Assembly: GCF_008152325.1 (NCBI RefSeq)
Contig: NZ_CP042243.1
Span: 415,026 to 439,025, forward strand
Source of the DNA: Crassaminicella thermophila
GTDB lineage: Bacteria > Bacillota > Clostridia > Peptostreptococcales > Thermotaleaceae
DNA length: 24,000 bases
Direction: 5' to 3'
Shown: positions 1 through 24,000 of the stretch, piece by piece
How positions within the stretch are numbered: position 1 is the first letter of the stretch
Layout of the letters: each line of letters opens with the position of its first letter
Program-made: the position numbers and the translations under genes
The notes under the pieces: generated by a model
The model's database searches: none
What the model was told of the DNA's origin: nothing
What the model saw: the letters and a program-made list of their open reading frames with translations, nothing else

Positions 1-2615
1 AATTAGATGGTGTTCAATTTAATGTTCGTATTATAGGAGAATTTACAAATATCCAAGAAATAGAAAATACAATCATTTCATTGCAAAATGGGATGCCTAT
101 TTACTTAAAAGATATTGCAAAAGTAGAGGATTCCTATGAAAAAATAACATCTTATTCAGAAAGATATGAAAAAGGAATATCAAAAGATAAAACTTTTACA
201 CGAACTATTGCATTATCAATAACAAGAGAAAATAATGCAGATATTGTAGGATTGAGTAATCAAATAAAAGAATTATTAAAAAGTAGTAAGGGTAGCTTAT
301 ATCCAGAAGATATAGAAGTTGCTATTAGCGGAGATATAGCGGTAGAAGTAGAAGATAAACTAAATGATGTTATGGGCAATGCCCTATCAGGACTTTTTGT
401 GGTTATTCTTGTTTTATTCTTATTTATAGGATTTAGAGAGTCTGTGATAGTAGCTTTTGTGATTCCTTTAACGTTGCTTACAAGCTTTGTACTTTTTAAA
501 TATAATGGTATGACCTTTAATACCCTGTCCATGCTTGCACTTATTTTGGCACTAGGGATGCTTGTGGATAATGCAATTGTTATTATGGAGAACATAGATA
601 GAATTCGAGACGAAGGATTAGATGTAGTCAATGCTTCAAAGGTGGCTACAAATCAAGTAGCACCAGCTGTATTTGCATCAACACTTACAACTATGGCAGC
701 CTTTTATCCTATGGCTTTAACATCAGGGATTATGGGAGAATTTTTAAAGACCATTCCCATTACTATTATGTTTGCTATAGGTACATCCTTTGTGGTATCT
801 ATTGTTGTTACACCTGTTTTATGTTCAAGATTTTTAAGTAAGCATAAGAAAAAAATAAGGGAGAATAAAGGAAAGGTTGAACTTTATAAAAAAATCATAT
901 CTATAGTATTTGTATTTGTCATTTCATTGTTTGCTTTTTTAGAAGATGGGAAAATAGGATTGATGTCATGGGTTTGTGCAACTCTTTTTTCAGGAGCTAT
1001 GTATATAAAACAATTTAAAGTTTCTAATGGGGTCCATGAAACATCAAAAATTGTCCAAAAATATACAAATATGATGGATAAAATATTAAAAAGCAAAACA
1101 AAAAGAATAGGAGTTGTGATACTAGGGCTAAGTCTATTCTTTGTAAGTTTACTAAGCATTCCTTTAGGATTTTTAAAGATAGAGTTAATGCCAATAACAG
1201 ACAGTAAAAGTTTTACCATAGATGTAGAACTTCCATCAGGATATTTACTTGCAGATACAGGAGAAATTGTTAGGGAAATTGAAGAAATTTTATTGAAATA
1301 TCCAGAAATAGATACGATTGTGAGTAAAGTAGGAAGTGAAGGATTAAGACGTAGTAGTATAAAAGCTATTAATAAAGCCGAAATTTCTATAGATTTAGTA
1401 GATGAAAAAGAGAGAGAAAGAAGCAGCAATGAGATTGTTAATCGTTTAAGAAAAGATTTAAAGAAAATTGCGGGAGCTAAGATCACTATTAAAGAAGAGA
1501 GAAAGGGGCCTTCTTCAGGAAAGCCTATTAGTATTCAGTTAAAGGGAGAGAACCTAGAAACCTTAACAAAGGTTGCTAATGACTTTGAGAAAATTTTAAA
1601 AGAAATTGATGGAATAACTGAAATAAGTAATTCTATAGGAGATGGGCCTTTAGAACTTCAATTTTTTGTAAATAAAGAAAGAGCAAGTATTTTAGGATTA
1701 GATGTTAAAGGCATATCATCTGAAATAAGAAAAGCCATTCAAGGAATAAAAATTTCTACATTCAAGGAAAATCAAGATGAGATCGATATTGTTGTTCGAA
1801 CAAATGAAAAACAAATTCAAACCATTAATGATTTACAAAAAATATACTTTACATCGAATAAGGGAGAGAAAATATCATTTTCTCAAGTAGTATCTTTGGT
1901 TCAAACAAAAGGGTTTACTGCTATTGAACATGATGATCTAAAAAGAATTATGAAAGTAGAAGCCAATATAACTAGAGGATCTAATGCAACGGAAGTGGTA
2001 AGGGAATTTCAATCAAAAATAAAGAATTATCCTATGCCAAATGATGTAGAAGTTACTTATGGGGGAGAGAAAAAAGACATACAAGAATCTTTTACGGATA
2101 TGTTTATTAATATGAGCATTGCTATTTTATTAGTATTTATTATATTGGCTGTTCAGTTTAATTCATTATCTCAACCAATGGTTATCTTATTTTCAGTCCC
2201 ATTAGCTACCATAGGGGCTTTAATAGGATTAATCATTACAGGAAACAATTTTGGAATGTATGCTTTTATGGGGATTGTTTCATTAGTAGGAATTGCTGTA
2301 AATGATGCTATCGTTCTTGTAGATTACACTAATTACCTAAGAAAACAGGAATATGAATTAATGAACGCTATAAAGGAAGCGGGAAGAACTAGACTTGCAC
2401 CTGTTTTTGCCACATCCATCACAACCATTGGAGGAATATTACCATTAGCTTTAAAAGAGCTTGACTATGCACAATTAGGATTTGCATTGATCTTTGGGCT
2501 TATTGCATCTACTGTACTTACTCTTATATTTATTCCTATATTATATTCTCTTGTAGAAGAATTTAAAGTGAAGATAAGAAAAAAGATTCCAATTTTTGTG
2601 GATAATAGATTCTAG
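1..2615 (+). CDS. RND (AcrB/AcrD/AcrF-type) efflux transporter permease, 5'-truncated by the window edge
   Basis: The reading frame (codons at 3, 6, ...) is open from the window start, so the listed start at 81 is internal. The translation shows alternating large soluble loops and hydrophobic TM bundles. The C-terminal TM cluster (GIVSLVGIAVNDAIVLVDY...) is typical of RND permeases. Stop codon at 2613-2615. Confidence 0.85.
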   Translation, partial: LDGVQFNVRIIGEFTNIQEIENTIISLQNGMPIYLKDIAKVEDSYEKITSYSERYEKGISKDKTFTRTIALSITRENNADIVGLSNQIKELLKSSKGSLYPEDIEVAISGDIAVEVEDKLNDVMGNALSGLFVVILVLFLFIGFRESVIVAFVIPLTLLTSFVLFKYNGMTFNTLSMLALILALGMLVDNAIVIMENIDRIRDEGLDVVNASKVATNQVAPAVFASTLTTMAAFYPMALTSGIMGEFLKTIPITIMFAIGTSFVVSIVVTPVLCSRFLSKHKKKIRENKGKVELYKKIISIVFVFVISLFAFLEDGKIGLMSWVCATLFSGAMYIKQFKVSNGVHETSKIVQKYTNMMDKILKSKTKRIGVVILGLSLFFVSLLSIPLGFLKIELMPITDSKSFTIDVELPSGYLLADTGEIVREIEEILLKYPEIDTIVSKVGSEGLRRSSIKAINKAEISIDLVDEKERERSSNEIVNRLRKDLKKIAGAKITIKEERKGPSSGKPISIQLKGENLETLTKVANDFEKILKEIDGITEISNSIGDGPLELQFFVNKERASILGLDVKGISSEIRKAIQGIKISTFKENQDEIDIVVRTNEKQIQTINDLQKIYFTSNKGEKISFSQVVSLVQTKGFTAIEHDDLKRIMKVEANITRGSNATEVVREFQSKIKNYPMPNDVEVTYGGEKKDIQESFTDMFINMSIAILLVFIILAVQFNSLSQPMVILFSVPLATIGALIGLIITGNNFGMYAFMGIVSLVGIAVNDAIVLVDYTNYLRKQEYELMNAIKEAGRTRLAPVFATSITTIGGILPLALKELDYAQLGFALIFGLIASTVLTLIFIPILYSLVEEFKVKIRKKIPIFVDNRF

Positions 2616-2649
2616 AAAGACCAACTATAAAAAGTCAATAGTAAAAAAG

Positions 2650-4140
2650 AAAAAATTTTAATTAAATTGGTGAATAAAAATGCATGACAAAAAGACCTGC
2701 GTGAGGCAAGTATAAGTAAAAATATGGGAAATAATATCAATTACTCGTTATTAGGTAGTCTCACCTCATAAGGACAATTATTTTTTAAAATAGCATGAAT
2801 TGTGTAGCAAAGTTTACGAGCGACAGCTCCAATAGCCGTTAGGTGATGTTTTCCTTCTGAACGTTTCTTCTGGTAAAAAGCTTTAAAAACAGGGTCACAG
2901 TTAGAGGTAACTAAAAGCAGCACTAAAGAGAGCCTTTCTAAGATAGGGCGATCCACGTTTACTCATTTTGTTATTTGTACTTTGATATTCACCAGATTGT
3001 GAAACAGAAGCATCAATTCCAGCATAAGCAACAAGCTTTTGAAGGGTTTGAAAAATCTTGAGATATCACCTATTTCGCCAAGTATAGTTGCAGCTGTTAC
3101 GTTGCCAATACCAGGTATTGTAGTAATAGGAGAATTGATTTTTATCAAGTAAAGTGTTTATTTGCTTTTTCTATATCTTTGACCTGACTTTTCAATAAAG
3201 TTAATCTGCTCAATTAATAGTTTTAATTGAAGAGCAAAAGCTATCTAAACAAAAAAGCTTATACCAAAAAGAATTTTTTTAGCTACACGAGAAAGTTGTT
3301 TGATTTTTATTAGTAGCAAATTTTTTTCATAGTGATTTCAGATAAAAACTTTGTCTAACTTTTTCAGATGAAATATTTTTCGAAATCACTTGGAGAGCTG
3401 AAATGAAGCAAAAATTTCCTTTTGATGTTTGTCCAAAAAATATCAGAAAAAGATAGATTGATATTCAGGAAAAAAACTTGGTCTAAGACACAAATGGTTT
3501 TTACGTTTAAGGTCACCTATAGAACTGATGAGATAGTTTCTAAAGCGAGAAAGGTTGCGAAGTGATATGGTATTTTTCATCGGCTAAGGAAGTTTCCAGA
3601 AAAATCACCATAACGAATAAGATCTGCAATTAAAACAGAATCAATGATATCTGTTTTACGCTTTCTGATTTCAATACCTTTACGCCAACCATCAGTTTGG
3701 ATAGGGTTTACAACATGAATGACAAAACCTTTTTCCACAAGAAATGAGTAAATGGATAACCAATAGTGACCAGTAGCTTCCATACCTATTTCAACATCAT
3801 TAACAGATCTAATGAAATTGTTTAACTTAGTAATTAAGCTTTCACCACCATTTGTAGTATTTGAAAAGGAAAAAGCCTTAAAAATAATTTTTCCTTTTTC
3901 ATTTATTAGCGAAGCTACATGATTGTTTTTTCCAATATCAATACCTAAATAAAACATTTCCATCACCACTATAAATTTATTTTAGATAGTTCCTCTAATC
4001 TGATAAACGTTACCGCCTTGTTGCATATTCGAAGTACTAAACTTATTAGTCAACATCCAACTTATTCGTAATCTGTTTATCAGACAGAGGTGTCAGTCTT
4101 TCAAGTACGAGGTCTTACCTCAAGGAGACTACGACATCAC
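2650..4140 (-). mobile_element. Decayed IS110-family insertion sequence; boundaries approximate
   Basis: Contains the broken transposase (2741-3969) plus about 170 nt of structured non-coding DNA 5' of it. No terminal inverted repeats were seen, as expected for IS110-type elements. The ends could not be mapped from a single copy. Confidence 0.6.
2741..3969 (-). pseudogene. IS110-family (DEDD) transposase pseudogene with multiple frameshifts and stops
   Basis: The N-terminal ORF 3577-3969 reads MFYLGIDIGKNNH...IGMEATGHYW...VNPIQT...KTDIIDSVLIADLIRYG (DEDD_Tnp_IS110-like). The C-terminal fragments 2963-3148 (IPGIGNVTAATILGEIGDISRF) and 2741-2956 (YQKKRSEGKHHLTAIGAVARKL) match the Transposase_20-like domain. 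By-eye translation of the minus strand of 3149-3576 still reads LRNLSRFRNYLISSIGDLKRK...VFFPEYQSIF, but it is interrupted by several stops and frame changes. Confidence 0.85.
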
Positions 4141-4245
4141 TCTATCTAATATTTTGATTATACTCTTTTTTGTATAATCTTTCAGCTAATAAAGGATTAT
4201 AGGTTGCCTTTATTAACCTAAATATAGTATACAAGGAGATAAAAA

Positions 4246-5352
4246 ATGAAAATAAAAAAAATGAGCGTAGTATGTTTTCTTTTAATGTTACTGGTATTAT
4301 CTGGCTGTGATAAGTCAGAAGCAAAAGGAAAGAAAGTAGAAAAAAAACAGACAGCTGTGGAAGTGATGAAAGTGGAGGCAAAAACCATAACAGAAGATTA
4401 TCATTCAGTAGGAAAAATTTATGCGAGCGAAGAAGTTAAGGTATCTAGTAAGAAAAGTGGAAAGGTAAAAAAAATCTATTTTGATGTAGGAGATGTAGTG
4501 AAGAAAGGAGATGTTTTATATACTCTAGATAATGAAGATTTAGTAATAGACGTTGAATTGAAAAAGAGTCAATATAAAAAAGCTTTAGAAAATGCTAAAA
4601 TGAACTATGAAGATGCTTTGAATAATTTTAATAAAGCAAAAGCTTTATATGAATCCGGCGTTTTATCAAAAAATGCTTATGATAATGCTGAAAAATCTTA
4701 TAGACAAAACAAATTAAATTATGAGCAAGCACAAAAAGATTTAGATTCAAATTCTATTACATTAGATGCTTCTATTAGTGATACAATTATAAAAAGCCCC
4801 ATAGATGGAGTCATAGCAGAGAGAAATATTGAAGTGGGAGAAAATACTACAGCTTCAGATTTTGTCATAGTAAATACAGATAAAGTGATTGTAAGAACCA
4901 GTGTTTCAGAAGATATTGTTAATAAAATCTCTATAGGGGATACAGTTCAGACAAATATTCAATCAAATAATTATATGGGAAAAATAAAAACAATTAGTCC
5001 GGTGGGGATAAATAATGGGAATATCTATCCTGTTGAAATTGAAATAGAGAATAAGGATGGACTCTTAAAGCCTGGGATGTTTGCAGAGGTAAAATTTGAA
5101 ATTGAAAGAAGGGAAAATCAAGTAGTAGTACCTACAAAATCCATATTATCTAGTGGAAATGAAAACTATGTTTATATTGTAGAAGAAAATAAGCCTAAAA
5201 AAGTGATCATAGAGAAAAAAATAATAAAAGACGGATACGTTCAAGTAGAAGGGGAATTAAGCGTTGGAGATTTGTTGATCGTAAAAGGGCAGGAGTATAT
5301 AGATGAAAAAAGTTTAATTTATGTTGTCAATGAAGTAACCTTAAATGAATGA
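4246..5352 (+). CDS. Efflux transporter periplasmic adaptor (membrane fusion protein, HlyD/RND-MFP family), lipoprotein
   Basis: RBS AAGGAG lies upstream of the ATG. Signal peptide with lipobox LVLSGC. Lipoyl-like motifs (GDVVKKGDVLYTLD; SPIDGVIAERNIEVGE) flank a coiled-coil hairpin, followed by a beta-barrel C-terminal region. Confidence 0.85.
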   Translation: MKIKKMSVVCFLLMLLVLSGCDKSEAKGKKVEKKQTAVEVMKVEAKTITEDYHSVGKIYASEEVKVSSKKSGKVKKIYFDVGDVVKKGDVLYTLDNEDLVIDVELKKSQYKKALENAKMNYEDALNNFNKAKALYESGVLSKNAYDNAEKSYRQNKLNYEQAQKDLDSNSITLDASISDTIIKSPIDGVIAERNIEVGENTTASDFVIVNTDKVIVRTSVSEDIVNKISIGDTVQTNIQSNNYMGKIKTISPVGINNGNIYPVEIEIENKDGLLKPGMFAEVKFEIERRENQVVVPTKSILSSGNENYVYIVEENKPKKVIIEKKIIKDGYVQVEGELSVGDLLIVKGQEYIDEKSLIYVVNEVTLNE

Positions 5353-5397
5353 AATAAGGGGGATAATAGGACTTCCCCATAAGTTTTGGAGGTTTTT

Positions 5398-6885
5398 ATG
5401 TCTATTAAACTTAGATTGTTGCTTTCTTATGTGGGTATGATTATTATTCCGGTTATAGTTATATTACTATTAAACTCCATGTTTATTATTTTTGGAGAGA
5501 CTGAACAAGAAGATGTTAAAATAATCCTTAATCCTATGAGAATCGTAGGAAAATATATTGCAAAGCAGACAGAAATAAACAGAAAGTTAAATATAGAAAT
5601 CCTTAATAATAAAGAAAAATTAATAGATCCTTCTTATTTAAAAAAGTATGACCAAGAATTAGAAGCATATTATTCTGGTTTAATCGTAAGGGAGGATGAG
5701 AAAATCGTATATGTTTCAAAAATCTTAGAAGATGAAGGATTATTATCTTCATTGCCAGCATTTAATGAAGTCTTCCATAGAAAAGATTTTTATAGAAATC
5801 ATGGAAAAGGATATATACTGAGGCATCAAAACGATTTTTATTTGAATGATGGTTCTAAGATCTCTATGTTTATTGTTTCAGATACGAATTTAGCAAGAAG
5901 AGATTTCAATAAAATAAGGAATCGAATAACTCTTATAGTTATCAGTGTATTAATTCTAACTACCTTTACATTAACATTTTTTATTTATAAGAGTATTATT
6001 AGATCCATCAAAAATCTTGAATATGCTGCAAATGAAATAAAAAAAGGAAATTTGGATTATGAAATTAAAAAGTATTTAAATGATGAAATAGGAGATCTTA
6101 GTCTTTCTCTTGAAGAAATGAGATTAAAACTGAAAAATTCTTTGGAAGTACAGAAAAAATACGAAGAAAATAGAAAAAACTTAATTTCAAATATATCTCA
6201 TGATCTTAAGACACCTATTATGTCTATAAAAGGATACATAGAAGGAATAAGAGATGGGATTGCTGATACACCAGATAAGATGGAGAAGTATATAAATACC
6301 ATTTATGAAAAAGCAAGACATATGGAAGGGTTGATTGATGAGTTATTTCTTTTTTCAAAGCTTGATTTGCAGAAAGTATCCTTTGATTTTCAGACTATTG
6401 ATATCATAGAATTTTTAAAATACAGTGTGGAAGATTTAAGCTTTGAGTTAGAAAAAATAGAAGGGAAAATAAGTCTAAATGATGAAAAAGAAAGTATTTT
6501 TGTAAAGGCTGACTTACAAAAGTTAAAGAGAGTAATAGTAAATATTGTAGGAAATTCAGTAAAATATAAAGGAGAAAGCCCCCTTACAATCGATATTTTT
6601 GTAAAAAAAGAGCATGAAGAAGTTATAGTGCAGATCAAAGACAATGGAAAAGGAATTTCAAAAGAAGATCTCCCTTATATTTTTGATCGATTCTATAGAG
6701 CAGATCAATCAAGAAATACTTCTGTAGGAGGAAGTGGATTAGGGCTTGCTATATCTAAACAAATTATTGAAAAACACGGTGGTAAAATGTGGGCAGAAAG
6801 TAAAATAAATATTGGAACAAGTATATTCTTTTCGTTAAAGATTTGTAAAGGGGGTAGTATTGATGAAAAAAATATTGATTATTGA
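5398..6885 (+). CDS. Membrane sensor histidine kinase (HAMP-HisKA-HATPase_c)
   Basis: ATG at 5398 lies 5 nt after GGAGG; the ORF-track TTG at 5386 is less likely. Two TM segments bracket an extracytoplasmic loop. H-box SHDLKTPI, N-box NIVGNSVKY and G-boxes DNGKGI / GGSGLGLAI are present. The gene overlaps the downstream regulator gene by 23 nt. Confidence 0.9.
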   Translation: MSIKLRLLLSYVGMIIIPVIVILLLNSMFIIFGETEQEDVKIILNPMRIVGKYIAKQTEINRKLNIEILNNKEKLIDPSYLKKYDQELEAYYSGLIVREDEKIVYVSKILEDEGLLSSLPAFNEVFHRKDFYRNHGKGYILRHQNDFYLNDGSKISMFIVSDTNLARRDFNKIRNRITLIVISVLILTTFTLTFFIYKSIIRSIKNLEYAANEIKKGNLDYEIKKYLNDEIGDLSLSLEEMRLKLKNSLEVQKKYEENRKNLISNISHDLKTPIMSIKGYIEGIRDGIADTPDKMEKYINTIYEKARHMEGLIDELFLFSKLDLQKVSFDFQTIDIIEFLKYSVEDLSFELEKIEGKISLNDEKESIFVKADLQKLKRVIVNIVGNSVKYKGESPLTIDIFVKKEHEEVIVQIKDNGKGISKEDLPYIFDRFYRADQSRNTSVGGSGLGLAISKQIIEKHGGKMWAESKINIGTSIFFSLKICKGGSIDEKNIDY

Positions 6886-7551
6886 GGATGATACTAGCAT
6901 TGCTGAGTTAGAACGGGATTATCTTAATATTAATGGATTTTCTGTAGAAATAGAAAACACAGGACTTAAAGGTATAGAGCGAGCGCTGAAGGAAAAGTTT
7001 GATTTAATTATATTGGATTTAATGCTTCCAGAGATAGATGGGTTTCAAATCTGTAAAGAATTAAGAGAAAATTTAGATATTCCAATTCTCATGGTTTCAG
7101 CGAAAGGAGAAGGAATTGATAAAATAAGGGGATTAGGACTTGGAGCAGATGATTATATTACCAAACCTTTTAGTCCCAATGAATTAGTAGCAAGAGTCAA
7201 ATCACATCTAAATAGATATGAAAGATTGACCAATAGGAGAAAAAACAAGAGGAAATAATCGAAGTCAATGGCCTTACTATAGACCCTTATTCAAGAAGAG
7301 TATATGCAAATAATAAGGAAGTAAATTTAGCTTCCAAAGAATTTGATGTCTTATTGCTTCTAGCAAGGAATCCAAATCGTGTTTTTCGAAAGGAAGAAAT
7401 CTTTGAGAGAGTGTGGGGATTAGATTCTTTAGGAGATGTATCTACAGTTACAGTGCATATTAGAAGAATTCGTGAAAAAATTGAATATGATGCATCAAAC
7501 CCTAAATATATTGAAACCTTATGGGGGGTTGGATATAGATTTAAAATATAG
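6863..7551 (+). pseudogene. OmpR-family response regulator split by a frameshift in an A6 run
   Basis: The receiver domain (KILIIEDD...DLMLPEIDG...SAKG...DDYITKPF) runs in one frame to the stop at 7256-7258. The winged-helix domain (EEIIEVNGLTIDPYSRRVYANNKEVNLASKEFDVLLLLARNPNRVFRKEEIFERVWG...GVGYRF) runs in the -1 frame, open from 7237 to 7551. The switch point is the AAAAAA run at 7240-7245. Confidence 0.8.
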
Positions 7552-7554
7552 GAA

Positions 7555-7585
7555 AGGTCAGAGAATTTTCTCTGACCTAAGGTTT
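7555..7585. terminator. Bidirectional rho-independent terminator between convergent genes
   Basis: Perfect 10-bp stem AGGTCAGAGA (7555-7564) / TCTCTGACCT (7569-7578) with a 4-nt loop, followed by a T-rich stretch. Confidence 0.8.
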
Positions 7586-8907
7586 TAACCAATTCCTCCA
7601 TAAATAATTCCTAGAACCAAGACAATTCCTGCTATAAGTACAAATATGTATTTTGCAAAAAATCCCCACCATTTTCCTAAAGGTCTTTTAGCTCCCTTGT
7701 TAATTTCGGTACGAGCTTTTTCTATCCCATAGATCCAAAAGAAAGTGATAGCTGCTAACAAAGCACTAAAGGGCAATAGATATATGGTAATAAAATCTGC
7801 GAACTTTCCAAATAGGTTCATGTTTATATCTAAAGGAATTCCAAATAAAAAAGCAATACATGCAGCGATTAAAACACTTTTCTTTCTGCTAAATGAAAAC
7901 TTATCCATAAATGCTTCTACAGTTACTTCCATCAAAACTACTTCTGTAGAAATGGCTGCAAAGATGATGCACAAAAAAAATGCAACACCAAATAAATATC
8001 CTCTGCCCATTTCCTTAAAGATATGGGGCATAGTTATAAAAAGAAGTGATGGACCTGCAGATACACTCAACTTAAAAGAAAATGTTGCAGGGATGATGAT
8101 AAATGCAGCTAAAAATGCAGCGATTGTATCAAACAAAGCAGTATGTATTGCACATGTAGGAATATCTTCATCTTTTTTTAGATAACTTCCTAATACAACC
8201 ATTCCTGCACCACCTAAAGATACTGTAAAAAATGCTTGTCCCAGAGCCATAATCCAGGTAATAGGCTTTAATAAATAGGACCAATCAGGTAATAACAAAT
8301 ATTTTACACCCTCTATAGAACCTGTTAGAGATAAAGAACGTATCATTAATATGATGAAAAGAATAAATAATGAAGGCATCATGATTTTGTTTACTTTTTC
8401 AATTCCTTTTTTTACACCAAGAACAACAATCCCTAATGTAATAAGGATAGCCAATCCATTCCAGAAAATACTTTCAGGATGTCCTGCAAAATTTTTGAAA
8501 GTATTCGAAATAGCAATATGATAAAAAGAGCCATTTACAGCTAATGCAAAATATTTTAAAACCCATCCTACCACAACAGAATAAAATATAAATACACCTG
8601 TTTGAGCAATGACTGGAATACTTCCAATGACTGCACCGAAAGGAAGATTTTTTTGTTTAAATACTTTTTCAAAAGCACCGATAGAACCCTTTTGCTGAGA
8701 TCTACCAAATGCAAATTCCCCTATAAGTCCAGTAGTTCCTAATGCAAATACAAATAAGAGATATGGAATCAAAAATGCAGCTCCTCCGAATTGACCTAAT
8801 CTCCAAGGAAACATCCATATATTCCCTAAACCAATTGCAGAACCAATACAAGCTAAAATAAATCCAATTTTTCCTGTCCAAGTTTCTCTTTCTACTGTTT
8901 TGGGCAT
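7585..8907 (-). CDS. Neurotransmitter:sodium symporter (NSS/SNF) family amino-acid transporter
   Basis: The N-terminus carries the NSS signature (GSAIGLGNIWMFPWRLGQFGGAAFLIPYL). The protein is polytopic (about 11-12 TM) and 440 aa long. Confidence 0.85.
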   Translation of the reverse strand: MPKTVERETWTGKIGFILACIGSAIGLGNIWMFPWRLGQFGGAAFLIPYLLFVFALGTTGLIGEFAFGRSQQKGSIGAFEKVFKQKNLPFGAVIGSIPVIAQTGVFIFYSVVVGWVLKYFALAVNGSFYHIAISNTFKNFAGHPESIFWNGLAILITLGIVVLGVKKGIEKVNKIMMPSLFILFIILMIRSLSLTGSIEGVKYLLLPDWSYLLKPITWIMALGQAFFTVSLGGAGMVVLGSYLKKDEDIPTCAIHTALFDTIAAFLAAFIIIPATFSFKLSVSAGPSLLFITMPHIFKEMGRGYLFGVAFFLCIIFAAISTEVVLMEVTVEAFMDKFSFSRKKSVLIAACIAFLFGIPLDINMNLFGKFADFITIYLLPFSALLAAITFFWIYGIEKARTEINKGAKRPLGKWWGFFAKYIFVLIAGIVLVLGIIYGGIG

Positions 8908-8926
8908 TCAATTCACCATCCTTATT

Positions 8927-8958
8927 GAAAAATAAAAAACTCTCCATAGGAGAGTTTT
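8927..8958 (-). terminator. Intrinsic terminator inside the 5' leader of the NSS transporter gene (attenuator)
   Basis: The minus strand reads AAAACTCTCC-TAT-GGAGAGTTTT followed by TTATTTTTC. This is a perfect 10-bp stem plus U-tract, ending about 20 nt before the start codon at 8907. Confidence 0.75.
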
Positions 8959-9005
8959 AGGCATACAAAAACAAAACCTTATAAAGGTTTATAATCATTT
9001 ATTTT

Positions 9006-9074
9006 CTACCTAGCTACTATCCTACTTATAAAGATACTACATAAAAACCTACAAAACTACCAACTACCCTGCTA
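9006..9074 (-). promoter_or_regulatory. UAG-triplet-rich leader segment (candidate RNA-binding-protein site)
   Basis: Ten CTA triplets on the + strand (UAG on the transcript) start at 9006, 9010, 9014, 9017, 9022, 9037, 9049, 9057, 9064 and 9072. The 5'-most four are spaced by 5, 4 and 5 nt. Confidence 0.5.
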
Positions 9075-9096
9075 AGTTTTTAAAAAAGACTTTTTT

Positions 9097-9125
9097 ATTA
9101 TAAGTAAAAAAAATAAAGCTGTCAA
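9097..9125 (-). promoter_or_regulatory. Consensus sigma-A promoter for the NSS transporter leader
   Basis: The minus strand reads TTGACA (9125-9120), a 17-nt spacer, then TATAAT (9102-9097). Both hexamers are perfect. The predicted leader is about 180 nt. Confidence 0.75.
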
Positions 9126-9229
9126 CAAAGTTTGTGGATAAAGTTATAAAGCAACTGAAAATATTAAAATATGTATTTGGTTAAACTATAGAATATATGC
9201 TGTTTTAAGAACTCTAGGAGGAGTAGACG

Positions 9230-10315
9230 ATGAATAAAGAAGTGATTTCGAATCAACAAGCCATATCTATGATTATTCTGTTTATGTCTGGTACATCTAC
9301 GATATTTATGGTAGCGTTGTCTGCAGAAGGGGATTTTTGGTTGGCTATTATTCTATCTGTTATATTAGCATGCATAATGGGAGCTATATTTGCTTATTTA
9401 CATGCTATTTTTCCAAAAAAAAATTTATTCGATATATGTGAAGATTGTTTTGGAAAAATTATGGGGAAGGGAATATGTATTTTATTTAGCTACTTTGCGT
9501 TTGAGGAAGCAGTAGCTGTTTTTACAAATGCAAAACAATTCATTACAGAAACGACTATGCCAGAAACGCCTCAAATAATAACCATTATTCCCATTGTTAT
9601 TTTGTGCATATGGGTTGTAAAAGAAGGAATTGAAGTAATCGGAAAATGTGCAAATTTTTTTATCATTATATTTATTATTTTGATTTTTACTATGGTGCTA
9701 TTATTAATTCCCCAAATTGATTTAGATAATTTTGGACCTGTTTTATACAAAGGAATAAATCCAGTTTTAAAAGGAACTTTATCAGCATTTGCATTTCCTT
9801 TTGGGGAAATTGTTATGTTTACTATGGTTTTTTCAAATTTTAGAATAAAAAAATCTGCTTATAAAGTTTATATAGGGGGATTAGTTATATCAGGAATAAT
9901 ATCATTATTAACTTCTATTGCTACAATCTCAATTTTAGGGATAGATATTGCTACTACTTCATATTTTCCTGTTTTTAATGCTGCTTCAGGAATCGCAATT
10001 GGAGATTTTATACAAAGATTAGAAATATTTGCAGCTGTTATTGGTGTCGTAGGATCATTTTTTAAAAACAGCATATTATTATTAGCCGTATGCAAAGGAA
10101 TTTCAAAGATATTTAATCTTTCTAACTATCGATTGATTATTATGCCCGTTGCATTATTAATGATTAATTTTTCTTATTTTTATTATGATAGTAGAATGGA
10201 ATTTGTAGAGTATAATATGGATGTGTGGACTTATTATGCCATTATTTTTGAGGTATTCATTCCAATTATGCTTTTACTTTTTGCTATAATGAAAAAGAAA
10301 TCTTTTAAAAAATAA
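9230..10315 (+). CDS. Spore germination protein, GerXB-type (Spore_permease / APC-superfamily membrane subunit)
   Basis: RBS GGAGGAG lies upstream. The N-terminus (ISNQQAISMIILFMSGTSTIF) and the roughly 10-TM, 361-aa architecture are typical of GerAB/GerKB-family subunits. Confidence 0.75.
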   Translation: MNKEVISNQQAISMIILFMSGTSTIFMVALSAEGDFWLAIILSVILACIMGAIFAYLHAIFPKKNLFDICEDCFGKIMGKGICILFSYFAFEEAVAVFTNAKQFITETTMPETPQIITIIPIVILCIWVVKEGIEVIGKCANFFIIIFIILIFTMVLLLIPQIDLDNFGPVLYKGINPVLKGTLSAFAFPFGEIVMFTMVFSNFRIKKSAYKVYIGGLVISGIISLLTSIATISILGIDIATTSYFPVFNAASGIAIGDFIQRLEIFAAVIGVVGSFFKNSILLLAVCKGISKIFNLSNYRLIIMPVALLMINFSYFYYDSRMEFVEYNMDVWTYYAIIFEVFIPIMLLLFAIMKKKSFKK

Positions 10316-10370
10316 TGCTTTTAAATAGTTGTGAACATTGCTAAAAAATAGAAGGTCGAAATTTGTAGAT

Positions 10371-10396
10371 TTAACATAAATTTAACATTATTAACA
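10371..10396 (+). promoter_or_regulatory. Three direct TTAACA repeats (candidate PhoP/Pho-box) upstream of the Na/Pi transporter gene
   Basis: TTAACA occurs at 10371-10376, 10382-10387 and 10391-10396 (11- and 9-bp phasing). An AT-rich -10-like region follows, and the ATG at 10453 lies about 55 nt downstream. Confidence 0.4.
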
Positions 10397-10452
10397 AAAA
10401 AATAATGTATTATATATTAGGAGTATATTAAAAGATTATGGGAGGGTAAAAA

Positions 10453-12081
10453 ATGAAAATCCTTTTTGAATTGCTTGGTGGTCTTGGATTATTTCTCTAT
10501 GGTATGACAATAATGGGAGATGGTCTAGAAAAATCTGCTGGGGACAAAATGAAGAGAATTATTGAGGTGCTTACTAGTAACAGAGTGATGGCTGTGCTAG
10601 TTGGTGCTTTAGTAACCATGATTATACAGAGTAGTAGTGCTACTACTGTAATGGTTGTAGGTTTTGTAAATGCAGGAATTATGAATTTAGTACAAGCTAC
10701 AGGTGTAATTATGGGTGCGAATATTGGAACAACCATAACAGCTCAAATTGCATCTTTAAAGTTAACAGAGATAGCACCTATTGTAGTAGGGCTTAGTGTA
10801 GGGGTTTGGATTTTTACTAACAATAAAAAAGTGAAAAATGTTGCAGAAATCTTTATAGGATTTGGAATATTATTCATTGGTATGGATTTTATGAAGCATG
10901 CTGTAAAACCATTGCGAGAATATGAAGGCTTTAGAACAATGTTACTTAGCTTCGGGAAAGGTACATTTACGGATTCCTTAATGGCAATTTTTACTGGATT
11001 TTTCGTTACGGCTATTATACAAAGTAGTAGTGCTACTACAGGTATTCTGATTGCATTAGCAAGTGAAGGATTATTGCCAATAGAAGCTTCTTTACCGATT
11101 ATTTTTGGGACAAACATTGGAACTTGTGTTACTGCAATGTTATCAAGTATTGGTGCAAATAGAACAGCAAAAAGAGCTGCTTTTATCCATTTTATGTTTA
11201 ACGTATTTGGAACATTAATATTCATGCTATTATTTAAAAATATTACTATTACTATGGTAAAACATATTTCACCAGATAATGCAGCAAGACAGTTAGCAAA
11301 TGCTCATACATTCTTCAATATTGCTAATACTTTACTACTATTACCGTTTGCTACTTTATTAGTAAAATTAGCTAATAAAATTATGCCAGTGAAAGATTTT
11401 GAAATAGCAGATAAAATAGGTATTAAATATCTTGATGACAGGATGCTAGAAACTCCATCTGTTGCTATTGTTCAGGTGATAAAAGAGACATTAAATATGG
11501 GTAATTTAGTTTTAGATAGCTATAAAAAAGCGATGGATGCTTTCTTTGAGAGAAATGAGAAATTAGCACATGAAACCTTTGAAATAGAAAAGACTATAAA
11601 TAGTATGGAACGTGAAATTGCTGAATACTTGGTAAAACTATCTAATAAATCTCTATCTGCGAAACAGAACGAGATTGTGAATGGACTATTTAATACAATT
11701 AACGATATTGAAAGAGTAGGAGACCATGCAGATAACTTGGCAGAGCTAGCTGTGTTTAGAGTAGATAATAAATTAGATTTTAGTGAACAGGCTATAAGTG
11801 AATTAAAAGCAATGCATGATAGAGTTATGAAGTCTTATACCCAGGCAATACTTGCTTTAAGAACAGGAGATACAAATATTGCAAAAAGAATTATTGAAAG
11901 GGAAGGAGAGATTGATCATATGGAAAGATCTCTTCGAGCAAGTCATATTGAAAGATTAAATAAACAGCAGTGTATGCCAACATCAGGGGTAATATTCCTA
12001 GATATTATAAGTAATTTAGAAAGAATAGGAGATCATGCAGACAATATAGCTTTAGCTGTAATGGATGCTGCAGATAAGTAG
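10453..12081 (+). CDS. Na/Pi cotransporter family protein with C-terminal PhoU-like repeats
   Basis: Duplicated Na_Pi_cotrans motifs (QSSSATTVMVVGFVNAG... and QSSSATTGILIALA...). Two C-terminal PhoU-type helical repeats end in ERVGDHADN / ERIGDHADN. Confidence 0.9.
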   Translation: MKILFELLGGLGLFLYGMTIMGDGLEKSAGDKMKRIIEVLTSNRVMAVLVGALVTMIIQSSSATTVMVVGFVNAGIMNLVQATGVIMGANIGTTITAQIASLKLTEIAPIVVGLSVGVWIFTNNKKVKNVAEIFIGFGILFIGMDFMKHAVKPLREYEGFRTMLLSFGKGTFTDSLMAIFTGFFVTAIIQSSSATTGILIALASEGLLPIEASLPIIFGTNIGTCVTAMLSSIGANRTAKRAAFIHFMFNVFGTLIFMLLFKNITITMVKHISPDNAARQLANAHTFFNIANTLLLLPFATLLVKLANKIMPVKDFEIADKIGIKYLDDRMLETPSVAIVQVIKETLNMGNLVLDSYKKAMDAFFERNEKLAHETFEIEKTINSMEREIAEYLVKLSNKSLSAKQNEIVNGLFNTINDIERVGDHADNLAELAVFRVDNKLDFSEQAISELKAMHDRVMKSYTQAILALRTGDTNIAKRIIEREGEIDHMERSLRASHIERLNKQQCMPTSGVIFLDIISNLERIGDHADNIALAVMDAADK

Positions 12082-12106
12082 AGGGTGATTTTTCATCCTC
12101 TTTTTT
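12081..12106 (+). terminator. Rho-independent terminator
   Basis: Stem GAGGGTGA / TCATCCTC (one G-U pair) with loop TTTT, followed by TTTTTT. Confidence 0.7.
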
Positions 12107-12225
12107 AATTTTAAAAAAATACAATAAAATTTATCATACTCGACATATTTCTACAAAAAAATATGAAATTTTCGTATAAAATAAAGATATTAAGGGAAAC
12201 ATGCAATGAGAGGACGAAGAATAAT

Positions 12226-12717
12226 ATGCTGCAAATACCTATACTTGTGTTTTTTATAAGATCAATTCCTGAGGGTATCCTTTTAATTTTTTCAAGCTAT
12301 ATGTTGTTAAATAAAAAAATTAATAAAAAAAGACTTGCTTTATCTGGGCTTTTATTAGCCATAAGTACATATATTGTAAGATTGCTTCCTATTCATTTTG
12401 GTGTGCATACAATGATTATTATCATGCTATATATTTTTTTTACAGTAAAAATAAACAACATGCATATAATGGAATCTATTCCTATATGTATCATATCTAT
12501 GATTATAATTTTTATTTGTGACTGGATTATTGTACTTTTTTATGTAAATATATTACATCTTGATTTTATATATATATTTAAAGAACCCGTAAAAAGTGCT
12601 ATATATAGTATTCCTTCTTTAATAATGACTTTTTTTATCGTTCTTATGATATTTTGTATCAAAAAATATAGAAATAAGAAGGTAGATTCACATGTATCTG
12701 ATCGAAAGAGTATCTAA
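12226..12717 (+). CDS. Small polytopic membrane protein of unknown function, first gene of the agr cassette
   Basis: Preferred start is ATG 12226 (MLQIPILVFF...), with a purine-rich GAGAGG about 12 nt upstream. The ORF is open from 12163. It has about 5 hydrophobic helices with short K/N-rich loops and no soluble domain. Its 3' end overlaps agrB by 26 nt. Confidence 0.6.
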   Translation: MLQIPILVFFIRSIPEGILLIFSSYMLLNKKINKKRLALSGLLLAISTYIVRLLPIHFGVHTMIIIMLYIFFTVKINNMHIMESIPICIISMIIIFICDWIIVLFYVNILHLDFIYIFKEPVKSAIYSIPSLIMTFFIVLMIFCIKKYRNKKVDSHVSDRKSI

Positions 12718-13354
12718 TAATATTGCAGGGAAAATAGCTGCTACTTTAAAGCTAGATAAAGAGCAGGAAGCCGTATTAGCTTATGGGGCTTTTGGATTGC
12801 TTGAAACTATATTAGCAATCATTTTAGTCTTAGTTTTTGGGAAAATATTTGGGGTATTATTAGAAGCAATTATTATTTCTTTTGTATCGGCAATATTTAG
12901 AAAATATTCAGGAGGAGCCCATGCAACATCTCCTAATCGATGTGCAGCAATTGGGGTAATTGTATCAGTTGGATTAGGTATATTTGTGAATAAAATAAGT
13001 ATAAATATTTTTAGTTTACTAATATTTGGACTATTAACCTTTTTTATTGTTTTATATATAACTGTTAAATATGCTCCTGTGGATACACCGAATAAACCAA
13101 TAAAAAAGCTAGAAAGAAGGAAAAAATTAAAAATAAAATCATTGATTATACTCTTTTTATTCCTTATAATTACATTAATTTTAACAAGATACTACATAAA
13201 ATTAGGAGATGTAAGTTTGCTTAGCATCATAGCTTCTATTTTACTAGGACTGCTTTGGCAGGCAATTACATTGACATCTTTAGGACATCTAATAATACAT
13301 AAATTAGATGATTCCTTAAGAAAAATAGCAACTTTAGGGGGGAGGGGGATATGA
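12692..13354 (+). CDS. agrB: AgrB-family accessory gene regulator B (AgrD-processing membrane endopeptidase)
   Basis: The motif RKYSGGAHATSPNRC places His at residue 77 and Cys at residue 84. These are the same positions and spacing as the catalytic pair of S. aureus AgrB. The protein is multi-TM, about 220 aa, and sits immediately upstream of an AgrD-like ORF. Confidence 0.9.
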   Translation: MYLIERVSNNIAGKIAATLKLDKEQEAVLAYGAFGLLETILAIILVLVFGKIFGVLLEAIIISFVSAIFRKYSGGAHATSPNRCAAIGVIVSVGLGIFVNKISINIFSLLIFGLLTFFIVLYITVKYAPVDTPNKPIKKLERRKKLKIKSLIILFLFLIITLILTRYYIKLGDVSLLSIIASILLGLLWQAITLTSLGHLIIHKLDDSLRKIATLGGRGI

Positions 13355-13491
13355 TGAAAAACAGATTATTTACAATGATGGCTGTTTTTGGTATGACAGT
13401 ACTAACATTTGTTGCTCAAACAGTATCAGCTTCAGCTTGTATATGGTCAGCTTATCAGCCAGAAGAGCCAAAATTATTACGTGAAGAATAA
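13351..13491 (+). CDS. agrD: AgrD-type autoinducing peptide precursor (46 aa), absent from the ORF track
   Basis: Translation is MMKNRLFTMMAVFGMTVLTFVAQTVSASACIWSAYQPEEPKLLREE. It has an amphipathic/hydrophobic leader, a single Cys, and an acidic QPEEPK..REE tail. Its ATG overlaps the agrB stop (ATATGATG). Confidence 0.85.
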   Translation: MMKNRLFTMMAVFGMTVLTFVAQTVSASACIWSAYQPEEPKLLREE

Positions 13492-13494
13492 TGT

Positions 13495-13516
13495 AGGAGG
13501 TCATATTTGACCTCTT
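13495..13516 (+). terminator. Weak hairpin after agrD (possible partial terminator)
   Basis: Stem GAGGTCA (13497-13503) / TGACCTC (13508-13514), extendable by 2 weak pairs. The downstream tract TTGCATTATTTTT is not a clean U-run. Confidence 0.35.
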
Positions 13517-13552
13517 GCATTATTTTTAAAAGTATATGATAGGTGTGAGAGC

Positions 13553-15247
13553 ATGCATCAGATAGAAAATAAATTCCAAAAAAAAGTTTATGAAATGTTA
13601 TTTGTTTCAAAGTTATTGTCACTATTATTCTGTGGAATTATTATTTTTATACAATACAATGTACATTTTTTAAAAAATCTACATAAATATATGAGCTTTT
13701 CTATGATTACAGCGATGCTGGGTATAGGTATGTTGACATTAATCTATAAGATATGGATATTTTCTTATAAGAATAACAAGATTACTTCAAAGGTATCTGC
13801 AACAGATATAATTGAAATAATATTGTTTATTGGTATTTTTTCTATTTTGATTATTTTTTCAGGAGTACATACTAGTCATTATAAATTTATATTTTTATTT
13901 ATTATTATTCCAACTACTATGCAATTTGGAATCAATTATGGGATAGGGGTTTCTAGTATATGTTCTATACTAGTTTTATTGATAGATTACATGGCTTTAC
14001 CACGAAATACTATTAATATATTTTTTGAAACAGACTTAATTTTAACAGGGGTTTTTTTATTAACTGCATGGTCTTTAGGTTACTATGTAAATATTGAAAA
14101 AGAATATAGGAAAGAAATCTCTCAGTTAGCCAATATGGATGAGCTAACAGGAGTTTATAATCATAGATTTTTTCAGGAGGCTTTATCAGAGAAAATAGAA
14201 GTGTCTAAAAATAAAAAAACATCTGTAGCACTGTTGTTTATAGATATCGATTATTTTAAATATTATAATGATCTTTATGGACATCAAGCAGGAGATAAGG
14301 TATTAGAAAAAATTGGAGATATATTAAAAAATTTAATTAGAAAAGAAGATATTGTAGCAAGATATGGAGGAGAGGAATTTGCAATAATCTTGCCAAATAC
14401 CAAAGAAGAGCAAGCTTTAAATATTGCTGAGAAAATACGAAGTACAATTGAGAAAATTGAATTTGAAGGAGAGGAAAATTTACCTAATAAGAAGCTTACC
14501 GTATCTGTTGGGGTTTCTGATTTTCCGAACAAAGCAAAATCTAAAGAAGAATTAATCAAGGCTTCAGATGATGCACTTTATAGAGCAAAATTTTTTAATA
14601 AAAACCGGGTAGAAACATATCATTCTGTATTAGAAGAATTAAAAAAAGATATACAACAAGAGCATATTGACTTGATTAGTTCTGTTAAAACATTAATAAG
14701 CGTAATTAATGCAAAGGATCGTTATACCTATGGACATACGGAAAGAGTGGTTATATACTGTAAAATGCTTGCAGATCGATTAGGTTTAAGAGAAGAGGAC
14801 AAAAAGATTTTAAGATATGGAGCATATTTGCATGATATAGGAAAAATTGAAATTGGCAAAGATATTTTAAATAAAAAAATGCCTCTTACAGATGAGGAAT
14901 GGAAACTTTTAAAGAAGCATCCTGAAAATGGTGCTGAAATCATAAGAGCTGTTGACTCTCTTAAAGATGTTATTCCTTTGATCTTTTATCATCATGAACG
15001 CTATGATGGAAATGGATATCCAAAAGGGTTAAAAGGGGAAGAGATTCCTTATTTGGCAAGAATATTAACGGTTGCAGATAGTTTTGATGCTATGACTTCT
15101 AATCGTCCATATCAATCAAGAAAAAGTTTTGAAGATGCAATAGAAGAATTAAGAAGATGCAGCAAAAGCCAATTTGATCCTAAGATTGTAGATGTTTTTA
15201 TAGAAATAATTGAGAAAAACATAGATAAATTTGATCGAATGAGGTAA
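13553..15247 (+). CDS. Integral-membrane (about 6 TM) GGDEF diguanylate cyclase fused to an HD-GYP phosphodiesterase domain
   Basis: About 180 aa of hydrophobic N-terminus come first. The GGDEF domain shows DELTGVYNHRFF, FIDIDYFKYYNDLYGHQAGD, an RxxD I-site (RKED) 5 aa before RYGGEEF. The HD-GYP domain shows GHTERV, LHDIGK and HHERYDGNGYPKGLKGEEIP. Confidence 0.9.
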   Translation: MHQIENKFQKKVYEMLFVSKLLSLLFCGIIIFIQYNVHFLKNLHKYMSFSMITAMLGIGMLTLIYKIWIFSYKNNKITSKVSATDIIEIILFIGIFSILIIFSGVHTSHYKFIFLFIIIPTTMQFGINYGIGVSSICSILVLLIDYMALPRNTINIFFETDLILTGVFLLTAWSLGYYVNIEKEYRKEISQLANMDELTGVYNHRFFQEALSEKIEVSKNKKTSVALLFIDIDYFKYYNDLYGHQAGDKVLEKIGDILKNLIRKEDIVARYGGEEFAIILPNTKEEQALNIAEKIRSTIEKIEFEGEENLPNKKLTVSVGVSDFPNKAKSKEELIKASDDALYRAKFFNKNRVETYHSVLEELKKDIQQEHIDLISSVKTLISVINAKDRYTYGHTERVVIYCKMLADRLGLREEDKKILRYGAYLHDIGKIEIGKDILNKKMPLTDEEWKLLKKHPENGAEIIRAVDSLKDVIPLIFYHHERYDGNGYPKGLKGEEIPYLARILTVADSFDAMTSNRPYQSRKSFEDAIEELRRCSKSQFDPKIVDVFIEIIEKNIDKFDRMR

Positions 15248-15252
15248 AGAAT

Positions 15253-15294
15253 AAAGCAGGATGTTTTCAAATATTTGAAAGCATCCTGCTTTTT
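15253..15294 (+). terminator. Rho-independent terminator
   Basis: Long stem AAAGCAGGATGTTTTCAAA / TTTGAAAGCATCCTGCTTT with one mismatch, followed by TTTTT. Confidence 0.85.
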
Positions 15295-15392
15295 ACACAA
15301 ATTTTACACATTTATTCTATTTTTTCTTTATATTTCAGGTTTATGATATAGATATAAGGAAGAACAAAATAAATTTTTAAGGAGTGGTGAAA

Positions 15393-16085
15393 ATGTTAAG
15401 AAAAAAAATAATGAAGGTTATTATGACATCCTGTTTGTGTATGGCATTACTAGTTCCATCTATGGCTTTTGCAGAAAAGGCAGATGGAATACAAGAGCAA
15501 AGAGGTTTAATCGCTAAAAGAATTGAAAAGTTCAAAGAAAACAGAGAAGAAAGAAAAGCTAAGAGAGAAGAAAGAAAAGAAAAAAGGGAAGAAAGAAAGG
15601 AAAAATTCTTAGAATTAGTAAAGGAGTATGTACCAGATACTTTAAATAATTGGAAAGAACAATTTGATGAGCACAAAGCTGTTCATGATCAAATCAGAGA
15701 AATTAAGATGCAATTAAGAAAAGAGAAAAAAGAAGAAATTAAAGAAGATCTTAAAAAGATGAGAGCTGAACTGAAGGAAAAGATTGAAGCTGGAGAAATT
15801 ACAAAAGAAGAAGCTAAAAATAAGTTGAAAGAGTATATTGAATCTATTAAAGAAGAAAGAAAAGAGATAATTCAGGAGAAAAAAGAAGAACTTGCTGATG
15901 AAATAGAAGCACAAAAAGAAAGACGTGAAGAAGTAAAAGAACTTAGAAAGATTTTAAGAGGGGCTATAAAAAATAAAGATTATGAAAAAATTACAGATAC
16001 ATTTAATAAATTATATGAGCATTTATTAGATCATATAGAATTTGATTATAAAAAGCTTGAAGAATTAAAAAAGATAGAATTATAG
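15393..16085 (+). CDS. Secreted, highly charged Lys/Glu-rich helical protein of unknown function
   Basis: ATG 15393 lies 8 nt after AAGGAG. Signal peptide MLRKKIMKVIMTSCLCMALLVPSMAFA|EK. The mature part is almost entirely K/E/R-rich and predicted coiled-coil. Confidence 0.7.
   Translation: MLRKKIMKVIMTSCLCMALLVPSMAFAEKADGIQEQRGLIAKRIEKFKENREERKAKREERKEKREERKEKFLELVKEYVPDTLNNWKEQFDEHKAVHDQIREIKMQLRKEKKEEIKEDLKKMRAELKEKIEAGEITKEEAKNKLKEYIESIKEERKEIIQEKKEELADEIEAQKERREEVKELRKILRGAIKNKDYEKITDTFNKLYEHLLDHIEFDYKKLEELKKIEL
15543..15605 (+). repeat. 3 x 21-bp tandem repeat encoding (REERKxK)3
   Basis: AGAGAAGAAAGAAAAGCTAAG / AGAGAAGAAAGAAAAGAAAAA / AGGGAAGAAAGAAAGGAAAAA, in frame within the 15393-16085 CDS. 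Confidence 0.8.
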
Positions 16086-16088
16086 AGA

Positions 16089-16120
16089 AAAGGCGATAAT
16101 ATCTCGCCTTTTTTCGTTTT
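16089..16120 (+). terminator. Rho-independent terminator
   Basis: Stem AAAGGCGA / TCGCCTTT with a 7-nt loop, followed by TTTCGTTTTT. Confidence 0.8.
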
Positions 16121-16305
16121 TATATTTTTAAGAATACACTTTGTTTGCATGTAATATATTGTAATTATTAGTCAAATTTTAACTAAAAATATGATATTAT
16201 GGATATGTATAAACAACATTCATTCCAGATAACTTTTGAAAAAATTAAATTTTATTCAATATTGTTTAGCTATAAAATTACAATTTAAACAGGGGGAGTC
16301 CGTTC

Positions 16306-16656
16306 ATGGCGAAATATTTAGATACTACAAAAAAGGCTGAAATTAATATACGTTTGTCAGAATTTGAAATGCCACCCATGCAGGATGTATTAATTGTAGG
16401 AAAAAGGGCACCTATTGGGGCTGAAGGAGCTAGAAGAATGGTTGACATTTTATCACCTGATCAGTATGATATTATTAAAATTGAACATGATACTATAGAA
16501 GCGATTGTTGTAAGGAGAACATTACTAAAAATGCTTCCTAAAGATAAGCTAGTTAATTTAATTTTAGAAGAAGGGGGGAAAATTGCTAACGAATCTATTA
16601 TTCTAAAAATGCAGATTAATATTACAATTCAAGTTAGCAGATCAATAGATATATGA
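16306..16656 (+). CDS. Hypothetical 116-aa soluble protein, translationally coupled to the CBS-GGDEF gene
   Basis: RBS GGGGGAG precedes the ATG. I recognised no motif. Its stop overlaps the next start (ATATGA, 4-nt overlap at 16653-16656). Confidence 0.55.
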   Translation: MAKYLDTTKKAEINIRLSEFEMPPMQDVLIVGKRAPIGAEGARRMVDILSPDQYDIIKIEHDTIEAIVVRRTLLKMLPKDKLVNLILEEGGKIANESIILKMQINITIQVSRSIDI

Positions 16657-17510
16657 TTAGAAAAATTTCTGAAATCATGATTAAAAATTTTGTAGCAGTT
16701 GACACTTGCGATGGCGTGTTAAAAGCAGAAAGAATGCTTACAGAAAATAATGCAGAAGGAGCTTTGGTATTTGAAGGTACTACTTTAGTAGGTGTTGTAA
16801 CTTATAAGGATTTATTAAGATCACATCCAAATAGAATTGTTGCAGATGCAATGAATACAAAAATATTCTACATATCTTTGGAAGCTTCTTTGTGGAAGGC
16901 AGAAGAGATGTTTAAAAAACATCATACAGAAATACTAATCGTAAAGGAAAATGCTACTCCTGTAGGATTTATAACAAAAGCAATCCTTTATGCAGAACTA
17001 GGAAAATACATAGATCCATTAACAGGATTAAATAGAAGTGATTATATTTATTATAAGGCAGATGAAATAATGAAAAATAAGAGGGAAATAGGAATCATTT
17101 TTATAGATGTAAATAATTTTGGATATATTGATAAGAATTATGGTCATACGATAGGTGATGTTATTTTAAAAGAAATAGGAAGTATTCTGAAAAATAATAT
17201 TCCTAATGATACATATACTTGTAGATTTGGTGGTGATGAGTTTGTTGTAGTTGCTCCTTATGATTTAAATGAGTGTAAGAATCTTGCTCAAAACTTAAGG
17301 AAAACAATTGAATCATATCATTTTATAAATAATGTACCAGTAAGTATAACTACGGGCATAGCTGGATGGAAAGTTGGAAAAAATGTCAACCATAATTTTA
17401 GAAATATTATAAATATCATGAATGCAGCTAGTTTAGCATCTACAAAAGCGAAAAAGGAAGAAGATGGATTATCTGTAGCAGAGAGTTTTGAAATTATTGA
17501 TATTGCATAA
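16653..17510 (+). CDS. CBS-pair + GGDEF domain protein (putative diguanylate cyclase)
   Basis: Two CBS motifs lie in the first ~115 aa (IMIKNFVAVD...LVGVVTYKDLL; AMNTKIFYISL...PVGFITKAIL). They are followed by DPLTGLNR, FIDVNNFGYIDKNYGHTIGD and RFGGDEFVVVA. No RxxD I-site precedes the GGDEF motif. Confidence 0.85.
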   Translation: MIRKISEIMIKNFVAVDTCDGVLKAERMLTENNAEGALVFEGTTLVGVVTYKDLLRSHPNRIVADAMNTKIFYISLEASLWKAEEMFKKHHTEILIVKENATPVGFITKAILYAELGKYIDPLTGLNRSDYIYYKADEIMKNKREIGIIFIDVNNFGYIDKNYGHTIGDVILKEIGSILKNNIPNDTYTCRFGGDEFVVVAPYDLNECKNLAQNLRKTIESYHFINNVPVSITTGIAGWKVGKNVNHNFRNIINIMNAASLASTKAKKEEDGLSVAESFEIIDIA

Positions 17511-17517
17511 ATATGAA

Positions 17518-17546
17518 TAAAAAGCAACCTTTTGGTTGCTTTTTAT
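17518..17546. terminator. Bidirectional terminator between convergent genes
   Basis: AAAAGCAACC-TTTT-GGTTGCTTTT, a perfect stem flanked by A-runs and T-runs. Confidence 0.8.
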
Positions 17547-17568
17547 TAAAGGAACCAAATAAGCATGT

Positions 17569-18285
17569 TTAAACATCAAACCAAAGCTCAAATTGATCTT
17601 TGTTTTTGATACTAGTCAATATCCTGTCTTTTGCTTTTGGTGCATGCTTATAGATATGGAGCATCAAATTCTTTGTATCCTCTCTAGCTGTTTGTTTATC
17701 AACAGGACATGGACTTTTCACAATAGGAATAGAATGTCTTTTTGATGCAGCTAGAATTTGATGTTCACTAACGTATACCAAAGGTCTAATTACTTTTATG
17801 TTTCTATCTTCTAAATAAGTTTTTGGTAAGAAAGTTTTTATACGTCCATTATAAAGCATATTCATAAATAAAGTTTCTATGGTATCTTCTTTATTATGGC
17901 CTAACGCCAGGACGTTTAATCCCCTATTTTGCATAACATTATACAAAGCGCCGCGCCGCATATTAGCACAAAGAGAGCAAGGATTCTTTTCTTTTCGTAA
18001 ATCGAAGACGATTTTGCCAATATGAGTATTTTCTATGGTATATGGAACTTTTATCTTATTGCAAAAGTCTTTTAAAGGAGTAAAATTAAAATTTTCAAAT
18101 CCCATAGAAATTGTAACTGCTTCAAGGTGATATTTAACGGGACTAAATTTTTGAAATAATTTTAGGGCATAAAGTAGTGTCATACTATCCTTACCACCAG
18201 ACAAACCTACGGCTATTTGATCATTTTCATTGATTAAATTAAATTCTGATACTGCTTTTCTTAAATTCCCAAGTATTTTTTTCAC
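17569..18285 (-). CDS. ttcA: PP-loop ATP pyrophosphatase, TtcA-like tRNA 2-thiocytidine biosynthesis family
   Basis: PP-loop SGGKDS. Cys motifs CSLCANMRRG and SPCP are typical of TtcA-type tRNA thiolases. Length is 238 aa. Confidence 0.7.
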   Translation of the reverse strand: MKKILGNLRKAVSEFNLINENDQIAVGLSGGKDSMTLLYALKLFQKFSPVKYHLEAVTISMGFENFNFTPLKDFCNKIKVPYTIENTHIGKIVFDLRKEKNPCSLCANMRRGALYNVMQNRGLNVLALGHNKEDTIETLFMNMLYNGRIKTFLPKTYLEDRNIKVIRPLVYVSEHQILAASKRHSIPIVKSPCPVDKQTAREDTKNLMLHIYKHAPKAKDRILTSIKNKDQFELWFDV

Positions 18286-18532
18286 GGATGAAAACCCTTT
18301 CTAAAAATAATGTTGTAATTATTATATTATACATAATAAAAGACAATGGCAATAATAATTTTGCTATTGTCATATATTATGTTTATAAAAAACTTTGTTT
18401 TAAAAAGGAGAATTTTGTATAATAATGGTTAAGGTGGAAATTATGGATCTTGAAGAAAGAATAAAGAATATTTTACAAACTATGGGTTGAAGTTTATTTG
18501 TCGTTTTAATTTAAGCATTTTAGGAGGTCAAT

Positions 18533-19741
18533 ATGCAATTTAACTTAAATAATTTCTTGTTTTCATTATCTTATGCTTTAGACTTTGTAGAGATGGATAT
18601 TTTAGGCGTAGCATCAAACCATTCAAAAAGAGTTGCTTATATTGCATATAAATTAGGTGGAGTATTAGGGCTAAATCAAGAAGAACTTTTTGATTTAGTT
18701 TCTTTATCTATATTGCATGACAATGGAGCGAGTCAAAAAGTTTTGCATGATAAATTACAAAATAGAGGGAAAGATAAGAAGAAAGCTTTAGAAAGTATAA
18801 AGGAACATTGTATCATAGGTGAAAAAAATATTTATAAATTTCCATTTTTTACAGATGTTAAAGATGTCATTAAATATCATCATGAAACGTATGCAGGAAT
18901 GGGCTTTTTTGGATTAGATGGAAAGGAAATTCCTTTAATGTCTCAGATTATTTTTTTAGGAGATACTATTGAAAATAAATTTAATGTAAAGGGTGCGTCT
19001 ATTCAAGAAAGGAATGTTATCAATACGTTCATAAGGGAAAATAATAAAATTTTGTTTTCACCAAGTATTAGTGAAGCTTTTATGGAGATTAGCAAGCATT
19101 CAAGTTTTTGGTTGGATTTAAAAGATGAATTTATCAATAATGCTTTAGATGAAATGGTACCGAAATATTATAAAGAGCTTACATGGGAAGAAGTTCGAAA
19201 AATAACGAGTATTTTTTCAAATATTATTGATGCAAAATCTCAATTTACACAAAAACATTCTAAAGAGCTGGCTGAAAAAATAGCATTAATGGCAGATTAC
19301 TATAAAAAAAATAATGAAGAAAAAATGAAACTAATGATTGCAGCAGATTTACATGATGTAGGAAAATTAGCAATCAGTAATGCAATTATAGATAAACCTG
19401 GGAGACTGACAAAGGAAGAGATGAATATAATTCAAGAGCATGCTTACTATACAAGAGTGAGTTTACAGCAAATAGATGAATTTGAAGATATTGCAAAATG
19501 GGCTTCAAATCATCATGAAAAATTAGATGGTTCAGGATATCCATATGGATTAAAGGGAAAAGAACTTGATTTTAATTCACGGCTTATGACATGCTTAGAC
19601 ATATATCAAGCATTGACGGAGAAAAGGCCTTATCGTGAAGGATTGACACATAGTGAGAGTATGAAAGTGCTAAGAAATATGGCTAAAGATGGATTGATTG
19701 ATGGCAATATAGTAGAAGATATTGATAAAGTGTTTCATTAA
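18533..19741 (+). CDS. Tandem HD-GYP domain protein (degenerate N-terminal copy, canonical C-terminal copy)
   Basis: Strong RBS AGGAGG. Domain 1 shows HSKRV, LHDNGA and HHETYAGMGFFG (GYP replaced by GFF). Domain 2 shows HSKELA, LHDVGK and HHEKLDGSGYPYGLKGKEL. Confidence 0.85.
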   Translation: MQFNLNNFLFSLSYALDFVEMDILGVASNHSKRVAYIAYKLGGVLGLNQEELFDLVSLSILHDNGASQKVLHDKLQNRGKDKKKALESIKEHCIIGEKNIYKFPFFTDVKDVIKYHHETYAGMGFFGLDGKEIPLMSQIIFLGDTIENKFNVKGASIQERNVINTFIRENNKILFSPSISEAFMEISKHSSFWLDLKDEFINNALDEMVPKYYKELTWEEVRKITSIFSNIIDAKSQFTQKHSKELAEKIALMADYYKKNNEEKMKLMIAADLHDVGKLAISNAIIDKPGRLTKEEMNIIQEHAYYTRVSLQQIDEFEDIAKWASNHHEKLDGSGYPYGLKGKELDFNSRLMTCLDIYQALTEKRPYREGLTHSESMKVLRNMAKDGLIDGNIVEDIDKVFH

Positions 19742-19790
19742 AAGAATCCAATTTAGTAGCAAATACTGCTAAATTGGATTCTTTTGCATT
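19741..19790. terminator. Bidirectional terminator between convergent genes
   Basis: A roughly 19-bp stem, AAAGAATCCAATTTAGTAG / CTGCTAAATTGGATTCTTT with one wobble pair. T-runs follow on both strands. Confidence 0.85.
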
Positions 19791-19800
19791 TTAATAATGT

Positions 19801-20826
19801 TTATTTTACTTCTACAATCCATCCTTTAGGAGGATCTATATCTCCAAATTGAATTCCATAAAGGGTATCATAAAGTTTTTTGGTAACAGGGCCAACTTCT
19901 GTTTCGCTATGGAATACATGAAAATTTTCTTTATATTCAATACCGCCAATAGGTGTGATTACAGCAGCAGTACCGCAAGCACCCGCTTCTTTAAATTCAT
20001 CTAATTTATCTATGAAAACATCTCTTTCTTCTACTTCCATTCCTAGGTATTCTTTTGCAATATGCATTAATGAATATTTTGTTATACTTGGAAGAATTGA
20101 TGGAGATTTTGGTGTTACAAATTTATTATCTTTTGTAATACCAAAGAAGTTAGCTGCTCCAACTTCTTCGATTTTTGTATGGGTCATTGGGTCAAGATAA
20201 ATACAATCTGCAAAACCTTTTTTTGCAGCTAGTTCATGAGGAAGAAGACTACCAGCATAGTTTCCTCCAACTTTTGCTGCTCCTGTTCCATAAGGGGCAG
20301 CTCTATCATACTCTGAAACAGTAAAGTTTACAGGAGTCATTCCACCTTTAAAGTAAGGGCCTACAGGAAGACAAAATACACAGAATAAGTATTCTGGTGC
20401 AGGTTTTACGCCGATATTTTCTCCAACACCAATTATGAAAGGTCTAATATAAAGGGTTGCACCAGTTCCGTATGGTGGAACATAAGCTTCATTTGCTTTC
20501 ACCACTTTAATACATGCATCGATAAACTTTTCTTCAGGTATTTCAGGCATTAGGATACGCCTACAGCTATCGTTCATGCGTTTGGCATTTTTATCAGGTC
20601 TAAATAGCTGGATTTTACCATTTTTTGTACGGTAAGCTTTTAATCCTTCAAAGCATTGTTGACCATAATGGAGAGCTGTCGAAGCTTCACTGATTGTAAT
20701 TTTATTATCTTCAACGAGTTTTCCTTCATCCCATTTTCCGTCTTTCCATCTTGAAATATAGCGGAAATCTGTTTTTATGTAGCTAAAGCCTAGATTACTC
20801 CAATCGATATTTACATTCTTATCCAT
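19801..20826 (-). CDS. ilvE: Branched-chain amino acid aminotransferase (PLP fold type IV)
   Basis: The 341-aa translation has characteristic segments: [50 protein letters not shown]. Confidence 0.9.
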
Positions 20827-21002
20827 AGGATCACCCCTCTAAATATTTGAAAAAGTTCTAATAAAAGAATTTTAGCACAATTTAGAAAAAATGTAAATGT
20901 TCCATTACTAGTATGTTTTTTTATTGTGAAATATAAGAAAAAAATTAATTATAAAAAGGAAAATTTAGATAGACATTATGAAAAAAATAAATGAAATTTA
21001 TA

Positions 21003-21053
21003 TTGACATGAGAATCATTGTCATTTATAATTTTGATAGTGATAATCAATATC
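21003..21053 (+). promoter_or_regulatory. Consensus sigma-A promoter overlapped and followed by two Fur-box-like operators
   Basis: TTGACA (21003-21008), 17-nt spacer, TATAAT (21026-21031). The 7-1-7 palindrome TGAGAATCATTGTCA (21009-21023) lies in the spacer. GATAGTGATAATCAATATC (21035-21053) matches the 19-bp Fur consensus GATAATGATAATCATTATC at 17 of 19 positions. Confidence 0.75.
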
Positions 21054-21106
21054 AAAAACTGCATTTTCAAAAATGAAACCAGATATCATTAAAGGAGGAG
21101 TAAAAA

Positions 21107-22186
21107 ATGAAGAAAAGATCTCTAATTATCACACTAAGTTGTATTTTGATTTTCTCACTATTAGCTCTTGCAGGGTGTTCAAGTACTCAGGAAACAGCTC
21201 AAGCAGACAATAAAGAAGCTATAAGCAAGGAAGAAGAAGTTGTAAATCTTTATACGAATAGACATTATGATACAGATGAACAACTATTACAATTATTTAC
21301 TGAAGAAACAGGTATAAAAGTCAATGTAGTAAAAGGTAACTCGGATGAATTAATTGAAAGACTTGAAAGAGAAGGCAAGGATACAAAGGCAGATCTATTG
21401 ATTACAGCAGATGCAGGAAGGCTACATAGAGCAAAGGAAAAAGGATTATTGCAACCTGTATCTAGTGAAGTTTTATTAAACAATATTCCTGAAAACTTAA
21501 GAGATAAGGACAAAGAATGGTTTGGACTAACTGTAAGAGGAAGAGTGATCGTTTATTCTAAAGATAGAGTGAATCCTTCAGAGTTATCAACTTATGAAGA
21601 TTTAACAAACTCTAAATGGAAAGGGAAAATCCTTGTAAGATCATCATCTAATATATATAATCAATCTTTATTAGCTTCTTTTATAGCAATAAATGGTGAA
21701 GAAAAAGCAAAAGAATGGGCAAAAGGGTTAGTAGAAAATATGGCTAGAGATCCGCAAGGAAATGATAGAGCACAAGCTACAGCTGTTGTTGCAGGAGAAG
21801 GAGATTTAGCGATAATGAATACTTACTATATAGGGAAAATGTTAAATTCTTCTAATCCTGAAGAAGTGAAAGTAGCTCAAAATGTGGGTGTTTTCTTTCC
21901 AAATCAAGCTACTACAGGAACACACATCAATGTTAGTGGAATTGGACTTACAAAATATTCTAAAAATAAAGAGAATGCTATAAAGCTTATAGAGTTTTTA
22001 TCAAGCGAAAAAGCACAAAAGCAATTTGCCGAAGCAAACTATGAATATCCTGCGAATCCTAAAGTTGAACCATCAGAACTTTTAAAGTCATGGGGAGAAT
22101 TTAAACCTCAAAATATAAATTTATCTAAGTTAGGAGAATACAATCAAAAGGCAGTAGAAATATTCAATGAAGTTGGTTGGAAGTAA
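21107..22186 (+). CDS. Fe(3+) ABC transporter substrate-binding lipoprotein (FbpA/AfuA-like)
   Basis: Strong RBS AGGAGG. Lipobox LALAGCSS. Type-1 solute-binding fold with segments typical of ferric-binding proteins (VNLYTNRHYD...ADLLITADAGRL...GKILVRSSSNIYNQSL). Fur boxes lie upstream. Confidence 0.8.
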   Translation: MKKRSLIITLSCILIFSLLALAGCSSTQETAQADNKEAISKEEEVVNLYTNRHYDTDEQLLQLFTEETGIKVNVVKGNSDELIERLEREGKDTKADLLITADAGRLHRAKEKGLLQPVSSEVLLNNIPENLRDKDKEWFGLTVRGRVIVYSKDRVNPSELSTYEDLTNSKWKGKILVRSSSNIYNQSLLASFIAINGEEKAKEWAKGLVENMARDPQGNDRAQATAVVAGEGDLAIMNTYYIGKMLNSSNPEEVKVAQNVGVFFPNQATTGTHINVSGIGLTKYSKNKENAIKLIEFLSSEKAQKQFAEANYEYPANPKVEPSELLKSWGEFKPQNINLSKLGEYNQKAVEIFNEVGWK

Positions 22187-22190
22187 GGTC

Positions 22191-22218
22191 ATAAAGCAGC
22201 CCTAAGTGGCTGCTTTAT
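22191..22218 (+). other. Intercistronic stem-loop between the binding-protein and permease genes
   Basis: Perfect 11-bp stem ATAAAGCAGCC / GGCTGCTTTAT with loop CTAAGT. No U-tract follows. Confidence 0.6.
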
Positions 22219-22253
22219 ACTACTAATTATAGAAGTAAAGGAAGTGTAAAACA

Positions 22254-23897
22254 TTGATTAAGATTCGTAAACTGAAATCCAATTTAAATATTTGGGCAAT
22301 TTTTAGTTTTATATTGGTGCTTTTTGTTTTATTGCCAAACGTAAATATTTTTATAAATATTTTTAATAAACCTAATGAAAATTGGCATCATATAAAAGCA
22401 TATCTTCTAAAAGACTATATCATAAATTCGATGATGCTAATTGGTTTTACAGGAACACTTACAAGCATTATAGGTACGAGTCTTGCGTGGATCATTTCTG
22501 CGTATGATTTTCCTTTTAAAGTATTTTTAAAGTGGGGGTTAATTTTACCTCTTGCTATACCACCCTATATAGCTGCATACACATACAATGGCTTATTAAA
22601 TTATACAGGTGTTATTCAAAGTTTTTTAAGAAATACTTATAATATCTATTTAGATCAAAAATATTTCAATGTTATGTCCATGAAAGGAGCAATATTTATT
22701 TTTACCATATTTTTGTTTCCTTATGTGTATATTATAACCAAATCATTTTTGGAAAAACAGTCTGCAAGCTTGATAGAAACTGCTAGAGTTTTGGGAAGAA
22801 CTCCTTTTGAAATTTTTTTGTACGTAGTGTTTCCTATATCAAGAGGGGCAATTGTTGGTGGTGTTAGTTTAGTTATTTTAGAAGTGCTGAATGATTATGG
22901 TGTTGTGAAATACTTTGGTATTCCTACCTTTAGCACTGCAATTTTTAAAACATGGTTTGCTATGGGAGATATAGATTCAGCAGTGAAACTAGCTTCTATT
23001 TTAATGGTTTTTGTTTTTGGTATATTGGTGCTAGAGAAACTATTAAGAGGGAGAAAAAAATTCAGCTATACAACTTCAAAGATCAGACCCATTAAGCCTA
23101 TAAAATTAGAAGGAATTAAAGGGATATTGGCATTTGGTTATTGTTTTATTATATTTAGTTTAGGATTCTTAATACCTACTTTCCAATTAACTCATTGGAC
23201 GTTTTTATCTTATAAAAAAGTCTTTAGTATGAAATTTTTAGAAATGCTGTTTAATTCTTTATGGATTGCGTTTGTTTCTGCTGGTTTTATTGTAATTATG
23301 GCAATTGTGATTGCCAATTATTGCAGAATACAAGAAGGATTTATTTCGAAAATTTATTCAAAAGTTACAGCAGTAGGATATTCTATTCCAGGAGCTGTCA
23401 TTGCAGTAGGGGTAATTGTATTCTTTGTAAATTTAGACAATCGGCTATATGGATTTTATAAGATGATTGATCCAAATTCAAGCAAACTCGTATTGAGTAC
23501 AAGTATTGTTATGCTTATTTTTGCTTATATTATAAGGTTTTTAGCTATAGGTTATAATTCTATAGAATCAGGCTTTGAAAAGATAGGGAAAAGATTTTTT
23601 GAAGCTTCTAGAACTCTTGGAATGAATGTAATCCAGACTTTCTTTAAAGTAGATTTGAAAATGATAAAACCTGCCATTGTAAGTGCATTTGTACTTGTTT
23701 TCGTAGATATTTTAAAAGAGTTACCGCTCACTTTAATTTTAAGACCGTTTAATTTTAATACTTTAGCTACAAAATCTTTTGAATATGCCAATGATGAAAT
23801 GATTCATGAAGCTTCCATATCTTCACTAATTATCATTCTTGTTAGTGTTGTTTCAATCTATTTCTTCTATAAAGTAGGGGATAAGGAGGAAAAATAA
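22254..23897 (+). CDS. Iron ABC transporter permease (fused double BPD_transp_1 domains, FbpB-like)
   Basis: TTG start after AAGGAAG. A 547-aa polytopic protein with two repeated permease halves. Its stop overlaps the next ATG (TAATG). Confidence 0.8.
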   Translation: MIKIRKLKSNLNIWAIFSFILVLFVLLPNVNIFINIFNKPNENWHHIKAYLLKDYIINSMMLIGFTGTLTSIIGTSLAWIISAYDFPFKVFLKWGLILPLAIPPYIAAYTYNGLLNYTGVIQSFLRNTYNIYLDQKYFNVMSMKGAIFIFTIFLFPYVYIITKSFLEKQSASLIETARVLGRTPFEIFLYVVFPISRGAIVGGVSLVILEVLNDYGVVKYFGIPTFSTAIFKTWFAMGDIDSAVKLASILMVFVFGILVLEKLLRGRKKFSYTTSKIRPIKPIKLEGIKGILAFGYCFIIFSLGFLIPTFQLTHWTFLSYKKVFSMKFLEMLFNSLWIAFVSAGFIVIMAIVIANYCRIQEGFISKIYSKVTAVGYSIPGAVIAVGVIVFFVNLDNRLYGFYKMIDPNSSKLVLSTSIVMLIFAYIIRFLAIGYNSIESGFEKIGKRFFEASRTLGMNVIQTFFKVDLKMIKPAIVSAFVLVFVDILKELPLTLILRPFNFNTLATKSFEYANDEMIHEASISSLIIILVSVVSIYFFYKVGDKEEK

Positions 23898-24000
23898 TGT
23901 ACATTGAGATAAAAGGATTAACTTTTCAATATAAAAATGCAAAAGAAAAAACCATAAAAGATTTTTCTATAAATGTAAAAAAAGGAGAAATTATTTCGAT
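23897..24000 (+). CDS. ABC transporter ATP-binding protein, 3'-truncated by the window edge
   Basis: RBS AAGGAGG. The translation MYIEIKGLTFQYKNAKEKTIKDFSINVKKGEIIS... is the typical ABC ATPase N-terminus leading into Walker A. Confidence 0.75.
   Translation, partial: MYIEIKGLTFQYKNAKEKTIKDFSINVKKGEIIS

What the first reader, a model, noticed from the sequence alone, without database searches (positions are those of the whole stretch)
8908..9125. NSS transporter leader: perfect promoter, ten UAG triplets, then an intrinsic terminator - a HutP/TRAP-style attenuator?
On the minus strand, a perfect TTGACA-17-TATAAT promoter (9125-9097) drives a ~180-nt leader. That leader ends in a textbook terminator (10-bp stem plus U-tract, 8958-8927) only ~20 nt before the start codon, so expression must need antitermination. 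The leader lacks T-box or common riboswitch cores. Instead it carries ten UAG triplets within 69 nt (9074-9006), mostly as GUAG, where roughly one or two would be expected by chance at this composition. The first four are spaced by 5, 4 and 5 nt. After larger gaps (9 and 12 nt) comes a dense cluster UAGGAUAGUAGCUAGGUAG. Two known amino-acid-responsive RNA-binding regulators recognise spaced UAG/GAG triplets: HutP (UAG-N4-UAG-N4-UAG, histidine) and TRAP (G/UAG repeats, tryptophan). NSS transporters carry amino acids. The spacing does not fit either protein cleanly, so this may be a divergent or undescribed protein-RNA attenuation system.
Basis: partly seen in the sequence, partly recalled or inferred. 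Interest (0 to 1): 0.7.

Follow-up and report, generated by a model that had tools for sequence, protein, structure and literature searches.

The report
UAG-rich attenuator before amino-acid transporter
Upstream of a sodium-dependent amino-acid transporter gene in Crassaminicella thermophila lies a real, conserved on/off transcription switch whose C-poor, UAG-rich leader looks like a landing pad for an RNA-binding protein, but it fits neither of the two proteins known to read such triplets.

Summary
On the minus strand there is a perfect TTGACA-17-TATAAT promoter, ten UAG triplets in 69 nt (about 1 expected), and a 10-bp terminator about 20 nt before the NSS start codon. No Rfam family matches.

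The same layout occurs upstream of the orthologous gene in at least four lineages (nine distinct leaders). New here: the 3' UAG cluster is the 5' strand of an intrinsic antiterminator that pairs with the terminator's 5' arm and loop. The default state is therefore probably read-through, and anything that occupies the UAG stretch should cause termination. This is the logic of TRAP, not of HutP.

The 5' cluster has no conserved partner. The stretch holds 1-6% C. UAG positions are more conserved than their spacers.

The register fits neither TRAP (2-3 nt spacers) nor HutP (3+3 triplets, 4-nt spacers, 12-17 nt linker), and it is only partly conserved.

The sister clade of transporters sits directly after tryptophanase-like genes. 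More distant orthologues use Tyr T-boxes or Tyr/Phe leader peptides. The signal is therefore probably tryptophan or another aromatic amino acid.

Whether the genome encodes TRAP or HutP could not be tested. Best reading: a protein-dependent attenuator with an unidentified binder.

The parts
9097..9125 (-). Sigma-70-type promoter: TTGACA (9125-9120), 17-nt spacer, TATAAT (9102-9097). The inferred transcription start is near 9090.
   Evidence: (12/12 match). An equivalent TTGACA-17-TATAAT/TACAAT/TATACT precedes every orthologous leader.
9037..9074 (-). 5' UAG cluster. Five UAG (mostly GUAG) start at 9074, 9066, 9059, 9051 and 9039, with spacers of 5, 4, 5 and 9 nt. It is predicted to be single-stranded and is the candidate factor-binding platform.
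   Evidence: positions. (no conserved pairing in the first 94 alignment columns). (a UAG-N5-UAG pair is kept in 8 of 9 leaders). (UAG positions are more conserved than spacers).
8998..9024 (-). 3' UAG cluster, which is the 5' strand of the antiterminator. UAGGA (9024-9020), AGU (9018-9016), UAGGUA (9012-9007) and GAAAAUAAA (9006-8998) form this strand. Five UAG start at 9024, 9019, 9016, 9012 and 9008.
   Evidence: fold without the terminator 3' arm. (helices 1 and 2 are 94-97% paired in six leaders against 41-54% for slid controls). (the same pairing is the MFE in all group-A leaders).
8979..8994 (-). Small apical hairpin inside the antiterminator (AAACCU-UUAU-AAGGUU).
   Evidence: The stem sequence differs but the hairpin is kept in the orthologues: CCC/GGG in L001, CCCU/AGGG in L002, ACCUUU/AAAGGU in L007.
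8947..8975 (-). 3' strand of the antiterminator. UUUGUUUUU (8975-8967), UGCCUA (8963-8958), ACU (8955-8953) and UCCUA (8951-8947) form this strand. The last two segments are the 5' arm and loop of the terminator, so the two structures are mutually exclusive.
8927..8958 (-). Intrinsic terminator: a 10-bp stem (8958-8949 with 8945-8936), loop UAU, and a U-rich tail (8935-8927).
   Evidence: (96% paired across six leaders, with two C-G to U-A compensatory pairs). (-11.3 kcal/mol).
8913..8923 (-). Shine-Dalgarno region AAGGAUGGUGA of the NSS gene.
   Evidence: Read directly. It lies 5 nt before the ATG at 8907.
7585..8907 (-). Regulated gene: a 440-aa sodium-dependent NSS/SNF transporter. It probably carries an aromatic amino acid, most likely tryptophan.
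   Evidence: PF00209. 100% identical to the C. thermophila 'sodium-dependent transporter'. Closest solved structure is MhsT 4us3, E=5e-77. The sister clade is linked to a tryptophanase-like gene.

Best explanation
This is a factor-dependent transcription attenuator that controls an NSS amino-acid transporter, probably a tryptophan or other aromatic-amino-acid transporter.

How it works:
- Transcription starts near 9090 from a consensus promoter.
- The first ~85 nt are C-poor, unstructured and dense in (G)UAG.
- If nothing binds, the 3' UAG cluster (9024-8998) pairs with 8975-8947. This forms an antiterminator that consumes the 5' arm and loop of the terminator, and the transporter gene is transcribed.
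- When an oligomeric RNA-binding protein is loaded with its amino-acid ligand, it binds the NAG triplets. Binding starts on the single-stranded 5' cluster as it leaves the polymerase and continues into the 3' cluster.
- The antiterminator then cannot form, the terminator (8958-8936) folds, and transcription stops about 20 nt before the start codon.

What is shown: the promoter, the terminator, the alternative pairing and its conservation, the conservation of UAG positions, and the absence of a conserved fold for the 5' cluster.

The binder is unidentified. It could be a divergent TRAP or HutP relative, or a new family.
For: - Architecture: promoter and terminator. The antiterminator is the MFE once the terminator's 3' arm is withheld, in the window and in all group-A leaders. 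In group B the analogous GUAGGA x UCCUAC pairing appears.
- Pairing conservation: antiterminator helices 1 and 2 are 94-97% paired against 41-54% for slid controls. The terminator is 96% paired with two compensatory pairs.
- Breadth: the element is conserved upstream of the orthologous gene in C. indica, two Marinisporobacter MAGs, two unnamed or mislabelled contigs (L007, L012), Anaeromicrobium (L004, L005) and L008. A profile HMM of the leaders hits nothing else in 1.46 Mb of fetched sequence.
- Platform-like properties: RNAalifold leaves the first 94 columns unpaired. C content is 1-6% in all nine leaders. UAG is enriched against local mononucleotide composition (P<=0.0014 in group A). UAG positions show 0/75 substitutions against 14/174 elsewhere in three close pairs (p=0.007).
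- Not a known RNA class: no Rfam family matches.
- Signal: the UAG-leader transporters are monophyletic, and their sister clade sits directly downstream of a tryptophanase-like gene in ten loci. More distant orthologues are under Tyr T-boxes or Tyr-/Phe-rich leader peptides. This subfamily is therefore habitually regulated by aromatic-amino-acid supply.
- Precedent: TRAP blocks an antiterminator by binding NAG repeats and also controls a tryptophan transporter (PMC3913778, PMC4347634).
Against: - No binder was identified. No TRAP- or HutP-like gene lies within the loci, and the genome could not be searched.
- The triplet register is not strictly conserved. Marinisporobacter has 9-nt periods, and group B keeps only 5-7 UAG with weaker enrichment (P=0.02-0.07).
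- Against dinucleotide-preserving shuffles the excess is modest (10 vs 6.9, P=0.02).
- Covariation for the antiterminator is weak. Most pairs are invariant or change on one side only, with one compensatory pair, because the leaders are closely related.
- Three of the five 3'-cluster UAGs are already accounted for by base pairing.
Confidence: 0.5

Rival explanations
1. No dedicated UAG reader exists. The UAGs would be a by-product of the antiterminator strand having to pair with two CCUA motifs, plus a C-poor, UA/AG-rich local composition. The leader would then be a simple terminator/antiterminator pair. Its balance would be set by general factors (NusA/NusG, transcription speed, NTP levels, RNA decay), or it would act as constitutive partial attenuation.
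For: - Dinucleotide-preserving shuffles already give 6.9 UAG against 10 observed.
- UAGGA and UAGGUA of the 3' cluster are base-paired in the antiterminator.
- The register is not conserved, and the UAG count falls to 5-7 in group B.
Against: - The 5' cluster is not part of any conserved helix, yet it keeps its UAGs: 0/75 substitutions against 14/174.
- C depletion to 1-6% over 70-105 nt in nine leaders is itself unexplained.
- Orthologues in other clades all use amino-acid-specific sensors, so an unregulated attenuator would be the odd one out.
Confidence: 0.2
2. It is a bona fide TRAP (MtrB) binding site (a sub-case of the best explanation). Tryptophan-loaded TRAP would wrap the ten UAGs and block the antiterminator, as in the Bacillus trp leader.
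For: - There are ten U/GAG triplets.
- The triplets run into the 5' strand of an antiterminator followed by a terminator.
- The gene's closest relatives are tryptophanase-linked, so it is a likely tryptophan transporter.
- TRAP controls a tryptophan transporter in B. subtilis (PMC4347634).
- TRAP homologues exist in Clostridia such as Anaerotignum and Syntrophomonadaceae.
Against: - The TRAP consensus is [KAG-N2-3]9-11, with only intermittent longer spacers (PMC5378976, PMC3913778). Here one of nine spacers is 2-3 nt, four are 0-1 nt and four are 4-12 nt.
- No chain of three KAG at 5-6-nt period exists in any of the nine leaders.
- GAG, which TRAP likes as well as UAG, is almost absent.
- No Crassaminicella, Marinisporobacter or Anaeromicrobium TRAP appeared among the listed hits. 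This is inconclusive because only 120 of 4,559-5,956 hits are shown.
Confidence: 0.12
3. It is an RNA-only sensor: an undescribed riboswitch, or a tRNA-sensing leader unrelated to the T-box. Ligand binding to the UAG-rich region would sequester the antiterminator strand.
For: - The element is conserved and has an expression platform typical of riboswitches.
- No known family matches, so it would be a new class.
- Group B has a conserved 5' hairpin flanked by GGUAG/GUAG.
Against: - No conserved helices are found in the 5' ~90 nt of group A.
- With 1-6% C, the stretch can hardly form a stable aptamer.
- The whole-leader z-score of -2.3 falls to -0.8 when the terminator's 3' arm is withheld.
- The 5' parts of groups A and B share triplets, not structure.
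Confidence: 0.12
4. It is HutP-type antitermination. A hexameric HutP homologue would bind two sets of three UAGs and thereby switch the gene on in the presence of its amino acid.
For: - In the window the UAGs fall into two clusters that contain chains at 7-8-nt period: 9066/9059/9051 and 9024/9016/9008.
- This resembles HutP's two XAG-rich sites read 5' to 3' (PMC2425495).
- UAG rather than GAG dominates.
Against: - HutP sites have 4-nt spacers and a 12-17-nt linker, and they flank or enter the terminator stem so that binding melts it.
- Here spacers are mostly 5 nt and the linker is 24-30 nt.
- The chains are absent from Marinisporobacter and group B.
- The triplets lie in the antiterminator, not the terminator. 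Binding should therefore favour termination.
- No hutP-like ORF is next to any leader.
Confidence: 0.05

Closest known systems
[quoted passage not shown]
   Same: - Around ten NAG triplets lie in a C-poor leader.
- The downstream triplets lie in the 5' strand of an antiterminator that competes with an intrinsic terminator.
- The predicted outcome of binding is termination.
- The target is plausibly a tryptophan transporter.
   Different: - Spacers are 4-5 nt (5' cluster) or 0-2 nt (3' cluster) instead of 2-3 nt.
- The triplets are almost exclusively UAG rather than a GAG/UAG mix.
- They form two clusters split by 24-30 nt rather than one continuous array.
- An mtrB gene has not been shown in these genomes.
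HutP-hut terminator RNA of Bacillus subtilis
   Same: - UAG triplets are the recognition unit.
- There are two clusters, a single-stranded 5' one and a structured 3' one, with roughly 7-8-nt periodicity in some leaders.
- The ligand class is an amino acid.
   Different: - HutP sites are (XAG-N4)x3 twice with a 12-17-nt linker. They sit on both sides of the terminator stem, so binding antiterminates.
- Here the triplets sit in an antiterminator, the linker is longer, and the register is not conserved.
- No hutP gene precedes the element.
Leader-peptide (ribosome-mediated) attenuators found here upstream of more distant orthologues of the same transporter (Tyr-rich and Phe-rich peptides)
   Same: - The gene family is the same.
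- The chain is the same: an antiterminator segment that competes for the terminator's 5' arm.
- The signal class (aromatic amino acid) is the same.
   Different: - Those leaders have a Shine-Dalgarno sequence, a 19-24-codon ORF ending in YYxSYYR*/FFFSFFR*, and an anti-antiterminator formed by the regulatory codons.
- The UAG leader has stop codons in all three frames within 16 nt of the transcription start and has no conserved ORF.
- There is no detectable sequence homology (best nhmmer E=0.27).
T-box leaders (RF00230) upstream of orthologues in Clostridium lundense, C. mobile, C. liquoris and C. acetireducens
   Same: Both are terminator/antiterminator leaders in front of the same transporter family, responding to aromatic-amino-acid supply. 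The specifier is UAC (Tyr) in L030 and L033.
   Different: The window and the nine UAG leaders have no Stem I, no specifier loop and no T-box sequence. Rfam scores are far below threshold.

Membership tests
TRAP binding site (tbs) | 9-11 NAG (mostly G/UAG) triplets | tested here: met
   Ten UAG in the window; 9-11 in group A; 5-7 in group B.
TRAP binding site (tbs) | Triplets separated by 2-3 nt, with longer spacers only intermittently (PMC5378976, PMC3913778) | tested here: not met
   Spacers are 5, 4, 5, 9, 12, 2, 0, 1 and 1 nt. There is no chain of three KAG at 5-6-nt period in any of nine leaders.
TRAP binding site (tbs) | The site overlaps the 5' strand of an antiterminator that competes with a terminator (trp-leader type) | tested here: met
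TRAP binding site (tbs) | The genome encodes MtrB (PF02081) | not testable with these tools
   tblastn against 1.0 Mb of fetched loci was negative. Database searches list only the best 120 of 4,559 and 5,956 hits, none from these genera.
TRAP binding site (tbs) | The target belongs to tryptophan metabolism or transport | tested here: inconclusive
   The sister clade of the transporter is tryptophanase-linked in ten loci. The substrate of this protein has not been measured.
HutP binding site | Two XAG-rich sites, each with three XAG separated by 4 nt (PMC2425495) | tested here: not met
   The window has N5-N4-N5 and N5-N5. Chains at 7-8-nt period occur in 4 of 9 leaders and in none of the Marinisporobacter or group-B leaders.
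HutP binding site | Linker of 12-17 nt between the sites | tested here: not met
   24 nt in the window; roughly 19-34 nt in the orthologues (gaps of 22-37 nt between triplet starts).
HutP binding site | The sites flank or enter the terminator stem, so that binding destabilises it | tested here: not met
   The triplets lie upstream of the terminator, in the antiterminator's 5' strand. The terminator has no conserved UAG.
HutP binding site | A hutP gene (PF09021) is present, classically just upstream of the site | tested here: not met
   No HutP-like ORF in the window or in any locus. The upstream neighbours are a spore-germination permease, a Na/Pi transporter or a nitroreductase. Presence elsewhere in the genome is not testable.
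T-box leader | Match to RF00230 (Stem I, specifier loop, T-box sequence) | tested here: not met
   No hit at gathering score or at E<=10. Orthologues with real T-boxes score 93-95 bits.
Known riboswitch classes (Rfam 15) | Match to any curated aptamer model, or a conserved aptamer fold | tested here: not met
   RNAalifold finds no conserved pairs in the 5' 94 columns.
Leader-peptide attenuator | A translated short ORF with a Shine-Dalgarno sequence and a run of regulatory codons overlapping the anti-antiterminator | tested here: not met
   UAG occurs in all three frames from 16 nt after the start site. The only ORF (8998-8957, 13 codons) is absent from C. indica and Marinisporobacter. The orthologous Tyr/Phe leader peptides look quite different.
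Intrinsic (Rho-independent) terminator | A G+C-containing stem-loop followed by a U tract | tested here: met
   compensatory changes.

The most novel reading that the evidence does not exclude
The UAG-rich leader is the operator of an undescribed RNA-binding attenuation protein. This could be a new family, or a TRAP/HutP relative with a different geometry. It would read UAG triplets at a ~7-8-nt pitch, sense tryptophan (or another aromatic amino acid), and switch off a TnaT-like transporter by preventing antiterminator formation. That would make it a third member of the small set of amino-acid-activated, triplet-reading attenuation proteins.
Probability: 0.25. Interest if true: 0.8.

Novelty: new variant of a known kind. 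Interest (0 to 1): 0.6.

Why it matters
Only two proteins, TRAP and HutP, are known to control transcription by reading spaced NAG triplets. Both come from Bacillus, and both have been important models for protein-RNA recognition and allostery.

A conserved leader in Clostridia that has TRAP's logic but a register fitting neither protein gives a concrete, short RNA bait (about 85 nt) for finding either a divergent TRAP/HutP binding mode or a new regulator.

It also completes a picture of regulatory turnover. Orthologous aromatic-amino-acid NSS transporters are controlled in different lineages by T-boxes, by Tyr or Phe leader peptides, by co-transcription with tryptophanase, or by this UAG leader.

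Tried and rejected
- **Known RNA families.** Rfam at gathering score on the window and on eight orthologous loci, and at E<=10 on the leader, gave nothing relevant.
- **Leader peptide or pyrrolysine-type reading of UAG.** Five of the ten UAGs share a frame, but there is no start codon or Shine-Dalgarno sequence upstream and the pattern is not conserved. The 13-codon ORF at 8998-8957 recurs only in L007/L012 and is out of frame or start-less in C. indica and Marinisporobacter. Rejected.
- **Descent from the Tyr/Phe leader-peptide attenuators of distant orthologues.** These share 'GAUGG' and 'AUAGAUAGG'-like strings. nhmmer in both directions found nothing significant (best E=0.27). Not supported.
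- **RNA-only anti-antiterminator.** The UAUCUU x AGGAUA hairpin seen in the window's MFE is not conserved. Rejected.
- **Regulator encoded nearby.** Pfam on the window ORFs and tblastn of TRAP and HutP against all fetched DNA found none.
- **TRAP in the genome.** Two database searches, one representative search and one cluster look-up could not reach these genera. Both window-extension look-ups failed.
- **Other instances or a regulon.** UAG-dense windows elsewhere in 1-1.5 Mb of fetched DNA are coding or unrelated. The leader HMM hits only the NSS leaders.
- **CsrA (AGGAUG), Hfq and a two-tier G-quadruplex.** These were considered from the sequence only and were not pursued. None explains the spaced UAGs.

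Full report
**Source and observation.** The NSS protein encoded at 7585-8907 (minus strand) is 100% identical to the 'sodium-dependent transporter' of Crassaminicella thermophila, on a 3.05-Mb contig. It carries PF00209. All coordinates below are on the minus strand.
- The promoter is TTGACA (9125-9120), a 17-nt spacer, and TATAAT (9102-9097). It is the only 12/12 site in the surrounding 4 kb.
- A 10-bp stem-loop at 8958-8936 with a U-rich tail is the only terminator-like site. It ends about 20 nt before the Shine-Dalgarno/ATG (8907).
- Ten UAG triplets start at 9074, 9066, 9059, 9051, 9039, 9024, 9019, 9016, 9012 and 9008.
- The strand average is 1.06 UAG per 69 nt. Outside this locus no 69-nt window on either strand of the 24 kb holds more than 7.
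- Against shuffles of the local 91 nt, the count is 10 versus 2.7 with mononucleotide shuffles (P=0.0002). It is 10 versus 6.9 with dinucleotide-preserving shuffles (P=0.02).
- Part of the signal is therefore an unusual local composition: 5% C, rich in UA and AG.
- Rfam finds nothing.

**Conservation.** Leaders of the closest orthologues were fetched:
- C. indica (L001).
- Two Marinisporobacter MAGs (L002/L011 and L023).
- Two contigs of an 80%-identical lineage (L007, and L012, which is titled 'Lutibacter sp. B2').
- Anaeromicrobium (L004, and L005/L013).
- L008.

All nine distinct leaders have a near-consensus promoter, a 70-105-nt stretch with 1-6% C, 5-11 UAGs in two clusters, a small hairpin and a terminator. 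Group A (the first six) shares GUAG-N4/5-GUAGGUU and GAU(N)GUAG(N)UAGGUAG. Group B (Anaeromicrobium and L008) shares AUAG-N5-GUAG and GAUGGCAGAAUAGUAGGA. A profile HMM of the nine leaders hits only these NSS leaders in 1.46 Mb of fetched DNA.

**Antiterminator.** The window leader was folded without the terminator's 3' arm. The 3' UAG cluster then pairs with the region that includes the terminator's 5' arm and loop:
- UAGGA (9024-9020) pairs with UCCUA (8951-8947).
- AGU pairs with ACU.
- UAGGUA (9012-9007) pairs with UGCCUA (8963-8958).
- GAAAAUAAA pairs with UUUGUUUUU.
- A small hairpin sits at the tip.

The same pairing is the MFE in every group-A leader. The analogous GUAGGA x UCCUAC/UCCUGC pairing appears in group B. 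On the six-sequence alignment, helices 1 and 2 are 94-97% paired, against 41-54% when the partner is slid. Covariation is weak because most pairs are invariant. The terminator is 96% paired with two C-G to U-A compensatory pairs.

Two consequences follow. First, the leader does not need an external antiterminator; the default is probably read-through. Second, whatever occupies the UAG stretch favours termination. This is TRAP's logic (PMC3913778), not HutP's (PMC2425495).

**The 5' cluster.** RNAalifold leaves the first 94 alignment columns unpaired. A hairpin seen in the window's MFE is not conserved. Even so:
- A UAG-N5-UAG pair survives in 8 of 9 leaders.
- In three closely related pairs, UAG positions show 0/75 substitutions against 14/174 elsewhere (Fisher p=0.007).

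A C-poor, unstructured stretch with conserved triplets and variable spacers is what a protein-binding platform looks like. It is not what an aptamer looks like.

**Fit to known readers.**
- TRAP sites are [KAG-N2-3]9-11, with only intermittent longer spacers (PMC5378976, PMC3913778, PMC1474065). Here only one spacer of nine is 2-3 nt. No leader contains even three KAG at a 5-6-nt period.
- HutP reads two sets of three XAG with 4-nt spacers and a 12-17-nt linker. The sets are placed around the terminator stem.
- The window has chains at 7-8-nt period in both clusters, and so do C. indica (3' cluster only) and L007/L012. Marinisporobacter (9-nt periods) and group B do not. The linker is 24 nt in the window and about 19-34 nt elsewhere, and the triplets sit in the antiterminator.
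- Neither family's defining register is met.

**Which signal?**
- The closest solved relative is MhsT, a hydrophobic-amino-acid transporter (4us3).
- In an NJ tree of about 100 orthologues, the UAG-leader transporters are monophyletic.
- Their sister clade consists of genes lying immediately downstream of a tryptophanase-like gene. tblastn finds this in ten loci. NCBIfam scores are higher for TnaA than for tyrosine phenol-lyase. This is the tnaA-tnaT arrangement known from Symbiobacterium (cited in PMC2494555).
- More distant clades carry T-boxes with a UAC (Tyr) specifier.
- Others carry textbook leader-peptide attenuators with Tyr-rich (..NYYYSYYR*..EYYYYYYR*) or Phe-rich (..NNSFFFSFFR*) peptides.
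- The subfamily is therefore regularly wired to aromatic-amino-acid supply. By phylogeny, tryptophan is the most likely effector here. This is an inference.

**The binder.**
- No TRAP- or HutP-like ORF lies in the window or in any fetched locus.
- TRAP homologues do exist in Clostridia, within a dnaE-mtrB-pfkA-pyk cluster in Anaerotignum and Syntrophomonas.
- The database tools list only the best 120 of thousands of hits, and none is from these genera.
- The C. thermophila chromosome outside the window could not be reached.
- Presence or absence of TRAP or HutP is therefore untested.

**Verdict.** The finding is a real, conserved and apparently undescribed attenuator.
- Best reading (0.5): a protein-dependent attenuator with TRAP-like logic and an unidentified NAG-triplet reader, responding to tryptophan or another aromatic amino acid.
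- Within that reading, canonical TRAP (~0.12) and HutP-type antitermination (~0.05) are disfavoured by the register and, for HutP, by the topology.
- Rival (0.2): the UAGs are largely a by-product of antiterminator pairing and composition, with no dedicated reader.
- Rival (0.12): an RNA-only sensor.
- Classification: a new variant of a known kind, namely triplet-repeat, protein-mediated attenuation. There is roughly a one-in-four chance that it marks a new RNA-binding regulator.

Noticed in passing
L133 about -279..-210 from the NSS start; also L016, L108-L110, L115, L139-L141, L144-L149 (Tyr) and L037, L040, L129, L130, L137, L143, L146 (Phe): More distant orthologues of the transporter carry classic leader-peptide attenuators. 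Each has a short ORF with a Shine-Dalgarno sequence ending in a Tyr-rich (..NYYYSYYR*..EYYYYYYR*) or Phe-rich (..NNSFFFSFFR*) tail. A UCUAUGAUGG segment follows that is complementary both to those codons and to the terminator's 5' arm. One or two CCACAUAG..CUAUGUGG terminators come next. The one leader of this kind that was scanned with Rfam (L010) gave no hit.
   Followed up: partly
window 6860-7545 (+): The OmpR-type response regulator downstream of the histidine kinase is frameshifted. The receiver domain stops at 7258, and the Trans_reg_C domain continues in another frame to about 7545. The Marinisporobacter orthologue (L002 4366-5055) is an intact 229-aa protein. This is a pseudogene, a sequencing error or a slippage site in an A-rich run.
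   Followed up: partly
window 8957-8998 (-): A 13-codon ORF (MIINLYKVLFLYA*) lies inside the antiterminator, with an AGGUAG Shine-Dalgarno-like sequence upstream. L007/L012 have MLVIYLLKGLFLYT* at the same place. C. indica and Marinisporobacter lack a start codon and are in a different frame, so it is probably not functional.
   Followed up: yes
L171 8001-8243 and L172 8001-8255: In Clostridia that have TRAP (Anaerotignum propionicum, Syntrophomonas), mtrB sits in a conserved dnaE-mtrB-pfkA-pyk arrangement. This is unlike the folE(mtrA)-mtrB operon of Bacillus.
   Followed up: no
L002 2826-2975; L004 2882-2990: One Marinisporobacter MAG has a ~150-nt insertion between the attenuator's terminator and the Shine-Dalgarno sequence, which the other MAG (L023) lacks. 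Group-B leaders have a second ~100-nt segment with another hairpin plus U run before the Shine-Dalgarno sequence. This may be a second regulatory module.
   Followed up: no
window 3577-3969 (-): An N-terminal fragment (130 aa) of an IS110-family transposase (PF01548) lies between the RND pump gene and the RND adaptor gene.
   Followed up: no
window 12163-13354 (+): An AgrB homologue (PF04647, 12692-13354) is preceded by a 184-aa multi-pass membrane ORF without a Pfam hit. This may be a quorum-sensing peptide-processing locus. No AgrD-like ORF was looked for.
   Followed up: no
window 16306-16656 (+): A 116-aa ORF without any Pfam match overlaps by 4 nt the start of a CBS-GGDEF gene (16653-17510). 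Two HD-GYP/GGDEF genes are nearby (13553-15247 and 18533-19741).
   Followed up: no
L012 (JADPRS010000008.1): The contig is titled 'Lutibacter sp. B2' (a Bacteroidota genus). It is 32% G+C and carries a Clostridia-type NSS gene 80% identical to the window's, plus the UAG leader. The assembly is probably mislabelled or contaminated.
   Followed up: no
L004 1880-1961 (-): A Clostridiales-2 RNA (RF02937, 78 bits) lies about 1 kb upstream of the Anaeromicrobium NSS leader.
   Followed up: no

Follow-up and report, generated by a model that had tools for sequence, protein, structure and literature searches.

In Staphylococcus aureus, the agrBDCA locus encodes AgrB, the precursor AgrD with a Cys-anchored five-residue ring and an acidic C-terminal tail, and, directly after agrD, a polytopic six-helix sensor with an HPK10 kinase output and an AgrA/LytTR partner; the sensor varies far more than the output domains and diverges together with the peptide. 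The Agr-like system of Clostridium perfringens (CPE1563-CPE1562-agrB-agrD) is accompanied by an unlinked VirS/VirR pair, and VirS is the accepted receptor of its Agr peptide. Quorum signals are linked to c-di-GMP turnover in Proteobacteria, where RpfR is a BDSF-binding PAS-GGDEF-EAL protein and RpfC/RpfG connects DSF to an HD-GYP regulator, but we know of no peptide-type quorum receptor acting on c-di-GMP. Six-helix membrane domains that feed a signalling output are found in PilS, which senses membrane pilin, and in the Pseudomonas aeruginosa 6TM-GGDEF protein ImcA. Through its transmembrane region, ImcA makes a regulatory contact with the membrane protein IsmP (PMC10904736). The C. perfringens operon has been taken as ending at agrD (PMC2706048), and the C. 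botulinum group I orphan kinases CBO0336 and CBO0340 have been described as '5 TM-PAS-HisKA-HATPase' proteins of function not determined (PMC11210211).

The stretch of Crassaminicella thermophila DNA analyzed here (the window, 24,000 nucleotides) contains four plus-strand genes in a row: an upstream open reading frame (upORF), agrB, agrD, and a gene for a six-helix transmembrane (6TM) protein with GGDEF and HD-GYP domains. AgrB, the five-residue ring and acidic tail of AgrD, and a six-helix sensor encoded directly after agrD are shared with S. aureus, as is a sensor far more variable than its output domains that co-diverges with the peptide. On the other hand, the sensor has no detectable homology to the AgrC type, the output is GGDEF plus HD-GYP instead of an HPK10 kinase, the AgrA/LytTR partner is absent, agrB is preceded by an extra 5-TM gene, and agrD and the putative receptor gene have a terminator-like hairpin between them. 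The module of C. perfringens is the same as the one described here. RpfR and RpfC/RpfG also couple a quorum signal to c-di-GMP turnover, in one polypeptide in RpfR and through an HD-GYP domain in RpfG, but their signal is a fatty acid, they detect it by a PAS domain in the cytoplasm or by a separate kinase instead of a 6TM domain, and they belong to another phylum. The arrangement suggests an undescribed way of reading a peptide signal; the searchable literature contains no description of peptide quorum sensing through a 6TM-GGDEF-HD-GYP protein, although an earlier mention is possible.

Gene content and borders of the module

Table 1. Features of the agr module and its neighborhood (positions within the window)
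Feature	Position	Strand	Details
HAMP-HisKA-HATPase_c kinase	5386-6885		beside RND efflux genes, ~6 kb from the agr module
REC-only protein	6860-7258		beside RND efflux genes
Na_Pi_cotrans/PhoU gene	10453-12081		upstream of the module
Terminator-like hairpin and T-run	12080..12101	+	9-bp stem, 4 GC pairs, TTTTTTAATTT tail
Candidate sigma-70-like promoter	12110..12137	+	before upORF; TTTAAA-16-TATCAT, consensus match only, 9/12
upORF	12226..12717	+	163 aa, 5-TM membrane protein; hypothetical protein FQB35_02025
agrB	12692..13354	+	membrane peptidase processing AgrD; PF04647, E=2e-42, full-length match
agrD	13351..13491	+	46-aa autoinducing-peptide precursor; TIGR04223, E=8e-8
Strong hairpin, then U-rich stretch	13484..13527	+	20-bp stem straddling the agrD stop codon
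6TM-GGDEF-HD-GYP gene	13553-15247	+	564-aa protein
Six-helix PilS-like transmembrane sensor domain (candidate peptide sensor)	13553..14122	+	aa 1-190
GGDEF diguanylate cyclase domain	14129..14605	+	aa 193-351; PF00990, E=7e-50; TIGR00254, E=1.5e-55
HD-GYP phosphodiesterase domain	14690..15187	+	aa 380-545; PF13487 HD_5, E=9e-41, match 2-170 of 170

The preliminary description of this locus had placed the agrB start at 12226, which instead opens upORF, a fourth gene that it had missed; its identification of agrB and agrD is borne out by profile matches (Table 1). The last 26 nt of upORF are shared with the start of agrB, and the agrB stop and agrD start also overlap (ATGA). The catalytic His and Cys of AgrB, as read from the sequence, are present 7 residues apart (GGAH...NRC, or GGAH-x6-C). 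AgrD consists of a hydrophobic leader, the core SA-CIWSA, and the acidic tail YQPEEPKLLREE, and its layout C-x4-[YHF]-[QE]-P-x-x-P, with hypervariable x4, is common to at least 31 orthologues.

At the 5' border of the module, a terminator-like hairpin closes the Na/Pi-cotransporter gene. The promoter-like match before upORF is of a kind (9/12) not enriched relative to shuffled sequences. Neither an AgrC (HPK10/HATPase_c_5 kinase) nor an AgrA (LytTR) gene adjoins agrBD, and the 6TM-GGDEF-HD-GYP gene occupies the place after agrD. The window had been thought to lack both histidine kinases and LytTR regulators. The latter holds among the window ORFs scanned, whereas one kinase is encoded beside the RND efflux genes; it is the only kinase in the window and is not of the AgrC/LytTR type. 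Rfam and tRNA scans of the window gave no match, and the empty Rfam scan indicates that there is no local c-di-GMP riboswitch. The window also holds many other c-di-GMP genes.

The gap between agrD and the 6TM-GGDEF-HD-GYP gene is exactly 61 nt, the figure given earlier. The hairpin at its start, previously considered weak, has a folding energy of -27.2 kcal/mol (z = -8.1 relative to shuffled sequences); an alternative reading gives an 11-bp core and then AUUAUUUUU. Nearly all related loci have an equivalent hairpin after agrD, often with a classical T-tract. The hairpin is probably a partial intrinsic terminator or a 3' stabilizer, and its conservation weakens the simple co-transcription of agrD and the putative receptor gene that had been considered plausible. 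A promoter scan found no sigma-70-like site inside the gap, in agreement with the earlier reading. The sole hexamer pair, TTGCAT and TATGAT, was rejected as an internal promoter because its elements are 14 nt apart and leave no room for a ribosome-binding site.

The upORF protein has no Pfam, NCBIfam, or PDB fold match, and profile comparison detected no similarity to AgrB, the 6TM domain, or an AgrC-like sensor. Its AF2 model has a pLDDT of 85.6, and the conserved residues are R12-x2-P15-E16, R52-LLP-I-x2-G-x-H61-T62, and P130-S131. Its orthologue in C. perfringens immediately precedes agrB and is CPE1562 by position. Because the polar positions conserved in upORF gather at the predicted outer face, the protein was also considered as the AgrD leader peptidase; this role was rejected since it fails to explain upORF paralogues that are paired with kinases lacking agrBD.

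The membrane sensor and the catalytic domains

The N-terminal membrane domain of approximately 190 aa is modelled as six helices (AF2 pLDDT 83.7), consistent with the roughly six helices counted before. Its family is small, with 133 clusters in 1.84 billion representatives by exhaustive phmmer; relatives were collected by this search and by a full-length search, as a word-indexed search with the N-terminal 195 aa missed even the query itself. PF25323 (6TM_PilS) is matched by 15 of 47 orthologues at E ≤ 0.01, and its cut-off of 27 bits is exceeded by two of them (P0021, 32.0 bits; P0161, 28.8 bits), while the window protein has no reported match, scoring under the Pfam reporting threshold. The best solved fold match is ImcA (PDB 8wcn; E = 0.014, probability 1.0, TMq 0.56-0.59), at a sequence identity of 11-12%.

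A relationship with AgrC-type sensors, which the preliminary description had proposed to look for by remote homology, was not detected. The hhalign probability against the AgrC-like protein of one related locus (L003) is 0.3%, and this protein has no PF25323 hit and shares no Pfam family with the 6TM domain. The PDB was found to hold AgrC entries for cytoplasmic modules only and no AgrC transmembrane structure. By the profile matches of its orthologues, the sensor domain is best described as PilS-like, not AgrC-like. PilS-like proteins and ImcA differ from the peptide sensor proposed here in that they sense membrane protein partners (pilin and IsmP, respectively) rather than a diffusible peptide and have no agr linkage.

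Variability along the sensor peaks in the predicted outer loop 1, and five residues assigned to the predicted outer face (S108, K111, D145, F158, and D161) are invariant. In the modelled topology, this combination of a variable outer loop and invariant outer-face polar residues fits an external ligand better than intramembrane sensing.

The catalytic motifs recognized earlier are all intact. The GGDEF domain has the expected substrate and metal residues and carries an RKED I-site followed by IVARY and GGEEF (RKED-x5-GGEEF), and D231, D233, N239, D248, R270, and K346 are invariant in the orthologue alignment. The HD-GYP domain, with the His/Asp metal ligands, HDIGK, and HHERYDGNGYP, is intact in all orthologues, in which H395, H427-D428, H456, H480-H481-E482, G488-Y-P490, and D509/D512 are invariant. 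Both diguanylate cyclase and phosphodiesterase activities are predicted from these motifs.

Conservation, output swapping, and co-divergence with the peptide

The gene order was compared across 80 GGDEF-HD-GYP loci, each from a different species, of which 34 carry this 6TM domain and 46 lack it. The result is strongly positive for the synteny suggested by the preliminary description: agrB-agrD lies directly upstream on the same strand in 31 of the 34 loci with the 6TM domain, and agrB occurs in none of the 46 others (Fisher p = 4e-19). Of the three exceptions, two lie on truncated contigs. Besides C. thermophila, 30 or more species have the arrangement, C. perfringens among them, and it spans Clostridium, Romboutsia, Geosporobacter, and Tepidibacter as well as metagenome-assembled genomes of Lachnospiraceae, Christensenellaceae, Caldicoprobacterales, and Thermacetogeniaceae, with flanking genes that differ between species. 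A chance or lineage-specific adjacency devoid of functional meaning, for which nothing speaks beyond the single window taken alone, is refuted by this recurrence in several families of Clostridia between unrelated flanks, and we give it practically no credence.

All 8 contigs that encode the C. perfringens AgrD core CLWFT have the order DUF5317-upORF-agrB-agrD-orthologue, with an agrD of 135 bp, in agreement with PMC2706048. The orthologue has 563 aa and 56% identity, and the same gene order indicates that CPE1560, by position, is probably this protein. The searchable literature does not discuss the gene at this position after agrD, although an earlier mention is possible. Since VirS is accepted as the receptor in C. 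perfringens, the 6TM-GGDEF-HD-GYP protein may be a second receptor there and not the sole one.

The 6TM family has three kinds of output: GGDEF-HD-GYP, PAS-HisKA-HATPase, and HisKA-HATPase. The kinase-fused versions adjoin agrBD or upORF paralogues, and come after agrD in four modules (L013 module 3, L082, L084, and L095). In C. tepidum, 6TM kinases come after upORF paralogues and agrB2-agrD2, and AgrD1 of this species bears the C. botulinum AIP-1 core (PMC12312760). These kinases equal CBO0336 and CBO0340 in size and architecture and, given also the relatedness of the species, may be of the same type, which would extend the 6TM sensor to proteins that have a histidine kinase output instead of c-di-GMP enzymes.

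No partner accompanies the 6TM sensor more constantly than upORF. Some family members have no agrBD nearby (L027, L083, and L097), several are accompanied by upORF only, and upORF paralogues form one-to-one pairs with 6TM kinases also where agrBD is missing (L013 module 2, L084, L094, and L096). Separately, L003 encodes a canonical AgrC-like kinase and AgrB 3 kb from its module.

Distances among the four variable ring residues of AgrD follow those of the sensor with catalytic-domain distance controlled (partial Mantel r = 0.42-0.44, p ≤ 0.0005, a significance overstated on related sequences), and the same test of ring residues against AgrB gave 0.24-0.27. This co-divergence and the swapping of outputs onto kinases fit the role of a peptide sensor.

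Candidate receptor function and its significance

Most likely, the 6TM domain is a modular peptide sensor of clostridia, with a c-di-GMP output in this instance. We lean, with some reserve, towards a conserved module of upORF, agrB, agrD, and the 6TM-GGDEF-HD-GYP gene in which the 6TM domain reads the peptide and c-di-GMP is the output. AgrB would trim the C-terminal tail of AgrD and close a five-residue thiolactone ring, giving a predicted cyclo-CIWSA that may keep a short N-terminal tail and would build up outside the cell. The PilS-like domain, probably together with the 5-TM upORF protein, would read this peptide at the outer face, and binding would be relayed through the continuous TM6-to-linker helix to alter the relative activities of the GGDEF cyclase and the HD-GYP phosphodiesterase. 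The cell would in this way convert its population density to a c-di-GMP level directly, without a phosphorelay. Partial read-through of the hairpin after agrD would probably keep the receptor mRNA below that of agrBD. Several observations stand against this proposal, namely the lack of detectable AgrC-type homology, the strong conserved hairpin before the 6TM gene, the members lacking agrBD nearby or accompanied by upORF only, and the regard of VirS as the C. perfringens receptor; moreover, the nearest profile and fold relatives act by intramembrane protein contacts and not through soluble ligands.

These relatives are among the reasons to consider that the 6TM domain contacts the membrane-embedded AgrD precursor or leader, AgrB, or upORF, and reports production load rather than population density. 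The orthologue matches to the PilS-like family and the fold shared with ImcA both point to partners in the membrane, the one-to-one pairing of upORF paralogues with 6TM kinases even without agrBD suggests such a contact, and the co-divergence with the peptide core is equally compatible with recognition of the precursor. We nevertheless regard this explanation as unlikely. An external ligand accounts better for a sensor whose variability peaks in a loop predicted to be extracellular and whose invariant polar residues map to the predicted outer face, and upORF-kinase pairs that lack an agrBD of their own make more sense as receptors of peptides that originate elsewhere.

It is comparably improbable that the enzyme is linked to agrBD without being a receptor, sensing some other membrane or envelope cue while VirS- or AgrC-type kinases encoded elsewhere read the peptide. 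The genes could then be adjacent because c-di-GMP and the peptide act on the same behaviors, or because the enzyme regulates agr. Such unlinked reading has its precedent in VirS and a possible counterpart in the AgrC-like kinase of L003, the conserved hairpin suggests partly separate expression, and c-di-GMP genes are abundant in the window. However, this leaves unexplained why the sensor domain, and not the catalytic domains, predicts agrBD adjacency, why the sensor takes the same position after agrD when fused to a kinase, and why its divergence tracks the peptide core beyond catalytic-domain distance.

The peptide-sensor reading nominates specific conserved candidate receptor genes beside agrD in pathogens with agrBD only, and predicts that, in Firmicutes, peptide quorum sensing and c-di-GMP are directly connected. 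Many clostridia, C. perfringens and C. botulinum included, have agrBD without agrCA, and some clostridial agr loci appear in reviews simply as 'lacking agrC and agrA' (PMC12312760). More tentatively, upORF and the 6TM domain could form an unrecognized receptor class for clostridial Agr peptides with interchangeable outputs, serving in place of AgrC or VirS as the widespread receptor of 'orphan' agrBD. If so, PAS-kinase outputs of the CBO0336/CBO0340 type may feed Spo0A; the route from Agr peptide to sporulation has been called unknown (PMC11210211). The finding, if true, would give Agr signalling a new output, would explain what orphan sporulation-type kinases and two conserved hypothetical membrane proteins do, and would provide new anti-virulence targets.

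Conservation and setting of the agrBD-linked module

The 564-aa protein is identical (100%) to a Crassaminicella thermophila "diguanylate cyclase", and its Pfam domains, GGDEF (aa 193-351) and HD_5/HD-GYP (aa 380-545), bear out the preliminary description, as do the catalytic motifs RKED-x5-GGEEF, HDIGK, and HHERYDGNGYP. The N-terminal ~190 aa, a six-helix membrane (6TM) domain, received no family assignment in the domain scan. The 61-nt gap reported between agrD and this gene is correct; the agrB start placed at 12226 is that of a separate gene for a membrane protein (upORF). Since upORF and agrB share 26 nt, and agrB and agrD 4 nt, these three genes are tightly coupled.

Features of the window (G+C ~30%) and of related loci (L-numbers)
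Feature	Location	Strand	Remarks
RND efflux genes, HlyD-type and AcrB-type	81-2615, 4246-5352
HAMP-HisKA-HATPase_c kinase	5386-6885
REC-only protein	6860-7258
Terminator-like hairpin	12080-12101		end of Na/Pi-cotransporter gene
upORF	12226-12717	+	163-aa membrane ORF
AgrB	12692-13354	+	PF04647, E=2e-42
AgrD	13351-13491	+	46 aa; TIGR04223, E=8e-8
Hairpin after agrD	13484-13527
6TM-GGDEF-HD-GYP protein	13553-15247	+	564 aa; 61 nt after agrD
233-aa protein	15384-16085
116-aa ORF	16306-16656
CBS-GGDEF protein	16653-17510
Protein with two HD_5/HD-GYP stretches	18533-19741
DUF5317 (PF17248)	L003 3989-4540; L013 3735-4280; L091 4790-5356; L095 262-816; L082 2079-2627
AgrC-like kinase, second AgrB	L003 88-1951
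agrB-agrD-6TM enzyme	L005 ~4600-5143
C. tepidum tandem units	L013 3735-13692
L013 module 1			upORF-agrB-agrD-[6TM-GGDEF-HD-GYP]
L013 module 2			upORF'-[6TM-PAS-kinase, 617 aa]
L013 module 3			upORF''-agrB2-agrD2-[6TM-PAS-..., cut by locus end]
Tandem array	L084 878-9793

Full-length relatives of the protein, 57-68% identical to it across 98-100% of the sequence, occur in many Clostridia. One genome per species was scanned, and profile searches for upORF, AgrB, and the 6TM domain were run on the 80 loci kept for their GGDEF-HD-GYP relatives. AgrB was present in 31 of the 34 loci carrying the 6TM domain, in each case immediately 5' of the 6TM gene in the same orientation and separated from it by a small AgrD ORF, versus none of the 46 loci without it (Fisher p = 4e-19). 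Two of the three exceptions (L016 and L022) are contigs cut at the 5' end of the 6TM gene, and L027 is the only true one; AgrB and AgrD of L035 are divergent, and that locus was missed by tblastn. The proposed agrB-agrD-[TM-GGDEF-HD-GYP] synteny is therefore conserved, and agrBD adjacency is predicted by the sensor rather than by the catalytic domains. Because the other neighbours in the window are not conserved in related loci, the conserved unit is the module itself.

The upORF has no Pfam or NCBIfam match, and its AF2 model contains five TM helices (pLDDT 85.6). Its public annotation (hypothetical protein FQB35_02025, 138 aa) omits the first 25 codons; this N-terminal segment aligns across >30 homologues and includes a conserved R-x2-P-E motif. 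L005 is the sole non-truncated agrBD-linked locus without an upORF detectable by tblastn or HMM. In Clostridium, the gene immediately 5' of upORF, or the one beside the kinase, often codes for a DUF5317 membrane protein, which the window lacks.

The hairpin after agrD, previously called weak, has a 20-bp stem (-27.2 kcal/mol, z = -8.1), and the earlier failure to find a properly spaced promoter in the gap is borne out, as no plausible promoter fits between agrD and the 564-aa protein gene. Almost all related loci have a hairpin 3' of agrD, often with a textbook T-tract and only about 20-35 nt from the next start codon. The most economical reading of these sequences is partial read-through, which would leave the putative receptor less abundant than AgrBD.

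The statement that the window has no histidine kinase was wrong: it encodes a HAMP-HisKA-HATPase_c kinase whose gene overlaps that of a REC-only protein without an output domain, neither of them of the Agr type, downstream of RND efflux genes. Directly after the GGDEF-HD-GYP gene lies the gene for a 233-aa protein that starts with a signal-peptide-like segment and continues as a repetitive stretch very rich in Lys and Glu (EERKAKREERKEKREERKEK); the protein has no significant family match and is not conserved in related loci. The region 16306-19741 is rich in c-di-GMP genes, including one for a CBS-GGDEF protein that overlaps the stop of a 116-aa ORF without family assignment.

A modular candidate sensor domain and its outputs

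When the N-terminal 195 aa served as query in an exhaustive phmmer search of 1.84 billion representatives, no more than 133 clusters matched. These fall into length classes of about 555-575, 614-623, and 470-493 aa, corresponding by Pfam to GGDEF-HD_5, PAS-HisKA-HATPase_c, and HisKA-HATPase_c. The three tandem units of C. tepidum differ in output and between them encode two distinct AgrD peptides, and its 6TM kinases share size and architecture with the C. botulinum orphan kinases CBO0336 and CBO0340, whose function is listed as undetermined (PMC11210211). Among 12 kinase-type members with readable context, the two of C. tepidum included, four directly follow agrD (L013 module 3, L082, L084 HK3, and L095), five have an upORF paralogue alone in front (L013 module 2, L084 HK1 and HK2, L094, and L096), one has upORF-agrB-agrD 1 kb away (L081), and two have neither upORF nor agrBD (L083 and L097). 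These contexts make upORF the sensor's most constant partner. In the L084 array, one agrBD accompanies four paralogues of upORF and three kinases of the 6TM-PAS type.

Every orthologue retains its HD-GYP motifs, and most retain GGEEF or GGDEF, which is degenerate (GNDEF, GSDEF) in three deep-branching members; on these grounds, phosphodiesterase appears to be the universally retained predicted activity, and most orthologues are potentially bifunctional. These three (L035, L038, and L041) have also lost the I-site but keep HD-GYP intact, so that in them the sensor protein may act as a phosphodiesterase alone. Lower c-di-GMP in clostridia favours motility, toxin production, and sporulation, the same traits that Agr promotes, so we would guess, speculatively, that the peptide favours c-di-GMP hydrolysis, the direction of the response not being derivable from sequence.

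In its AF2 model (pLDDT 83.7), the 6TM domain forms six helices, the last continuous into the GGDEF linker. PF25323 (PilS-like 6TM domain) was matched by 15 of 47 orthologues, two of them above the gathering score, and the copy in the window falls below reporting level. Among solved structures, the closest fold is that of the 6TM-GGDEF protein ImcA (8wcn; E = 0.014, probability 1.0, TMq 0.56-0.59), the TM region of which mediates a regulatory interaction with a second membrane protein (PMC10904736). That the 6TM domain senses the peptide-production machinery within the membrane is an unlikely alternative. The PDB holds no AgrC membrane domain, and the suggested comparison with AgrC sensors yielded no profile similarity to the AgrC-like kinase of L003 (probability 0.3%). 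As that kinase also has no PF25323 match, the 6TM domain appears to occupy the working position of AgrC without detectable homology to it. The L003 kinase is canonical (HATPase_c_5 + SPOB_a) and is followed by a second, divergent AgrB; this pair shares a contig with the module, from which it is 3 kb upstream, and thus both receptor types can coexist in one genome.

Signs of peptide specificity and a probable C. perfringens counterpart

Across 31 modules, the ring cysteine of the peptide core is followed by four hypervariable residues, and the flanks SAC and YQPEEP are conserved. Peptide-core distance correlates with sensor distance when catalytic-domain distance is controlled (partial Mantel r = 0.42-0.44, p <= 0.0005), and more weakly with AgrB distance (0.24-0.27). 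This co-divergence would back ligand specificity and is supportive only, because the Mantel test does not remove phylogenetic non-independence. That the enzyme is linked to agrBD yet peptide-independent is likewise an unlikely alternative. When topology is predicted from the AF2 helices under the positive-inside rule, no sensor segment varies more than the first outer loop (aa 41-45), and S108, K111, D145, F158, and D161, at the predicted outer ends of TM4-TM6, never vary, even in kinase-type paralogues. Such a pattern would fit a pocket for a scaffold that stays constant while its side chains differ.

The C. perfringens AIP is [CLWFT] (PMC12312760), and searching contigs for the peptide core CLWFTHQPEEP retrieved eight from metagenomes, all with upORF-agrB-agrD followed by a 563-aa orthologue (56% identity). 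The order in one of them (L091), DUF5317, upORF, AgrB (214 aa), AgrD (44 aa, 135 bp), and the orthologue, agrees with the published operon CPE1563-CPE1562-agrB(CPE1561)-agrD, including the 135-bp agrD between CPE1561 and CPE1560 (PMC2706048). From this gene order, CPE1560 is very probably the 6TM-GGDEF-HD-GYP enzyme. The DUF5317 gene corresponds by position to CPE1563.

A 2025 primer goes no further than noting the absence of agrC and agrA from some clostridial systems (PMC12312760); in the searchable literature, we found no paper describing linkage of agrBD to diguanylate cyclase, GGDEF, or HD-GYP genes. The feature is genuine and conserved and makes functional sense, and its most likely explanation, favoured with somewhat better than even confidence, is that the 6TM domain senses the peptide, probably together with upORF. 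It would join two known kinds of regulation, agr quorum sensing and quorum-signal control of c-di-GMP, and C. perfringens, along with C. sporogenes or C. botulinum, would allow the peptide-sensing reading to be tested directly.
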